A DNA stretch of 64,000 nucleotides from an uncultured Spirochaetota bacterium (GTDB taxonomy: Bacteria > Spirochaetota > Spirochaetia > SZUA-6 > CAVTHK01), in assembly GCA_963734495.1 (NCBI GenBank), contig CAVTHK010000009.1, positions 128,001 to 192,000 on the forward strand, written 5' to 3'. The position numbers and the translations under genes were made by a program. The notes beneath the pieces were generated by a model. It searched no databases and had not been told where the DNA came from. It worked only from the letters and a program-made list of their open reading frames with translations. Shown here one piece after another: positions 1 to 64,000 of this stretch (within the stretch, counting starts at the first letter, position 1; every line of letters begins with the position of its first letter).

Positions 1-1790
1 GGCCGCCCCTGAGCATCGACCGCCGAGCGGTCCATCGTGACGAGGAGATCGAGGGGAAGGCCGCCCGCCTGCCGCACGACGTCGAAAAAGTGACCCGAGA
101 CGAGCTGGTTCGCGTCGAGGTCCAGGTAGTCGGCCCGGCGCTGCGCGTAGCGCGTGCCCTGGGCCCCATGCTCCGGCCTGCGGTCGGGCGCGTTCAGCGC
201 CACGAGGCGGGTGTACTCGTCGTCGGCGCGCTCCACCGCCCGCGTTCCCAGGCCGAAGACGAGCCGGAGGACGCCCGCCTTGGGGTCGATGTCCCTGCTC
301 CACACGTAGGGGTTGAACGAGTAGCCCACGCCGGCCACCGGCGGGAAGAAGAACCTGCCGTACACGTCGCCGGAGACCCGCATCACCAGCAGCGCCATCT
401 GCTCGTCCTGGTCGAGCAGGCCGCGCTGCGCGCGGTAGGAGAGCGCCCTCTCGCTCATGGTGCTCGCGTAGATCGCGCGGACCGCCGCGAGAAAGTCCTG
501 GACCCGCCGCTCCCGCGGCCCCTGGTTCGCGCAGAAGACGCTGTCGTACTTGCCGGCGAAGGCGTTGCCGAAGTTGTCCTCGAGCAGCGAGCTGGAGCGC
601 ACGATGAAGGGCGACTGCCCGAAGTAGTCGATCATCTCCTCGAACTGCCGGACGGCCTGGTCTTCGAAGGCGCCGGTGAGGATGCGCCGCCTCGCGCGCT
701 CCGCCCCTTCGAGGAAGCGCTCGGGGTCGCGCTGCTGCTGGCGCGTCCACCAGATGCCGTTGGTCACGAGGAACGTGTAGAACACGTCGCTGCCGACGTA
801 GAACGAGTCGTGCTCCTCGAGGACGGCCGCGACGCGCGGGCTTCGCTTGCGGAGGATCGCGCGGGCGAGGAGCATGCCGACCGCCTTGCCCCCGATGAGG
901 CCGGTCCCGATCATCCGCGCGCGCACGTCGATGATGTCCTGCAGGGTGAGGTAGCGCGAAGCGAGCTCGAGCATGGGCTCGTGGCGGGAGAAGACCATCC
1001 GGGCGAGGCGCTGGAACCAGGCCCGCTCGTCGCCCGGCGGGCGCTCGCCCCTCCGGATCGCCTCGAGCACCTCCTGCGCCTCCACGAAGCTCTTTTCCCA
1101 GAAGCCGAGCACGCGATCGGAGCCCAGGCCCGCGTGCTGCGACGTCATGATCTCGGCGATGCGGGAGCTCGCGGTCACCGGCCGGAACTGCCCGTCCTCG
1201 TCCCACACGTGGAGCATGTACATGCTGGGCGAGAAGCGGTGCTGCACCTTGAGCGGCCGCACGTAGAGCCTCCCGCCGTGCCGGTAGGCGTCCAGCACGA
1301 GCTGCGCGGTGTCGGTTACGGCGCGCACCGCGCCGGCCGCGTGGTAGTTGCGCTGCAGCGCGAAGTACGTGACCGTCTCCAGGTCGAAGAGGTAGGGGCA
1401 GGTGAGCATGAAGAAGTTGCCCAGCATCTGGTCCGAATGCCAGGCCAGCGCGAGCTCGGAGAGGCAGTCGAAGAGGTGGTAGGCGCCACGGCCCGCGCGC
1501 TCGATGACGGAGTGGATCCTCGCGATGAAGGTCTCGAAGCCTTCGCCGGGCGAGATCTCGTGCACCTCGAGGCCCGGCCCGGGGGCGACCAGGGGCGGAT
1601 GGCTCGCGAAGCGGAAGTACGCCACGGTGCGCCCCGCTTCGACGGCCCGCTCGCAGAAAGGCCGCGCGAGCTCCCGATAGTCCTCGATCGCGTCGACCTG
1701 CCAGACGATGTTGTCGCCGGCGAGCACGCCCTTGAGCACGCTGTCCAGGCCGGCGATCCCCGTGCTGTGCGCTCTCGCTCCCGCCGCCAT
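1..1790 (-). CDS. PEP/pyruvate-binding (PPDK_N, PEP-synthase-like ATP-grasp) domain protein with KaiC/RecA-like N-terminal segment; 3' end runs off the window
   Basis: Not in the ORF track. Translated by hand from ATG at 1790, which has an upstream GGAGGT RBS: MAAGARAHSTGIAGLDSVLKGVLAGDNIVWQVD...LIGGKAVGMLLARAIL...IVRSSSLLEDNFGNAFAGKY...LVFGLGTRAV. The + strand ORF 90-1961 is its antisense shadow. Confidence 0.85.
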   Translation of the reverse strand, partial: MAAGARAHSTGIAGLDSVLKGVLAGDNIVWQVDAIEDYRELARPFCERAVEAGRTVAYFRFASHPPLVAPGPGLEVHEISPGEGFETFIARIHSVIERAGRGAYHLFDCLSELALAWHSDQMLGNFFMLTCPYLFDLETVTYFALQRNYHAAGAVRAVTDTAQLVLDAYRHGGRLYVRPLKVQHRFSPSMYMLHVWDEDGQFRPVTASSRIAEIMTSQHAGLGSDRVLGFWEKSFVEAQEVLEAIRRGERPPGDERAWFQRLARMVFSRHEPMLELASRYLTLQDIIDVRARMIGTGLIGGKAVGMLLARAILRKRSPRVAAVLEEHDSFYVGSDVFYTFLVTNGIWWTRQQQRDPERFLEGAERARRRILTGAFEDQAVRQFEEMIDYFGQSPFIVRSSSLLEDNFGNAFAGKYDSVFCANQGPRERRVQDFLAAVRAIYASTMSERALSYRAQRGLLDQDEQMALLVMRVSGDVYGRFFFPPVAGVGYSFNPYVWSRDIDPKAGVLRLVFGLGTRAVERADDEYTRLVALNAPDRRPEHGAQGTRYAQRRADYLDLDANQLVSGHFFDVVRQAGGLPLDLLVTMDRSAVDAQGR

Positions 1791-1961
1791 CCGCGCACCT
1801 CCCGTCGCTCCTCTAGACTACCCACCGGCGGCGTGTTTGGCGAGGGCCATGGATGGCCCGGGCCCGGCGCAGACAGGGATGTCGTCAGCGCCGGGCGAGT
1901 GCCGGGCGAGGGCCGGCAGGGGGCTTTGGCAAGAAGGTCCGTCCGTGTAGAATCCCCGCTC

Positions 1962-3392
1962 ATGGAGACGGGCGTGGGAACGGCAAAGGCGGAGGCCGGG
2001 CAGAAGGCGGCCGAGCGGGTGGCGCTCCTCGTGGCGCTTCCGTCCTCCTTTCTGACACCGTTCATGGGCTCCTCGGCGAACATCGTCCTGCCTTCGATCG
2101 GCGCCGAATTCGGCCTCCCGGCCGTGGCGCTGAGCTGGGTCTCGACCGCCTACCTGCTCGCCGCGGCGGCCTTTCTGCTGCCGTTTGGCCGCATCGCCGA
2201 TATCGTGGGCCGCAAACGCGTGCTGGCCTCGGGGCTCGTCGTCTACAGCCTCGCTTCGCTGCTCTGCGCCCTGGCTCCCAGCGGCACGCTCCTCATCGCG
2301 GCGCGGGTCCTCCAGGGCATCGGCGCCGCCATGACGTTCGCCACGAACGTCGCCATCCTGACCTCGGTGTTCGCGCCGGAGCGGCGGGGCGCCGCGCTCG
2401 GCACGTCGGTCGCCGCCACGTACCTGGGGATGTCGCTCGGGCCGGTGCTCGGCGGGCTGATCACGGAGGCCCTCAGCTGGCGCGCGGTCTTCGCGCTGAG
2501 CATCCCCATCTCATTGACGGGACTGCTCATGCTCACGTGGAAGCTCCACGGGGAGTGGGCCGACGCGCGCGGGGAATCCTTCGACCTGGTCGGCTCGCTC
2601 CTCTTTATGGCCTCGCTCGGCGTCATGATGTACGGCGTCTCCGGCCTCCCGAGCGCGGCGGGGATCGCGATGATCGGCGCCGGGGTTCTCGGGATCGTGG
2701 GCTTCGTCCTCTGGGAGCTGCGCGCGCCGTACCCGGCCCTCAACATGACGCTCTTTCTCCACAACCGGACGTTCGCCTTCTCCAACCTGGCCGCCCTCAT
2801 CAACTACTCGGCGACCGCCACCGTCGGGTTCTTCCTCAGCCTCTACCTGCAGTCGATGCGCGGCCTCACGCCGGAGGCGGCCGGCTTCGTGCTCGTGGCC
2901 CAGCCCGTCTTCCAGGCGATCTTCTCCCCGTTCATGGGCCGTCTCTCGGACCGGGTCGAGCCGCGCGTCCTCGCGTCGGTCGGGATGGGCCTCACCGTGA
3001 TCGGCCTCGGCCTCCTCGGCTTCGTCGGGCGCGAGACGTCGCTTCCGTACATCGTCGCGAGCCTGTCCTTTCTCGGCCTCGGGTTCGCCATGTTCTCGTC
3101 GCCCAACACCAACGCCGTGATGGGCTCCGTGGAAAAACGACAATACGGGATCGCCTCGGCCACGCTGGGCACGATGCGCCTCGTGGGCAACATGCTCAGC
3201 ATGGGCGTGGCCGTGATGCTGCTCGCCCTGCTCATGGGCAACGTTCAGATCCTGCCCGAGCACTTCGACGCGTTCCTCATGTGCATGCGGACCGCCTTCC
3301 CGCTGTTCGCGGTCCTGTGCCTGGCGGGGGTATTCGCTTCGTTCGCGCGCGGGAGGCGGCAGCCGGCCGCACGCGCGCAGCCGTCGGCGTGA
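1962..3392 (+). CDS. MFS transporter, 14-TMS DHA2/EmrB-QacA type
   Basis: C-terminal part of ORF 90..3392 from ATG 1962 (METGVG...). Motif A GRIADIVGRKR, ARVLQGIG, GRLSDRVEPR, many TM helices. Confidence 0.9.
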   Translation: METGVGTAKAEAGQKAAERVALLVALPSSFLTPFMGSSANIVLPSIGAEFGLPAVALSWVSTAYLLAAAAFLLPFGRIADIVGRKRVLASGLVVYSLASLLCALAPSGTLLIAARVLQGIGAAMTFATNVAILTSVFAPERRGAALGTSVAATYLGMSLGPVLGGLITEALSWRAVFALSIPISLTGLLMLTWKLHGEWADARGESFDLVGSLLFMASLGVMMYGVSGLPSAAGIAMIGAGVLGIVGFVLWELRAPYPALNMTLFLHNRTFAFSNLAALINYSATATVGFFLSLYLQSMRGLTPEAAGFVLVAQPVFQAIFSPFMGRLSDRVEPRVLASVGMGLTVIGLGLLGFVGRETSLPYIVASLSFLGLGFAMFSSPNTNAVMGSVEKRQYGIASATLGTMRLVGNMLSMGVAVMLLALLMGNVQILPEHFDAFLMCMRTAFPLFAVLCLAGVFASFARGRRQPAARAQPSA

Positions 3393-3410
3393 CGGCGGAA
3401 AGGAAAGGCA

Positions 3411-5198
3411 ATGGCAGACAGCGTGCACGTCTGGGAGAAGGTGGAGATACGCCTCGAGGCGCGCGGGAAGCACGCGAACCCTTACACCGACGTCAAGGTG
3501 TGGGTCGACCTCACGGGCCCCGGGTTCCGCCGCAGGTGCTACGGCTTCTGGGACGGCGGGAGCGAGTTCGCGGTGCGCGTCGCGGCGACGGCCGCGGGCG
3601 AGTGGAAATGGACCAGCGGCTCCGAGCCCTCCGACGCGGGCCTCGCGGGTCGGAGCGGCCGCTTCGAGGCCGTTGAGTGGACCGAGGCCGAGAAGCGCGA
3701 GAACCCCTGCCGCCGCGGCTTTCTCCGCGCCACGGCCAACGGCCGCGCGTTCGAGCACGCCGACGGCACCGCCTGTTTTCTCGTAGGCGATACGTGGTGG
3801 GCCACTCCGACCTTCCGCTTCCCGTGGCGCAAGGGCGACACGGAGGAGACGCCGCGCACGTTCCCGCACTACGTCGCCCTGCGCCGGAAACAGGGCTTCA
3901 ACTGCGTCGCGATTCTCGCGGCGCTGCCCAACTGGGTCGACGACGGCAAGCCGGCGTTCCTCCAGACCGAGGACGGCACGGTCCTGCGAGCGGCCTGGAG
4001 GCAGACCGACACGGGCAGGGCCAAGGCCATGCCCGACGAGGACGGCAACACGCCCTTCCTGTTCCCGGGAAAGATCAAGGGGCACGAGCAGAGCTTCCCG
4101 GACCTCGACCGCATCAACCCCGCGTACTTCCGCAACATGGACCGCAAGATCGACTACCTCAACGCGCACGGCTTTATGCCGTTCGTCGAGGTCTCGCGGC
4201 GCGACATCGGCCAGGGTTGGAAGCGGGCCCACGGCTGGCCGGATTCCTACGTGCGCTACATCCAGTACGTGTGGGCGCGGCTGCAGGCGAACAACTGCCT
4301 CTTGAGCCCGGTGCACTACGACTCCGGCGCGCAGTCGATCACGGCGCCCGAGTGGAACCTCGCGGCCAACTGCGTGATCGACCTCTACGGGGCGCCGCCC
4401 TTCGGCAGCCCGGTCGGATGCAACGCCCACTGGACGTCCCTGCTGGACTTCGGCCACACGCACGAGGCGCGCTGGCTCACCTTCCACCAGAGCGGCAACG
4501 GCCAGAGGCATCACTACACCTACGCCCAGATCACCGACCTCTTCAACACCAACCCGCCCGTGCCGGTGCTCAACGGCGAGCCGCAGTACGAGGGCATGGA
4601 GACGCTCTCGCACCAGCCCGACCCCAACTGGTACTGGGGCGAGGTGCGCGTGCCTCCCTCGCCGAGCGAGGAGAACGCGCGCACGATCCGATCCGCCGCG
4701 TGGGGCAGCGTCCTCAGCGGCGGGCTGGCCGGCCACATCTACGGCTCCGGCGGGTGGGACGGAGGCGTCTGGCGCGGCGACGTCGAGGAGGCGTCGCGCG
4801 TCCGCATCTGGGAGGGGATGCTCTGGCCCGCCGCCGGACAGATGCAGCACCTGCGCACGTTCCTGCTCTCAGAGGGAGCCCGCTACCGCGACCTCGTGCC
4901 GAGCGTCCAGCTCCTCGATCCGAACAGGAGCGGACCCGTGGCGAGCTACGAAGGCTGGTCCTACTGCCTCGCGTCGCCGGAGCGCGACCTGCTGCTCGTC
5001 TACCACGAGAAGGGAACGCCCGCGACCGTGCTCCACGGGCTCGCCCCGCGCGCGAGCTACACCGCGGCCTGGTTCGACCCGCGCACCGGCGAGTGGGACG
5101 GCAAGGTCGTTCTGGCGGCGGACTCGAAGGGGAAGGTGGAGCTGCCGCGGAAACCCGACGACGGCGACTGGGCGCTCAAGGTGATGCGGGCGCGCTGA
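3411..5198 (+). CDS. DUF5060/DUF4038 (apiosidase/GH140-like) glycoside hydrolase with C-terminal collagen-binding-like domain
   Basis: N-terminal NPYTDV..GFWDGG; DGTACFLVGDTWW; RRKQGFN; NPAYFRNMDRKI; PVLNGEPQYE; C-terminal WFDPRTG...DWAL. AAGGAAAGG RBS. Confidence 0.8.
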   Translation: MADSVHVWEKVEIRLEARGKHANPYTDVKVWVDLTGPGFRRRCYGFWDGGSEFAVRVAATAAGEWKWTSGSEPSDAGLAGRSGRFEAVEWTEAEKRENPCRRGFLRATANGRAFEHADGTACFLVGDTWWATPTFRFPWRKGDTEETPRTFPHYVALRRKQGFNCVAILAALPNWVDDGKPAFLQTEDGTVLRAAWRQTDTGRAKAMPDEDGNTPFLFPGKIKGHEQSFPDLDRINPAYFRNMDRKIDYLNAHGFMPFVEVSRRDIGQGWKRAHGWPDSYVRYIQYVWARLQANNCLLSPVHYDSGAQSITAPEWNLAANCVIDLYGAPPFGSPVGCNAHWTSLLDFGHTHEARWLTFHQSGNGQRHHYTYAQITDLFNTNPPVPVLNGEPQYEGMETLSHQPDPNWYWGEVRVPPSPSEENARTIRSAAWGSVLSGGLAGHIYGSGGWDGGVWRGDVEEASRVRIWEGMLWPAAGQMQHLRTFLLSEGARYRDLVPSVQLLDPNRSGPVASYEGWSYCLASPERDLLLVYHEKGTPATVLHGLAPRASYTAAWFDPRTGEWDGKVVLAADSKGKVELPRKPDDGDWALKVMRAR

Positions 5199-5228
5199 GG
5201 CGAGGGAGCCGCGGCCGCGCGCAGCGGA

Positions 5229-5250
5229 AGGGCCGCCCGGCGGCGGCCTT
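5229..5250. terminator. GC-rich hairpin between convergent genes, possible bidirectional terminator
   Basis: GGCCGCC-CGGC-GGCGGCC stem between the stops at 5198 and 5257; no clear U-tract. Confidence 0.4.
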
Positions 5251-5256
5251 CTTCCA

Positions 5257-6132
5257 TTATCCCTTGAGCCCGCTGGTGGCGATCCCCTCGACGATGTAGC
5301 GCTGGAACGCGACGAAGACCAGCAGCATCGGGATCAGCGAGAGGAAGCTCATCGCGTAGATCGCGCCCCAGTCGCTCTGAGCCGAGGGATCCGCGAACGT
5401 GCGCAGAGCCACGGAGATCACGTAGAGCTTCGGGCTGTTCAGGTAGATCAGCGGGTGCAGGAAGTCGCCCCAGGTCCAGTAAAAGGAGAAGATGGCGGCC
5501 GTGATCATCGCGGGGGCGACGAGCGGCGTCATGATGCGCGTGAACACGCCGAAACGCCCGTAGCCGTCGATGGCCGCGGCCTCGTCGAGCTCGACCGGGA
5601 CGCTTCTGATGAACTGCATGATCATGAAAATGAAGAAGGCCTGCCCGCAGAGCCTGGGCAGCAGCAGCGGGACGAATGTGTTGATGAGCTTGAGCCTGCT
5701 GAAGAGCAGGTACTGCGGGATGACCTGGATCTCGGCCGGCAGCATCAGCGTGAGCAGCATGCACGTGAACCAGAAGGTGCGGCCCGGGAACCTGATCCGC
5801 GCGAAGCCGAAGGCGATGAGCGAGGAGGACGCGACGGCGAACACGGTGCCCAGGCCCGAGAAGATGATCGAGTTCTTGTAGAACACCGCGAACGAGATCC
5901 CGCCGAAACCCCTCCAACCGTTGATGTAGTTCTCGAGGGTCGGCTTGTTCGGCCAGAGCGCCGACAGGTTGGCCCACACTTCGTCGGCGGGCTTGAGGGA
6001 GCTGCCCGCCAGCCAGAGCAGCGGATAGACCATCGCGATCCCGGCGACAGCCACCAGCAGGTGGAACGCCAGCGTCTGCCCGGACTTGCGGAGCCTCTGC
6101 CGGGCCGGGATGTCGAAGGGCGTGGCACTCAT
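5257..6132 (-). CDS. Carbohydrate ABC transporter permease (MalG-like)
   Basis: ATG 6132 (MSATPFDIP...). EAA loop ELDEAAAIDG; C-terminal FQRYIVEGIATSGLKG. Confidence 0.93.
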   Translation of the reverse strand: MSATPFDIPARQRLRKSGQTLAFHLLVAVAGIAMVYPLLWLAGSSLKPADEVWANLSALWPNKPTLENYINGWRGFGGISFAVFYKNSIIFSGLGTVFAVASSSLIAFGFARIRFPGRTFWFTCMLLTLMLPAEIQVIPQYLLFSRLKLINTFVPLLLPRLCGQAFFIFMIMQFIRSVPVELDEAAAIDGYGRFGVFTRIMTPLVAPAMITAAIFSFYWTWGDFLHPLIYLNSPKLYVISVALRTFADPSAQSDWGAIYAMSFLSLIPMLLVFVAFQRYIVEGIATSGLKG

Positions 6133-6133
6133 C

Positions 6134-7096
6134 CTACCGGCCCTCCTTGCTCTCGTAGTGGACCCAGTACGGGGAACTCCTGAACACGGCGGCGGTGGCA
6201 AGAGCGATGAATACGAGCAGCACCCACGCCATCCCCGATCCGTAACCCATCTCCAGCGTCCTGAATGCCCTCTGATAGAGGTAGAGGGCGTAGAGGTTCG
6301 TCGTGTCGAGGGGCGCCCCCGTGCCGTTGGTCAGGATGAAGGCCGGTGTGAACGCGGTGAATCCCGCGATGATCTGCAGGATCAGATTAAAGAAGATGAT
6401 CGGCGAGAGCATCGGGAGCGTGATCGAGAAGAAACGGCGCGCCCTCCGCGCCCCGTCGATCGAGGCGCTCTCGTAGAGCTCGGGCGGGATCTGCTTGAGC
6501 CCCGCGAGGAAGATGAGCATCGGCGAGCCGAACTGCCAGACGGCCAGGAGGATGAGCGTCCAGATCGCCGTTCGCGGATCGCCGAGCCACTCGAGGCTGG
6601 TCCTGATGCCGACCATGGTGAGGATCGCGTTGACGAGGCCCCTGCCGCCGAAGATCTCCCTCCACATCACCGCCACGGCCACGCTGCCGCCCACGATCGA
6701 AGGCGCGTAGAAGACCGCGCGGTAGAACTCGATGAAGCGGCGCGAGGACTTGAGCACCATCGCCACGGCCAGCGCGAACGCCAGCCTGAGCGGGACGGAA
6801 ACAAAGGCGAAGTAGAAGGTCGCCTCGACGCTCTTCCAGTACCTGGCGTCATCGAAGAACATGGTGCGGAAATTCGCGAAGCCGGCCCACCTCGGAGCGG
6901 ACAGCAGGTCATAGCGCGTGAAAGAGAGCAGAAGAGTCGCCGCCATCGGGATCAGGGTGATGCCAAGAAAACCGATCAGCCACGGGGCGATGAACAGGTA
7001 CCCGTCGATCGCGTCGCGCTTCCAGCGCCGGCCGCGGATGTGCGCCCTGGTCGCCGCGGCGACGCCGCGGGCGGTGACACGCGTGCTTTCGCTCAT
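6134..7096 (-). CDS. Carbohydrate ABC transporter permease (MalF-like)
   Basis: YLFIAPWLIGF; EAA loop ELYESASIDGA; MGYGSGMAWVL. Confidence 0.93.
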   Translation of the reverse strand: MSESTRVTARGVAAATRAHIRGRRWKRDAIDGYLFIAPWLIGFLGITLIPMAATLLLSFTRYDLLSAPRWAGFANFRTMFFDDARYWKSVEATFYFAFVSVPLRLAFALAVAMVLKSSRRFIEFYRAVFYAPSIVGGSVAVAVMWREIFGGRGLVNAILTMVGIRTSLEWLGDPRTAIWTLILLAVWQFGSPMLIFLAGLKQIPPELYESASIDGARRARRFFSITLPMLSPIIFFNLILQIIAGFTAFTPAFILTNGTGAPLDTTNLYALYLYQRAFRTLEMGYGSGMAWVLLVFIALATAAVFRSSPYWVHYESKEGR

Positions 7097-7115
7097 GCCC
7101 GGCCCTCCGGATAGA

Positions 7116-7141
7116 GGCGGCTCCCGCTGCCGGGAGCCGCC
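7116..7141 (-). terminator. Intra-operon stem-loop after the solute-binding protein gene
   Basis: Perfect 11-bp stem GGCGGCTCCCG-CTGC-CGGGAGCCGCC between the SBP stop and the permease RBS, a typical position for an mRNA-stabilising or attenuating hairpin. Confidence 0.6.
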
Positions 7142-7158
7142 GGTTTGCGTCTACTCGT

Positions 7159-8469
7159 CTACTTCTGCAGGATCGCGGGGCCTTTCTCGCGCAGCAGGGC
7201 GACCGCCTGCTCGGGCGTGATCTTCTCGAACATGAAGCCCGCGACCACCTGCGGCAGGTAGAGGTTGCTGACGAGGTCCGGATGGCCCTTCGGGTCCGGC
7301 GGCGGGATCGGGCTCGCGTCCTTCTCGACCTTCGCCACGTAGTCGAAGCTCTCCTTGGCGGCCCTGTCGAGCAGCGGCTTCAGCGCCTCCTGCACCTTGG
7401 CCGAGATCGGGATCCCGCGCTCGGCCAGCAGGACCTTGTTGGCTTCGATGTCGTTGGTGAAGAAGCTGATGAACCTCGCCGCCTCCTCCTTGGCCTTTGC
7501 CTGGGTGGTCACGGAAAAGAACTGCGACGGCTTGACGAAGTTGCCGGGCTTGCCGCCGGGCAGGCGCGGGAGGTGGATCCCCTGGAAGTTGCGGCTCGCG
7601 CCCGCAGCCTTCCATACGGCGACGATCTGGTTGCTCCAGAAGTAGCCGATCGACGACTTGCCCGCGACGATCGGCTGCGCCTCGACGCTCTTGTTGACGT
7701 AGTTGGCGAGATCGACGTCATAGCCCGGGTGGGCCTTGGCGTGCACGAGCCGGAGGATCATCTTGAAGTGGTTCACGAGGATGCTGTCGTCGGTGTACCC
7801 GAGGTTCTTCCCGTCCGCCGTGTACCGCCACTGGCCGTTGCTCATGTAGAGCGACCCCCAGATCTGCTCGTCCCAGAGGCTGGCGCCGCCGCCCATCCCC
7901 CATTTGCCGAGCTTCGCCGAGAGACCCAGGGCGGTCTGCTCGAACTCCGGCCACGTCCACTGCTCGCGCGGCACCGCCATCCCCGCCTTCTGGAAGTCAT
8001 CGAGGTCCAGGAAGAAGGTCTGCGAGTTGCTGCCGAGGTTGACCGCGTACAGCTTGCCGCCGATGCGTCCGCCCGCCAGCGCCGAGTCGGACACATTGGA
8101 GAAGTCCATGATCCCCGACTTGATGTAGTCGTCCAGGGGCTGGAGCAGGTTCTTGTTCTGCCATTCTCCGATGTAGGCGTAGTCCTGCTGCATCACGTCG
8201 GGCAGGCCGCCGCCCGCGGCCATCGTGGTGAGCTTGGTCCAGTAGTCGCCCCAGTTCGCGAACTCGTAGTTGATCGTGACGTTCGGGTGCTGCGCCTGAT
8301 ACATCTGGATCACCTTGATCGTGCGGTCGTGACGGGCCTGTGAGCCCCACCAGGTGGCCCGCATGTCGATCTTCTTGGCCGTGCCGGCGCTCTCCGACGT
8401 TCCCTCGGCGAACGCGAAACCCGCGCCGAGCAATACCAGCGCGGCGAATGCTGCCAGGAGCCTTCTCAT
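7159..8469 (-). CDS. Sugar ABC transporter extracellular solute-binding protein
   Basis: Signal peptide MRRLLAAFAALVLLGAGFAFAEG; WWGSQARHD; YWTKLTTMAAGGGLPDV; GGGAGG RBS. Confidence 0.93.
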   Translation of the reverse strand: MRRLLAAFAALVLLGAGFAFAEGTSESAGTAKKIDMRATWWGSQARHDRTIKVIQMYQAQHPNVTINYEFANWGDYWTKLTTMAAGGGLPDVMQQDYAYIGEWQNKNLLQPLDDYIKSGIMDFSNVSDSALAGGRIGGKLYAVNLGSNSQTFFLDLDDFQKAGMAVPREQWTWPEFEQTALGLSAKLGKWGMGGGASLWDEQIWGSLYMSNGQWRYTADGKNLGYTDDSILVNHFKMILRLVHAKAHPGYDVDLANYVNKSVEAQPIVAGKSSIGYFWSNQIVAVWKAAGASRNFQGIHLPRLPGGKPGNFVKPSQFFSVTTQAKAKEEAARFISFFTNDIEANKVLLAERGIPISAKVQEALKPLLDRAAKESFDYVAKVEKDASPIPPPDPKGHPDLVSNLYLPQVVAGFMFEKITPEQAVALLREKGPAILQK

Positions 8470-8517
8470 GAGCTTCCTCCCTGTCGTTGACTTGCGCTTC
8501 CCACGGGCGCTCCCTTG

Positions 8518-8546
8518 ATACTAATGCCGCTTCGACACGGGTACAA
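8518..8546 (-). promoter_or_regulatory. Sigma70-type promoter of the sugar ABC operon
   Basis: Minus-strand TTGTAC-N17-TAGTAT upstream of the SBP gene. Confidence 0.55.
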
Positions 8547-8551
8547 GATAC

Positions 8552-9490
8552 TCACGCTTGACGCCCGCGCGGCCGCAGCAGCCAGACGGCGAGCAGGATG
8601 AGCACGCCGCCCGCGATCTGCGAGGGCCCCAGCCTCTCGCCCAGCAGCAGGTACGCGAGAGCCGCGGCGATGACGGGCTCGAGCGTGGCCACCAGGCTCG
8701 CGACGCTCACGGGGACGGAGCGCACGCCCGCGGCGTAGGCGACGGACGCGCCGACGGTAGGCCCGGCGGCGAGCAGCAGCAGCCACGCGAGGGTCGCCGG
8801 ATCGCGGACGGCGCCCGCGAGCCGGGCAAGCCCGGCAGGCGCGGCGACGGGCTGCACGGCGAGGAGCACGGCGCCACCCGCGAGCATCCCGTAGCACTGG
8901 AAGGTCCACGGCGACGCGTACCGCACGCCGATCGAATTGAAGACGCTCCACAGGGCGTAGGTGAAGCCGGCGGCCAGGCCCCACAGCACGCCCGCCGGCC
9001 CGACGGGCACGGCGCCCCAGGGCGACACGCCCGCGACCAGGGCCGCGCCGGCGAGGGTGAGGGCCAGGGCGGCGAGATGCACGCGCGAGAGCCGCTCGCC
9101 GAGGAAGCGCCACGCGATGAGCGCGACCCAGGCGGGCGCGGTGTACAGCAGCACCGACGCGACCGCCACCCCGGCCGTGATCACGGCGTAAACGTAGCTG
9201 GCGTAGAAGACGGCGACGCCGACCACGCCGTAGGCGAGGGTGATCGCGAGGGCCTTCGCGCCGATGCGCAGCGCCGGGCGGCGGATCGCGGCCAGTCCCG
9301 CGAGCAGCAGCAGGCCGCCGAGCCCGGCCCGCGCGGCCGCTACCGCGAGGGGCGGGAGGCCGCGGCTGCCCGCGAGGTGGCTGTAAATGATGCCGATGGT
9401 GGCCCAGAGCGAAGCGGCGAGCAGCACAAGGAGGTACCCGCGGGCGGTGGCAGCGGCGCGCTGTGTGCCGGAGGCGGTCTCGGCCTTCAT
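8552..9490 (-). CDS. EamA/DMT family transporter
   Basis: About ten TM helices; LWATIG; ASVLLYTAPAWV; ASLVATLEPV. Confidence 0.9.
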   Translation of the reverse strand: MKAETASGTQRAAATARGYLLVLLAASLWATIGIIYSHLAGSRGLPPLAVAAARAGLGGLLLLAGLAAIRRPALRIGAKALAITLAYGVVGVAVFYASYVYAVITAGVAVASVLLYTAPAWVALIAWRFLGERLSRVHLAALALTLAGAALVAGVSPWGAVPVGPAGVLWGLAAGFTYALWSVFNSIGVRYASPWTFQCYGMLAGGAVLLAVQPVAAPAGLARLAGAVRDPATLAWLLLLAAGPTVGASVAYAAGVRSVPVSVASLVATLEPVIAAALAYLLLGERLGPSQIAGGVLILLAVWLLRPRGRQA

Positions 9491-9552
9491 CGGCGGCGAG
9501 GATGCTCCATCCCGGCCGGGCGGCGCAAGAGCTTCGTGAGTATCCTGGAGGC

Positions 9553-10158
9553 ATGAGCTGGTGGGATGCCGCCTACCGCAGCGGCGAAGTGCCCTGGGAC
9601 CCGGGCCCCTTCGACGGTCACCTTCCCGGACTCCTCGCGGACCTCGAGCTGCGGCCGTGCGCTGCGCTGGACATCGGCTGCGGCGAGGGCAAGAGCCTCG
9701 TATGGCTCGCCCGCCGGGGCTTTGCGTGCACGGGGATCGATCTCTCCCCCGCGGCGCTCGAGCTCGCCGAAGGGCACGCCCGCGCCGCCGGCGTGGGCTG
9801 CCGCTGGCTGCGCGGCCGTTTCCCTCAGGACTTCCCCCCGGCGGCTCTGCCGCGATCGTCCTTCGGCTTCATCATGGAGCGCGGCTGCCTGCAGCACCTC
9901 AGGCACGACGGCCGCGAGCGCCGCGCGTTCCTGGAGACGGCCGCCGCGCTGCTCGCGCCCGGCGGCTGGTTCTACAGTCTCGTCACGAGCAGCAACCGCC
10001 GCGCCCCCCACGTCGGCCCGCCGCAGTGGTCGGCGAGCGACCTCGTCGAGGCCGTGGAGCCCTTCTTCGAGCTCCGTCTTCTCCGGGAGTCCGTCTTTAC
10101 GGCGGGTGAGGAGGGTTCCGTCCCGGCGTGGCTGACGCTCATGCAGGCGCGCTCGTGA
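9553..10158 (+). CDS. Class I SAM-dependent methyltransferase (TPMT/TehB-like)
   Basis: GGAGG RBS then MSWWDAAYRSGEVPWD; motif I ALDIGCGEG; GIDLSPAA. Confidence 0.85.
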   Translation: MSWWDAAYRSGEVPWDPGPFDGHLPGLLADLELRPCAALDIGCGEGKSLVWLARRGFACTGIDLSPAALELAEGHARAAGVGCRWLRGRFPQDFPPAALPRSSFGFIMERGCLQHLRHDGRERRAFLETAAALLAPGGWFYSLVTSSNRRAPHVGPPQWSASDLVEAVEPFFELRLLRESVFTAGEEGSVPAWLTLMQARS

Positions 10159-10197
10159 CGATCGCGGGATCGGCTCGCCCCATCGCGCCGCGCCGAC

Positions 10198-10226
10198 TTG
10201 CGCGGCCGCTCAGCGGGGCGTAGAGT
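10198..10226 (+). promoter_or_regulatory. Sigma70-type promoter, leaderless configuration
   Basis: TTGCGC-N17-TAGAGT, then 6 nt to ATG 10233; no RBS. Confidence 0.55.
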
Positions 10227-10232
10227 CGTCGC

Positions 10233-10976
10233 ATGAGGGAAGTGCTCTACTGCGGCGATGCCACGCTCGCGACAGGCGCCTGCTACCTGGGCGGCGTGAT
10301 GGCGTACGCGGGGATCGAGTTCGACTACGTGCCGATGGGCGAGCGTTTTCCCGAGGACCTCCTCGAGCAGGATCACGCGCTCTACCTCCTGAGCGACTAC
10401 CCGAGCGACCGCTTCCGGGGCCACGCGCTGCGCAAGATCGCATCGCGGGTCGAGAAGGGCGCCTCGCTGCTCATGGTCGGGGGCTGGGAGTCGTTTCACG
10501 GACTGCTGGGCAACTACGACTCCTCCGAGATCGCGCCTGCGCTCCCCGTCGAGTGCCTCGCCGAGGACGACCGGCTGAACTGGTGTCACGGGCTGATCCC
10601 CGAGGTGACGACGCGGCACCCGACCGTGCAGGGGCTGCCGTGGGAGGAGCCGCCGATGGTCTGCGGCTGCAACCGCGTGAAGGCGAAGAAGGGCTCGACC
10701 GTCGTGCTGTCGCTGCGGAAGCTGCGCATCGAGGGCAGCTCCCTCTCCCGCGACCCAGAGCCGCTTCCTCTGCTCGTGGTCGGGTCTCACAGCGGCGGAA
10801 GGACCGCGGCGTTCACGACCGACTTCGCCCCGCACTGGGTCGGTGGGCTCGTGGACTGGGGCCCCGATCGCATCACGGCCCAGGCGCCCGGCGGCCGGCC
10901 GGTGGAGGTCGGCAGCCTTTACGTCGCGTTCATCACGAGCCTGCTGTCCTGGCTGCTGCGCCGGGGCGGCGCCTAG
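10233..10976 (+). CDS. Class I glutamine amidotransferase-like protein (DUF1355 type)
   Basis: LLSDYP; LLMVGGWESFHG; LPVECL..DDR; GRTAAFTTDFAPHW. Confidence 0.75.
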   Translation: MREVLYCGDATLATGACYLGGVMAYAGIEFDYVPMGERFPEDLLEQDHALYLLSDYPSDRFRGHALRKIASRVEKGASLLMVGGWESFHGLLGNYDSSEIAPALPVECLAEDDRLNWCHGLIPEVTTRHPTVQGLPWEEPPMVCGCNRVKAKKGSTVVLSLRKLRIEGSSLSRDPEPLPLLVVGSHSGGRTAAFTTDFAPHWVGGLVDWGPDRITAQAPGGRPVEVGSLYVAFITSLLSWLLRRGGA

Positions 10977-11048
10977 GGCGGGCGCGGTCCGCCGCGCCCA
11001 GACCCACCGAAGCAGCACGGACCGCGGGCTGCCCAGGGTCCGACAGGC

Positions 11049-12002
11049 CTAGGCGTCGCCTCCCGAAAGCCGTCGCGGCACGACCCCGATCGCGCCGCGG
11101 CCCGCCCTCGGCGGGTGATAGTGCACGTAGACCATCCTGATCTCTGGCATGGTCTCGTAGATCCTCTCTTCGATCCGCGTGCAGATCTCGTCGCCTTCCC
11201 TGATCGAGAGGGCGCCGTCGAGCCCGATCGTGAGGTTCACGACGATGTGCGGGCCGAAGCGGTGCGCGTGGACCTCCTCGATCTGGCGGATCGCGGCGAT
11301 GTCCGCCAGGTTGGCGCGGATCTCCCGGGCGAGGCTCTGGCTGGGCACGGCGTCCATGAGCTCGGTCGCCGAATTGCGCAGGATCCTCATGCCGGTGCGG
11401 AAGATGAGCAGGCCGACGATCGCGCCCGCCAGCGGGTCGACCCACGAGTAGCCGAGCCTGGCCAGAATGATGCCGACTGCGACCGCTCCCGAGGCGGCGA
11501 CGTCGCTCGCGTGGTCGTCGCTGAGGGCCACGAGAACCGAGTTGCCTCCCGAGCGGCCCTTCGCCCGCGTCCACAACGCCAGGAAGATCTTGATCCCGAC
11601 TGTCGCAAGCGCCACCCAGAGCGCCACAACTCCGATCTCGTGCGGCGCTTCCGCGCCCGTCACCATCTGGAACACCGTGGCCGCGTCGTCCCAGAGGATC
11701 GCGACGGCGGTGGTCAGGACGAAAGCCCCCACCACCAGCGACGCGATCGATTCCATCTGAGTGTGGCCGTAGGGGTGCTCCTGGTCGGCCGGCTTGGCCG
11801 CGGTGCGCACGAGCGCCGCCACCACGAGGTAGTAGACGACGTCCGAGGTCGAGTTGATGGCGTCGGAGATGAGGGCCGAGCTCCGGCCGACGATGCCCGC
11901 AAACAGCTTGGCCACCGCGAGCACGATGTTGGCCGCCAATCCCACCGCGACCGCGGTCTGGTTGTCGCGCTTGCGCTTTGCGAGTTCCTCCCGGCTCACC
12001 AT
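11049..12002 (-). CDS. Cation diffusion facilitator (FieF-like) transporter
   Basis: ATG 12002. SSALISDAINSTSD; KPADQEHPYGH; DDHASD; C-terminal VYVHYHP. Confidence 0.9.
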   Translation of the reverse strand: MVSREELAKRKRDNQTAVAVGLAANIVLAVAKLFAGIVGRSSALISDAINSTSDVVYYLVVAALVRTAAKPADQEHPYGHTQMESIASLVVGAFVLTTAVAILWDDAATVFQMVTGAEAPHEIGVVALWVALATVGIKIFLALWTRAKGRSGGNSVLVALSDDHASDVAASGAVAVGIILARLGYSWVDPLAGAIVGLLIFRTGMRILRNSATELMDAVPSQSLAREIRANLADIAAIRQIEEVHAHRFGPHIVVNLTIGLDGALSIREGDEICTRIEERIYETMPEIRMVYVHYHPPRAGRGAIGVVPRRLSGGDA

Positions 12003-12078
12003 GACCCGACAGATTATCCCATCCCGTGTCCCACGGCAACGGGGGGAAGCCCCGGGGGGAAGCCCCGGAGCCGATCGG

Positions 12079-12105
12079 TCAAGCGCCCGGGTCGCCGACC
12101 GATAA
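12079..12105 (+). promoter_or_regulatory. Sigma28 (FliA)-type promoter of the flgF operon
   Basis: TCAA(12079-82)-N15-ACCGATAA(12098-105) against the consensus TAAA-N15-GCCGATAA, 80 nt upstream of flgF. Confidence 0.7.
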
Positions 12106-12184
12106 TCTAAAAGGATCACCCGCGCTTCGCGGGCTCCGTCACCGGGGCCACGCGGGCGCGAGCATCGGGTCCGAGGAGGCATTC

Positions 12185-13033
12185 TTGATCCGTGGTCTGT
12201 ACACCGGCGCGAGCGGGATGGTCGCGCAGATGCACCGGCTCGACGCCATCGCGAACAACCTCGCCAACGTCGACCTCGTCGGCTACAAAGAGGACATCCC
12301 GGTCCTCAAATCGTTTCCGGAGATCCTGCTGCGCCGCATGGACGACGACGGCGTGGTCAAGCTCGGCTTCGCGTCCATCGATAGGGCGCCGGTAGTCGGC
12401 AGGCTCGGGACCGGGGTCGAGGAGAACGAGGTCTTCACGGACTTCGCCCAGGGCTCCGTCCAGCGGACGGAGAATCCGTTCGACTTCGCCCTCGAAGGAA
12501 AGGGCTTCCTCACCGTGAGCAAAGACGGCGAGGAGCGCTACACGCGCAACGGGAGCTTCCTCATCAACGACCAGAGCTACCTCGTCAACAAGGAAGGCGA
12601 TTTCGTCCTCGGCGAGAAGGGCCCGATCCGCCTCAAGGCGAACAACTTTACCGTGGACCAGGACGGCAACGTCTGGCAGAACAGCGACCTCGCGGCAGAC
12701 CCCCAACGGCTGGTCTCGCCGGAGGAAAACGACTGGCAGGGCATCGAGCTCGTTGACCGGCTCAAGATCGTCGACTTCGACCGCACCCGCTACCTGCAGA
12801 AGCAGGGCGACTCTCTCTGGAAGGACACCGAGGAGTCGGGGCCCGCGCGCATCGCGGCCGAAGGCCAGCGGCCCAAAGTGCTCGAGGGGTTCCTCGAGAA
12901 GTCCAACGTGAACGTCGTCACCGAGATGGTGCGGATGATCGAGGTCAACCGCACCTACGAGGCCAACCAGAAGCTCATCCAGACGCATGACGGCCTGCTC
13001 GGCACGCTGATCAACCAGGCGATGCGCCTGTAG
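12185..13033 (+). CDS. flgF: Flagellar basal-body rod protein FlgF (FlhO-like)
   Basis: TTG start after GAGGAGG. IRGLYTGASGM..IANNLANV; YTRNGSF; LEKSNVNVVTEMVRMIEVNRTYEAN. Confidence 0.85.
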   Translation: MIRGLYTGASGMVAQMHRLDAIANNLANVDLVGYKEDIPVLKSFPEILLRRMDDDGVVKLGFASIDRAPVVGRLGTGVEENEVFTDFAQGSVQRTENPFDFALEGKGFLTVSKDGEERYTRNGSFLINDQSYLVNKEGDFVLGEKGPIRLKANNFTVDQDGNVWQNSDLAADPQRLVSPEENDWQGIELVDRLKIVDFDRTRYLQKQGDSLWKDTEESGPARIAAEGQRPKVLEGFLEKSNVNVVTEMVRMIEVNRTYEANQKLIQTHDGLLGTLINQAMRL

Positions 13034-13047
13034 GAGGGGGTACCGGA

Positions 13048-13842
13048 ATGATGCGATCGTTGTGGACGGCGGCTTCGGGCATGACTGCCCAGCAGTTCAA
13101 CATCGACACGATCTCGAACAACCTCGCCAACGTGAACACGTCGGGGTTCAAGCAGAACCGGGCCGATTTCGAGGACCTGCTCTACCAGACCTCGCGGATC
13201 GCCGGCACACCCGCGACCGAGGTCACCGTGGTGCCGACGGGGATCCAGGTCGGCCACGGCGTGCGCCCCGCGGCGACTCAGAAGATCTACACGCAGGGCT
13301 CGCTGCAGAACACCGAGAACATCTCGGACATCGCCATCCAGGGCGAAGGCTTCTTCCGCGTGCTGCTCTTCGACGGCACTTACGGCTACACGCGCGACGG
13401 CTCGTTCAAGATCGACTCCAACGGCCAGCTCGTGACCTCCAACGGGTACCGCGTCGCGCCCGAGATCATCTTTCCCGAAGGCTTCATCCGCGACACGGTC
13501 TCGGTCTCGCAGGACGGACGGGTCACGGTCAAGATGCCCGGCAACGACGACCCGATCGACGTCGGCCAGATCGAGATCTACCGCTTTATCAATCCGGCGG
13601 GCCTGCAGGCGATCGGCGAGAACCTGCTCAAGATCAGCAACGCCTCCGGCCCTCCGATCGCGGGCAGGCCCGGGTTCGACGGGATGGGCAAGACCATCCA
13701 CAAGTTCCTCGAGATGTCCAACGTCTCGGTGGTGCAGGAGATGGTGAACATGATCGTGGCCCAGAGGGCCTACGAGACGAACTCCAAGGCGATCCAGACC
13801 TCGGACACGATGCTCGGGATCGCGAACGGGCTCAAGCGGTAA
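13048..13842 (+). CDS. flgG: Flagellar distal rod protein FlgG
   Basis: MMRSLWTAASGM; ISNNLANVNT; FEDLLYQ; GIQVGHGV; LEMSNVSVVQEMVNMIVAQRAYETNSKAIQTSD. Confidence 0.96.
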   Translation: MMRSLWTAASGMTAQQFNIDTISNNLANVNTSGFKQNRADFEDLLYQTSRIAGTPATEVTVVPTGIQVGHGVRPAATQKIYTQGSLQNTENISDIAIQGEGFFRVLLFDGTYGYTRDGSFKIDSNGQLVTSNGYRVAPEIIFPEGFIRDTVSVSQDGRVTVKMPGNDDPIDVGQIEIYRFINPAGLQAIGENLLKISNASGPPIAGRPGFDGMGKTIHKFLEMSNVSVVQEMVNMIVAQRAYETNSKAIQTSDTMLGIANGLKR

Positions 13843-13922
13843 GCGCGGGCCCGGTCGCGCCGATTCCCGCAGGGGCCGGCGTGACCGGGGCCGGGACCGG
13901 AGTGAGAGAGGTGCGTGGGACG

Positions 13923-14791
13923 GTGAAGGCGCTCCTGATCGTCATGTTTCTTTTCGCCGTGACAGCAGGGCTGCACGCTCTGGAGCTCTATCTGCGCCGC
14001 GCCGTCGTGCTGCAGAGCGGTCGGCCCGCCCTGAGGGACCTCGTGTACGTCCTGCCGGCGGACACGGGGACGGCGGGCCTCGACGCTCCGCTTCCCTTTG
14101 ACGTGAACCGGCCGACCCTCCTGCCCGCGTCGGCGGTGCGCCAGGCGCTGCTCGCGGGCGCGACCGGTCCGGTGATCGTGTCCGGGGGGCGGGTCGCGCT
14201 GGTGCCGGCCGCCCTCGCGGCGCCGAAGGAATCGATCTTCTACCGGGACCTGCTCGAGTACGTCGACGCGGCCGACACCGACCGTTCGAGCCGCATCGAG
14301 CTCGAGGTGATCGATGTCCCGCTCGCGGGCGACTACGATCCGGGGCTGCGAAAGTACTTCGAGCTGCGCGAGCTCGGTGACGTTACGGAGGTGGCGTACC
14401 CGACGCTGTCGGGGCGCCCGCGCAGCTTCCGGATGAAGATCCTTCGCGCCGACGACGACGGCGCCGGCGCGCCCGCCGCGCCGGCGCAAGCGGCAGCGAA
14501 GGGCCCGCAGGATGCCGCGCCGCGCGAGCGGCCGCGCCGCCGCCGGCCGGCCGCGCCGGCCGCGACGCGGGCCCGCAGACGCAGGCCGACGAGCGGCGCG
14601 AGCTCGCCCTGCGCAGCGGCGAGCGCATCCGCATACGGTTCGTGCGCGGCGCGGTCGCCGTGACGCTGCCGGGCCGCGCCCTGCGCTCCGGCTACTCCGG
14701 CGAAATAGTGCCGGTGCGGCCGTTCGACAGCGAGCAGAGCTACGACGCCCTGGTGACGGGAAAGCGGGAGGTGGTCGTTGAGCTGCGTTGA
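13923..14791 (+). CDS. flgA: Flagellar P-ring formation chaperone FlgA-like protein (frameshifted near 14520-14570)
   Basis: Signal peptide VKALLIVMFLFAVTAGLHA. Another frame gives LALRSGERIRIRFVRGAVAVTLPGRALRSGYSGEIVPVRPFDSEQSYDALVTGKREVVVELR* (ChapFlgA-like C-terminus). Lies between flgG and flgI. Confidence 0.7.
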
Positions 14792-15848
14792 TCGTGCGCG
14801 GCCCCGGTTGTCCGCCCTCGCGGCCCTCGCGCTGCTCCTGGCAGCCGCGGTCCCCGCTTCCGCGGCCCCCAAGGTCCGCATCAAGGACATCGCCGACGTC
14901 CTCGGGGTCCGGGAGAACCAGCTCCTCGGCGTCGGTTTGGTGACGGGCCTGGCGGGAAAGGGCGATTCGTCCGGCTCCGCCCTTCTTCAGAAGGCTCTCT
15001 CGAGCATGGTCTCGTCGTTCGGCCTGGAGATCGGCGCGGACGACGTCAAGAGCCGCAACGCCGCCGTCGTCATGGTGAGCGCGGAAGCCCCAGCCTTCGC
15101 GCGGCCGGGCGAGCGGATCGACGTCTCTGTCTCGAGCGTCGGCGACGCCCGCAGCCTCGAGGGCGGGATCCTGCTGCAGACCAACCTGCGCGCGGCGAAC
15201 GGGCAGGTGTACGCGGTCGGGCAGGGCCGCATCTCCGTCGCCGTCGGCCCGGCAGCGGTGCAGACCGTCGGGACGCTCAAGGGCGGGGCGATCGTCGAGC
15301 GCGAGATCGTCTCGACCTTCGCTCCCGGGAACACGCTGTCGTTCGTGCTGCGGCACCCGGATTTCGTGACCGCCGCCGCGGTTGCGGAGGCGATCAAGGC
15401 CGGGGTGCCGGGGATCACGGTCACCACGCGCGACGCGGCGCTCGTGGAGGTGCAGGTCCCCGAGGCGCGCCGGACCGAGGTGGTCGCGCTGATCGGCCAG
15501 ATCGAGAGCCTCGGCGTGACCCCGGACACCAAGGGCCGCGTGGTCATCGACTCCCAGTCGGGCGTGGTGATCATCGGCGAGAACGTCCGCATCAGCAAGG
15601 TCGCCGTGTCCTACAAGGACGTCGAGGTCACCGTCGGCGGCGCCGCCCCCGCTTACGCTCCCGCCTACGCATCAACCAACGCCGAAGGGCAGCCGTCGCC
15701 GAAACAGTTCGTCATCCCCGATACGACCAGCGTCGACGACTTCGTCAAGACACTGAAGGACGTCGGCGTCTCGACCGACGTTATCATTGGGATCCTCAAG
15801 GCCCTCGACCGGGCGGGCGCGCTGTACGGATCGCTGATCGTGCTTTGA
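14778..15848 (+). CDS. flgI: Flagellar P-ring protein FlgI (start uncertain)
   Basis: RIKDIA; RENQLLGVGLVTGLAGKGD; NAAVVMV; IDVSVSSVGDARSLEGG; ILKALDRAGAL. Confidence 0.95.
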   Translation: MSCVDRARPRLSALAALALLLAAAVPASAAPKVRIKDIADVLGVRENQLLGVGLVTGLAGKGDSSGSALLQKALSSMVSSFGLEIGADDVKSRNAAVVMVSAEAPAFARPGERIDVSVSSVGDARSLEGGILLQTNLRAANGQVYAVGQGRISVAVGPAAVQTVGTLKGGAIVEREIVSTFAPGNTLSFVLRHPDFVTAAAVAEAIKAGVPGITVTTRDAALVEVQVPEARRTEVVALIGQIESLGVTPDTKGRVVIDSQSGVVIIGENVRISKVAVSYKDVEVTVGGAAPAYAPAYASTNAEGQPSPKQFVIPDTTSVDDFVKTLKDVGVSTDVIIGILKALDRAGALYGSLIVL

Positions 15849-15890
15849 CCCGGCTGCGAGGCAAGCTCGCGGATCTCCCAGGAGTGCGAC

Positions 15891-16310
15891 GTGGACCCGA
15901 TCCAGATGCCGAGCATGCCTGCTCCGCAGGCGAGACAGGTTTACGAGAGCGCGCGCGTGCAGCGCGACCTGGCCGGTGCCCGCGAGGCGCTGGCGGAGCG
16001 CGGCCGCGCGAGCGCGGCCGGCCCCGGGCCGGCGCCCGCGGTCCGGCGCAGCCAGATCGACCGCGGGAGCAAGCTCTACCAGGCGGCGCAGGAGTTCGAG
16101 AGCATCTTCGTGAAGCAGATGCTCGACTCCATGCGCCAGACCGTCGAAAAGACGGGGCTGATCGAGGGCGGCATGGCCGAGGATATCTTCGAGGACATGC
16201 TCTACGACCAGTACGCCCTCAAGATGACCCGCACGGCGGGCTTCGGTCTCGCGGACCAGATCTACCTGCAGCTGAACAACAACGGCGCGGTCCCGCCTAA
16301 GGACAAGTGA
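15891..16310 (+). CDS. flgJ: Short rod-binding FlgJ (no muramidase domain)
   Basis: KLYQAAQEFESIFVKQMLDSMRQTV...FEDMLYDQYA...GLADQIYLQL; 139 aa. Confidence 0.88.
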   Translation: MDPIQMPSMPAPQARQVYESARVQRDLAGAREALAERGRASAAGPGPAPAVRRSQIDRGSKLYQAAQEFESIFVKQMLDSMRQTVEKTGLIEGGMAEDIFEDMLYDQYALKMTRTAGFGLADQIYLQLNNNGAVPPKDK

Positions 16311-17038
16311 CGCAGGGCCCTGCTCTTCCGCGTCCGCGCGCGGTCCTCTTCGACATGGGCGGCACGATCGTCGGCGGGGAGCGCTTCGACCCGGCGGCCG
16401 GAAACGCGCGGCTGCTGCGCCACGCCGTCGATCCGCGCGGCTTCTCGGTGGACGCCGTGGGAGCCGAGGCGGCGGCCCTGAGCGCGAGGGTGCTCGCCAT
16501 GCGCGACCCCTGCCGGCTCGAGTTCCCCTGCCGCGCGTTTCAGCGCCTTCTCTACGACAGGCTGGGTGTCCGCTTCGTTCTCTCGCCCGCGGAGATGGAG
16601 CGGGAGTTCTGGCTGGGCGCCATGACCCACACGCCGGAGCCCGGGATCGAGAGGGTCCTCGCGGGCATCCGTGCCTCCGGCATCCGAACCGGCGTCGTGA
16701 GCAACACCATGTTCTCGGCTTCCGTGCTCGAGGAGGACCTGGAGCGACTCGGACTCGGGGGCTTTTTCGAGGTCGTGATCTCGAGCGCGGACTACGGCGT
16801 GCGCAAGCCGAGCCCGCTGCTCTTCGAGGCGGCGCTCGCGAGGGTGGGATGCGCCGCGCGCGAGGCGTGGTACGTAGGCGATCGACCGGAGTACGACGTC
16901 GCGGGCGCCCGGGCGGCGGGCCTGATCGCGGTCTGGTACAACCCCGCCGGCAGCGGCGCTCCCGGACAGGTGCCCGACGCAACCGTGCGGTCCTGGGACC
17001 AGTTCCTGCCGCTCCTCGATCCCGGCGCCGGCTCCTGA
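16307..17038 (+). CDS. HAD family hydrolase
   Basis: Motif I LFDMGGT; VVSN; RKPSP; YVGDRPEYDVAGA. Confidence 0.88.
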   Translation: MTQGPALPRPRAVLFDMGGTIVGGERFDPAAGNARLLRHAVDPRGFSVDAVGAEAAALSARVLAMRDPCRLEFPCRAFQRLLYDRLGVRFVLSPAEMEREFWLGAMTHTPEPGIERVLAGIRASGIRTGVVSNTMFSASVLEEDLERLGLGGFFEVVISSADYGVRKPSPLLFEAALARVGCAAREAWYVGDRPEYDVAGARAAGLIAVWYNPAGSGAPGQVPDATVRSWDQFLPLLDPGAGS

Positions 17039-17051
17039 GGCTCCCGGCGCG

Positions 17052-17390
17052 CTACTGCAGGCTCAGCTCCGTGCGGCCGATCTTGAGCACGTCCCCCGCC
17101 TGCATTCGGATGTACTTGCCCTCCGGCACCTGCACGCCGTTGACGAACGTGCCGTTGGTGCTCTGCAGATCGCGCACGAAGTAGTCGTCCCGTATCTTCT
17201 GCACCGCCGCGTGGTGCCGGGACACCATCACGTCGTCGAGCTGGATCGAGTTGTCCTTGTCGCGCCCGATCGTGATGACCCCGACGATCGCGATGTTCCT
17301 GCCGCCGTAAGAAAGCTGCAGGACCTCTTTCCGGGGGATCTTCTCGAGCCGCTTGCCGAGATTGCTGTTTCCGATGATCGTATCGCCCAT
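17052..17390 (-). CDS. Stand-alone FHA domain protein
   Basis: ITIGR; VSRHHA; DLQSTNGTFVNG; GDVLKIG. Start placed at ATG 17390, downstream of a TTGCGA-N17-GAGAAT promoter-like motif. Confidence 0.88.
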   Translation of the reverse strand: MGDTIIGNSNLGKRLEKIPRKEVLQLSYGGRNIAIVGVITIGRDKDNSIQLDDVMVSRHHAAVQKIRDDYFVRDLQSTNGTFVNGVQVPEGKYIRMQAGDVLKIGRTELSLQ

Positions 17391-17569
17391 GGTCGGGGTC
17401 GGTGCCGGGCGGGGTCTCGCCCCGCTCGGGCCGGCCTCCATTCTCGCACCTGACCCGCTTCTTCGCAAGTGCCATCGGAGGCAGGGGGGGCAGGAGCGGG
17501 CAAGCGTCCGGGAGCGGAGGTGAGCGCCCGGCGAGCGCCTCGCGGCCGGCTACAGCCGGCGGAATCGTC

Positions 17570-17602
17570 TTGACGATGCCGCTCCCGCTGAGGCATCGTC
17601 AA
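17570..17602. repeat. Perfect 11-bp inverted repeat directly upstream of the PduO-type gene
   Basis: TTGACGATGCC-N11-GGCATCGTCAA. Confidence 0.8.
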
Positions 17603-17608
17603 AGCAAG

Positions 17609-18172
17609 GTGAAGTTCGACGCAGTCACGACCGGCACCGGCGACCAGGGGGAGTCCGGCCTCTACAGCGGCGAGCGGCTGCCCAAGGACGACGAGCTGTT
17701 CGAGGTCCTCGGGACGCTCGACGAGCTCGCCTCGTGGCTGGGGCTCGTCAAGGCCTCGCTCCGCCACGGGCTCGAGTCCGGGTTCCAGGACAGCTTCCCG
17801 GTCCCGGATCATATCGAGAGGATCCAGAACGACCTGTACCGCATCGGGGCCGAGGCCGCGACTTCGCGCGGATCCCCTCTCTTCGTGACGCTCGATCCCG
17901 TGGGGCCCGCGGACCTTGAGCGGCTCGAGGGCTGGGAGAAGGCTGTGATGAAGTCGATCCCCTTGCCCAGGGGCTTCATAGTGCCGGGGGTCACCCGGCT
18001 CGGCGCCAGCATAGACATCGCCCGCGCGGTCTGCCGGAGGCTCGAGCGCCGGTTCGTCGCCTGGCTGCGGCGGGCCGCCCCCGACAGCCTGGCCGGGTCC
18101 GTGCCCCTGAAATACCTGAATCGGCTCTCCGACTACCTCTTTGTCGTCGCGCGCCGCTACGAGAAGTCGTGA
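17609..18172 (+). CDS. PduO-type ATP:cob(I)alamin adenosyltransferase
   Basis: VTTGTGDQGESGL; GTLDEL; IQNDL; ARAVCRRLERR; YLNRLSDYLFVVAR. Confidence 0.9.
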   Translation: MKFDAVTTGTGDQGESGLYSGERLPKDDELFEVLGTLDELASWLGLVKASLRHGLESGFQDSFPVPDHIERIQNDLYRIGAEAATSRGSPLFVTLDPVGPADLERLEGWEKAVMKSIPLPRGFIVPGVTRLGASIDIARAVCRRLERRFVAWLRRAAPDSLAGSVPLKYLNRLSDYLFVVARRYEKS

Positions 18173-18206
18173 CGCGCCCCGAGCGGACAACGCGCCCCGA
18201 GCGGAC
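18172..18206 (+). repeat. 17-bp tandem direct repeat abutting a TTGACA upstream of hcp
   Basis: ACGCGCCCCGAGCGGAC at 18172-18188 and 18190-18206; TTGACA at 18207-18212. Confidence 0.8.
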
Positions 18207-18290
18207 TTGACATCTTCCGGCAGCGCAGGTTCCATGGCGTCACCGGGTCGCGCGGCGCGGGCCGGAAACACACTTCATCGAGAGGGAACC

Positions 18291-19916
18291 ATGTTCTGCT
18301 ACCAGTGCCAGGAAACGGCGCGCAATACCGGCTGCACCGCACGCGGGGTCTGCGGCAAGGAGGCGCGCGTCGCCGACCTGCAGGACGTGCTGGTGTACGG
18401 CCTCAAGGGGCTCGCGATGCTGGCGCGCCGCAGGCGCGCGGCCGGCGGCGCGGTCCCGGGTGAGGGCGCCTTGATCATGAAGGGCCTCTTCGCCACCATC
18501 ACCAATGCCAACTTCGACGCATCGCGGATCCGCGGCCTCATCTTCGAGGCGCTCGACCGCAAGCGCTCGCTCGCCCGCGCGCTGCCCAAGCGCACCGCGC
18601 TCACGCCGATCGAATCGTGGCAGGGGTCGACCGACACGGACCTCGAGAGCTGCTTCGCCGCGGCTTCGGTGACCGGCGGCCTCGACGAGGACCGGAGGTC
18701 GGTCAGGGAGCTCATCATCTACGCGCTCAAGGGGCTCTCGGCCTACGGCGAGCACGCGCACGTCCTCGGATTCGACGATGAAGGCCTGGACGCGGAGGTC
18801 GTCGAGATCCTGGCCGCCGCCTGCGACGACCTCGGGATGCCGGAGCTGCTGGCGCTGCTCGAGCGCACGGGCAAGGCGTGCGTCGCGGCGATGGCGCTGC
18901 TGGACCGCGCGAACACGACCACCTACGGCCACCCGCAGGTGACGCGCGTCGACATCGGGGTGCGCGGCCGGCCGGGGATCCTCGTGTCGGGCCACGACCT
19001 CAGGGACCTGGCGGAGCTGCTCGAGCAGACCGCCGGCCAGGGGATCGACGTCTACACCCACAGCGAGATGCTCCCCGCGCATGCTTACCCTGCGTTCCGC
19101 AGGCACCCGCACTTCGCCGGCAATTACGGCGGCTCCTGGTGGAAGCAGGGCGAAGAGTTCGTCACGTTCAACGGCCCGATCCTGATGACCACCAACTGCA
19201 TCATCCCGGTGCGCGACGGGTACAAGGACCGCATCTTCACCACCGGCATGGCCGGCTACCCGGGCGTCCCGCACATCGAGGACCGCCGCGACGGAAAGCC
19301 CAAGGACTTCGCGCGGATCATCGAGCTCGCAAAGAAGTGCCGGCCCCCGCAGGCTATCGAGAGCGGCGAGGTCGTCACGGGGTTCGCCCACGACCAGGTC
19401 GAGCGCCTCGCGGACAAGGTCGTCGCCGCGGTCAAGTCGGGGAAGATCCGCAAGTTCGTGGTCATGGGCGGCTGCGACGGCAGGAACAAGTCCCGCGAGT
19501 ATTTCACGGACCTCGCGAAGGCGCTGCCCCCGGACGCCGTCATCCTCACGTCGGGCTGCGCGAAGTACCGCTACAACAAGCTCGGGCTCGGCGACATCGA
19601 CGGGATCCCGCGCGTGCTCGACGCCGGGCAGTGCAACGACTCCTACTCGATCGCGGTCACGGCGCTCAAGCTCAAGGAGATCTTCGGCGCGAAGGACGTG
19701 AACGAGCTGCCGGTCGACTTCGCGATCGCCTGGTACGAGCAGAAGGCGGTCTGCGTGCTGGTCGCGCTGCTGGTGCTCGGCTTCAAGGGCGTGCGGATCG
19801 GGCCGACGCTCCCCGGTTTCGTTTCGGAGGGCGTCAAGCGCGTGCTCATCGAGCGCTTCGGGCTCAAGGCCACGAGCGACGTGCCGTCCGACCTGCGCGC
19901 GATCGTCGGGGCTTGA
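18291..19916 (+). CDS. hcp: Hybrid-cluster protein (hydroxylamine reductase / NO reductase)
   Basis: MFCYQCQET..GC...GVCGK; SGHDL; YTHSEMLPAH; MTTNC; GGCDG; GCAKYR; DAGQCNDSYS; WYEQKAV. Confidence 0.96.
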   Translation: MFCYQCQETARNTGCTARGVCGKEARVADLQDVLVYGLKGLAMLARRRRAAGGAVPGEGALIMKGLFATITNANFDASRIRGLIFEALDRKRSLARALPKRTALTPIESWQGSTDTDLESCFAAASVTGGLDEDRRSVRELIIYALKGLSAYGEHAHVLGFDDEGLDAEVVEILAAACDDLGMPELLALLERTGKACVAAMALLDRANTTTYGHPQVTRVDIGVRGRPGILVSGHDLRDLAELLEQTAGQGIDVYTHSEMLPAHAYPAFRRHPHFAGNYGGSWWKQGEEFVTFNGPILMTTNCIIPVRDGYKDRIFTTGMAGYPGVPHIEDRRDGKPKDFARIIELAKKCRPPQAIESGEVVTGFAHDQVERLADKVVAAVKSGKIRKFVVMGGCDGRNKSREYFTDLAKALPPDAVILTSGCAKYRYNKLGLGDIDGIPRVLDAGQCNDSYSIAVTALKLKEIFGAKDVNELPVDFAIAWYEQKAVCVLVALLVLGFKGVRIGPTLPGFVSEGVKRVLIERFGLKATSDVPSDLRAIVGA

Positions 19917-19920
19917 TCGC

Positions 19921-22900
19921 TCAGGTCGGGGGGGGCGCGGGACGCGTCGCGGCGCGCGAAGGGGCGACGCGGCTCTTGACGCCCTTCCAGCGCTCCACGA
20001 GCAGCTTGCGGATCTCGGCGGCGTCGATCTCGCCGAGCTCGACCTTTTTGCACGACGCGTAGAGGGCGCTGAAGGTCTCCTGCAGGTACGCGGCCAGCTC
20101 GGGAGACGCGGGGCGCGCCCCGGGCGCCGGCGGCGCCGGTGCCGCCGACGCCGCGGCCGGCGCGGCTGCCGCCTTCATTTTTGGTCCTGCTTTGAGCGGA
20201 TCCAGCTCTTTCGGCAGGTCGACGGCGATCTCGAAAGGCTCGTACGCGCTCACCGGCTCCGAGATGCCCTTGATCCTGATGGCGCCGATGGCCTTGCTGT
20301 TGATGTAGTCCCTGACCTTGTCCTGGACCACGTCGGAGACCAGGGCGGAGCCGGCCCTCGCCGCGGCCTGCAGCCGCGCCGCGATGTTCACGTCGTTGCC
20401 GAGCACGTCGCCTTCGCGCCTGAGCGCCTCGCCATAGTGGATCCCGATCCGCACGTCGATCCGCTTGCGCTCCTCCCGGTAGCTGTTGAAGCGGGTCAGC
20501 GCCTTCTGCAGCCGGACCGCGGCGAGGGCGGCGTCGAGGGGCGACTCGAAGACGAACAGGTGACCGTCGCCCATCTTCTTGATGAGCTCGCCGCGGTGCG
20601 ACGTCACGACCGGGAGGAGCACGCCTTCGTAGTCCTGGATGAACTCCGCGAGCTCCATGCCGGAGAGGCGCTCGGCCTTGGTCGAGTACCCCTGGATGTC
20701 CGTAAAGAAGACCGCCAGGTTCTGCACGTGCTCGCGGTCGAACTGGTAGCTCCTCTTCTCGCTCAGGTGGTCGAGGCTGACCTCCGTCTGCCCGCCGGTC
20801 TGGCCCGCCTCCTCTTCGCCGCCGGGCAGGAGCAGGCCCACGATCGCATCTCTCGCCGCGTCCGACTCGGCGCTGAGCAGCGTTTCCCTCAGGCCGAGCT
20901 GCACGCTCGAGGCGCCGGTCCCGAGCAGCGGGAAGAGGACCGGGACGATGGTCGGGCCGACCGAGCCTTTGAGGCCCTGCAGCACCTGGGCCTGAACTTC
21001 GGCGCCGCCCTTGGTGAGGAGATCGCGGATCACCTTGAGCGAGTACTCGTCGCCCAGCCTCCAGAGGAGGCACGCGGCCCTCGCCTGCAGGCCGCTGGCG
21101 CCGCCCCGCAGCGTCTTGTAGAGCATCTCCACGAGCGCGTCGCGGTTTCCGATGCTGCCGCGCGTGACCATCCGGTTGAAGATGGACAGGCACAGGCCCT
21201 TCTTCGCTTCGTCGCATTCCGGGAACAGGAGCCGCAGCGGCTCGAACGTCGCGGCGCCCGCCCTCGCGCCGATCACCTCGGCAATGCGGGCGGCCACTTC
21301 GGGGTCGGTGCTCAGTCGCAGTCCCTTGAGCAGCAGCTCCACAAAGGAGTCCTCGAGCGCGACGTCGAGCGACGCCAGCGCGTCCATCAGGTTCAGCAGC
21401 ACGTGCGCGTCGGCGACGGCGCCCAGGAGCTTGATGATGGCGGGCGCGACCAGCTTCCAGTCGAGGTCCCTCAGGAGCCTGATCGAGGCGATCGCCAGCA
21501 TCTTGACCCTGATCGGAGGCGCGAGGCACCGGGCGGCGATCTCCGACGCGAGGCCGCGGTCGACGGGAGCGATGGCGGCGAGGGCCGCCTCGGCCAGACG
21601 GTAGAACCCGGCCGCCTGGCTCCACTCGAAGATGTCGGCGTAGCATTCGGCCTCGTCCCGCGGCGACGCCGGACGGTAGAGGCGCGAGAGGCGCAGGCGC
21701 CGCATCAGCCTGTAGAGGAACACCCTCTTCTCCAGGCGGGCCAGCGCGAGGTCCCGCATCACGAGACCCGTCACGTGGCGCTGCGGGTTCCTGATGATGC
21801 CCACGAGCGCCTTGTATCCGTTGACGTGGCACGCTTCCAGCCTCACCGCCGAGGCCTTGAGCGTCGCAAGCATCTCGGTCTCCGAGCGCTCGCGGCTCCC
21901 CTTGAGGTAGTCCACGAGCGCCTTCTTCAGAGCCTCGTCGCCGTAGTACTCCAGGTACTCCCGCGACTTCGCGCTGTCCGACGACGGTCCCGCCTCCTCC
22001 GCCGGCCGTCCCGACCTGGCGAGGTCCTCGAAGAGGGCGCGGATGCTCGCGAGCGCTCCTCCCCTGATCGTGAAGGCGAGCCGCGGAGAGGCGCCGCGCG
22101 AATGGCTCTCCATCCGCTCGATCGCGATCCATGCTTCGCCCTCGATGGCGGGATCCGACTCCACTCCCTCCCAGAGCATGCGCGCGATCGGCGCGAGCCG
22201 CGCCGGGTCGTCGGTCTGCCTGATCGCCCGGTAGGCCGCCAGGCGCACCTCGGCGTCGGGGTCCCGGAGGGCCTCATGGAGAAGGGACCCCGCGGCCGGC
22301 ACCGCGTGGATCCCGGCGATCGAAACGAGCCGGCCGCGGTTGGGCGGCGGGAGGGTCTTGTAGGCCTTGATCCCGTGCTCGACGAGCCGGGAGGCCAGCG
22401 CCGCGTCCGCCTCGGCCCGCGCGAAGACCTGATCGACGTACTCCCCCTCGGTCTCCGACAGGAGCCCTTCGGGCGGGCCCCCGGCGCCGTCCACGAGCAG
22501 GAGCGCGGCCGCGCTCGCGCGCACCGCCGGCGGGAGCAGGGTCGAGCGCGCGCTCCCGGCCAGGAGGTCGCGCACGCGAGCGTCCCCGGGCGCCGCCTTC
22601 CACAGGCTCTCCAGGATCGTGGAGCGCAGCGCCTCGTCCTGTGTCACGTTGTAGAGGTCGAGCAGGATCCGTAACGTGTCGGGGTGCCCGATCGCCGCGG
22701 CGGTCTCGACCGCGGCTCTCCGCACCTCCTCGTCCTCGTGCGCGAAGAGCTTGCAGACGAGGGCGAAGCCGTCGGGGCTCCGCATCCTGGCGAGCGCCGC
22801 CAGGGCGGAGAGGGCGACGACGGGCCGCGAATCGAACAGGTCGGCCTGCACGAGGGCCATGCCCTTGCGCTCCCGGTCGAACGCTTCGACGAGCCTGTGA

Positions 22901-23022
22901 ATCGTGACGCGGGACTGCTCTCCCTGAGGCAGCTTTTCCGTTTGGCACTCTCCGTTCCCGCCGAAGGCGCCGAGGCGACCCTCGCCGCCTGCCATCATAG
23001 GCCGCCGAGCGACGCTGGGCAA
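19921..23022 (-). CDS. HEAT/armadillo-repeat protein with C-terminal class III adenylate cyclase domain (true start probably downstream, e.g. 22860)
   Basis: HEAT-like EDEEVRRAAVE and LRDPDAEVRLAA. Cyclase motifs VFFTDIQGYS, IKKMGDG, VRIGIHYG, DVLGNDVNIAARLQ. Confidence 0.88.
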   Translation of the reverse strand: MPSVARRPMMAGGEGRLGAFGGNGECQTEKLPQGEQSRVTIHRLVEAFDRERKGMALVQADLFDSRPVVALSALAALARMRSPDGFALVCKLFAHEDEEVRRAAVETAAAIGHPDTLRILLDLYNVTQDEALRSTILESLWKAAPGDARVRDLLAGSARSTLLPPAVRASAAALLLVDGAGGPPEGLLSETEGEYVDQVFARAEADAALASRLVEHGIKAYKTLPPPNRGRLVSIAGIHAVPAAGSLLHEALRDPDAEVRLAAYRAIRQTDDPARLAPIARMLWEGVESDPAIEGEAWIAIERMESHSRGASPRLAFTIRGGALASIRALFEDLARSGRPAEEAGPSSDSAKSREYLEYYGDEALKKALVDYLKGSRERSETEMLATLKASAVRLEACHVNGYKALVGIIRNPQRHVTGLVMRDLALARLEKRVFLYRLMRRLRLSRLYRPASPRDEAECYADIFEWSQAAGFYRLAEAALAAIAPVDRGLASEIAARCLAPPIRVKMLAIASIRLLRDLDWKLVAPAIIKLLGAVADAHVLLNLMDALASLDVALEDSFVELLLKGLRLSTDPEVAARIAEVIGARAGAATFEPLRLLFPECDEAKKGLCLSIFNRMVTRGSIGNRDALVEMLYKTLRGGASGLQARAACLLWRLGDEYSLKVIRDLLTKGGAEVQAQVLQGLKGSVGPTIVPVLFPLLGTGASSVQLGLRETLLSAESDAARDAIVGLLLPGGEEEAGQTGGQTEVSLDHLSEKRSYQFDREHVQNLAVFFTDIQGYSTKAERLSGMELAEFIQDYEGVLLPVVTSHRGELIKKMGDGHLFVFESPLDAALAAVRLQKALTRFNSYREERKRIDVRIGIHYGEALRREGDVLGNDVNIAARLQAAARAGSALVSDVVQDKVRDYINSKAIGAIRIKGISEPVSAYEPFEIAVDLPKELDPLKAGPKMKAAAAPAAASAAPAPPAPGARPASPELAAYLQETFSALYASCKKVELGEIDAAEIRKLLVERWKGVKSRVAPSRAATRPAPPPT

Positions 23023-23205
23023 TACGCGGAAGCCCCGGGAAGCCCGGGGAAGCCAGGTCAGGCCCCGGGCAGGCCCCGCGCAGGCAGCCGCGCGGAGGAA
23101 TCAGCGGGGGACGAGCGGGCGCTAACGAAGGGATCAGCACCCGGCGGCGAGGTCCTTCAGCTTGACCGCTCCTGCGAGCCGCGGCCACCCCCGCCCGCGC
23201 GCTTG

Positions 23206-24989
23206 TCAGCAGTAGCGAGGCAGGGTGAGCCGCATCCAGGTGTCGTCGTAGCAGCCGTAGTACGCGTGCATCACGCGCCGCGAGAGGTCGCAGAGCGCGA
23301 CCGCGCCTTCGATGCGCCGGCCCCTGGGCGTCACGGCGTTGTGCCGGTAGTACGACGGAAACTTCCGCAGCGGCGACAGGAAGTCGATGAGCGCCTTGGC
23401 CGTGCTCGAGGCCGATCCTGCGGGGCCGCCCGCGCGGGCCGAGCGCCGACCGGATCTGGTGCGTGAGCTCGTCGTAGCGCCACTGCAGGTCGTCCTCGCG
23501 CGCGGCCGCGACCAGCGAGACCCACTGCCCCATGGAGCAGAGCCTCATCTCCGGAGTCAGCGCCTGGTTGGCCGCCACGAGGAGGTCGCGGCCCTGCTCG
23601 CGCTGCGGCGGGAAGTAGAAGGAGCGCGGGACCGCCTTCTGCTTCCAGGGCTCGCGCACGCGGGTGTGGAAGCGGCCCCCGGCCGCCTCCTGGGCCGCGC
23701 TGTGCCGCTTTCCGAACATGGCGAAGAGCCTCTCGTTGAGGGCCGCGAGATCGGAGGGCGGCCGGTAGTCGCTCGTGCGCACCATGACGCCGCGGGTGGC
23801 CGGGCCGATACGGGTGCTTCTCGAGCACGGACCGGCAGCGCTGCGGGACGTAGGAGAGGCCGTCGAGGGCCTCGGTCGTCATCCCCGCCTCCACGGCCGC
23901 GGCGCGGCCGCTCCTGCCGTCCGCCACCACGTACAGCCAGGAGACGCCTCGCTGCGCCTCGACGATCGTGTCCACGGCGTCCTCGAGGCTCCGCGCGCTG
24001 TCCGCGCAGCGGCGGGCCAGGAGCAGGGAGTTGAGGCCCGGTCTGCGGAAGTTGCAGTTTTCGGCGGGCAGCATGTCGACGCCGACGGCCACGCCTCGGA
24101 CGTTCATCGCGGTGATGCTTCCGACGAGGCCGGGGGCGGTGAGGCTCACGATCGGGAGGGCGCCGCTCGCGTGCTGTCGATCGTTGCCGACGTCACGCCG
24201 ATCGCCGCCCTCGCCCGCGTCCTCGAGCGGGTTGTGCACGATCAGGCAGCAGGTGTCCTGGAACACGGCGGCGGTCGCGAACATGAAATCGCGGCCGAAG
24301 TAGCAGCCGCCGTCGTCCGTCAGGGATCTCCCCAGAAAGAAGGCGTTGCAGGCCAGCGGGACGCGGAGGTGCCGGGCGCGCACGCGCGGAACGCGGATCG
24401 CGGCGGCGAGCCGCCGGACGAGGCGCGATCTTCCGCGCAGCTTCGCGAGAAAGGCGTCGAGATCGGGGACCCAGTCGAGCAGGTGGACCCCCGTGTACAC
24501 GTAGGACAGGAGGAAGTCGATCCCCGTGTTCAGCAGGAACAGCTCGCGATAGGTCACCCGCGTCGCGGGGTTTCGCGCCCTGCATCCCGCGACGGTCCCG
24601 CGCAGCTCGTCCTTGAGGCACTCGGGGATGTCGTCGGGGTGGCGGTAATACGTCTTGAGGCAGCGATGGCGTAGAATATCCATCAGGCGCGCCTTGAGCC
24701 TGCGGAAGCGCAGCGGGTGGAACAGGGCGGGAGCGACGAACGCGGGCACGACGTTGTCCACGAATTCGCTCGCCATGCGCTCGACTCGCTCGCACGCGAG
24801 GTACCCGATGAGGTATCCCCGCTCCCGTGCCGGGCCCTCGACATAGAGCGCCGTGCGGTTCGGGTCGAGCACGCTGCGGGCCAGGATGCCGCGGCAGCCG
24901 TGATAGCGCTCGATCCGCTCGACCGCGTACCCGTCGGCTTCGAACGCGGCCCCGAGCTCCGCATCCGATCGTGGCACGCCGCCCCTCAT
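23206..24989 (-). CDS. Ntn-hydrolase, peptidase C45/acid-ceramidase-like (frameshifts near 23815 and 23400)
   Basis: RERGYLIG; autoproteolysis site LACNAF; FGRDFMF; PGLVGSITAMN. The reading continues in other frames (ANQALTPEMRL; ALIDFLSP...YYGCYDDTWMRLTLPRYC*). Confidence 0.7.
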
Positions 24990-25074
24990 GTTCTGAAGTG
25001 TAGGGCAAGCGACGCGCGGCCTCAACCGCATTCGAGACACCGCGGGCGTCGATCGCGCGCGACTCAGCAGCAGG

Positions 25075-28000
25075 CTATTTCGCCTCGCGCGAAGCGGGGC
25101 ACAGCTTCCGGATCACTTCGCTCAGACGCTCGAAATCGACGGGCTTGGTGACGTAGTCATCGAGGCCCGCGTCGGAAAACCGGGTCTCGTCCCCCTTGAG
25201 CGCGAAGGCGGTCAGGGCGATCACGGGTATGCGGGCCGCCGGCCCCTCTCGACGGCGGATGCGCCGCGTGGCTTCGAGGCCGTCCATGACGGGCATCTGG
25301 ATGTCCATGAGCACCACGTCGAACGCGCCCCGCTCGAGCGCCTCCAGCGCCTCGGAGCCGTTCCCGGCCGTGGTCACGACGTGGCCGCTGTCCTCGAATG
25401 CGGTCTTGAGGAAGAGGCGGTTGACGAAGTTGTCCTCGACCAGCAGCACCCTCAGTCTCGGCAGGCGCGAAAGGACGCGGCCGGCGGCCGAAGGCGCGGC
25501 GGGCGTGACGTCGGCCCGGTGGACCTGCGACGCGCCGATCGGCAGGGTGAAGAAGAATGTGCTGCCCGCTCCTTCCTGGCTCTCCACCCCGATCAACCCC
25601 CCCATGAGCTCGACCAGGCGCTTGCTGATCGTGAGGCCCAGCCCGGTGCCCTGGTGGCTCGGCCGCGTGACCGTGCCGTGAAGCCTCTCGAAGCTCTGGA
25701 ACAACCTGTCCCGGCTCGACGCCGGAATTCCGATTCCCGTGTCCGACACGGCGAAACGGATCCGCTCCCCGCCCTCAAAGGGTCTCTGCAGCGTCAGCGT
25801 GATCCCCACTCCGCCCTTGTCGGTGTACTTGAGCGCGTTGGAGAGCAGGTTGGTCAGCACCCGGGAGAGAAATTCCTGATCGGCCTGCACGACCTGCGGA
25901 ACGCTCTGGTCGATGTCGAGCGCCAGCGAGAGGCTCTTCTGTCTGGCTATCACCGAGTATGTGTTGACGAGGCTTTCCAGCAGGGGCCGCAGCTCGATAG
26001 GACCCATCGTGAGCTGCACCTTACCGCTTTCGATGTACGCGAGGTCCAGAATGTTCCCGACGATGGCCAGCAGCGATCGGGCCGACTCGCGGATCATCTC
26101 CACGAACTCCCGCGCTTCGTGCTCCCGGATGCGAGGCTCGAGCACTTCCGAAAGGCCGACGATCGCGCTGATCGGAGTCCTGATCTCGTGGCTCATGTGA
26201 GCGAGGAACTCCGACTTGGCCCTGTTGGCCCGCTCGGCCTCCTCCTTGGCGGCGAGCAGGTCGCGCTCGGCCTGAGTGCGCTCGGTGATGTCCAGTGTCA
26301 TCGCCATGGCGGCGATGACGCCGCCGCTGTCATCCCGCAGGGGGACGTACTGCGACCAGAGAATGCGTCCGTCGCGCTCCGCCTCGTATCCGTCGGACGC
26401 GCCCGCGAGCGCCCTGCGGAATCGCTCCTCGAGGAGCCTGGCGGTCTCCTCGTCGTGCGCCTCGCCGATCCTGCGTCCCTCCATGTCGCTGCGGGTCGGG
26501 CCCAGGCGGGCGAGCAGGCTTCCCTCGACCGCGAGGTAGCGGAGGTCGGGTCCCACGACGGACACCGAGCCGTCCGGGATGTTGCGGGCGATCGTGCGAT
26601 AGATCGTCTCGCTGCTGCGCAGCGCGGCCTCCGCGGCCTTGCGCCAGCCTATGTCCACGCCGTGCACGACGAAGCCGCGCTGCCGCCCGGTCTCGTCGAA
26701 GTCGGGAGAGTACGAGCCCTGCACCCAGCGGCTGCTGCCGCCTGGAAAGAACAGCTCGCTCTCGTAGGTGACCTGCTCTCCGGCCAGAACGCGCTGCACG
26801 TAGGGACGGACTGTCTTCCAGGCATCTTCGCCCAGGACGTCCCTCACCCTCAGTCCCCTGATCTCTTCCGTGCTGCGCCCGAACCACTGCTCGTAGCCCC
26901 GGTTGACCCTGCGGTAGCGCCCGTCGGCGCCCACGTAGGCGATCAGGGCCGGCGCGGCGTCCATGATCGTCCGCAGCTCGTTCTCCCGGTCGCGCAGCGC
27001 GCGCTCCGCGCGATGGCGCATGAGCGTCTGCACGACGACGGGAGCCAGCGCCTCCAGCCCGTGCAGGTCCTCGTCACGATAGCCGCCCTGGCGGTTCGCC
27101 ACCGCGATGATGCCGACTGTCCTCCCCGACTGGGAAAGAGGAACCCCGAGAAAGCCGGCGAGAGGCGGATGACCGTCGGGGAGGGTGATACGCCCGGCGG
27201 GCTCGTTGACAAAGATGCCCCTGCCCTCCCGGAGCACATCGCGGCAGATGCTGTGGTCTCGCAGCCCCATCGAGGGCTCTTCGCCCGGCCCCGAAGGGCC
27301 GGCCCCGCGGCATGCCGCCCGCGCCCGGTCGCTGATCGTGGCCGCGCCGAGCGACCCGTTCGAGTCGACCTCCGCGAGAAAGCTGATGGCGCTGCCGGTC
27401 ACATCCTCGGCCACTGCCAGGCAGATGCGTCGCAGCGCGTCTTCGGATTCACAAGTCATCGCCTCGGTCAGGATCCGGTTGATGCCCAGGAGAAGGACGT
27501 TCTGCCGGTGCAAGGTTTGCTCGCGCGCCTTGCGCGCGCTCACGTCGCGGACGACCGCGAGGACCGCCGGTTTGCCCAGGTAGTCCACGCGGATGGCGGA
27601 GACCTCGATCTGGATCGGCCGTCCGTCGACCGTGAGCGCCTGCAGCTCCCGCGCCTGCCTGGCCGGATCCGCCTCCGGCCGGGGTTCCGCCTCGAGGGAT
27701 CTGCGTTCCGCCGGGTGAAGCAGCTCCGACAGCGGTCGCGCCACGAGTTCCTGCGGGGTCGAGGCGCCGAACAGCCGGACCGCGGCCGGGTTGGCGAAGA
27801 GGCAGCGGCCCTCGCTGTGGATCAGGATGCCTTCGGGCACGAAATCGACCAGGGTGGAGTAGCGCCTCAGGGTTTCCCGCAGCAGGTCGACGGAGCGCAG
27901 CCCGCCCGAGCGCCGGACACCCGCCGCGGCGGCGACGACGAGGTAGACCCCCCCGAGGTACTGGGCCGCGCGTCCGACCCAGGCGTGCACGCTGGCGTAG

Positions 28001-28704
28001 TGGCTGATGCCGAGCACCGCCTCGTACCCGATCACCATCAGGGCGAGCCCCGGCGCGTACCAGCGCAGAAAGACCGACCGGCTCCTGCGGCCGATGACGT
28101 GCAGCAGGACCGCGGATGCCGCGAAGCCCGCCATGGCGCAGAGCAGGACCACCTGCCTCACGACAGTCGGGCCCCGGCCCTCGACGAAGAACGGGGGAAG
28201 GGCGTTCCGGTATGCCGCCCACACCACGATCGCTTCCACCAGCAGGGCCGCGCCGTAGACGACGGCCAGCCGGATCCAGGAGTCGCGCCGCGACCGCGCG
28301 ACGGACGGCGGCAGCAGCAGGCGCACGGCCGCGGCCAGGTTGAAGGCGCCGGCCATGCAGCCTGCCGTGTTCTGGATCGTGACGTTCGCGTTGAAGCTCG
28401 TCCACGGCGACTGAAGCCCTGAAAGGAGGCTCGCGCTTCCGAAGACCGCCATCGAGGCGCCGAGCAGGAGGTTGGCGATACTCCCGCCGCCGAGGGTGCT
28501 GCGGGCCGAAAGCGCCGCCACGAGGAGGCCCGCCACGCCGAGGAAGAGGAAATTCGTGACGGGCATCAGCCACAAGCCGTCGATGAGGACATCGCCCCCC
28601 GGCAGGACCTCGAGCCCGACGGCGATGATCAGAAAGGCGAGCACCGGAAGCCAGACGAACCGCGTGACTGCCTCGGGCGCGGGTGAGCTTGGGTCACTTT
28701 TCAC
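25075..28704 (-). CDS. Membrane-bound hybrid sensor histidine kinase (TM sensor, PAS, GAF, two PAS, HisKA, HATPase, receiver)
   Basis: FLAHMSHEIRTP; NLLSNALKYT; DTGIGI; GTGLGL; receiver LLVEDN..LMDIQMPVMDG..KPV. Confidence 0.95.
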   Translation of the reverse strand: MKSDPSSPAPEAVTRFVWLPVLAFLIIAVGLEVLPGGDVLIDGLWLMPVTNFLFLGVAGLLVAALSARSTLGGGSIANLLLGASMAVFGSASLLSGLQSPWTSFNANVTIQNTAGCMAGAFNLAAAVRLLLPPSVARSRRDSWIRLAVVYGAALLVEAIVVWAAYRNALPPFFVEGRGPTVVRQVVLLCAMAGFAASAVLLHVIGRRSRSVFLRWYAPGLALMVIGYEAVLGISHYASVHAWVGRAAQYLGGVYLVVAAAAGVRRSGGLRSVDLLRETLRRYSTLVDFVPEGILIHSEGRCLFANPAAVRLFGASTPQELVARPLSELLHPAERRSLEAEPRPEADPARQARELQALTVDGRPIQIEVSAIRVDYLGKPAVLAVVRDVSARKAREQTLHRQNVLLLGINRILTEAMTCESEDALRRICLAVAEDVTGSAISFLAEVDSNGSLGAATISDRARAACRGAGPSGPGEEPSMGLRDHSICRDVLREGRGIFVNEPAGRITLPDGHPPLAGFLGVPLSQSGRTVGIIAVANRQGGYRDEDLHGLEALAPVVVQTLMRHRAERALRDRENELRTIMDAAPALIAYVGADGRYRRVNRGYEQWFGRSTEEIRGLRVRDVLGEDAWKTVRPYVQRVLAGEQVTYESELFFPGGSSRWVQGSYSPDFDETGRQRGFVVHGVDIGWRKAAEAALRSSETIYRTIARNIPDGSVSVVGPDLRYLAVEGSLLARLGPTRSDMEGRRIGEAHDEETARLLEERFRRALAGASDGYEAERDGRILWSQYVPLRDDSGGVIAAMAMTLDITERTQAERDLLAAKEEAERANRAKSEFLAHMSHEIRTPISAIVGLSEVLEPRIREHEAREFVEMIRESARSLLAIVGNILDLAYIESGKVQLTMGPIELRPLLESLVNTYSVIARQKSLSLALDIDQSVPQVVQADQEFLSRVLTNLLSNALKYTDKGGVGITLTLQRPFEGGERIRFAVSDTGIGIPASSRDRLFQSFERLHGTVTRPSHQGTGLGLTISKRLVELMGGLIGVESQEGAGSTFFFTLPIGASQVHRADVTPAAPSAAGRVLSRLPRLRVLLVEDNFVNRLFLKTAFEDSGHVVTTAGNGSEALEALERGAFDVVLMDIQMPVMDGLEATRRIRRREGPAARIPVIALTAFALKGDETRFSDAGLDDYVTKPVDFERLSEVIRKLCPASREAK

Positions 28705-28916
28705 ATGGCACCGTCGAGGGGCGCGCGCCCTCCGGCGTCAGCATGCCCCTCGGCCGTCGAGTGTACCGGATGCGCCGACCGGCCACAAGGCGCCGGAGAG
28801 CGGCGGCGGATCGCGGCCTATCGCGGGCCCGGAGAAATCTTCCAGGTGAAGGCGGCTGCCGGGAAGCGCGAGACTGCCAACGGACCGCGCTTTCGCTGGC
28901 AGGAGCGTTTGTTGCC

Positions 28917-28945
28917 TTGTTCGGCACGAAAGGCCGCTGTATCAT
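28917..28945 (+). promoter_or_regulatory. Sigma70-type promoter of the radical SAM locus
   Basis: TTGTTC-N17-TATCAT, followed by GGAGG and ATG 28986. Confidence 0.5.
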
Positions 28946-28985
28946 GCGGTGTCCACGATCATCCGGCCCGGAGGCGGCCGCTCCC

Positions 28986-30545
28986 ATGCGGGTCATCCTT
29001 CTCCGCCCGCCGCGCTATGTCTGGCCATTCAACAGTGAGACGTCTGCCTTCTGGCAGCCTCTGGGGTTCCTCTGCCTCGCGGCCGCTGTGCGGGAGAGGA
29101 TGCCGGAGGCGCGCGTCGAAGTCTGGGATTGCCCCGCCGAACGATGCGGGTGGAAGAGCCTGCGCAGCCGATTGGCCGCGCAGCGCGTCGACGTGCTCGG
29201 GCTGGGGGAAGAGACCGTCTCGGCCCACGAGGCTCTGCGGGCCGCGCGGATGGCGCGGGACCTGCACCCGGGCTGCACCGTGGTCGCCGGGGGGGTGTAC
29301 TTCGCGCACGCCATCGCGCAGACGCTCGCGACCGGGCTCGTCGACGTCATCGTGCGCGGCGAAGGCGAGGAGACCTTTGTCGAGCTGCTGCGGAGCGCCG
29401 GCGACCGCGCGGCGTGGCCCGGTGTCCGCGGTGTCGCTTTCCGCGACGGCGACGGGCAGGTCAGGATCACGCCACCGCGTCCGCTCGTCGCGGATCTCGA
29501 TTCGCTTCCGTTTCCCGCCTTCGACCTGCTGGACATGGGCCTGTACGGAAGGGGCTCGCACAATCATCCGGACCTCACGAGCATCGAGCACTCCCGCGGC
29601 TGCGTCGACTCCTGCTCATTCTGCATCCTGTGGAAACACATGGGCCGGAGCATCGACGGCAACGGCATCTACCGGCCGTACTACCGCAGCAAGAGCGCCC
29701 GGCGGAGCTTCGAAGAGGTCCGCTGGCTGCACGAGCGGTTCGGCCGCCGCACCTTCGGCTGGGTCGATCCCACCTTCAACGCGTCGCCGCAGTGGAGCGA
29801 CGAATGGGCCGACCTGATGCTCGGCAGCGATCTCTGCGGCCCGCGGGGCAGGTGCCGTACCCTGCACACCGCCTGGGTGCGGGCCGACTGCCTCGTCCGG
29901 GACCACGAGCTGGGCGTCCTGCGCAAGCTCGTGAGGGCCGGGCTGCGGCAGGTCATGGTCGGCGTGGAGCGCGACCGCGATCGGCGATCTGTCCCTGCTC
30001 GGCAAGCATGGCCAGGCCGCGGAGACTTGCGCGCGAAGCGTTCGCCATCCTCCGGCAGCATTACCCGGAAGTCTACAGCATCGGCTCGATGATCTTCGGC
30101 CTGCCGCGCGACACGCAGCGGACGACTTGCGGCGGATCATGCGCTACCAGCTACGACGTCGGCATCGACTTCGCTTTCCTCATACCGTTCACGCCCAATC
30201 CCGGCAGCGAGATGACCGAAGACGTTCGAGCGCTCGGGATACGTGGCCAACAGGGATTCGGCGAGCTACAACTTCCACACCCCCGTCTGCCGGACCGATA
30301 CGCTGGACCTGCGCCAACTGGAGTCGCTGTTCTGGCGTCTTGATGTTCGTTGCCGACTTCCGCTGGATCAAAGAGGCGGTCAAGCGAGTCTTCTTCGAGC
30401 GCGACCGCCGCCGGCGACGCCTTCATCGAGCGCTGCGGGGCAAGGGCGCCTGCATCGCGGTGCGGGCGCTGGTCCGCCGCGTACTCCACCCCGGGACCCG
30501 AGGCCGACCGTCTTCTCGAGGAGGCCTTCATGGTACGACAAGTGA
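28986..30545 (+). CDS. B12-binding radical SAM protein (several frameshifts at 29975-30350)
   Basis: QPLGFLCLAA; VVAGGVY; VRGEGE; SRGCVDSCSFC (CxxxCxxC); VMVGVE. The C-terminus continues in other frames (IFGLP..; FTPNPGS; SRRPSWYDK*). Confidence 0.85.
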
Positions 30546-31756
30546 ATCGTGCCGCGACCAGGGTCGTGGCCGGCGTGCTTCTGTTTCTCGCGTTCGGGGC
30601 CGTCCTCTGGCACCTGCTGGCGTGCGAGAGCGCAATGTCGTTCTCGCCGGACGGAAAGAGACTCGCGTTCGCGACGACGAACAACATGGTGAATGAGGCG
30701 AACCAGAGCGCCAGGGTTTACCGGCTCATGGTCCTGGACGACGGCACGGATCTGCGGCTGGTGGAAGAGGCGACGGAGAACGCGCTCTCAGCGCCGGCCT
30801 TCAGCCCCGATGGGAAGCGGATCTGCTACGTGCGCATGCCCGCGGAAATGCCTCAAGGGACCGAGTCCTCTGACTCCGAGAGGCACGCAGAACTGTACAC
30901 GGACAACCGGACCCTTCCCGACGCACTGTTTGTGCTCGCGCTGAGGCGCGGTCCCGTGGTGGACGCGATGCTGGTGATCCGGGATGCCGAGCAATTCACC
31001 GTCCTGAACCAGATCGGTATCAGGCTGCTGGCGCCGAGCGAACCGCCGCAGGAATGCTGGGCCGAGCGGCCGCAGTACTCGCCCAACGGGGACTGGGTCT
31101 ACTTCTGTGCCGGTGCGCAGCTCATCCGCGTCGATCCCGTGAGCGCGCGCCAGGAGACGCTGGCTGCGCCGGCCCTCTGCGCCCAGCTTTCGCCGGACGG
31201 CAAGACGGTCGCGTTCCTGACTCCGTCTTCGTCGGGCGATCCCGCGCTTGGCATCCTGAAGACGGACGGCGAGGTTGCCGTCTATCGCCGCTTGGACGGA
31301 TCACGGACCCCGCTCCTGGGCCTGACCTGGAAGGACAACCAGACGGTCGCAGTGCTGGATGTGAAGGGCGGGCCGGCCTTGCAGCTGTTCGGCACGGACG
31401 GATCACGATCGGGCACGGTCCATTCCGGCGCTCCCCTCGATTCGGGCAACGACGGTCTGGGCGAGCTGGCCTTGTCACCCGACGGTCGGAGCATGGTAAT
31501 CAGCTGCTGGGACACGGTGCTGTTCATGGATGCCGGGGGCGGCGTCCGATCCAGGTGGAAGCAGGCAGATAAGGACGAGAGCCTGTTGCAGCCGGCCTTT
31601 GCCCCGGATTCGAAGCAGGTCGCCTTCAAGTTGGCGGTCGGTCGCGTCGGGGAGATGAACACAAAGGCGATCGTGTTCTTCAGTGTCGACGGGAAGGAGA
31701 TTTCGAGGGTCAGGATCCCCGCACCCAAATGGCCGGAAGCGAGTGTCTCGAAGTGA
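30530..31756 (+). CDS. Exported TolB/PD40 beta-propeller protein
   Basis: N-terminal TM or signal peptide; repeated FSPDGK, YSPNG, LSPDG and FAPDS motifs. Confidence 0.82.
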   Translation: MVRQVNRAATRVVAGVLLFLAFGAVLWHLLACESAMSFSPDGKRLAFATTNNMVNEANQSARVYRLMVLDDGTDLRLVEEATENALSAPAFSPDGKRICYVRMPAEMPQGTESSDSERHAELYTDNRTLPDALFVLALRRGPVVDAMLVIRDAEQFTVLNQIGIRLLAPSEPPQECWAERPQYSPNGDWVYFCAGAQLIRVDPVSARQETLAAPALCAQLSPDGKTVAFLTPSSSGDPALGILKTDGEVAVYRRLDGSRTPLLGLTWKDNQTVAVLDVKGGPALQLFGTDGSRSGTVHSGAPLDSGNDGLGELALSPDGRSMVISCWDTVLFMDAGGGVRSRWKQADKDESLLQPAFAPDSKQVAFKLAVGRVGEMNTKAIVFFSVDGKEISRVRIPAPKWPEASVSK

Positions 31757-31765
31757 GGCATCCTC

Positions 31766-32311
31766 GTGCCGGATCCCGCTGACATCTTCGCGCTCGTGTG
31801 CTCGAGCTCGCACCGCTTCGTCGTAGGCGGAGAGTCCCTGCCGCTGTGCCAGCGGTGCCTGGGGCTCTACGTCGGCTCCCTGGTGACGCTGATCGCATTG
31901 ATCGCGCTGCGGGCGCGCCGGCAGGGACTACCGCGCTGGCCCGTTCTCGCCGTGCAGTCGGCGCTCCTGGCCCTTGCCCTTCTCGGCGGCATTCACGTGA
32001 TCGATGGGGGGCCGACCTGGCGTTTTGCCTGCGGGCTGTGGACCGGGCATGTCGCGACCGCGTGGATGGTCTCGGCCAGCGGCGCGATGGCGGGCCTGGA
32101 GCGGGGCACGCGCCGGCAGGCCGCGGCCCTGCTGGCGCTGATCGCCGTTCTGTGCGCGATGGCGGCAGCCTCGCCGCTGGTGCCGTACGCGCCCCGCGTC
32201 CTGTGGGTGACGCTGGCGCTCGCCGGCATGGGGGCGCTGGCCGCTGCGAGCCTGTACGCGCTCGCGCGGCTCGCCGTGGGCATGGCGTCGTTCGCGCGAA
32301 GAGGGCCTTGA
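31766..32311 (+). CDS. DUF2085-like membrane protein
   Basis: LVCSSSHRF..LPLCQRCLGLYVG; RFACGLWTG; several TM helices. Confidence 0.7.
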   Translation: MPDPADIFALVCSSSHRFVVGGESLPLCQRCLGLYVGSLVTLIALIALRARRQGLPRWPVLAVQSALLALALLGGIHVIDGGPTWRFACGLWTGHVATAWMVSASGAMAGLERGTRRQAAALLALIAVLCAMAAASPLVPYAPRVLWVTLALAGMGALAAASLYALARLAVGMASFARRGP

Positions 32312-32367
32312 CGACGGCGGCCGCAAGACGCCACCCTGCAGGGCATCCGCATGACGTGCCCGACCCC

Positions 32368-34528
32368 ATGACGCGCGCGCGATCCGAACAAGACACTGCA
32401 AAGCTCCCCGAGCTGCTCGCTCCCGGCGGGAGTCTCCTCTCGGCTCACTACGCCTTCGAAGCAGGCGCGGACGGCGTCTACCTCGGGCTGCGCGAGTTCT
32501 CCGCGCGCCAGGCCGCGGTCAACTTCTCTCTCGAGCAGCTGCGGCGCATCCGCGAGGAAGCGGGCAGGCGCGGCCGGCGCATCTACGCGGCGATCAACAC
32601 CGTGGTCAAGGAAGCAGAGCTCGATCGTCTCGCCGAATCGCTGGCCTGGGTCGAAGCGCTCGGCCTCGACGGCGTCATCGTTCAGGACCTCGGCGTCGCG
32701 GAGCTCTGCCGCCGCCACTTCCCGCGCCTCGCCCTGCACGCCTCGACGCAGATGGCCGTGCACAACGGCTCCGGCATCCGCGTGCTGCGCGACCTCGGCT
32801 TCGCCCGCGTGATCCTCGCCCGCGAGCTCACGCTCGAGCAGATCAGGGCGCTCCGCGAGGCAAACCCGGACATCGAGCTCGAGGTCTTCATCCACGGCGC
32901 GCTCTGCTACAGCTTCTCGGGCCTGTGCTTCGCTTCGTGGGCGCTCACGGGGCGCTCCGGCAACCGCGGCGAATGCGCGCAGATCTGCCGCAGCCGCTTC
33001 CGCATCGAGGACGCCGACCGTCCCCGAGACCTGCCCGCGGACGGCGCCCTGTTCTCCAGCCGCGACCTGGCCGCCGACAGCCTCGTCCTGGAGCTCGCCG
33101 CCATCGGCGTCGATGCGCTCAAGATCGAGGGCCGCATGAAGTCGCCCGAGTACGTCTCCACGACCGTGGCGCTCTATCGGGCCCTGCTCGACCACGGCGC
33201 CGGCGCCCCCGGGCTCGACGAGCTGCGCAGGCGGCAGCGGCTGACGTTCTCGCGCAGGACGACACAGGGATATATGAAGGAAGGCAGGGGCGACGGCCGT
33301 CTCCTCGACGCCGAGTGGCCCGGCCACCGCGGGGTCCCGGTCGGCAAGGTCGCGGCGTCGCGGCCCGGCTCGCTCACGATCGCGCTCGAAGGCGACCTCG
33401 GCTTGCGCGACGGCCTGCAGTACTTTCCGCCGGGGCAGCCGGCGGAGCCCGTGCAGTTCGCGGTGACGGGGCTGCGCCGAGAGACAGGGCCGACGGGTCA
33501 CCGTGGATCTCCCCCCGGGCGCGGAGCCTCCCCGCGCGGGGCAGACCATCTTCCAGATCTCCGCGCGCGCCCTCGACCTCAAGGAGGTCGCCGAGGGCAG
33601 CCTCGCGCTCTACCGCATCCCCTGCGAGTGCGAAGTCTCGCTCGCGGCCGGCCGCCTGCAGGTCGCCTGGAGCTGCTCGCTGTGGAAGGAGCCCGCGCGC
33701 TTCGAGGCGCCGCTGCCGACGGAGCCGGCGCGCGGGGAGAGGTCGCTGCGCTCGGTGCTCGAGCGCCTCTTCGCGGAGGCGGGGGACTCGCCGTTTCGGC
33801 CTGCAAAGGTCGCCGTGGGCGGCCTCGACGGCGGGGATCGGCAGTTCGCGCCGCCCTCGACGCTCAAGCGGCTCAAGAACGACGCGTATCGCGCGCTCGA
33901 GCAGCGCCTGGCACGCTGGGTCGCCGAACGCGTCGCCGCCGCGGCGGCCGACGCGCGGCCCGGGGCGCTCCCCCCCGGCCCCCGCGCGCCGGCCGGCGAG
34001 CCGAGGCTCCTGCCGCTCGCGCCGCTCGCCGTCGACGACGCCGCTGCCCTGGCGCGGCTCGAGGCCGAGGTGGACCGGCTGCTGGCGCTGCAGCCGGACC
34101 GGCGGCTCGCCGTCGGGCTTGCCAACATCGGCCACCTCGGCTGGGTTCACACCCTCGCCGCGAGGGAGCGGGTGGACTTCTTCATCGATTATCCGCTCTA
34201 CGTCGCCAACAGGTACGCGTACGCGTTCTACGCCGCGCGCGTGCCCCGGCTCCTGTTCCAGCGCTTCTGGGTCGAGGGCGACGAGACCGATCGCGCGGCG
34301 CTCGCCGCCGCGCTCGGCGACGGGGCGGCCCTGCGGCGCGTCGAGCCGTCGTTCGAGCCGCCGCTGTTCACGAGCCTCGGCTGCTTCGTGCGCAACAACA
34401 GCCCCCACGGCGCGGCCGCGTGCCGCGGCTGCCCCCGGGACTACGACATCCGGGTGAGCCAGGGCAGGAACCGGTTCGTCGTGAGGGTGCGTGACTGCGT
34501 CACGTACCTCTGCCGCGACCGGCCCTGA
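32368..34528 (+). CDS. Peptidase U32 family protein (RlhA/TrhP-like), frameshift near 33490
   Basis: ELLAPGG; GADGVYLG; DGVIVQDLG; LHASTQM; EVFIHGALCYSFSGLC; SGNRGECAQICR; LKIEGRMKSPEYV. The C-terminus is ORF 33503..34528. Confidence 0.85.
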
Positions 34529-34543
34529 CCGGCCCTCAGCGGC

Positions 34544-34572
34544 GCGACAGGTCTGCAAACCTTCGCTATAAT
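34544..34572 (+). promoter_or_regulatory. Sigma70-type promoter
   Basis: GCGACA-N17-TATAAT upstream of the 95-aa gene. Confidence 0.55.
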
Positions 34573-34623
34573 AGGACACGCAGCCGCCCCGATGCGCGGC
34601 CGACACCTGTTCGGAGGAGTGAC

Positions 34624-34911
34624 ATGAAGCCGGAAGATCGATCCAAGTTGCAGTCGTACCTGGGCGAGATATCGGGCCTCAGGTCGCAGCCGGAAGAGAA
34701 GAAGCTCAAAGACTGGAAAGAGAACGTCGAGAAGAAGCTCGAAGAGGCCTTTGGCAAGGGCTCCGGCGAGTGTGAGGGTTTCAAGCGGATCCGTTTCTTC
34801 GACTTCAACCGCGGCGGCAAGAACAAGGACGTGCCCCTCAACGAGAGCGAGCGGCGCGAGTACCTGGGCCGGCTCGACGACGCCCGGCGGTACCTGCAGC
34901 GGTTCGTCTGA
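34624..34911 (+). CDS. Small charged hypothetical protein (95 aa)
   Basis: GGAGGAG RBS, own promoter, typical codon usage; no recognised motif. Confidence 0.75.
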   Translation: MKPEDRSKLQSYLGEISGLRSQPEEKKLKDWKENVEKKLEEAFGKGSGECEGFKRIRFFDFNRGGKNKDVPLNESERREYLGRLDDARRYLQRFV

Positions 34912-35021
34912 CTGAATCCGGGACCGCCCCGGCGGCCCGCATAACGCAACCGAGGCGACTTGCGCGGATCGCGCGCCCGTGGAACGGGCGTGGGGGGAGC
35001 GGAGTCGCGGGAGCAGACGGG

Positions 35022-36488
35022 ATGGAAGACCAGGTGCAGGTGAGGCTCGACAAGCTGGCGGCGCTGCGCGCCGCGGGCAAGCCCGCGTTCGCCGAGCGCT
35101 TCGAGCGCACGCACAGGCTGGGGGAGGCGGCGGCGCTCGCCGACGGGACCGCGGGCGTGCGCCTCGCGGGCCGGATCGTCGCGCTGCGCCTCTTCGGCAA
35201 GCTCACGTTCGGGCACCTGTTCGACGAGAGCGGGCGGCTGCAGTTCTCCTTCCAGCGCAACAGGCTCGGGGAGTCGTACGAGGAGTTCCGGAAGCTCTGC
35301 GACATCGGCGACTTTATCGGCGTCGAAGGCGAGATGATCACGACCCGTACCGGCGAGAAGACGATCGACGTCTCGGCCTGGACCTTCCTCTCCAAGGCCG
35401 TGCGGCCGATGCCGGAAAAGTTCCACGGCCTCGTCGACGCCGAGCAGCGCCTCAGGCGCCGGTACCTCGACCTCGTCATGACGCCGGAGGTGCTCGAGCG
35501 CTTCAAGAAGCGCACGCGGATCGTGAGCACGCTGCGCGCTTTTCTCGACGCCCACGGGTTCATGGAGATCGACACGCCGGTGCTCTCCAACAAGGCGAGC
35601 GGCGCGCTGGCGAAGCCCTTTCTCACGCACCACAACGCGCTCGACATCGACGTCTTCCTGCGGATCGCGCCGGAGACCTACCTCAAGCGCGCGGTGGCCG
35701 GAGGCTTCGACCGGGTCTACGAGTTCGCGCGCTGCTTCCGCAACGAGGGCATGGACCCGTCGCACCTGCCCGACTTTACCATGCTGGAGTTCTACGCCTC
35801 GTACTGGAATTACGAGGACAACATGAAGTTCACCGAGGCGCTGATCAAGGACCTGCTGCAGAAGGTCAACGGCGCGCTCTCGGTCACGCACCAGGGCACG
35901 ACGATCAACTTTGGCGGAGACTGGCCGCGGACGAGCTTCCGCGACCTCATCCTCCGCGACAGCGGCATCGACATCGACGCCTGCCGCGACCGTGCCTCGC
36001 TCGCGGCCGCGATCCGCGACAAGGCGGTCGACCTCGGCGGCGAAGGGGTGGACGTGGCGAAGCTGGGCCGGGGCGGGCTCATCGACCAGCTCTTCAAGAA
36101 GGTCTCCCGGCCGAAGATCGTGGACCCGCTCTTCGTGATCATGCACCCCGCCGAGATCTCGCCGCTGGCCCGGCGCAACGACGCCAACGAGCTCGTGGCC
36201 GACCGCTTTCAGCTCGTGGTCAAGGGGTGGGAGATCGTCAACGCCTACTCGGAGCTGATCGACCCGGTCGACCAGCGGGCGCGCCTGGAGCAGCAGGCGG
36301 CCGCGCGCAAGGCGGGCGACGAGGAGGCGATGGATCTCGACGAGGACTTCCTGCTCTGCATGGAGCACGGGATGCCGCCCATGTCGGGCTTCGGCATGGG
36401 GATCGACCGCCTGGCCGCGCTGCTGACCGACGCCACGACGCTGCGCGACGTCGTGCTGTTCCCCCTGATGCGGCCGGAGGAGGCGTGA
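35022..36488 (+). CDS. lysS: Lysine--tRNA ligase, class II
   Basis: OB-fold RLFGKLTF; RRRYLDL; GALAKPFLTHHN; LRIAPETYLKR; FRNEG; EIVNAYSEL; GFGMGIDRL. Confidence 0.96.
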   Translation: MEDQVQVRLDKLAALRAAGKPAFAERFERTHRLGEAAALADGTAGVRLAGRIVALRLFGKLTFGHLFDESGRLQFSFQRNRLGESYEEFRKLCDIGDFIGVEGEMITTRTGEKTIDVSAWTFLSKAVRPMPEKFHGLVDAEQRLRRRYLDLVMTPEVLERFKKRTRIVSTLRAFLDAHGFMEIDTPVLSNKASGALAKPFLTHHNALDIDVFLRIAPETYLKRAVAGGFDRVYEFARCFRNEGMDPSHLPDFTMLEFYASYWNYEDNMKFTEALIKDLLQKVNGALSVTHQGTTINFGGDWPRTSFRDLILRDSGIDIDACRDRASLAAAIRDKAVDLGGEGVDVAKLGRGGLIDQLFKKVSRPKIVDPLFVIMHPAEISPLARRNDANELVADRFQLVVKGWEIVNAYSELIDPVDQRARLEQQAAARKAGDEEAMDLDEDFLLCMEHGMPPMSGFGMGIDRLAALLTDATTLRDVVLFPLMRPEEA

Positions 36489-37030
36489 GCTTCCTGGACC
36501 TGGTGCGGGCCCGGCACAGCGTGCGCAGCTACGACGCCGTGAGGCCCGTCGAGCGCGCGAAGCTCGACCGATGCCTCGAGGCCGCCCGCCTCGCGCCCTC
36601 GGCGAGCAACGCGCAGCCCTGGCGCTTCGTCGTGGTGGACGACCCCGCCGTGCGCGAGCGGGTGGCGCGCGAGACGTTCGGGGCGCTCGTGTCCTTTAAC
36701 CGTTTCACCCGGCAGGCGCCCGTGCTCGTGGTCTGCGTGGCGGAAGAGCGGAGGATGAGGACGCGCATCGGCGGGTTTCTCATGGGCCGCCGCTACTCGA
36801 GCATGGACATGGGGATCGCCGCCGCTCACTTCTGCCTCCAGGCGGTCGAGGAGGGGCTGGGGACCTGCATGCTGGGGTGGTTCGACGAGAAGGCCGTGCG
36901 CCGCGCGCTCGGCATTCCCGCGCCGAAGCGCATCGGCGTGATCATTGCGGTCGGCTACCCGGCCGAAGCGTCGGTGCGCCCGAGGGTGCGCAAGCTCCTC
37001 GACGACGTGCGCGCCTACAACAGGTACTGA
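36485..37030 (+). CDS. Nitroreductase family protein
   Basis: GTG overlaps the lysS stop. RHSVRSY; ARLAPSASNAQPW; GLGTCMLG; IAVGYP. Confidence 0.92.
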   Translation: MSFLDLVRARHSVRSYDAVRPVERAKLDRCLEAARLAPSASNAQPWRFVVVDDPAVRERVARETFGALVSFNRFTRQAPVLVVCVAEERRMRTRIGGFLMGRRYSSMDMGIAAAHFCLQAVEEGLGTCMLGWFDEKAVRRALGIPAPKRIGVIIAVGYPAEASVRPRVRKLLDDVRAYNRY

Positions 37031-37031
37031 G

Positions 37032-38294
37032 GTGTTCGAGCCCGCGCCTTCCGTGCGGGAGCCGCTCGCGGCGGGCCTGGTGCTGCGCGCCGTGGAGAGC
37101 GGCGGCGAGGTCGAGCGCCTGGCGGACTTTAACGGCCGCATCCACGGGGAGGACGTCACGGTCCTCACGCGACGGCTGCTCCTCGATCATCCGCGCACGC
37201 GCGCCCGTCATTGGCTGCTGGTCGAGGAGCCCTCATCGGGGCGCATCGTCTCGTCCCTCTGCCTCATCCCGTGGTCCATTCGTCTGGACGGCGTGGAGCT
37301 GCGGGCCGGCGAGATGGGTATCGTGGGCACCGAGCCGGAGCACCGGCGCGGGGGGCTCATCCGCGCACTCGTGGCGCGCTTCGACCGCATCCTCGCAGAC
37401 GAAGGCTTCGACCTCTCTCACATCCAGGGCATCCCGTACTTCTACCGGCAGTTCGGCTACCAGTACGCCGTCCCGCTCATCCCGGATCTCAGGCTTCCGC
37501 TCGACGCGATGCCGGAGGAGCCCGTCCCCGCGGGCGTGCGCTTCAGGCCGGCCGGCCCAGCGGACCTGCCGGCGCTGTCGGCCGCGTACACCCGGCTCGC
37601 GTCCTCGTCCGCCCTGTGGGCCGTGCGCGAAGAGGCGACCTGGAGCTACCTGCTCGGCGGCGAGACGGCGGGCGAGGGAGAGACCTGGTGCGTCGAGCGC
37701 GAAGGCGCCGTGGCCGGCTATTTCCGCACGCACCGCCGGGGCTTCGGGCAGGGGCTCATCGTAAGCGAGGCGTCTCCGCTCGGGGCGCGCCTCGACGCGG
37801 CCCTGCTCGCCGAGCTTTCCCGGCGCGCCCGTGCCGCAGGCAAGCCCTACGTCAAGCTGGAGATGGATCCCGCCTGCGAGGTCGCGGGCATCGCGCGCTC
37901 CCTCGGGGCGCACGCGATGCGCACCTATGCGTGGCAGATCCGTTTCGTCGACCTCGCGGCGCTGCTCCGCAAGCTGGCGCCCGCGCTCGAGCGGCGCCTG
38001 GAGGCGAGCGCCTTCGCGGGCCTCAGCGAGCGGCTGGTCGTGAGCCTCTACCGCGAGGCGTTCGCGCTGGACTGGAGGCGCGGCACGCTCGCCGCGGTTG
38101 AGCGGTTGCAGCCCCCCGCGGAAGCCGCGCCCGTGCAGCTTCCGCCCGAAACCGTCGTCCCGCTCCTGCTCGGCCACCGAAGCCTCCCCGAGCTGGCCGA
38201 CTGGCATCCCGATGTGCGGGTCGAGCCGCGCGCGGCCGCCCTGCTCGAGGCGCTCTTCCCGAAGCTGCGCTCGTACCTGTACACGATCTACTGA
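37032..38294 (+). CDS. GNAT acetyltransferase, Eis-like
   Basis: GIVGTEPEHRRGGL; GIPYFYRQFGY; SCP2-like C-terminus. Confidence 0.82.
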   Translation: MFEPAPSVREPLAAGLVLRAVESGGEVERLADFNGRIHGEDVTVLTRRLLLDHPRTRARHWLLVEEPSSGRIVSSLCLIPWSIRLDGVELRAGEMGIVGTEPEHRRGGLIRALVARFDRILADEGFDLSHIQGIPYFYRQFGYQYAVPLIPDLRLPLDAMPEEPVPAGVRFRPAGPADLPALSAAYTRLASSSALWAVREEATWSYLLGGETAGEGETWCVEREGAVAGYFRTHRRGFGQGLIVSEASPLGARLDAALLAELSRRARAAGKPYVKLEMDPACEVAGIARSLGAHAMRTYAWQIRFVDLAALLRKLAPALERRLEASAFAGLSERLVVSLYREAFALDWRRGTLAAVERLQPPAEAAPVQLPPETVVPLLLGHRSLPELADWHPDVRVEPRAAALLEALFPKLRSYLYTIY

Positions 38295-38356
38295 CGCGCT
38301 TTTATGGGTAGCGCTTCTGGTCCGCAAGGCGCGGGTACGCCGCTACGCCGCGGCCG

Positions 38357-38620
38357 TCAAGTGGCCTCAAGCAAGCCGCTGACCGCCAGGTCGTAGTTCG
38401 GCTTCGTCCCGTCCCACAAAGGCATGTTGACGTCAGGGCCAAGGTCGAGGCCGCGCTCATAGGCCCATTCGCGCATCCAGGTGACGATGTCGTCCACCCG
38501 CTCCTGCGGCGGATTCTGCGCAAGCGACCTGCCGGAGGGCGAGTGGAAGAGGAGCTCGCCATCTGCGCCGGTGCTGATGGTCCAGCCCCCCTCATGGACC
38601 AGGCGATGATGGAAGGTGCA
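38357..38620 (-). pseudogene. 3' fragment of the DUF222-HNH endonuclease gene, split by the RIT element
   Basis: Translated by hand: CTFHHRLVHEGGWTISTGADGELLFHSPSG...DGTKPNYDLAVSGLLEAT*. It continues the HNH motif of the 5' part in frame. Confidence 0.88.
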
Positions 38621-38648
38621 TTATGCCGACCGCCGGATTATGCCGACT
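38618..38648 (+). repeat. RIT left terminal inverted repeat
   Basis: GCATTATGCCGACCGCCGGATTATGCCGACT, containing two TTATGCCGAC units. Confidence 0.93.
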
Positions 38649-38714
38649 TCGGTGGTCCACGGCCTATCGGGTCGCGGTGAAGAACGGTTTTCTCGGCTTG
38701 GGCTGGCGGCATAA

Positions 38715-39710
38715 TCAAAGCGTGCTGAGAAAGGCCAGCAGGCGGTCAGGAGGTCGGTAACGGCGGGCGGCCGCGAGGCTGGGAGCTGTCTTCGCCAGGG
38801 CCCGTTCCTTCGCGGCGAGGTCGACTGCGAGATAGACGTGGGTGGTTTCCACCGACTCGTGTCCGAGCCACAGGGCGATGACCGCGGAATCGATGCCGGC
38901 CTCGAGCATCCGAACCGCTCTGGTGTGCCGAAGAACGTGGGGGGAGACGCGTTTGTTGGCGAGCGAGGGACAGGAGGCGGCTGCGGCCTTGCTGGCATGC
39001 CTGTGCAGCCGCTTTTCGACGGCGTCGCGGCTCATGAAACCGCCACGCTGGCTTGGGAAGAGCGGATCCGTGGGCTGAGCGGGCTGTGCCCTGAGCCAGG
39101 CTCGCAGGACGCCGACGGTCTCTTTCCTCAGCGGGGTCATTCGCTCCTTCCGCCCCTTGCCCATGCAACGGACGTGGGCCCCGGGCCCTTCGAGTTCCAA
39201 GTCGGCCTGCGTCAGCCGAGTGATCTCGGAGACACGCAGTCCGGTCTGCTCGGCGAGTAGGAGCAGAGCGTGGTCGCGGCGGCCGATCCAGCTGGAGGTG
39301 TCCGGTGCCGCGAGCAAGGCATTGATCTCCTGCTGGGTGAGGAACTCGACTGTCTTTCGGTCGAACCGCTTCTGGGGGATCGCCAGCACGCGCTGGATCA
39401 ATGCGCTGTGCTCGGGAACCTCGGTGGCCGCGTAGTGGAAGAAGGCGCGGATAGCCGACAGTCGCGCGTTGCGCGAGCGGGGGGAGTTGTTCCGCTCGGT
39501 CCCCAAGGAGTCGAGGAAGGCGGTGACCATTGGGGCTTCGAGGTCGGCGAGCAGGAGGTCTGAGGGTTTTTTCCCCAGCTCTTTCTCCGCGAATCGGAGC
39601 AGCAGCCGGAAGGTGTCGCGGTAGGCGGCGATGGTGTTCGGGCTGGCTTGGCGTTGCTTGCCGAGCCGCACCAGGAAGAATGCCTCGAGAAGGGGTGCGA
39701 GGGCGCTCAT
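38715..39710 (-). CDS. Tyrosine recombinase, RIT third gene (RitC)
   Basis: SPNTIAAYRD; TGLRVSE; GKGRK; HVLRHT; WLGHESVETTHVY. Confidence 0.94.
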   Translation of the reverse strand: MSALAPLLEAFFLVRLGKQRQASPNTIAAYRDTFRLLLRFAEKELGKKPSDLLLADLEAPMVTAFLDSLGTERNNSPRSRNARLSAIRAFFHYAATEVPEHSALIQRVLAIPQKRFDRKTVEFLTQQEINALLAAPDTSSWIGRRDHALLLLAEQTGLRVSEITRLTQADLELEGPGAHVRCMGKGRKERMTPLRKETVGVLRAWLRAQPAQPTDPLFPSQRGGFMSRDAVEKRLHRHASKAAAASCPSLANKRVSPHVLRHTRAVRMLEAGIDSAVIALWLGHESVETTHVYLAVDLAAKERALAKTAPSLAAARRYRPPDRLLAFLSTL

Positions 39711-40630
39711 GTGTGCACCTCATGGGAGCGCCGGCAGCGCTCGCTGACCAAGGCGAGAAGCTCCGGAACCGCGGTCAGATACCAGTAGGTCATGGTCGGG
39801 TTGAGGTGGCCCAGGTAGGTCGACAGCAGTGGCAGCCTTGATTCCACGTCGACACCGCAGCGATACCAGCCGATGAGCGTGCGGACGGCGAAGGTGTGGC
39901 GGAGGTCGTGGATGCGCGGGCGGCGTGGGCTGCGGTTGGCGAGACCCGCCCGGTCGATGAGGCGATGGAAGCGCAAATGGACGTTGGCGTAGATGAGCGG
40001 CTTGCCGGCTCGCGAGAGGAACAGACGCGAGGAGTACTGGATGGGCAGGAGGCGGTCGCGATTGCGGGCATAACGGCCGAGGGCCTCGACGCTCGACGGG
40101 TGAAGCGGGATCTCGCGGGACTTGCCGAACTTTGACCCACGCACGACGAGCAGGCCTCGGTCGTGGTCGAGGTCACGGCGGTCGAGCCTTATGGCCTCGC
40201 CCACACGCATGCCTGTGACGGCGAGCAGGGCGAGAAGGGTCGCGTCGGTAAAGGCGCTGTGGTGATCCCGCTGTGAGCGCGCCGCCTCAAGGAGCCTGTC
40301 GATGTCGTCCTTAGAGTAGATGTAGGGCCTCAGGCGCCGGGATGCGGGCGGCAGAAGATGATGAGGCGGGACCTCGGTGCGGGGGTCAAAGGACTGTGCG
40401 TAAAGAGCGAACTGGCGGATGATGCCTAAGCGTGTGGCCCACCACCGGGGCGATGCCGCGGCCGGTTTGGTAGCCCACTGGAGGGCGAGCTTCGTCGTGA
40501 TCGAGTTGCTGCCGGCAGCGAGCACTGAGTTGACGAACTCGTGCAAGCGCCTGCCGACGTGCTGGAGCTTGTACCCCGTGGCGTGACGGGTGGCGAGGTA
40601 GTCGTCGAGGATCTGGTGGAGGTTGCTCAT
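39707..40630 (-). CDS. Tyrosine recombinase, RIT second gene (RitB)
   Basis: TGMRVGE; SKFGKSR; HDLRHTFA; LSTYLGH....TYWY. Confidence 0.94.
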   Translation of the reverse strand: MSNLHQILDDYLATRHATGYKLQHVGRRLHEFVNSVLAAGSNSITTKLALQWATKPAAASPRWWATRLGIIRQFALYAQSFDPRTEVPPHHLLPPASRRLRPYIYSKDDIDRLLEAARSQRDHHSAFTDATLLALLAVTGMRVGEAIRLDRRDLDHDRGLLVVRGSKFGKSREIPLHPSSVEALGRYARNRDRLLPIQYSSRLFLSRAGKPLIYANVHLRFHRLIDRAGLANRSPRRPRIHDLRHTFAVRTLIGWYRCGVDVESRLPLLSTYLGHLNPTMTYWYLTAVPELLALVSERCRRSHEVHT

Positions 40631-41838
40631 GCCGCACCTCCGGGCCACGGCTGCGCGAGCTCGTGCAACCGGCAGTAGTCCACCTTGGCGTAGATCGCCG
40701 TGGTCGCGTGGTGGCGGTGACGGAGGGCCTGCGCGATCTCATCAAGGGTCGCTCCCCGGCGCAGCATCGTGGTGGCGGCGCTGTGCCGCAGCCGGTGAGC
40801 GCCGACCGGTGGCAGCTGGACGCGCTTGCAGGCGTCCCGGACGATAGAGGTAACAGCGCTGCTGCCGAGTGGGCCGTGGGGGACGTGATGGCCCAGGAAC
40901 AAGGAGCGCCAGCTCGTCTTCCTGCGCCGCCGCAGATAGGAGGCGAGCGCGCTGCCCACCTCCTCCAGAAGCGGCATGCGGTCCTCCCGCCCGCCTTTGC
41001 CACGGATGAGCAGGATGCCCTCCCGCCAGTTCACGTCGTCGAGGCTCAGAGACGCGACCTCCTTCGCTCGCAGTCCCATACGAGCCAGGAGCAAGAGGAC
41101 CGCGTAGTCGCGGCGGCCGAGGGTGGAGCGCCTGTCGCAGCTGTCGACGATGGCGTTTACTTGCTCGGGAGCGAGGTACTTCGGCAGTGAAGCCATGCGG
41201 CTGCCGGCGACCTTGGGGACGGCGCCCCTGAGGTCCATGGTGATGTCGCCCCGTAGCTGCAGATAGCGCAGGAATGAGCGAAGGCCGGTGAGCGTCGCCC
41301 GGGTCTGGTCGACGTTAGATCCCCGTGAACTGTCGAGGACGTAGCGCTTGACCGTAGCGCCGTCGAGCGAGGACAGATCCAACTCGCCAGACGGTGAGGT
41401 CTTCACCAGCAACTGCCGGGCTTCGGCGCGGTACTTCCGAGCCACACCAGGGGTGAGCCCCTGATCGTGGATCAGCGAGCCCTCGTACTCGCTCAACAGC
41501 TGCTCGAGTGGCGTCAGTGGGGAGAGTGGCGCGGCCGGGGAAGGCTCGGGTATCAGCCCCGCTCCGGCAAGGAAGCGGAGAACCGCAACGAGGCTTCCCC
41601 GGCTCAGGAACTGGGTGTAGCCTCTATCTCGCCTCGCGCAAAGGAACGAATCGACCTGCTCATCGGACAGGTCCTGTAGCCCGAGACTCTGCTCCTCGAG
41701 CCATCGGCTCAGATGACTCGCCACTCCCAGCAGATTCCTGCACGAGAGGATCGCGTAGCCCTGTCGAAGCAGGTCTGACCTGAGCTCTCGGACGTGATGC
41801 GCCAGGGGTCCGGAAAACCGGACGGTAGGAAACCGCAT
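40627..41838 (-). CDS. Tyrosine recombinase, RIT first gene (RitA)
   Basis: GGGAGG RBS, ATG 41838. RRDYAVLLLLARMGLRAKEV; GKGG; HRLRHS; LRH...TTAIYAKVD. Confidence 0.94.
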   Translation of the reverse strand: MRFPTVRFSGPLAHHVRELRSDLLRQGYAILSCRNLLGVASHLSRWLEEQSLGLQDLSDEQVDSFLCARRDRGYTQFLSRGSLVAVLRFLAGAGLIPEPSPAAPLSPLTPLEQLLSEYEGSLIHDQGLTPGVARKYRAEARQLLVKTSPSGELDLSSLDGATVKRYVLDSSRGSNVDQTRATLTGLRSFLRYLQLRGDITMDLRGAVPKVAGSRMASLPKYLAPEQVNAIVDSCDRRSTLGRRDYAVLLLLARMGLRAKEVASLSLDDVNWREGILLIRGKGGREDRMPLLEEVGSALASYLRRRRKTSWRSLFLGHHVPHGPLGSSAVTSIVRDACKRVQLPPVGAHRLRHSAATTMLRRGATLDEIAQALRHRHHATTAIYAKVDYCRLHELAQPWPGGAA

Positions 41839-41964
41839 CGTGACCTCCCTTCCCAACCAGTGGTCGGGACGAGGTCACTATGTGCCAAGCAGCCCGGATT
41901 ATGCCGCCAAGGGGATCGAGAAAAACCCTATCCGCGGCAGGAAAACCGCAGACTCGACCGAGTG

Positions 41965-42018
41965 AGTCGGCATAATCCGGCGGTCGGCATAATGCGCGTT
42001 ATGCCGACATCGGCATAA
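41965..42018 (-). repeat. RIT right terminal inverted repeat plus adjoining 20-bp quasi-palindrome
   Basis: 41965-41995 is the exact reverse complement of 38618-38648; 41999-42018 is TTATGCCGA-CA-TCGGCATAA. Confidence 0.93.
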
Positions 42019-42019
42019 C

Positions 42020-43019
42020 GTGCACAGCAATGCAAGGTTATCGAGCCTGGTCTCCCCGCCGTGCAGCCAGTGCTTTACGTGGTGCCCGTGCAGGAAGCTG
42101 GTGTGAGTGCACCCGGGAAAGGCGCAGCCGCGGTCCCGCAGCATCAAGGCCCGGCGGAGGGCGGGGGGAATGCTGCGGGTGCGGCGGCCGATGTTCAGAC
42201 TCTCCCCGTCCCCACCCACGGCCACCAGACCACAGTCACAGGCGACCCGCCGCAACGTCTCCGCGGAAACGCGCGTGCCATCATCCAGCGTAGCCGCCCA
42301 CTCTCCGTCCGCACCCAGCACCTCCTGCTCGAGATGAACCATGACCTGGAAGCGCTCCCCGCCGGTTCCCTTTACCGGATGGCCGGTCAGGAACGACTCG
42401 GCGAGCTCGACCGCGCCATCGGCCCGGGATGGCCAGCGCGTTTCCGAGGAAACGCCGGCGGCCTGCGCCGCCTGCTCGGGCTGCTCGGCCTGCACCTCCC
42501 GGGCGCGCTCGACGGCGCGCAGGATCAGGTCCGCCTCGTCGGGCTCCAGCACCAGCTCCAGCTTGACCATTCCCCCCGGCAACACCCGCCGATATACCGA
42601 CCGCTCCTCTGGCGCCGCCGCCGTCTCCTCAGCCGCCGCGGCCGCCGATAGCCCCGGCACATCCGCTCGAGCTGCGCCGCGGTTGCCACCAGCGCCATTT
42701 CCAGCAGCCTGCCCTCGTTCTCAGGTGTTGCCACTCGGGTGAGCGCGCGGACCTTGGCGTAGGAAAGGCTGGCCGAGCGGAATGCCTCGTCTATCGCGGG
42801 CAGCTTGCCGAGGGCGCGCGCGACCCGCACCTTCTCGCGTGCCGTCGCCGGATCCAGCCCGACTCGCCAGGCCAGCCAGTGGGCGCAGGAAACGGCGCCC
42901 TGGTCGCACCAGCCGCCGGCGTCGTCGAACTGCCTGATGCACTCGAGGAGCCTGTGAGTGGCGGCGTCGAGGTGCGCCGACAGGCTGGCGATCTCCTGAG
43001 CGAGCTGGTCTGTGGCCAT
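42020..43019 (-). pseudogene. DUF222 + HNH endonuclease (13E12-repeat-like), 5' part; frameshift near 42645; interrupted by RIT
   Basis: HLDAATHRLL..FD...GW...GAVSCAHWLAWR; VRVARALGKLP; LSYAKVRALTR; LRRVACD; LNIGRRTRSIPPALRRALMLRDRGCAFPGC; HHVKHW..GGETRLDNLALLC. Confidence 0.9.
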
Positions 43020-43025
43020 GACTAT

Positions 43026-43054
43026 ACTATACATATGTATGGCTTAACATGCAA
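43026..43054 (-). promoter_or_regulatory. Leaderless sigma70 promoter of the HNH gene, overlapped by a 12-bp palindrome
   Basis: Minus strand TTGCAT-N17-TATAGT, 6 nt before ATG 43019; ATACATATGTAT at 43029-43040. Confidence 0.65.
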
Positions 43055-43092
43055 GCCCCAGCGCCGCGCGTAGAATCTGCACGGAGGGTCGT

Positions 43093-43449
43093 GCCGCGGA
43101 CCCGACCCGGCTTGCTTCTGCATTTTCCGCCCTGGAGGCCGGCATCGTCGTCGAAGCCCGCAAGGGCGATGCGGGCGGCCGGGAGCTCGACCTGCTCCTG
43201 CACCGCGCCGGCATCGAGCTCGTGCCCCTGACCGGTTCCCAGCGCGAGATTGCGAGCCACGCCTGGCGCCGCTTCGGCAAGGGTCGCCATCCGGCGGGCC
43301 TGAACATCGGAGACTGCTGCTCCTACGCTCTGGCGAGGAGCTCCGGCGAGCCTCTGTTGTTTACGGGCGGCGACTTCGCCCGCACCGATCTGCCCGCGGC
43401 GCGCGTACTGACAATCGGCCTCCCACTTGTCGCGTGCACCACTCTGTAA
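43093..43449 (+). pseudogene. vapC: 5'-truncated VapC (PIN) toxin
   Basis: AADPTRLASAFSALEAGIVVEARKG..GRELDLLL..AWRRFGKGRHPAGLNIGDCCSYALA..EPLLFTGGDFARTD. No N-terminal D(S/T)S motif; in-frame TAA upstream at 43045. Confidence 0.8.
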
Positions 43450-43455
43450 TACAAT
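43427..43455 (+). promoter_or_regulatory. Toxin-antitoxin promoter with a short operator-like palindrome
   Basis: TTGTCG-N17-TACAAT, 6 nt before ATG 43462; TGTA-A-TACA overlaps the -10. Confidence 0.6.
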
Positions 43456-43461
43456 AGTAGC

Positions 43462-43674
43462 ATGAAGGAGCATATGAGTATTACCATGGACAGGTCCACC
43501 GCTGATCGTCTACGTCGATACTCGCGTCGCGAGCGGCGGTCCGTGAGCCAGGTAATCCAGATCGCCCTCGAGCGGTTCCTGGACGAACGCGTCCCCGCGG
43601 TCGACCGGATCGTCACGACTCCGGGCAGCTTCCGTGGTCAGTTCTCGCGCGAGGAGACCTATGGCACGCGCTGA
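43462..43674 (+). CDS. Ribbon-helix-helix (CopG-like) antitoxin
   Basis: KEHMSITMD..ADRLRRYSRRERRSVSQVIQIALERFL; overlaps the downstream PIN gene. Confidence 0.8.
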   Translation: MKEHMSITMDRSTADRLRRYSRRERRSVSQVIQIALERFLDERVPAVDRIVTTPGSFRGQFSREETYGTR

Positions 43675-44104
43675 GGGCCCAGTCCTGATCGACACGAACG
43701 TCCTGATCTACGCGACCCTCGAGAACGATCCGCGGTTCGAGCGCTCGAGGCAGCTCCTCGCTTCGCGGGACGGAGAGAAGTTCGTCTCGGTCCAGAACCT
43801 GGCCGAGATGTATCCGAACCTGACCGGTCCGAGGATGGCGAGCCCGGACACGCCCGTTGTGGCGCGGGCCAAGATCGAGTCCATCGCTGCGCTGCCGACG
43901 CTTCAGGTGCTGCCCCTGACAGGGGATGTTCAGAGCCTCGCGATGGAGCTGTGCGAGAAGCACAACCTGACCCGCCAGCGCTACTACGACGCTCAGCTCG
44001 TAGCGACGATGGTGGCGCACGGCATCAGGACGATCGTGACGGAGAACGCGCGCGATTTCGAAGATATGGAGGAAATCGAGGTCGTCGACCCGTTCCGCTC
44101 CTGA
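43661..44104 (+). CDS. PIN-domain (VapC-like) toxin
   Basis: GAGGAG RBS. VLIDTNVLIYA; QNLAE; YDAQLVATM; IVTENARDF. Confidence 0.9.
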   Translation: MARAEGPVLIDTNVLIYATLENDPRFERSRQLLASRDGEKFVSVQNLAEMYPNLTGPRMASPDTPVVARAKIESIAALPTLQVLPLTGDVQSLAMELCEKHNLTRQRYYDAQLVATMVAHGIRTIVTENARDFEDMEEIEVVDPFRS

Positions 44105-44125
44105 CGCGCGCCGCGGGCTGACGCC

Positions 44126-44964
44126 TCAGGCCTCCGGCTGGCAGGCCGGGCAGTAGATCGAAGGCCCTCCGCCGATCGCCACCCGTGCGAGCGCACCGCC
44201 GCAGGCCGGGCACGTCTTGCCGGCGAGGGGCGAGACGTAGCGGCCCGGCTTCCCGTAGAGGTCGACGAACCCGTCCTTGCCGCCGAGCCGGATGCGCTCG
44301 GAAAGCACCTTCTTCACGGCGCGCGCGACCCGCTTCCGCTCGGCGGCGTCGAGACTCGAAGCCTTGCGCTTCGGGTGCACGCGCGCCCGCCACGCGATGT
44401 CCTGGAACGAGGCGTTGCTGATCCCGACGACGAGCGCGCCTTTGCCCAGGAGCACGGCCTTGAGCATGCGCCCCTCGCCCGCGAGCCTGCGGGCGAGCTC
44501 GGCTTCGGGCAGCGCCTCGTCATCCATCGGGTCGGCCGCGCCGAGGAAGTCGCGCCGGTACATGTAGCTCTTCTCCAGCGAGTCGTCGGCGTACACCTGG
44601 ATCCCGCCCATGCCGGTCAGGCGCACGGTCAGCGCCGACTCGTCGTCAAAGACAATCTTCAGATGATAGGTTGAAGGAAGGCCGGCGCCTGCCGCATGGA
44701 ACAGCACGATGCCGCCGTACTCGGGCGCGACGATCAGGCTCGAGACGCGCCTTCGAAGCGCACGAGGATCGTGTTGCCCCGCGAGACGACTTCGTGCACC
44801 CGGCGACCGGCAAGCGCGTCAAAGGCGCTCTCGTCCTGGTTGACAAAGCCGCTCTTGCGAAGTCGCGCCGCCTCCCTCAGCTCGCACGAGGCCACGCGTC
44901 TGCCCACGATCGCTTCGCCCATCTGTCGAGCGAGAATCGAAGCTTCCGGAAGCTCGATGCTCAA
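44126..44964 (-). CDS. Fpg/Nei-like DNA glycosylase homolog (frameshift near 44745)
   Basis: N-terminal SIELPE; SRGNT; H2TH-like GISN..QDI.WRARVHPKR; zinc finger CPACG...YCPACQ. Confidence 0.78.
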
Positions 44965-45003
44965 GAGGCCCTCCTCGCGGCGCGGGATCGGACCGCGCGC
45001 GGC

Positions 45004-45465
45004 TCACGCCGTCAGGTTGACGAGCCCGCCGGGGGTCCCCGCGCTCTCCTCTTCGATCTCGCGCCGCGCCTCCATGGCCATGCGGTACGCCTCGGCGGCG
45101 ATGCGCATGTCGGCGGCCGAAGGCTCGCCTGGCCCGAGCGCGGCCTGCATCAGCGCCTCGGCCTTGCGCAGCGTGGCCTGCGGGTCGCCCGGCACCGGAG
45201 TCACGTCGACCTTGACCGACCCGCCGACCGCGTACAGGGTCCCGTCGGGCCCCATCGCGTAGATGTACTGCGGCGCGCCTTCGGCGTACGGGCCGGCGAT
45301 CGCTATGTGCGTCGCCTCGTGCGCCTTGACGCGCACGTCGGCGCTCGCCAGCGCCGCGCGGACCCTGTGACGAGCGGCCGAGGCGCCGAGCTCCTCCAGC
45401 AGAAAGGCCTGCTCGCGGGAGCGGCTCGATCGCAGCGGTTCGACCATTGCGGGCCCCGAGATCAC
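45004..45465 (-). CDS. SprA-related (putative metalloprotease CJM1_0395-like) protein
   Basis: DVRVKAHEATH; Y.Y..GPDG..YAVGGSV; AALGPGEPSAAD. Confidence 0.8.
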   Translation of the reverse strand: MISGPAMVEPLRSSRSREQAFLLEELGASAARHRVRAALASADVRVKAHEATHIAIAGPYAEGAPQYIYAMGPDGTLYAVGGSVKVDVTPVPGDPQATLRKAEALMQAALGPGEPSAADMRIAAEAYRMAMEARREIEEESAGTPGGLVNLTA

Positions 45466-45622
45466 AATACGAATGGTAGGGGTGTGTCGCTCCCGGCGTC
45501 AACTTGCCCGCGGCGCGCAGCGGCGCATTCAATGGACGCTCTCAGGATGCCGTAGGTATCCTTCACTCGTCATATTCGATCACCGCTGGGGGTCATGAAT
45601 GGAAGGAGCAACCGCTCAAGTC

Positions 45623-45784
45623 ATGGCGTCCGTGCACCACATACGGTTCTTCATCTTCGACTGGTCTGTTGCCAACCTGGTCATGGGCGCCATCCTCATC
45701 GTCGTCTTCTTTGTCGGGGCCTGGATGCGGCTGCCGAAATGGATCGAGCGCGGCCGCGAGCGCCGCGAGGAGGGCAGGGGATGA
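45623..45784 (+). CDS. Small single-TM membrane protein of the cytochrome b module (start 45599 or 45623)
   Basis: WSVANLVMGAILIVVFFVGAWMRLP; ATGA overlap with the cytochrome b gene. Confidence 0.65.
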   Translation: MASVHHIRFFIFDWSVANLVMGAILIVVFFVGAWMRLPKWIERGRERREEGRG

Positions 45785-46386
45785 GCCTGACGCAACGGAT
45801 GCAGGGGTTCGTCAAGGACAAGATGACCTTGGACGACATCCTGCCCACGAAGCTTCCCGTGTACGTGAACTCGGTGGCGTACCTGTTCGGCGTCCTCACG
45901 CTCAGCTCGCTCGTGATGCTCATCCTCACGGGCCTCATCCTGTCCATCTTCGGTCCGAGCTGGTACCACGTGTCCCCGACCGGCCGGTTCTTCCACTCGA
46001 TGCACTTCTGGTCCGCCCAGCTGTTCTTCGGCTTCATGGTCCTTCATCTGACCACGAAGTACTTTCTGGGCGCATTCCGGGACGGGCGGTGGAAGACGTG
46101 GATGGTCGGAGCGCTCACTCTGGGGGCAGCCATTTTCACGGGCTTCACGGGGTACCTGTCCGCCTCGAACTGGTCCTCGCAGTGGCATTCGGTCCAGGCG
46201 AAAGACGCCATGAATGCCATGGGGGTCGGCGGGTTCTTCCTTACGACCAACTACAGCCAGGTCCTGACGCTGCACGTGGCAGCCTTCCCGGCGCTGGTCG
46301 TCACCCTGGTGACCATTCACATCCTGTTCATCAGGCACGAGGGCCCGGTCAAGCCGTACCCTGCCCGAAGGGAGCGGAAGAGATGA
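45781..46386 (+). CDS. Cytochrome b N-terminal (b6-like) domain protein
   Basis: MLILTGL; His pairs H-FWSAQLFFGFMVL-H and H-VAAFPALVVTLVTI-H; FTGFTGY; 201 aa. Confidence 0.88.
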   Translation: MSLTQRMQGFVKDKMTLDDILPTKLPVYVNSVAYLFGVLTLSSLVMLILTGLILSIFGPSWYHVSPTGRFFHSMHFWSAQLFFGFMVLHLTTKYFLGAFRDGRWKTWMVGALTLGAAIFTGFTGYLSASNWSSQWHSVQAKDAMNAMGVGGFFLTTNYSQVLTLHVAAFPALVVTLVTIHILFIRHEGPVKPYPARRERKR

Positions 46387-47348
46387 GCAGAAGCTCGGAC
46401 GAGTACATGCGCGGCGTCCCGACAAAGCCGTATGACCTGCTCCGTGAAGGGCTCATCGCGCTGGGAATCGTGGCGGTCCTGGTCGTCGTTCTTGCCGTTG
46501 CCTTCGGATCCCCGGTCGTGCCGACGGTCCGGGGCGAGGACGTGGCAAAGAGCCAGCCTCTGGACTTCCTGAAGACGGCGACGGACTTTCTTTCCGGGGA
46601 GAGCGACCTGCAGACCTACGGGCCTCCGTACACGAAAGACACCGACAGCATGCAGAAGATCGCAGGCTTCGGCCCCTCGTCGATTCTGGGCGTCAGGGTC
46701 CCCCTCGATGCAGCCCGGGACCTGGTGATCGCGCCGCTGGAGAGGGTGGCGATCCTCAACAAGGACGTCGCGACCGCTCTGGCCGTATGGAAGGCCGCCT
46801 CCGAGGATCAGCAGAAAGCCTGGACCAAGGCGTACAGCGACGGCCTCGACAAGGCCGTGGAAGCCGACGGGCAGGTCAAGGTTCCGGCCGGCGACTATGG
46901 CCCGGTCCCCGTGCTCATGTTCGGCATGCTCGACCTCGGCCGCGCGGGGCTCCTCGAAGGGGCGCTCACCAGCAACGAGAGGCTTCCGTACACCCTGGAC
47001 AACACCAGGGCCATGCTCTTCTTCTCGGGCGACGTCGAAGCCGCCGTGGCCGAGGGGTACGACATGACGGGGCTTCAGTGGGGCATTACCCACGAGGTAG
47101 GGAACCTGCCGGGCCCCTGGTGGCTCTGGCCCTACGCGATCTGGTACCAGATACCGCCGCTGTCGACGTCGCCGAATGCCGACGCCATCGTGGGGACGAT
47201 GATGCTGGTGCTCTTCCTGCTCATCTTCTTCGCGCCGTTCATCCCGGTTCTCAAGCACCTGCCGAGATGGATCCCCATCTACCGGATCATCTGGCGCGAC
47301 TGGTACGCGAAGCACGAAGGCCCCGCGGGACCGAAGACCGGTCCATAG
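46383..47348 (+). CDS. Membrane protein coupled to the cytochrome b gene (N-terminal TM, periplasmic domain, C-terminal TMs)
   Basis: ATGA overlap. PYDLLREG; YGPPY; AGDYGPVP; QWGI..E.GNLPGPWWLWPY; PRWIPIYRIIWRD. Confidence 0.8.
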   Translation: MSRSSDEYMRGVPTKPYDLLREGLIALGIVAVLVVVLAVAFGSPVVPTVRGEDVAKSQPLDFLKTATDFLSGESDLQTYGPPYTKDTDSMQKIAGFGPSSILGVRVPLDAARDLVIAPLERVAILNKDVATALAVWKAASEDQQKAWTKAYSDGLDKAVEADGQVKVPAGDYGPVPVLMFGMLDLGRAGLLEGALTSNERLPYTLDNTRAMLFFSGDVEAAVAEGYDMTGLQWGITHEVGNLPGPWWLWPYAIWYQIPPLSTSPNADAIVGTMMLVLFLLIFFAPFIPVLKHLPRWIPIYRIIWRDWYAKHEGPAGPKTGP

Positions 47349-47440
47349 ACCGGCCGCACCGTTCGATGAGCTAGCGTTCGCTATTTCCGACCTCGCCGCG
47401 CTACCGCCAGACTTCGTCCGTCGGTACACGGGAGGCGGGA

Positions 47441-48178
47441 ATGGAATGTGTCCGGGTTCTTCGGCTGCAGTCCCTGCGCGGGCACGAGGCGGAAACGCTC
47501 GAGCCCGATCGCAGGCGACTGCGCGACGGTGCCCTGCTCGCGGTCAAGGCGGCAGGGCTCGCGGCTGTCGTGGTTCTGCTGGCCGCGTCGCGGATCTACG
47601 GCCCGGTGGCGTGCAGGATCATCGATCAGGACGCGGGCGTCGCGCTGCGCTATCCGCGGGGATGGCAAACGGGCATCCGCACGGGGCTCGTGGCCCAGGC
47701 GTGCGAGCTGGCCTGCGACGTTTCGCAGTGCTCGATCGACGCGCCCAGGCGCGGCTGCTGCATCGCGTTCTGGCGCCTCGCATGGAGCGATTTCGCGCCC
47801 CTCTGCCGGCGCGTGCCTGGGGGGCAGACTGTCGACGGTCCGCTCGACGGCATGCAGGCCGCGGCCGCGGTGGCGGACTACGTCGGTCTCGGCGGCGGGT
47901 TCGAAACCGTCGGCACCGTGCGGCTGGGCGGCAGGCAGGCGATCATGATCCGCGGCCGCAAGCTGCGCGGGTGGATCGCGGCCGTCGTCGCTCCGGGCCC
48001 GGACCTCGCCTTTGTTCTCTTCCATGCCCCGAACAGGCGCGCGCTTCGGGCTGCCTGGCCTACCTGGATGGCGATGGTGCACGCCGCAGAGCTGATCGGG
48101 ACCGCGGCCCGTGACGCCCTTGCGGCTGCGGCCTGGTTCGCTCATCCCGTTCGACGACGAGTAGCAAGCGAGCGCTGA
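47441..48178 (+). CDS. Hypothetical protein
   Basis: GGGAGG RBS and one TM-like segment; atypical composition; no motif recognised. Confidence 0.35.
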   Translation: MECVRVLRLQSLRGHEAETLEPDRRRLRDGALLAVKAAGLAAVVVLLAASRIYGPVACRIIDQDAGVALRYPRGWQTGIRTGLVAQACELACDVSQCSIDAPRRGCCIAFWRLAWSDFAPLCRRVPGGQTVDGPLDGMQAAAAVADYVGLGGGFETVGTVRLGGRQAIMIRGRKLRGWIAAVVAPGPDLAFVLFHAPNRRALRAAWPTWMAMVHAAELIGTAARDALAAAAWFAHPVRRRVASER

Positions 48179-48233
48179 CGCCCCGGCGATTGGCAAGAAC
48201 TTGCCATACGGCGCGGACAAGCCCCGGTTCTTG

Positions 48234-48262
48234 TTGCAGGCGGAGATCGTGCCGCCTACAAT
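48234..48262 (+). promoter_or_regulatory. Sigma70-type promoter of the LuxR/AAA gene
   Basis: TTGCAG-N17-TACAAT, 5 nt before GTG 48268; palindrome TGGCAAG-AA-CTTGCCA at 48191-48206. Confidence 0.55.
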
Positions 48263-48267
48263 TTGCA

Positions 48268-51180
48268 GTGGCTGTGAAAAAGTCGGAGTCGAAGGCGCCC
48301 GCGGGATCCCTGTTCGTCGGCAGGGGAGCGGAGCTTGCCCGTTTCCGCGAGCTCTGCGAAGCCGCGGGCAGCGGACAGGGAGCCATTGTCGCCATCTCGG
48401 GCGATCACGGGGTGGGCAAGACTCGTCTGGCTCGCGAAGCCGCGGCGCAGGCCGAGCGCGCGGGGGCCACGACGCTTTGGGGCCGGGGCTACGACGACGA
48501 GGGCTCGCCGCCCTACTGGCCCTGGGCCGAAATCATCACCCGTTACGCGGACCGCTGCGGCCTCAAGCACGCGCGCGAGCTCATGGGTGCGGGCGCGCAC
48601 GACATCGCCTGCCTGATTCCCGCGCTCGAGAGCCTCGGCGTCCGCGCCGCGCGAGAGCCGCCGACGCACGAGACGCGCTATCGCCTCTTCGCAGCCATGC
48701 GCGCGTTTCTACAGCTGGCCGCCCACGAGACTCCTCTCGTGATCGTGCTCGACGACCTGCACTACTGCGACCCTGACACGCTGCGGCTCCTCGAAGCGGT
48801 CGCCGTCGACCTCGAGCGCAGCCGGCTGCTGGTCGTCGGCACCTACGTCGAGCGACGCGCGGCGCGCCACCCGGTTCTGCCTGCGGTCATCGCGTCGCTT
48901 GCGAAGCTTCCCTGGTACCGGGAGGTGCCGGTCGGCAACCTCACCGAGCGAGACGTCCGCCTTCTTGTCGAATCCGAAACAGGAAAAGCCGATGCATCCC
49001 CGCTCGCCGAGTCCATCCAACGGCGCACCGAGGGCAACGCCCTCCTGGTCGTGGAAGCGGTCCGCCATCTCGCCGCCCGCGCTGCGGCCGGCGAGGAGGG
49101 CCCCTCGGAAGATCACTGGGAAGAAGGCGCCTCGCGGGGAGTGGCGATGCTGATCAGCCGGAGGCTCGCCCGCCTGGCGCCTCCCGCGTTGAAGGCTCTG
49201 CGGACGGCGGCCGTTTTGGGCCGCGAGGTCGATCTCGCGGTGCTCGCGATGACGATGCGCACCTCGGCTGCCGAGGCTCGCGACCGGCTTTCCGGGCCCG
49301 TAGACGAAGGCTTGCTCGTCGAGATCGGCAGCGACCGATACCGATTCGGCCACGAGCTCGTGCAGCGCGCGATCGCCGCGGACCTCGCGTCCGCGCAGCG
49401 CAGCGCCATCCACCTCGCCACGGGCGAGGCGCTCGAAGCGCTCCGGGCCTCGGGTCGCAGCGCCGATGCGGCGCGGCTTGCCTGGCACTTCGCCAACGCC
49501 GGGAGCGAACACGGCGGCAAGGCATCACGCTACGCGCGCGAGGCCGGCGAGCGCGCGCTGGACGCCGCCGCCTACGACACCGCGCTCCGCTATTTCGAGA
49601 GCGCCGCAGCCGACCCGGACCTTTCTCCCGTCGAGAGGGCCAGGCTCGCGATGCTGCGTGCGTGGGCCCTCTTTGCTCTCACGCGCTTTCTCGAAGTCGT
49701 CCCGTGCCTGGCTGAAGCCTTCGACTTGTACGTCTCGGCGAGCGACATCGAGCGAGCCGTCGAAGTGGCGGAGTTCGCGACGTACCCACTGATCACAGAA
49801 CGCCTGCCGCGCGAGCCGATCCTGAAGCTGCGCGAGCGGGCACTCGCGCTCGTGCCGCCCGACTCGCCGTATGCAGCCCGGCTGCTCTGCGTGCTCGGCG
49901 AAAGCCTGTCCTATGCATCTGCGGACAAGGCGAAGAGCTGCATAACCAGGTCGCTCGAGCTTGCTCGCGGTTTCGGAGACCGGCGGCTCGAAGCCCGCGC
50001 GCTCTACGCTTGGGCGTGGCTCGATTACCTCAACCTGCAACCGGCAGCCATTCTCGAAAACGGCGCGGCTGCCTTGCGGATCGCTCGCAACATCGGCGAT
50101 CGAAACCTCGAGCTCCTGTTCGGCGGCCGGCTCGCAGTGTGGAAATTGGTGTTCGGCGACAGCGCCGGCGCAGAGCAGCTCAGCCGTGAGCTGCGCGGCG
50201 CCGGGGATCTGCGCCCAAGCCCGTGGACGGTCGAGCTTCAGCAAGCCGACCGTACGCGCACCAGCCGGGCTGTCATGTGGTCGGAGTTTGGTCGCCTCAG
50301 GGCCGAAGACACGTGGGTGCCCAATATCGGATCCGTCAAGAGTTTGAGCAACCAGCCTGTTCCGCTCCCCATCTACCGGGGCCCCGCGGAGATGCTGGCC
50401 GACATAGAACAGGGCCCCCAGTACTACCTCCATCCCGATCGCCTGGCCGCCCGCGCTGCCGAAGCCGCGGAAATGAGCCGCGCACTCGACGATCTCGGCC
50501 ACCTTGCCGAGATCGAGGCTCTGGCCAGGCGCGCCCTCTCCCTCGAGCTGAGCCCGATGGGCCGGGTCTGCGCGCTCATCGGGCTTGGCTTTGTCGGCGC
50601 CCTGCGCGGCGACCTGGCCCTGCTGGCCGAAGCCTGCACGCCCGAGCTCGCCTCTGCGCCCAGCGTGTGGGTTTTTGAACGGCCGGGGCATGTGATGGAC
50701 GGCGTGGTCGGCCGCTTTCTGGACCTCCTGGACCGTCCGGAGGAGGCGCGAGCCCGCTTCGAGCGGGCGCTGGAGTTCTGCCGCCGCTGCGGCCTGGTGC
50801 GGCCGCGCTACTCGACCTGCATCGACTACGCCGCTTTCCTGCTGCGACACGGCGAGCGGCGGCGGGCGCGCGAGATGGCCGACGAAGCGCGTCCTCTCGG
50901 TGCCAGAGCTGAACATGAAAGGTTTCGACCGCCAGCTCTGCCGAAATCACGTCGCGCCTCGAAGGCGCGCTCCCCGACGGCCTCTCGCGCCCGCGAGGCC
51001 GAAGTGATCGCGCTCGCCGCCCGGGGACTTGCCACAAAGGAGATCGCGGCGGAGCTTGACATCAGCTACTTCACCGCGGTGAACCACCTGCGGCACATCT
51101 ATGCGAAGACCGGCTCCCGCTCGCGCGTCGAGCTTGCCGCCTACGCGATGCGGCACCAGCTTGCGCCGGCGCGGCCCTGA
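48268..51180 (+). CDS. Large ATP-binding LuxR-family (LAL/STAND-like) regulator: AAA_16, TPR-like region, LuxR HTH
   Basis: FVGR..EL; Walker A GDHGVGKT; Walker B IVLDDLH; RTEGN; C-terminal REAEV..LAARGLATKEIA.EL.IS..T..NHLRHIYAK. Confidence 0.88.
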   Translation: MAVKKSESKAPAGSLFVGRGAELARFRELCEAAGSGQGAIVAISGDHGVGKTRLAREAAAQAERAGATTLWGRGYDDEGSPPYWPWAEIITRYADRCGLKHARELMGAGAHDIACLIPALESLGVRAAREPPTHETRYRLFAAMRAFLQLAAHETPLVIVLDDLHYCDPDTLRLLEAVAVDLERSRLLVVGTYVERRAARHPVLPAVIASLAKLPWYREVPVGNLTERDVRLLVESETGKADASPLAESIQRRTEGNALLVVEAVRHLAARAAAGEEGPSEDHWEEGASRGVAMLISRRLARLAPPALKALRTAAVLGREVDLAVLAMTMRTSAAEARDRLSGPVDEGLLVEIGSDRYRFGHELVQRAIAADLASAQRSAIHLATGEALEALRASGRSADAARLAWHFANAGSEHGGKASRYAREAGERALDAAAYDTALRYFESAAADPDLSPVERARLAMLRAWALFALTRFLEVVPCLAEAFDLYVSASDIERAVEVAEFATYPLITERLPREPILKLRERALALVPPDSPYAARLLCVLGESLSYASADKAKSCITRSLELARGFGDRRLEARALYAWAWLDYLNLQPAAILENGAAALRIARNIGDRNLELLFGGRLAVWKLVFGDSAGAEQLSRELRGAGDLRPSPWTVELQQADRTRTSRAVMWSEFGRLRAEDTWVPNIGSVKSLSNQPVPLPIYRGPAEMLADIEQGPQYYLHPDRLAARAAEAAEMSRALDDLGHLAEIEALARRALSLELSPMGRVCALIGLGFVGALRGDLALLAEACTPELASAPSVWVFERPGHVMDGVVGRFLDLLDRPEEARARFERALEFCRRCGLVRPRYSTCIDYAAFLLRHGERRRAREMADEARPLGARAEHERFRPPALPKSRRASKARSPTASRAREAEVIALAARGLATKEIAAELDISYFTAVNHLRHIYAKTGSRSRVELAAYAMRHQLAPARP

Positions 51181-51251
51181 ATCGCCTGCCGTTGACAAAG
51201 GCGGCGGCTAACGGCGAAACTCCCGCGCAAAGCTCCAGGAGGTCAATTCGC

Positions 51252-52277
51252 ATGTCCGGCAAACGACCGCTGATCGGCATCAGTGTGGGCGATCCCGCGG
51301 GGATCGGGCCCGAGATCACGGCAAAGGCCCTCGCGCTCAAGGAGATCTACGACATCTGCCGCCCGCTCGCCGTCTGCGACCTCCAGGTGATGAACGAGGC
51401 GGTGCGCTTCTCGAAGCTTTCGCTCAAGACCCGCGGCGTGGCGAAGCCCTCCGAAGGCCGCTACGAGTCGGGCACCATCGACGTGCTCGACATGAAGAAC
51501 GTGGACATGGCGAAGCTCCAGTACAAGAAGGTGGCGGCCATGAGCGGCAAGGCCTCCTACGAGTACATCGAGAAGGTGATCCGGCTCGCCATGGCAAAGG
51601 AGATCGACGCCACGGTGACGGGCCCGATCCACAAGGAGGCCATCGCCGCGGCCGGCGTGAAGTACCCCGGGCACACGGAGATCTACGGCGCGCTCACCGG
51701 CACCAAGGACTACGCGATGATGCTCGCCGACGGGGACTTCCGCGTCATCCACGTCTCGACGCACGTGAGCCTCGCCGAGGCCATCGCGCGCGTGAAGAAG
51801 CCGCGCGTGCTCAAAGTGATCGAGCTCGCGTACGACGCGCTGAGGAAGATGGGGATCGAAAAGCCGCGCATCGCGGTCGCGGGCCTCAACCCGCACGCGG
51901 GCGAGGGCGGCATGTTCGGCCGCGAGGAGATCGAGCACGTCCAGCCGGCCATCGACGAGGCCCGCGCCAAAGGCATCGGCGTCGAGGGGCCGATCCCGCC
52001 CGACACCGTCTTCGCCAAGATGAAGGGCGGCCAGTACGACATGGTCGTCTGCATGTACCACGACCAGGGCCACATCCCCACGAAGCTCGCGGGGTTCGCC
52101 TACGACCAGAAGACCAACACCTGGACCGCCATGTCCGGCGTCAACATCACCCTCGGGCTTCCGATCATCCGCGCCTCGGTCGACCACGGGGTCGCCTTCG
52201 GCAAGGCGGGCGAGGGACGCGCGAACCCCGAGAGCATGGTCCAGGCGATCCACATGGCGGTGAAGCTCGCGGGCTGA
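51252..52277 (+). CDS. pdxA: 4-hydroxythreonine-4-phosphate dehydrogenase family (PdxA/PdxA2)
   Basis: GDPAGIGPEI; TGPIHKE; PGHTE; GLNPHAGE; MYHDQGHIPTK; NITLGLPIIRASVDHG. Confidence 0.93.
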   Translation: MSGKRPLIGISVGDPAGIGPEITAKALALKEIYDICRPLAVCDLQVMNEAVRFSKLSLKTRGVAKPSEGRYESGTIDVLDMKNVDMAKLQYKKVAAMSGKASYEYIEKVIRLAMAKEIDATVTGPIHKEAIAAAGVKYPGHTEIYGALTGTKDYAMMLADGDFRVIHVSTHVSLAEAIARVKKPRVLKVIELAYDALRKMGIEKPRIAVAGLNPHAGEGGMFGREEIEHVQPAIDEARAKGIGVEGPIPPDTVFAKMKGGQYDMVVCMYHDQGHIPTKLAGFAYDQKTNTWTAMSGVNITLGLPIIRASVDHGVAFGKAGEGRANPESMVQAIHMAVKLAG

Positions 52278-52285
52278 TCGGACCG

Positions 52286-55093
52286 CTACTTCGGCAGCTC
52301 GACGGTCAGGCCCAGCAGCGTGTCGCGCGCCGCGAAGGTCGCCGTCCTCGAACCGGTAGATCAGCTGCACCCCGATCTCGAACGGAAGCGGGCACGAGCG
52401 CCATCACCTCGGCCGCGAGCTCCACGCCGGCCGTCACCCTGAGGCTGCCTGCCGCGTCGTCCGGCTCGAACGCCACGTCCGAGAAGACTCCGGCGATCAG
52501 GCGAGGGACGTGGATCTCCGTGCCGATGCCCGGCGTCCGGGTAGGCGAGCGGCATACGGTAGCTCGCCGAGACCCCCGCCAGCGTGTTCCCTTCGAAAGG
52601 GTTGGAGACGTAGCCTCGCGGCACCGGAAGGAGCACCTCGGTCGGGTCGTAGGCGATCGACGGTGAGAGCCTGATGCTGTGGTGACGGAAGAGGCCTGGA
52701 AAGAAGGCATCCGCGGCGGCCTTCCACCCGGGCTCGGGCTGCCCGGCGTCCTCGAGGGGAAGCTCCACCCGGCCCGTGCCGCTCAACGCGAGGCCCCAGC
52801 GCGGCGCCAGATCGCGCGGCGCGGTCCGGCTCGCGACGAACCAGGAGGCGCTCGCGCTCAGGTCCTGGACCGCCGACGGTGTCGTGGCCCTCGGCCCAGA
52901 CGGGGCCGGCGCCGTAGCGGCCCTCGAGCGTGAGCCCCTGCCGCGCGCCGACGCCGTCGAGGGTGAGGGGGATGCGGACGCCGAGGCTCCCGCTCACGGC
53001 CTGCGCTTTATCGTCGGTGCCCGGGTAGTCGCGCTGCTCGTAGGCCGCCCCGATCAGCACCTGCGGGAACCAGCGGCCCAGCTCCAGCGACAGCGCGGCC
53101 TCCGGGCCGCCGCGCGCGATGTCCCAGTCGCCGGTCAGCGTCGCGAAGCGGTCCTGCAGGTCGTTGCCCGAAAGCAGCGAGAGCCCGACGCTCTCGACCT
53201 CGCCGCCGCTCACGCCGACCGCGGGCACCCAGGCAAAGGGAAGGATCTCGTCCGCAGCCGGCCTGTAGGGCCGGATCGCGTACTCGCGGCTCGGGATCTG
53301 CTTCGGGTCCACGAGCGAGGCCAGGTGCTCGCGAGCCTCCAGCGGGGCGAACCAGTCCACCCGCAGCACGGGCAGCTGCTCCAGCGGCACCCACAGCGCC
53401 GGATCGAGCCGCGCCTCCGCCGGAACGAGGCCGCCGCGGGCGCCTTCGGCGATGCACACCTCGTCGCCGGCAACGGAGAACGAGTCGATGCCGTACGGCC
53501 TCGCGACCGCGAGCGAGATGCGCATGGTCTCGAGGTCGAGCGCGTACAGGTTCATCGGGCCGCTGAAATCCGCGGTGAAGAGCAGATAATTCCGCCAGGC
53601 CGCGAGCCCTTCGAGGAGCGCAGGGCCCGGCAGGCAGCAGCTCTCTCACGGCACCCGTATCGAGGCTGAGCTCGGCGAGGGATCTTCCTTCATTTGAAAT
53701 TCTGAAGAAGTACAGGCGCCGCCCGTCCGGCGACCACGCCGGCGACTGGATGTGCGTGCCCCGCGCCTCGCGACGCAGCTCGGCCCCCGTCCCGTCGCCG
53801 TCGAAGACGACGATGCGCGAGATGCGGTCCGGCAGCAACTCGACCGCGGCCACGCGCCTGCCGTCGGGCGAGACCGCGGGCGACTGCAGGACGCGGCCGC
53901 GCGTGAGGCGCGTGAGCGCGCCGGTCGAGAGGTCGAGCTCGACGAGGTCGGCGGTGCTGCGGTTGCCCCAGCGCACGTCCGGGGAGTGCTGCGGCCAGAC
54001 CACGCGGCCGCCCCCGGCAGCGAGGCCCCCGACCGTCAGGGCGGCGTGCAGCACGCGCTCGCGGCCGGAGTCCGTCGATCAGCACGATCGCGGGCGACTG
54101 CGAGAGGCTCGTCTTGATCGCCACCGTCCCGCCCGGGACGCGCGAGGGGAAGAGGTAGCTCGCGCGGTCGCGCTCCGCCGCTGCGGCGTCTCCGATCAGC
54201 GGTCGGACCGGAGTGACCGGCAGGCCCGCGGCCTGCTCCCGCCAGAGGCGCTCGAGCTCCTCCATCGTGGAGCGGTAGAGGTCGACCGCGCTCATGCCCG
54301 TCACGCGCATCACGTTGCGGTCGAAGGCGCCCGGGATCGCGGCCCACCGGCCCGCGCCGCGCAGGATCTCGCCGGCGGCCTCTGCGCCGAAGTCGCGCTG
54401 GATCCGCGTCACGAGGTAGTAGCCCAGCTCGTACGGGTTCACGAAGCCGCGCCGGTAGCTCCCGAAGACCGCCTGCCGGTAGGTGGGGAGATCGTCCTCG
54501 AGCGCCGCCGTGCGCAGCGGCCTCTGGAACGCGGGGCTCCGCCCGCGGCCGCTCGCGCTCAGGAGCGTCTCCGAGAGGACGGCGTCCCCTTCGATGTACC
54601 AGGTCGGCGCCCCGAGGCCGAGCATCATGAGAGCCTGGCCGACTTCGCCCGCGAGCACCCAGGCGGCGAGGACCGAGCCCCGCTTCTCCTCGGCGATCTG
54701 GGCCATGTGCCGGCCTTCGTGAACGGCCAGCAGGCTGTACCATTCGTTGGCGCCCAGAAGCGCGTCGGCGGGCGCGACGTGGAACCACTCCGACCGCCGC
54801 GGGAAGAACCCGACGTAGCCGTTGGCCGCGCCCTGCTGGTTGGAGAGCACGAGCGTCGTTCGCGGCACCTCGGACTCGAAGCCTCGCGCGAGGCCGGCGC
54901 GGACGTGCTCGAGGACGTTGGCGCAGGCTTGAGCGTCCGCGGCGAGCTCCTCGGGGAAGACGACGCGGAAATGCTCGCTCGAGAGCTCCTTCCAGCGCAG
55001 CGACGGCGGATTCTGGACCGGCCCGAGCGAGAGCTGCGCCCAAGCGCGCGGGGCCAGCAGGAGTGCGAGAAACAGGCCGGAGCGGAGGCGCAT
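52286..55093 (-). CDS. Exported or outer-membrane protein: HEXXH peptidase-like domain, TolB/PD40 propeller and probable C-terminal beta-barrel (multiple frameshifts)
   Basis: Signal peptide; SEHFRVVF; VHEGRH; WYIEGDAV; PYELG. Then SPAVSPDG and SPAWSPDG (ORF 53008..54054) and amphipathic beta-strands (ORFs 52497..53555 and 52361..52786); last frame ends TVELPK*. Confidence 0.7.
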
Positions 55094-55094
55094 C

Positions 55095-58878
<3,784 letters not shown>

Positions 58879-58879
58879 A

Positions 58880-59662
58880 GTGGCATCGTGCCGCGAAGGG
58901 CTACCGCCAAAGGACTGGACGCCGCTGCTCAAGACCGGAAAGGCCGCCGCCGACCTGCCCACCGGAGAGGCGTTCCGGCCGGAGTGGATCGACTTCGAGC
59001 GCGGCATCCGCGTCGGCAACCTCGAGCCGCACGAGCGCATCACGCAGATCCTGAAGTTCCTGCTCGAGCGCAGGTACGGCACCCCCTTCGTCACCGACCG
59101 CTGGGGCAGGGGCGTCTACTGGCAGTGGATCTGCTGGATGCCGAGGGCGAATCGGCTGGCCAAGCCGGTCTCGCCCGTGAGCTTCGCCTGCGCCAAGCTG
59201 TTCATGTCGGCCGAGGGCGACGAGGGCATATTCAAGTGCGGGCTGCAGGTCGAGCGCGGCTCTTCCGGGCCGTCGAACCCGTATCCGGCCAATCGCCTGC
59301 GGAAGGACTGGGACTGGCACCGCCTCGTCGCCGGATTCCGCGACGGCTCGCCGCTGGACACCGAGTTGCGCCGACTCATCGGGCGCGAAGGCTTCGCCTG
59401 CGAGATCGGCGACTTCGAGCGCAACAAACGCTTCGACGCCGCGAAGTTCCGCTCCTCGCGCCAGCTCGGGGACGCGCTGCGCAAATACCCCGCGGCGCGC
59501 TGGGCTGCGTTCCAGCTCTACTACCCGATGCCCCGCGCGGAGGTCGCCGCCTGCACCGGCATCGAGCTCGTGCGCGCCATCGAGGGCGTCTTCGTCGAGG
59601 TGGTGCCCGCGATGAACCTCTGCATGCAGATCCGGCTGGCAGCGGTTGCGACTACCCGATAG
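58880..59662 (+). CDS. Conserved-looking hypothetical protein
   Basis: GTG right after the upstream stop; normal codon bias; aromatic-rich GIRVGNLEPHERIT, DRWGRGVYWQWICW, DWDWHR. Confidence 0.7.
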   Translation: MASCREGLPPKDWTPLLKTGKAAADLPTGEAFRPEWIDFERGIRVGNLEPHERITQILKFLLERRYGTPFVTDRWGRGVYWQWICWMPRANRLAKPVSPVSFACAKLFMSAEGDEGIFKCGLQVERGSSGPSNPYPANRLRKDWDWHRLVAGFRDGSPLDTELRRLIGREGFACEIGDFERNKRFDAAKFRSSRQLGDALRKYPAARWAAFQLYYPMPRAEVAACTGIELVRAIEGVFVEVVPAMNLCMQIRLAAVATTR

Positions 59663-59743
59663 CGGTCTGACCGCCGCAGCCGACGGTCCGGGCGCAGCGG
59701 ACTGCGCCCGGGCTGGCAGCGGGTCCTACTTAGTCGGCGCCCG

Positions 59744-60625
59744 TCAGGCCTTCCGCGTCATCAGCTCGTGCCAGAACGACGGCCGCGGGCGGTTCATGTT
59801 GTCGGTCCAGCTCTTGGGGGCGTCCGCCAGAAAGGCGCTCAGCGATCGGAGCAGGGGAGCCGTGAACCGCATGTCGTCGGCCGCGCTCACGAAGTAGGCG
59901 AGCTCCGGCTGCTTGACGAGCAGCTGCTCTCCCTCGCCCATGGCGACCCTCTTGATGCGCGCGCCCAGCATCCTTCGCAACTCGTCGTCGCCGCCAAGGA
60001 CCTGGAGCATGTCCTCCGCGCGCAGCCCGCCGCGGACCCCGAACGCGATCGTCTCTATGAAGGCCGCTTCGACCAGCCCCATCGCCATCTGGTTCACGTA
60101 CTTCATCAGCTGGCCGGCGCCGCTCGGGCCGCAGTAGACGGCTTTTCCCGGGGCGCTCAGCGCGGCGAACACGGACGCCAGGCGATCCGCCGCCTGCCGA
60201 TCGCCGCCGATGAACACGCGCAGCTGCCCGGTCTCGGCGCCCTGCTCACCGCCGCTGACCGGTGCGTCGATCAAGGCGGCGCCCTTTCGGGCAAACGCGC
60301 CGGCGAGGCGCCGGGTTTCGGCGACATCGGTGGTTCCCGTGTCGACCACGACCTGTCCCTTGCGCGCCGCCGGCAGCAGGTCTCTGTCCGCGACCTCGAC
60401 CAGGATCTCGGAATTGCGCAGGGAGACGAGCACGATGTCGCACGCGGCCATCACCCGGGCGATGCCGGGAGCCGCGGATGCGCCGCGGGTCGTGACAGCC
60501 TCGAGGTGAGCGGGGCTCCTGTTCCAGGCCAGCACGCCGAAGCCCTCCTTGAGGAGCCGCCGCGCCATGCCGCCGCCCATGGCTCCGACGCCGATGAATC
60601 CGACTGCGGGTTTCGCCTCGCTCAT
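59744..60625 (-). CDS. NAD(P)-dependent beta-hydroxyacid dehydrogenase (3-hydroxyisobutyrate / tartronate semialdehyde reductase family)
   Basis: VGFIGVGAMG; WNRS; DTGT; DAPVSGG; GAGQLMKYVNQ. Confidence 0.9.
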   Translation of the reverse strand: MSEAKPAVGFIGVGAMGGGMARRLLKEGFGVLAWNRSPAHLEAVTTRGASAAPGIARVMAACDIVLVSLRNSEILVEVADRDLLPAARKGQVVVDTGTTDVAETRRLAGAFARKGAALIDAPVSGGEQGAETGQLRVFIGGDRQAADRLASVFAALSAPGKAVYCGPSGAGQLMKYVNQMAMGLVEAAFIETIAFGVRGGLRAEDMLQVLGGDDELRRMLGARIKRVAMGEGEQLLVKQPELAYFVSAADDMRFTAPLLRSLSAFLADAPKSWTDNMNRPRPSFWHELMTRKA

Positions 60626-62925
60626 GGTCCGTCCTTTCGCGTGTCGTCCTTGAACCCGTAACGGCGGCCGCCGATCGCGAAGACGAAGAAGTTGGTGGAC
60701 ACCTCTCTTCTTCCCTCGAGCGCCCTCACGTCCAGGCGCCAGTCGCCCTGCGCGTCCGCGGGCAGCGCCACTTCCAGGTCTCCGGCGATCAGCGAGCTGT
60801 CCGCGGGGGAGTCGCAGGGCGGCAAGGCTCCCTTCGCGTGGATCTTCGTGGAGTCGGAGAGGGTCCACTCGACGGTGACCTTCTTCCTGTCCCGATCCGT
60901 GTCGTTGGTCAGCCACAGATGCGCCCTGAAGAGCTCGCCCGGCGCGTAGTACTTGACGTAGCCGACCACGAAAGGATCCTTGATCCACTCCACGCTCACC
61001 ATGAAGGGCTGGTACATGGGGACGAAGGCATCGAAGGCCTTGTACTTGTTGCGGTAGTAGTCGAGCACTCCGGCCCCGCCCAGGCATGGATACGGGTCGC
61101 TCCAGAAGTACAGATACATCGATGCCGCGGGGTCGTATTTCCGCTGCCTCAGGTACTCCCCGCTTTCCTTGACGACGCGGTATTCGTAGTCCTGCGTCGC
61201 CTCCATCAATTCCTCGATCCCGCCGAGCTTGTCGACGTCGATGTCCATCATGTGGATCCAGTAGGGATCGAGGTTGAGGTAGAACCATCGATCCCACCGG
61301 GGCGGCCACTGCTCCTCGGGCGTGAGGATCCTGTTGACGGTCGCCATCGGCGCCACCGCCATCGAGCCGAACTCGACGATCTGGGGCGCGTCCTTCCTGA
61401 CCCGCTGCCGGTAGTCGGGGAACTTCTTTCCCCATCCTGCCTGGGTTACGTTCTGGCAGCCGTCGCGGTAGTCTCCCTTGTGGATCCAGTGCACCGGGTC
61501 CGCGTTCTGGCCTGCTTCCTTGAGCACCTCGCACAGCCGCCCGTAGAGGTTGGGGGCTTTCCGGTCCTTGAACGGGAAGACCAGCGGCTCCTTGAAGGTG
61601 CTCCACATCCCGATCGACGCGTGATTGGTCAGCTCGCGGACCATGTCCTCCATCATGGGAGCCGCCCGCTCGATCAGGTCGTCGTCGTCCGTGTAGTTGC
61701 CCCAGTGGAAGGGCAGGACCTGCCAGCAGAGCATCCCCATGCGATCGCAGAGGTCGTAGAAGGCCTCCTTCTCCACGTGGCTGCCGACTCGAACCGAGTT
61801 GATGTTCAGGTCCCGCATCTTCTGCAGGTCGTCGCGGAACAGGTCCGGGTTGCCTTCGCCGAGCCAGAGACTCGAGAGGTAGCGCATTCCCCGGAGGAAG
61901 ATCCGCCTGCCGTTCAGGTACCACCAGCCGTTCTCGGCGCGCCTGACCTCGCGGATGCCGAACACGTCCGTTACCCGGTCGCTCGCCGCGCCCGACACCT
62001 GGATCGACAGCTCCATTCTGTACAGGTTCGGGGCGCCGTGGTCCCAGGTCGACCAGAGCTTCGGATCGTCGATGGTCCTGGCCAGGTGCAGCGAAGTGCG
62101 TCCGGGAGCCAGAACGACGTCTCGCGAATAGCTGATCGCGCCGCCGGAAAAGGTCTCGCCGGCGATCTGCAGCTCGATGCGCGCCTCGACCGTCTCGCTG
62201 CCCTTGACGCTCACATCGAGATGAAAGTTCGCCAGCGCGCTTCCGTCGAAGGCGTAGCCCTTTCTCGCGTCCCTGACGGGGTACGCATCTATCCGGACGT
62301 TCTCGACCTTGGCGAGGCCGGTGGAGTAGATCTCCACGTCGTTCCAGATTCCGCCCGTGTTGCCCTCGTAGCCGTACCTGCCGACCCAGCCGGGACGGTG
62401 CCAGAAGTTGCTGAGGGCGCCTTTGACGCACTTGAGCGCCACCGGCCAGCACGGCCGGTACTCGGGCGAAAGCGGTTCCTTGTACTCGGCCGTGGTCCGC
62501 GGCTCGAGGTAGGCGTACTCGGTCTCCTCCATGGGCGCGTCGTCGGCGACCACCAGCAGGTTGCCCTTCTCCTTGAGGATTCCCTCCACCGGAAACTCGA
62601 AGGCGTTGAAGAAGCCTTCGTGGTCGCCGAGGTAGACTCCGTTCAGCCAGACCCTGCAGCGATAGTCGACTCCCCGGAAACGCAGGAATCGCCTGCGCGT
62701 GGGATCGACTTTGCCGGCATCGAACAGGCGGGCAAACCACACCACGCCGAAGTGATCGCCGATCTCCGTGTTGTACCAGTTAACGGGCAGCTCCACGGCC
62801 GGCCACTCGTCGAGGTCCGAGGGCTTGACTCCGGAGGCGTCCATCGGATCGCTTGCCCCCTGTGCGCGCGGGGGCAGGTGATAGTGCCAGGTGCCGTTGA
62901 GCAGTTCCTTTTCTCGTGTGTTCAT
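60622..62925 (-). CDS. GH2 glycoside hydrolase (beta-mannosidase-like)
   Basis: LNGTW; FRGVDY..VWLNG; HEGFF; GGIWNDV; PKLW...G.PNLY; FGIRE; LNGRRIFLRG; NSVRV; FYDLCDRMG. Confidence 0.88.
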   Translation of the reverse strand: MNTREKELLNGTWHYHLPPRAQGASDPMDASGVKPSDLDEWPAVELPVNWYNTEIGDHFGVVWFARLFDAGKVDPTRRRFLRFRGVDYRCRVWLNGVYLGDHEGFFNAFEFPVEGILKEKGNLLVVADDAPMEETEYAYLEPRTTAEYKEPLSPEYRPCWPVALKCVKGALSNFWHRPGWVGRYGYEGNTGGIWNDVEIYSTGLAKVENVRIDAYPVRDARKGYAFDGSALANFHLDVSVKGSETVEARIELQIAGETFSGGAISYSRDVVLAPGRTSLHLARTIDDPKLWSTWDHGAPNLYRMELSIQVSGAASDRVTDVFGIREVRRAENGWWYLNGRRIFLRGMRYLSSLWLGEGNPDLFRDDLQKMRDLNINSVRVGSHVEKEAFYDLCDRMGMLCWQVLPFHWGNYTDDDDLIERAAPMMEDMVRELTNHASIGMWSTFKEPLVFPFKDRKAPNLYGRLCEVLKEAGQNADPVHWIHKGDYRDGCQNVTQAGWGKKFPDYRQRVRKDAPQIVEFGSMAVAPMATVNRILTPEEQWPPRWDRWFYLNLDPYWIHMMDIDVDKLGGIEELMEATQDYEYRVVKESGEYLRQRKYDPAASMYLYFWSDPYPCLGGAGVLDYYRNKYKAFDAFVPMYQPFMVSVEWIKDPFVVGYVKYYAPGELFRAHLWLTNDTDRDRKKVTVEWTLSDSTKIHAKGALPPCDSPADSSLIAGDLEVALPADAQGDWRLDVRALEGRREVSTNFFVFAIGGRRYGFKDDTRKDGP

Positions 62926-64000
62926 GACCCCAGCACCTCGTAGTCGAAGAAGTTCTCGCTGAGCTTCTCGCCGCTGCGATCGTGGAGCAGGAGACGCAGC
63001 CGATACGCGCCGGGCTCATCGCCCGCGAGCCGTCGGAAGACTCTTTCGACCACCCGGGACGAATCGGCCTCCACATCGATGACTTTGCTGTCCGAGCACA
63101 TCGGCGCGCCTCCCGGACCCACGAGCTCCCAGAGGAGCGCAGCTCCCTCGAAGGACCGCGGCAGGTCGTTCGTGACCCAGAGCTGGGCCTCCAAAGAATC
63201 CCGCTGCCTGTACGTCTTGGCGAAGCCGACGATGTGCTTGTCCTTGATCCACTCCACGCTGGCCATCACCGGCGTGTAGACCAGGCGATACATGCCGTAG
63301 GCCTTGTACTCTTCGCGGTAGTAGTCCAGCAGGCCGCTGCCGAACAGGCAGGGCCAGGGGTCGCTCCAGAAATACTGGAACATCGAGCAGACCGGGCGGT
63401 ACTTGCGCTGGCGGAAGTGCTCGATGGATTCCTTGACCTGCCGCGCGTACCAGCTCTGGGTCGCCTCGATGAGCTCCTCGATGCTGCTCATCTTCTTCGG
63501 GTCGATCCCCATCCAGCCGTACCACGTGTGGTCGACGTTGTAGTAGGTCCACTTGTCCCAGTTGGGCGGCCACTGGTCCTTGCTCTCGAGGATGCGGTCC
63601 ACCGTCTTCTTGACGGGCATCGCCCCGGCTCCGAACTCGACGATCTGCGGCCGCAGCGTCACCTCCTGCAGATCCGTCATGCCGTCGCGGCACAGGCCGG
63701 GCATGAGGTTCTGCACGCCCTCTTCGTAGTCGCCGATGTGGACCCAGCGCGAGGTGTCCTCGGCCATGGCCGTCCGCTTGAGGGTCTCGCACAGGCGGCC
63801 AACGAGATTGGGGGGATCGTCGAAGGGGAAGACCAGCGGCTCCTTGTACGTGCTCCAGACCGCGAGCGAAGGGCGGTTGTGCAGCATGTCCACGAGCTCG
63901 GTCATCATCGGAGCGGCACGCTCGATCAGGTCGTCGCTGTCGCTCCAGTTGCCCCAGTGGAAGGGCATCACCTGCCAGACCATGATGCCCAGCTCGTCGC
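62922..64000 (-). CDS. GH2 glycoside hydrolase paralog, 5' end outside the window
   Basis: DELGIMVWQVMPFHWGN; DDLIERAAPMM; PQIVEFG; YFWSDPW; closely similar to the downstream GH2. Confidence 0.88.
   Translation of the reverse strand, partial: DELGIMVWQVMPFHWGNWSDSDDLIERAAPMMTELVDMLHNRPSLAVWSTYKEPLVFPFDDPPNLVGRLCETLKRTAMAEDTSRWVHIGDYEEGVQNLMPGLCRDGMTDLQEVTLRPQIVEFGAGAMPVKKTVDRILESKDQWPPNWDKWTYYNVDHTWYGWMGIDPKKMSSIEELIEATQSWYARQVKESIEHFRQRKYRPVCSMFQYFWSDPWPCLFGSGLLDYYREEYKAYGMYRLVYTPVMASVEWIKDKHIVGFAKTYRQRDSLEAQLWVTNDLPRSFEGAALLWELVGPGGAPMCSDSKVIDVEADSSRVVERVFRRLAGDEPGAYRLRLLLHDRSGEKLSENFFDYEVLGS

What the first reader, a model, noticed from the sequence alone, without database searches (positions are those of the whole stretch)
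38616..42024. Intact RIT element inserted exactly in the HNH motif; excision would restore the motif
Seen: three tandem tyrosine recombinases, each with R...HxxR...H...Y catalytic motifs and ATGA coupling. GTGCA is repeated at 38616-20 and 42020-24. Deleting 38621-42024 (3404 bp) rejoins the minus-strand frame as DNLALL-CT-FHHRLVH, the second Cys/His half of the HNH motif. Established: RIT elements are trios of tyrosine recombinases bounded by IRs. Inference: the insertion is recent, and precise excision could act as an on/off switch for the nuclease.
Basis: partly seen in the sequence, partly recalled or inferred. Interest (0 to 1): 0.75.

Follow-up and report, generated by a model that had tools for sequence, protein, structure and literature searches.

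The report
RIT transposon homed into HNH motif
A small mobile element that encodes three recombinases sits exactly inside the catalytic motif of a nuclease gene, and related elements in other bacteria land at the same kind of spot, so this looks like targeted homing rather than a gene switch.

Summary
A 3,404-bp RIT element (ritA-ritB-ritC, ATGA-coupled) splits a DUF222-HNH gene between LLCT and FHHRLVH. Cutting it out in silico aligns the gene without gaps to three paralogues. GTGCA is the shared part of a 6-bp crossover overlap (GGTGCA/CGTGCA), not a target duplication.

Three further results came out:
- A second copy in contig C1 (3,403 of 3,404 bases identical) lies in an antiporter gene. 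It is a circular permutation: a 20-bp palindrome plus spacer has moved to the other end.
- The same architecture occurs in 48 of 87 related loci, with the palindrome on either side about equally often.
- RIT clades land at fixed positions in conserved motifs of mobile-element genes. The targets are HNH (this copy, L017, L020, L022 and 4 of 4 copies in a closed relative genome), ArdC HExxH, IstB Walker B and IS256 transposase.

One metagenome contig shows the predicted circle or tandem junction.

The on/off-switch idea is not supported. The HNH gene also carries a +2 frameshift and is one of four paralogues. Reads could not test excision. Ricker et al. 2013 could not be read, so novelty against the literature is uncertain.

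The parts
38357..38620 (-). C-terminal fragment of the DUF222-HNH gene (CTFHHRLVHEGGW...LLEAT, 87 aa plus stop)
   Evidence: translation; colinear with paralogues
   Evidence: junction table
38621..38647 (+). ritC-side terminal inverted repeat: two direct boxes TTATGCCGAC at 38621-38630 and 38638-38647
38707..38714 (-). inner third box (CGGCATAA), inverted relative to the terminal boxes
   Evidence: repeats I18 and I22
38715..39710 (-). ritC, tyrosine recombinase, 331 aa
   Evidence: 57% identity to the third gene of the pHG1 trio
39707..40630 (-). ritB, tyrosine recombinase, 307 aa from the ATG that overlaps the ritA stop (ATGA)
   Evidence: 42% identity to the pHG1 middle gene
40627..41856 (-). 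ritA, tyrosine recombinase, 409 aa
   Evidence: 38% identity over 396 aa to the pHG1 first gene
41899..41906 (+). inner third box (TTATGCCG) on the ritA side
   Evidence: repeats I20 and I22
41966..41992 (-). ritA-side terminal inverted repeat: boxes GTCGGCATAA at 41966-41975 and 41983-41992
41993..41998 (.). second 6-bp spacer TGCGCG: overlap of the att site not used here but used by the copy in contig C1
41999..42018 (.). 20-bp palindrome TTATGCCGACATCGGCATAA (two inward-facing boxes); it lies at the opposite end in copy 2
42025..42660 (-). middle part of the DUF222-HNH gene, ending ...HGGETRLDNLALLCT (DUF222 profile 147-306 and HNH profile 8-36 of 47)
42625..42650 (-). approximate place of a +2 nt frameshift relative to three paralogues
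   Evidence: alignment columns 518-519
42525..43034 (-). N-terminal DUF222 ORF (169 aa), in a different frame from the rest of the gene
   Evidence: DUF222 profile 3-125

Best explanation
This is a 3,404-bp recombinase-in-trio (RIT) element. It integrated by tyrosine-recombinase site-specific recombination into the Cys-Thr codons that separate the two halves of the HNH motif of a DUF222-HNH gene.

Shown:
- The element carries ritA, ritB and ritC, translationally coupled, and eight copies of a 9-10-bp box. Three boxes lie in each roughly 100-bp terminal inverted repeat, and two form a 20-bp palindrome at one end.
- The GTGCA repeat is the shared part of a 6-bp overlap. The junction next to the terminal repeat keeps the target version (GGTGCA). 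The junction next to the palindrome keeps the element version (CGTGCA).
- A sister copy in the same genome is the same circle opened at the other spacer (TGCGCG). It sits in an antiporter gene whose inferred target had a 6 of 6 match to that spacer.
- Within each target class, the palindrome always adjoins the same half of the target gene, whichever way the rit genes point.

Inferred:
- The element moves through a circular (or tandem) form whose junction reads IR, 6 bp, palindrome, 6 bp, IR. That is two mirror-image att sites sharing the palindrome.
- Either site can cross over with a target, so copies appear permuted and in either orientation.
- The lineage homes to DNA that encodes the HNH motif. 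The multi-copy, partly decayed DUF222-HNH genes serve as landing pads. They are not genes that the element regulates.
For: Identity as a RIT.

Exact junction and colinearity.

Second, permuted copy. After rotation by 26 nt, 3,403 of 3,404 bases agree. An independent soil-run contig runs from the element into the right flank of copy 2.

Target of copy 2: the same-genus orthologue fits only if 6 nt lie between the flanks, which equals the spacer CGCGCA.

The same permutation occurs elsewhere:
- Two Schaalia naturae copies.
- Three copies against one in the closed genome G007.
- Across the survey, the architecture is in 48 of 87 loci, with 27 rows carrying the palindrome on the ritA side and 24 on the ritC side. 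The same detector gave 5 GC-rich false hits in the 5.38-Mb genome.

Homing to HNH:
- The window copy, L017 (DUF222 plus HNH 4-36), L020 and L022 all break at HNH profile position 36.
- All 4 G007 copies sit in NLxL|xC..HH motifs (weak Pfam hits for 2 of them).

Other target classes, colinear across the insertion:
- ArdC MPTase-PolyVal 51|55 in 12 loci.
- IstB about 158|161 in 4 loci.
- Transposase_mut 253|257 in 5 loci.
- DDE_5 90|93 in 2 loci.

Orientation rule (palindrome next to the same gene half): ArdC 12 of 12, HNH 4 of 4, G007 4 of 4. IS256 and IstB each have 3 direct cases and 1 indirect case.

Overlaps: they are identical at 6 of 6 positions in 19 of 45 rows, and the last two bases are identical in 42 of 45 rows.

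Circle or tandem junction: metagenome contig L128 (3,527 nt, no host flank) reads ritB C-terminal part, ritC, IR-6-palindrome-6-IR, ritA, ritB N-terminal part.

Against a switch: the frameshift and the four paralogues, of which two are broken.
Against: - No read or contig showed an empty site or a circle of this particular copy. That result is uninformative, because the best run held only 0.25 of the sampled words.
- The frameshift and the extra base at the palindrome-side junction of copy 2 were not checked against reads. In an assembly that is 83% complete they could be assembly errors.
- Copy 2 lies in an ordinary antiporter gene, so homing is a preference, not a rule.
- 10 of 43 surveyed loci had no recognisable target family. 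One clade (L047, L056, L068, L071) shares only the 6-nt overlap.
- HNH calls for L020, L022 and L116 fall below Pfam thresholds (E 0.044, 0.0011, 0.0083). L115 and L117 were read by eye.
- L128 could be a tandem array, or less likely an assembly join. Its first 160 nt were not held, so a terminal overlap was not verified.
- Two loci (L026, L039) lack the palindrome altogether, so it is not indispensable in an integrated copy.
- The surveyed loci are related to one another and are not fully independent.
Confidence: 0.78

Rival explanations
1. One reading: the insertion is a reversible genetic switch. Precise excision and re-insertion of the RIT turn the HNH nuclease on and off for the benefit of the host.
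For: Tyrosine-recombinase excision is normally precise. Either overlap version left behind (GGTGCA or CGTGCA) would encode Cys-Thr. All three recombinase genes are intact. Removal restores colinearity.
Against: A +2 frameshift upstream splits DUF222 into two frames. The gene is one of four paralogues, and another is also broken. The same element also disrupts an antiporter gene. Unrelated RITs occupy the same HNH position in other genomes and analogous motifs in other mobile-element genes, as expected of a homing parasite.
Confidence: 0.06
2. The two permutations arise in place. The element always integrates through one att site. Afterwards its body inverts by recombination between the junction site and the internal full site, which lie in inverted orientation.
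For: The two sites are mirror images. The palindrome always stays next to the same half of the target gene while the rit genes point either way, and inversion would give exactly that. The sequences of the own copies can be derived under this scheme.
Against: In copy 2 the junction next to the terminal repeat carries exactly the spacer that the alternate-site model says was used (CGCGCA), and the palindrome-side junction carries the same six bases with one extra base; in G007 copy L117 both junction overlaps carry that spacer exactly (GCCTTA). Under inversion, the target overlap would have to equal the internal spacer by coincidence in both cases. No locus was seen in both orientations.
Confidence: 0.15
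3. The 20-bp palindrome is a pre-existing genomic site or a separate mini-element, and the RIT merely inserts next to it on either side.
For: A solo palindrome exists in L029 near position 9056. Two RIT copies lack the palindrome.
Against: The HNH paralogues and the antiporter orthologue have no such 26 bp at the site. Colinearity requires removing the palindrome together with the element. Pfam profile positions abut across the whole insertion in 12 ArdC loci and in the other classes. In this genome the palindrome occurs only in the two copies.
Confidence: 0.03
4. The permuted second copy is a mis-assembly of a repeated element in a metagenome-assembled genome.
For: The genome is 83% complete with 4.7% contamination. 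A 3.4-kb exact repeat is hard to assemble.
Against: Both copies lie inside large contigs with unique flanks that are coherent halves of a gene. A contig of an independent run shows the right junction of copy 2. The same permutation is seen in an isolate genome and in a closed genome.
Confidence: 0.03

Closest known systems
RIT (recombinase in trio) elements, e.g. the trio PHG134-136 on Cupriavidus necator pHG1 and ritABC of C. metallidurans CH34
   Same: The gene order is three tyrosine recombinases with 4-bp overlaps and similar sizes (409, 307 and 331 aa against 412, 314 and 332 aa). Identity is 38%, 42% and 57%, gene for gene. It has terminal inverted repeats plus an overlapping palindrome, as noted in PMC3414803 section 11. 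It occurs as identical multiple copies in one genome. Known RITs also sit in mobile-element genes: radC of an ICE in two species, IS66 tnpA and a Tn6049 transposase (passages of PMC2864759 and PMC3414803). pHG1 carries the same type of palindrome next to an IS66 transposase gene.
   Different: Nothing sets it apart as a kind. It comes from a high-G+C genome and its target is HNH. The papers I could read say that mobility is undemonstrated, that the ends show 'some sequence variation', and that circles could not be determined. They do not describe permuted ends or motif homing. Ricker et al. 2013 was not held.
Tn554 (TnpA, TnpB, TnpC), a site-specific transposon of staphylococci
   Same: It has several tyrosine recombinases, is site-specific and makes no target duplication. 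This rests on titles in the reference lists seen, and on a passage of PMC3414803.
   Different: Tn554 has two recombinases plus TnpC and a single att554 target. RitA, RitB and RitC form separate subgroups from TnpA (PMC8138268 passage).
SE / GInt elements (strand-biased circularizing integrative elements; genomic islands with three integrases)
   Same: They carry three recombinase-like genes and show target specificity. Their circular intermediate carries 6 bp taken from a flank (PMC10214605 passages). This resembles the mismatched overlaps seen here, where one junction keeps target bases and the other keeps element bases.
   Different: SE and GInt elements have a fourth gene, carry cargo of tens of kb, and have a narrow host range. 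No dual mirror-image att sites are described in the passages I read.
phiRv1 prophage in the REP13E12 repeat of Mycobacterium tuberculosis
   Same: A mobile element uses a multi-copy actinobacterial repeat gene as its landing site. PMC1931498 lists a 'partial REP13E12 repeat protein' next to the phiRv1 integrase. That REP13E12 proteins belong to the DUF222-HNH type is recalled and was not tested here.
   Different: It is a serine integrase and a whole prophage, and the att site is not known to me to lie in the HNH motif.
Homing elements that target conserved catalytic motifs (inteins, group I/II introns)
   Same: What it works like: insertion at invariant, motif-encoding DNA guarantees that targets exist in many genomes and copies. 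This is an analogy from general knowledge.
   Different: RIT insertion destroys the host gene, because there is no splicing. The chemistry is tyrosine recombination.

Membership tests
RIT (recombinase in trio) element | three adjacent, co-oriented tyrosine recombinase genes | tested here: met
   three PF00589 hits covering profile positions 2-170, 5-167 and 2-169 of 172
RIT (recombinase in trio) element | short (4-8 bp) overlaps between the three ORFs | tested here: met
   ATGA at both junctions
RIT (recombinase in trio) element | each gene belongs to its own subfamily, in the order RitA, RitB, RitC | tested here: met
   one-to-one BLASTP matches to the pHG1 trio, E 4e-79, 2e-77 and 5e-130; Janssen 2010 names PHG134/135/136 as a trio
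RIT (recombinase in trio) element | RitA has two core-binding domains and RitC has an extra C-terminal helix (Smyshlyaev 2021) | not tested
   only lengths (409 and 331 aa) and a weak SAM-like hit in RitA; no structure was predicted
RIT (recombinase in trio) element | catalytic R, HxxR, H/W and Y in all three proteins | tested here: met
   read by eye in the translations (GLRAKE, HRLRH, IYAKV; GMRVGE, HDLRH, TYWYL; GLRVSE, HVLRH, HVYL); no alignment to a solved enzyme was made
RIT (recombinase in trio) element | terminal inverted repeats and a length of about 3.4-3.5 kb | tested here: met
   36-nt inverted repeat at 94%; 3,404 bp
RIT (recombinase in trio) element | identical copies at several places in one genome | tested here: met
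   two copies, 3,403 of 3,404 bases identical
Reversible insertion switch (phase variation by excision) | the interrupted gene is otherwise intact | tested here: not met
   +2 nt frameshift relative to three paralogues; DUF222 split over two frames; not verified with reads
Reversible insertion switch (phase variation by excision) | occupied and empty alleles, or circles, coexist in one population | tested here: inconclusive
   only Logan contigs of runs holding at most 0.25 of the words; no such joint was seen
Tn554-type transposon | TnpA and TnpB recombinases plus TnpC | tested here: not met
   three recombinases and no fourth ORF within the 3,404 bp

The most novel reading that the evidence does not exclude
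RIT elements in general are hyperparasitic homing elements. Each clade integrates at one fixed position inside DNA that encodes a catalytic or nucleotide-binding motif of another selfish gene: HNH, the ArdC HExxH, the IstB Walker B, IS256 and IS701-type transposases. Integration goes through a circular form that carries two mirror-image att sites sharing a 20-bp palindrome, and either site can be used. The 6-bp overlap tolerates mismatches and is partly rewritten from the previous target at each hop. This would explain the 'variable ends' noted since 2012 and the failure to detect simple circle junctions. It also gives a concrete role for a multi-recombinase complex, with some protomers on the boxes and others on the target arms.
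Probability: 0.55. Interest if true: 0.75.

Novelty: new member of a known kind. Interest (0 to 1): 0.6.

Why it matters
RIT elements have been catalogued since 2009. The papers I could read still call their mobility undemonstrated and their mechanism unknown. This window, together with its sister copy, gives a natural before-and-after pair that fixes several things:
- the exact ends of the element;
- a 6-bp crossover region;
- two alternative crossover sites;
- a sequence-defined target.

Each of these can be tested with a simple plasmid assay. If the homing rule holds, RITs are a widespread class of elements that parasitise other mobile elements and inactivate their enzymes. That bears on plasmid and IS biology, and it affects annotation, because many 'broken' HNH, ArdC, IstB and transposase genes would be RIT landing sites. 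For this particular gene the result is ordinary: a selfish nuclease pseudogene disrupted by a transposon.

Tried and rejected
- Read evidence: the look-up of sequencing runs found 12 runs, the best holding 0.25 of the words. Laying the contigs of X1, X2, X3 and X5 on 37000-44000 gave no joint across 38621-42024 and no back-joint. A 3,654-nt skip in X5 with 10 foreign letters is a diverged homologue, not the empty site. This is no evidence either way.
- Circle-junction pattern: 0 matches in viral contigs. Of 9 metagenome contigs, L124, L126, L129, L130 and L131 end in fold-back palindromes (perfect in four, 96.6% in L126) and are uninformative. L125 and L127 have only a single box beyond the spacer. 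L123 has the junction but no rit genes.
- Sister-species locus: G001 keeps the neighbouring genes but only a 70-nt remnant of the HNH 3' end, so it gives no orthologous empty site.
- Promoter and terminator scan of 38300-43200: no promoter-like site, and 3 terminator-like sites against 1.9 expected.
- Similarity of target arms to the element's boxes: none obvious by eye.
- Literature: Ricker et al. 2013 is not held. Four searches found no paper in the library that links RITs with ArdC, IS256, IstB or HNH targets or with permuted ends. PMC12306157 uses 'RIT' for terminators and is irrelevant.
- The idea that GTGCA is a staggered-cut target duplication was rejected. Related copies show unequal overlaps, for example CATCCA against CGTGCA in L024.
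Full report
**1. What is there**

The minus strand of 38,621-42,024 carries three overlapping ORFs of 409, 307 (313 from an upstream GTG) and 331 aa. Each matches Pfam Phage_integrase almost end to end. The stop of each ORF overlaps the next start as ATGA. The catalytic R, HxxR, H and Y are visible by eye in the translations.

Gene for gene, the three proteins match the trio at 131,433-134,607 of Cupriavidus necator plasmid pHG1. That trio is PHG134/135/136, named a rit trio in a passage of PMC2864759. Identities are 38%, 42% and 57%, with E 4e-79, 2e-77 and 5e-130. It is therefore a RIT element.

The ends are a 36-nt inverted repeat, 94% complementary, built from a 10-bp box, TTATGCCGAC:
- Two direct boxes, 17 bp apart start to start, stand at each terminus.
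- A third, inverted box lies about 70-85 bp inside each terminus.
- At the ritA side only, there follow a 6-bp spacer (TGCGCG, 41,993-41,998), a 20-bp palindrome of two inward-facing boxes (41,999-42,018), and a second 6-bp spacer (CGTGCA, 42,019-42,024).

**2.

GTGCA stands at both stated places. The upstream HNH ORF ends ...HGGETRLDNLALLCT. The downstream piece reads CTFHHRLVHEGGW... to a stop at 38,357.

The genome holds three paralogues. Those in contigs C2 and C13 are intact, and the one in C7 is frameshifted. With the 3,404 bp removed in a script, the window gene aligns to all three with no gap within 60 nt of the junction. C7 reads LLCTRHHHLVHEGGW.

Pfam places the break after HNH profile position 36 of 47.

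**3. A second copy that is a circular permutation**

A search of the whole genome found a second copy in contig C1. It is also 3,404 bp. The palindrome plus CGTGCA now lies at the ritC side, and the element ends with TGCGCG at the ritA side. After rotating copy 1 by 26 nt, the two copies differ at 1 of 3,404 positions. That change is a synonymous Lys codon in ritC.

Copy 2 splits a Na+/H+-exchanger-type gene. The orthologue in a genome of the same genus is colinear only if six bases lie between the flanks. Those six bases equal the spacer used, so the target matched it 6 of 6. One extra base at the palindrome-side junction remains unexplained.

A contig from an independent soil run continues from the element into copy 2's right flank.

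Both copies are thus the same circle opened at one or the other spacer. In copy 1 the element overlap CGTGCA met the target GGTGCA. The junction next to the terminal repeat kept the target version, and the junction next to the palindrome kept the element version. This is what strand exchange across a mismatched overlap followed by replication would give. That last step is inference.

**4. The pattern is general**

The search for related loci returned the best 80 of 451 confirmed RitB relatives, at 37-58% identity. I added six loci from relatives in the same order and one more, for 87 loci in all.

A detector looked for the architecture: a 9+2+9 palindrome, a 6-nt spacer, then two boxes 17 nt apart.
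- It found the architecture in 48 of 87 loci. Box sequences differ between clades.
- The same detector on the whole 5.38-Mb genome found the two copies plus 5 GC-rich false hits.
- The palindrome lies on the ritA side in 27 rows and on the ritC side in 24 rows.
- Both forms occur within single genomes: this one, Schaalia naturae, and the closed genome G007 with three against one.

In 45 rows both ends were located. The two junction overlaps are identical at 6 of 6 positions in 19 rows, at 5 in 6 rows, at 4 in 13, at 3 in 4, and at 2 in 3. The last two bases agree in 42 of 45 rows.

So no duplication is made. The overlap is shared where target and element agree, and split between the junctions where they do not.

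**5. Targets**

I translated the flanks (236 pieces in two Pfam calls, 37 and 60, plus 7 pieces at a relaxed threshold). In most loci the two flanks are abutting halves of one gene:

| Target | Break (Pfam profile positions) | Loci |
|---|---|---|
| ArdC zincin domain (MPTase-PolyVal), at the HExxH | 51\|55 | 12 |
| IS256-type transposase (Transposase_mut) | 253\|257 | 5 (two with one flank only; L018 ambiguous) |
| IstB, at the Walker B | about 158\|161 | 4 (one with one flank only) |
| DDE_5 transposase | 90\|93 | 2 |
| IS66 transposase | one flank | 1 |
| ISAZ013 transposase | one flank | 1 |
| large serine recombinase | between its two domains | 1 |
| HTH only | - | 1 |
| HNH | see below | 6 |
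| no family found | - | 10 |

This covers 43 loci.

For HNH:
- L017, the closest RitB relative, has DUF222 207-306 plus HNH 4-36 on the palindrome side.
- L020 and L022 end ...LDNLMAL and ...FWNLVAL, with HNH 3-36 at E 0.044 and 0.0011. Their other flanks begin, by my reading, CEGHH and CACHH.
- All four G007 copies lie in NLxL|xC..HH motifs, six bases upstream of the position used here and in the opposite polarity. Weak Pfam support exists for L116 and L118; L115 and L117 were read by eye.
- L016 and L019 also show HNH-like C-terminal flanks by eye.

Within each class, the palindrome adjoins the same half of the target gene whichever way the rit genes point:
- ArdC: 12 of 12.
- HNH of the TTATGCCG/TTATGCGG-box (TTATGC-type) class: 4 of 4.
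- G007: 4 of 4.
- IS256: 3 direct cases plus 1 indirect.
- IstB: 3 direct cases plus 1 indirect.

Repeated hits in both orientations and both permutations argue for independent insertions, not one inherited event.

Copy 2 shows that other sites with a matching overlap are also used. One clade (L047, L056, L068, L071) shares nothing but the 6-nt overlap.

**6. Mechanism**

The simplest reading is a circular (or tandem) intermediate whose junction reads inverted repeat, 6 bp, palindrome, 6 bp, inverted repeat. This amounts to two mirror-image core sites, each made of two inverted boxes around a 6-bp overlap. Either site can recombine with a target that a Rit protein recognises.

A pattern scan for that junction found 9 metagenome contigs. 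One of them, L128, is 3,527 nt long with no host DNA. It reads ritB C-terminal part, ritC, junction, ritA, ritB N-terminal part. That is the predicted circle or a tandem. Its terminal overlap could not be checked. Five others end in fold-backs and say nothing.

The rival is in-place inversion of the body between the junction and the internal site. It fits the orientation rule equally well. However, it needs the target overlap to equal the internal spacer by coincidence in both copy 2 and G007 L117. I rate it lower.

Which Rit protein binds what is not known. That RitA has two core-binding domains comes from a passage of PMC8138268.

**7. The switch idea**

Excision would probably be precise, and either overlap version would encode Cys-Thr. 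Three points count against a switch:
- The gene carries a further +2 nt relative to all three paralogues near 42,640. This puts DUF222 positions 3-125 and 139-306 in different frames.
- It is one of four paralogues, of which two are broken.
- The same position is a landing site for other RITs.

Reads could test neither excision nor the frameshift. I therefore read the gene as a landing pad.

**8. Known or new**

The literature I could read says the following:
- PMC3414803 section 11, read whole: RIT mobility 'remains to be experimentally demonstrated'. [quoted passage not shown] Insertions in a Tn6049 transposase gene and in radC are noted.
- PMC2864759 passage: radC is hit in two species, and an IS66 tnpA is hit.
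- PMC5737581 passages: coverage is raised in a mobilome, but circles could not be determined.
- PMC10214605 passages: RIT movement is listed as not tested.

Four searches found no paper in the library that describes permuted ends, dual att sites, or ArdC, IstB, IS256 or HNH homing. Ricker et al. 2013, the main descriptive paper, is not held and may cover part of this.

The element itself is a new member of a known kind. The rules seen here may be new.

Noticed in passing
window 43462-44104: The ORF list shows an overlapping pair on the + strand. A 70-aa ribbon-helix-helix-like protein (..RRSVSQVIQIALERFL..) is followed by a 156-aa PIN-like protein (..LIDTNVLIYA..). By eye this looks like a VapBC-type toxin-antitoxin pair.
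   Followed up: no
L029 about 9056-9075: A solo 20-bp RIT palindrome stands with no rit genes next to it. It is flanked on both sides, in opposite directions, by IstB Walker-B-like coding sequence. This could be a footprint or a rearrangement between two RIT copies.
   Followed up: no
L026 595-3955; L039 3100-6500: Two RIT copies, one in an IS256-type transposase and one in an IstB-like gene, have both terminal repeats and a 5 of 6 direct overlap but no palindrome. They are 26 bp shorter than expected. Slippage between the two directly repeated boxes could delete it.
   Followed up: partly
L018 (whole contig), L041 3069-6535: These short-read contigs have the palindrome at both ends of the element. 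In L018 the flanks are inverted copies of each other. The likely cause is collapse of copies in both permutations, though a real double form is not excluded.
   Followed up: no
L123 100-181: This metagenome contig has a complete junction (repeat, spacer, palindrome, spacer, repeat) but no recognisable rit gene in the 1.7 kb that follow.
   Followed up: no
L117 (G007:C1:3166000-3174800): In one of the four G007 RIT copies, the palindrome-bearing end is separated from the rest by about 2.5 kb of other DNA, which suggests an insertion into the RIT itself.
   Followed up: no
L047, L056, L068, L071: A RIT clade with CTATG-type boxes shows identical 6-nt overlaps (CGACCC) at both junctions but unrelated flanks with no Pfam family. 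Its targets seem to be defined by the overlap alone.
   Followed up: partly
L122 18345-29191 (pHG1): A complete rit trio is nested between partial and inverted copies of another RIT, next to an IS66 transposase gene that abuts a RIT palindrome. This is the 'maze' noted by Janssen 2010.
   Followed up: partly
G000:C7:420182-420831: This HNH paralogue carries its own frameshift (a 5-nt gap against the others). It has the same GGTGCA at the unoccupied RIT target position.
   Followed up: partly
G001, several contig ends (C29, C53, C84, C131, C171): In the same-genus genome, many contigs stop inside DUF222-HNH paralogues. There are at least 12 matches, so the family is highly repeated there.
   Followed up: no
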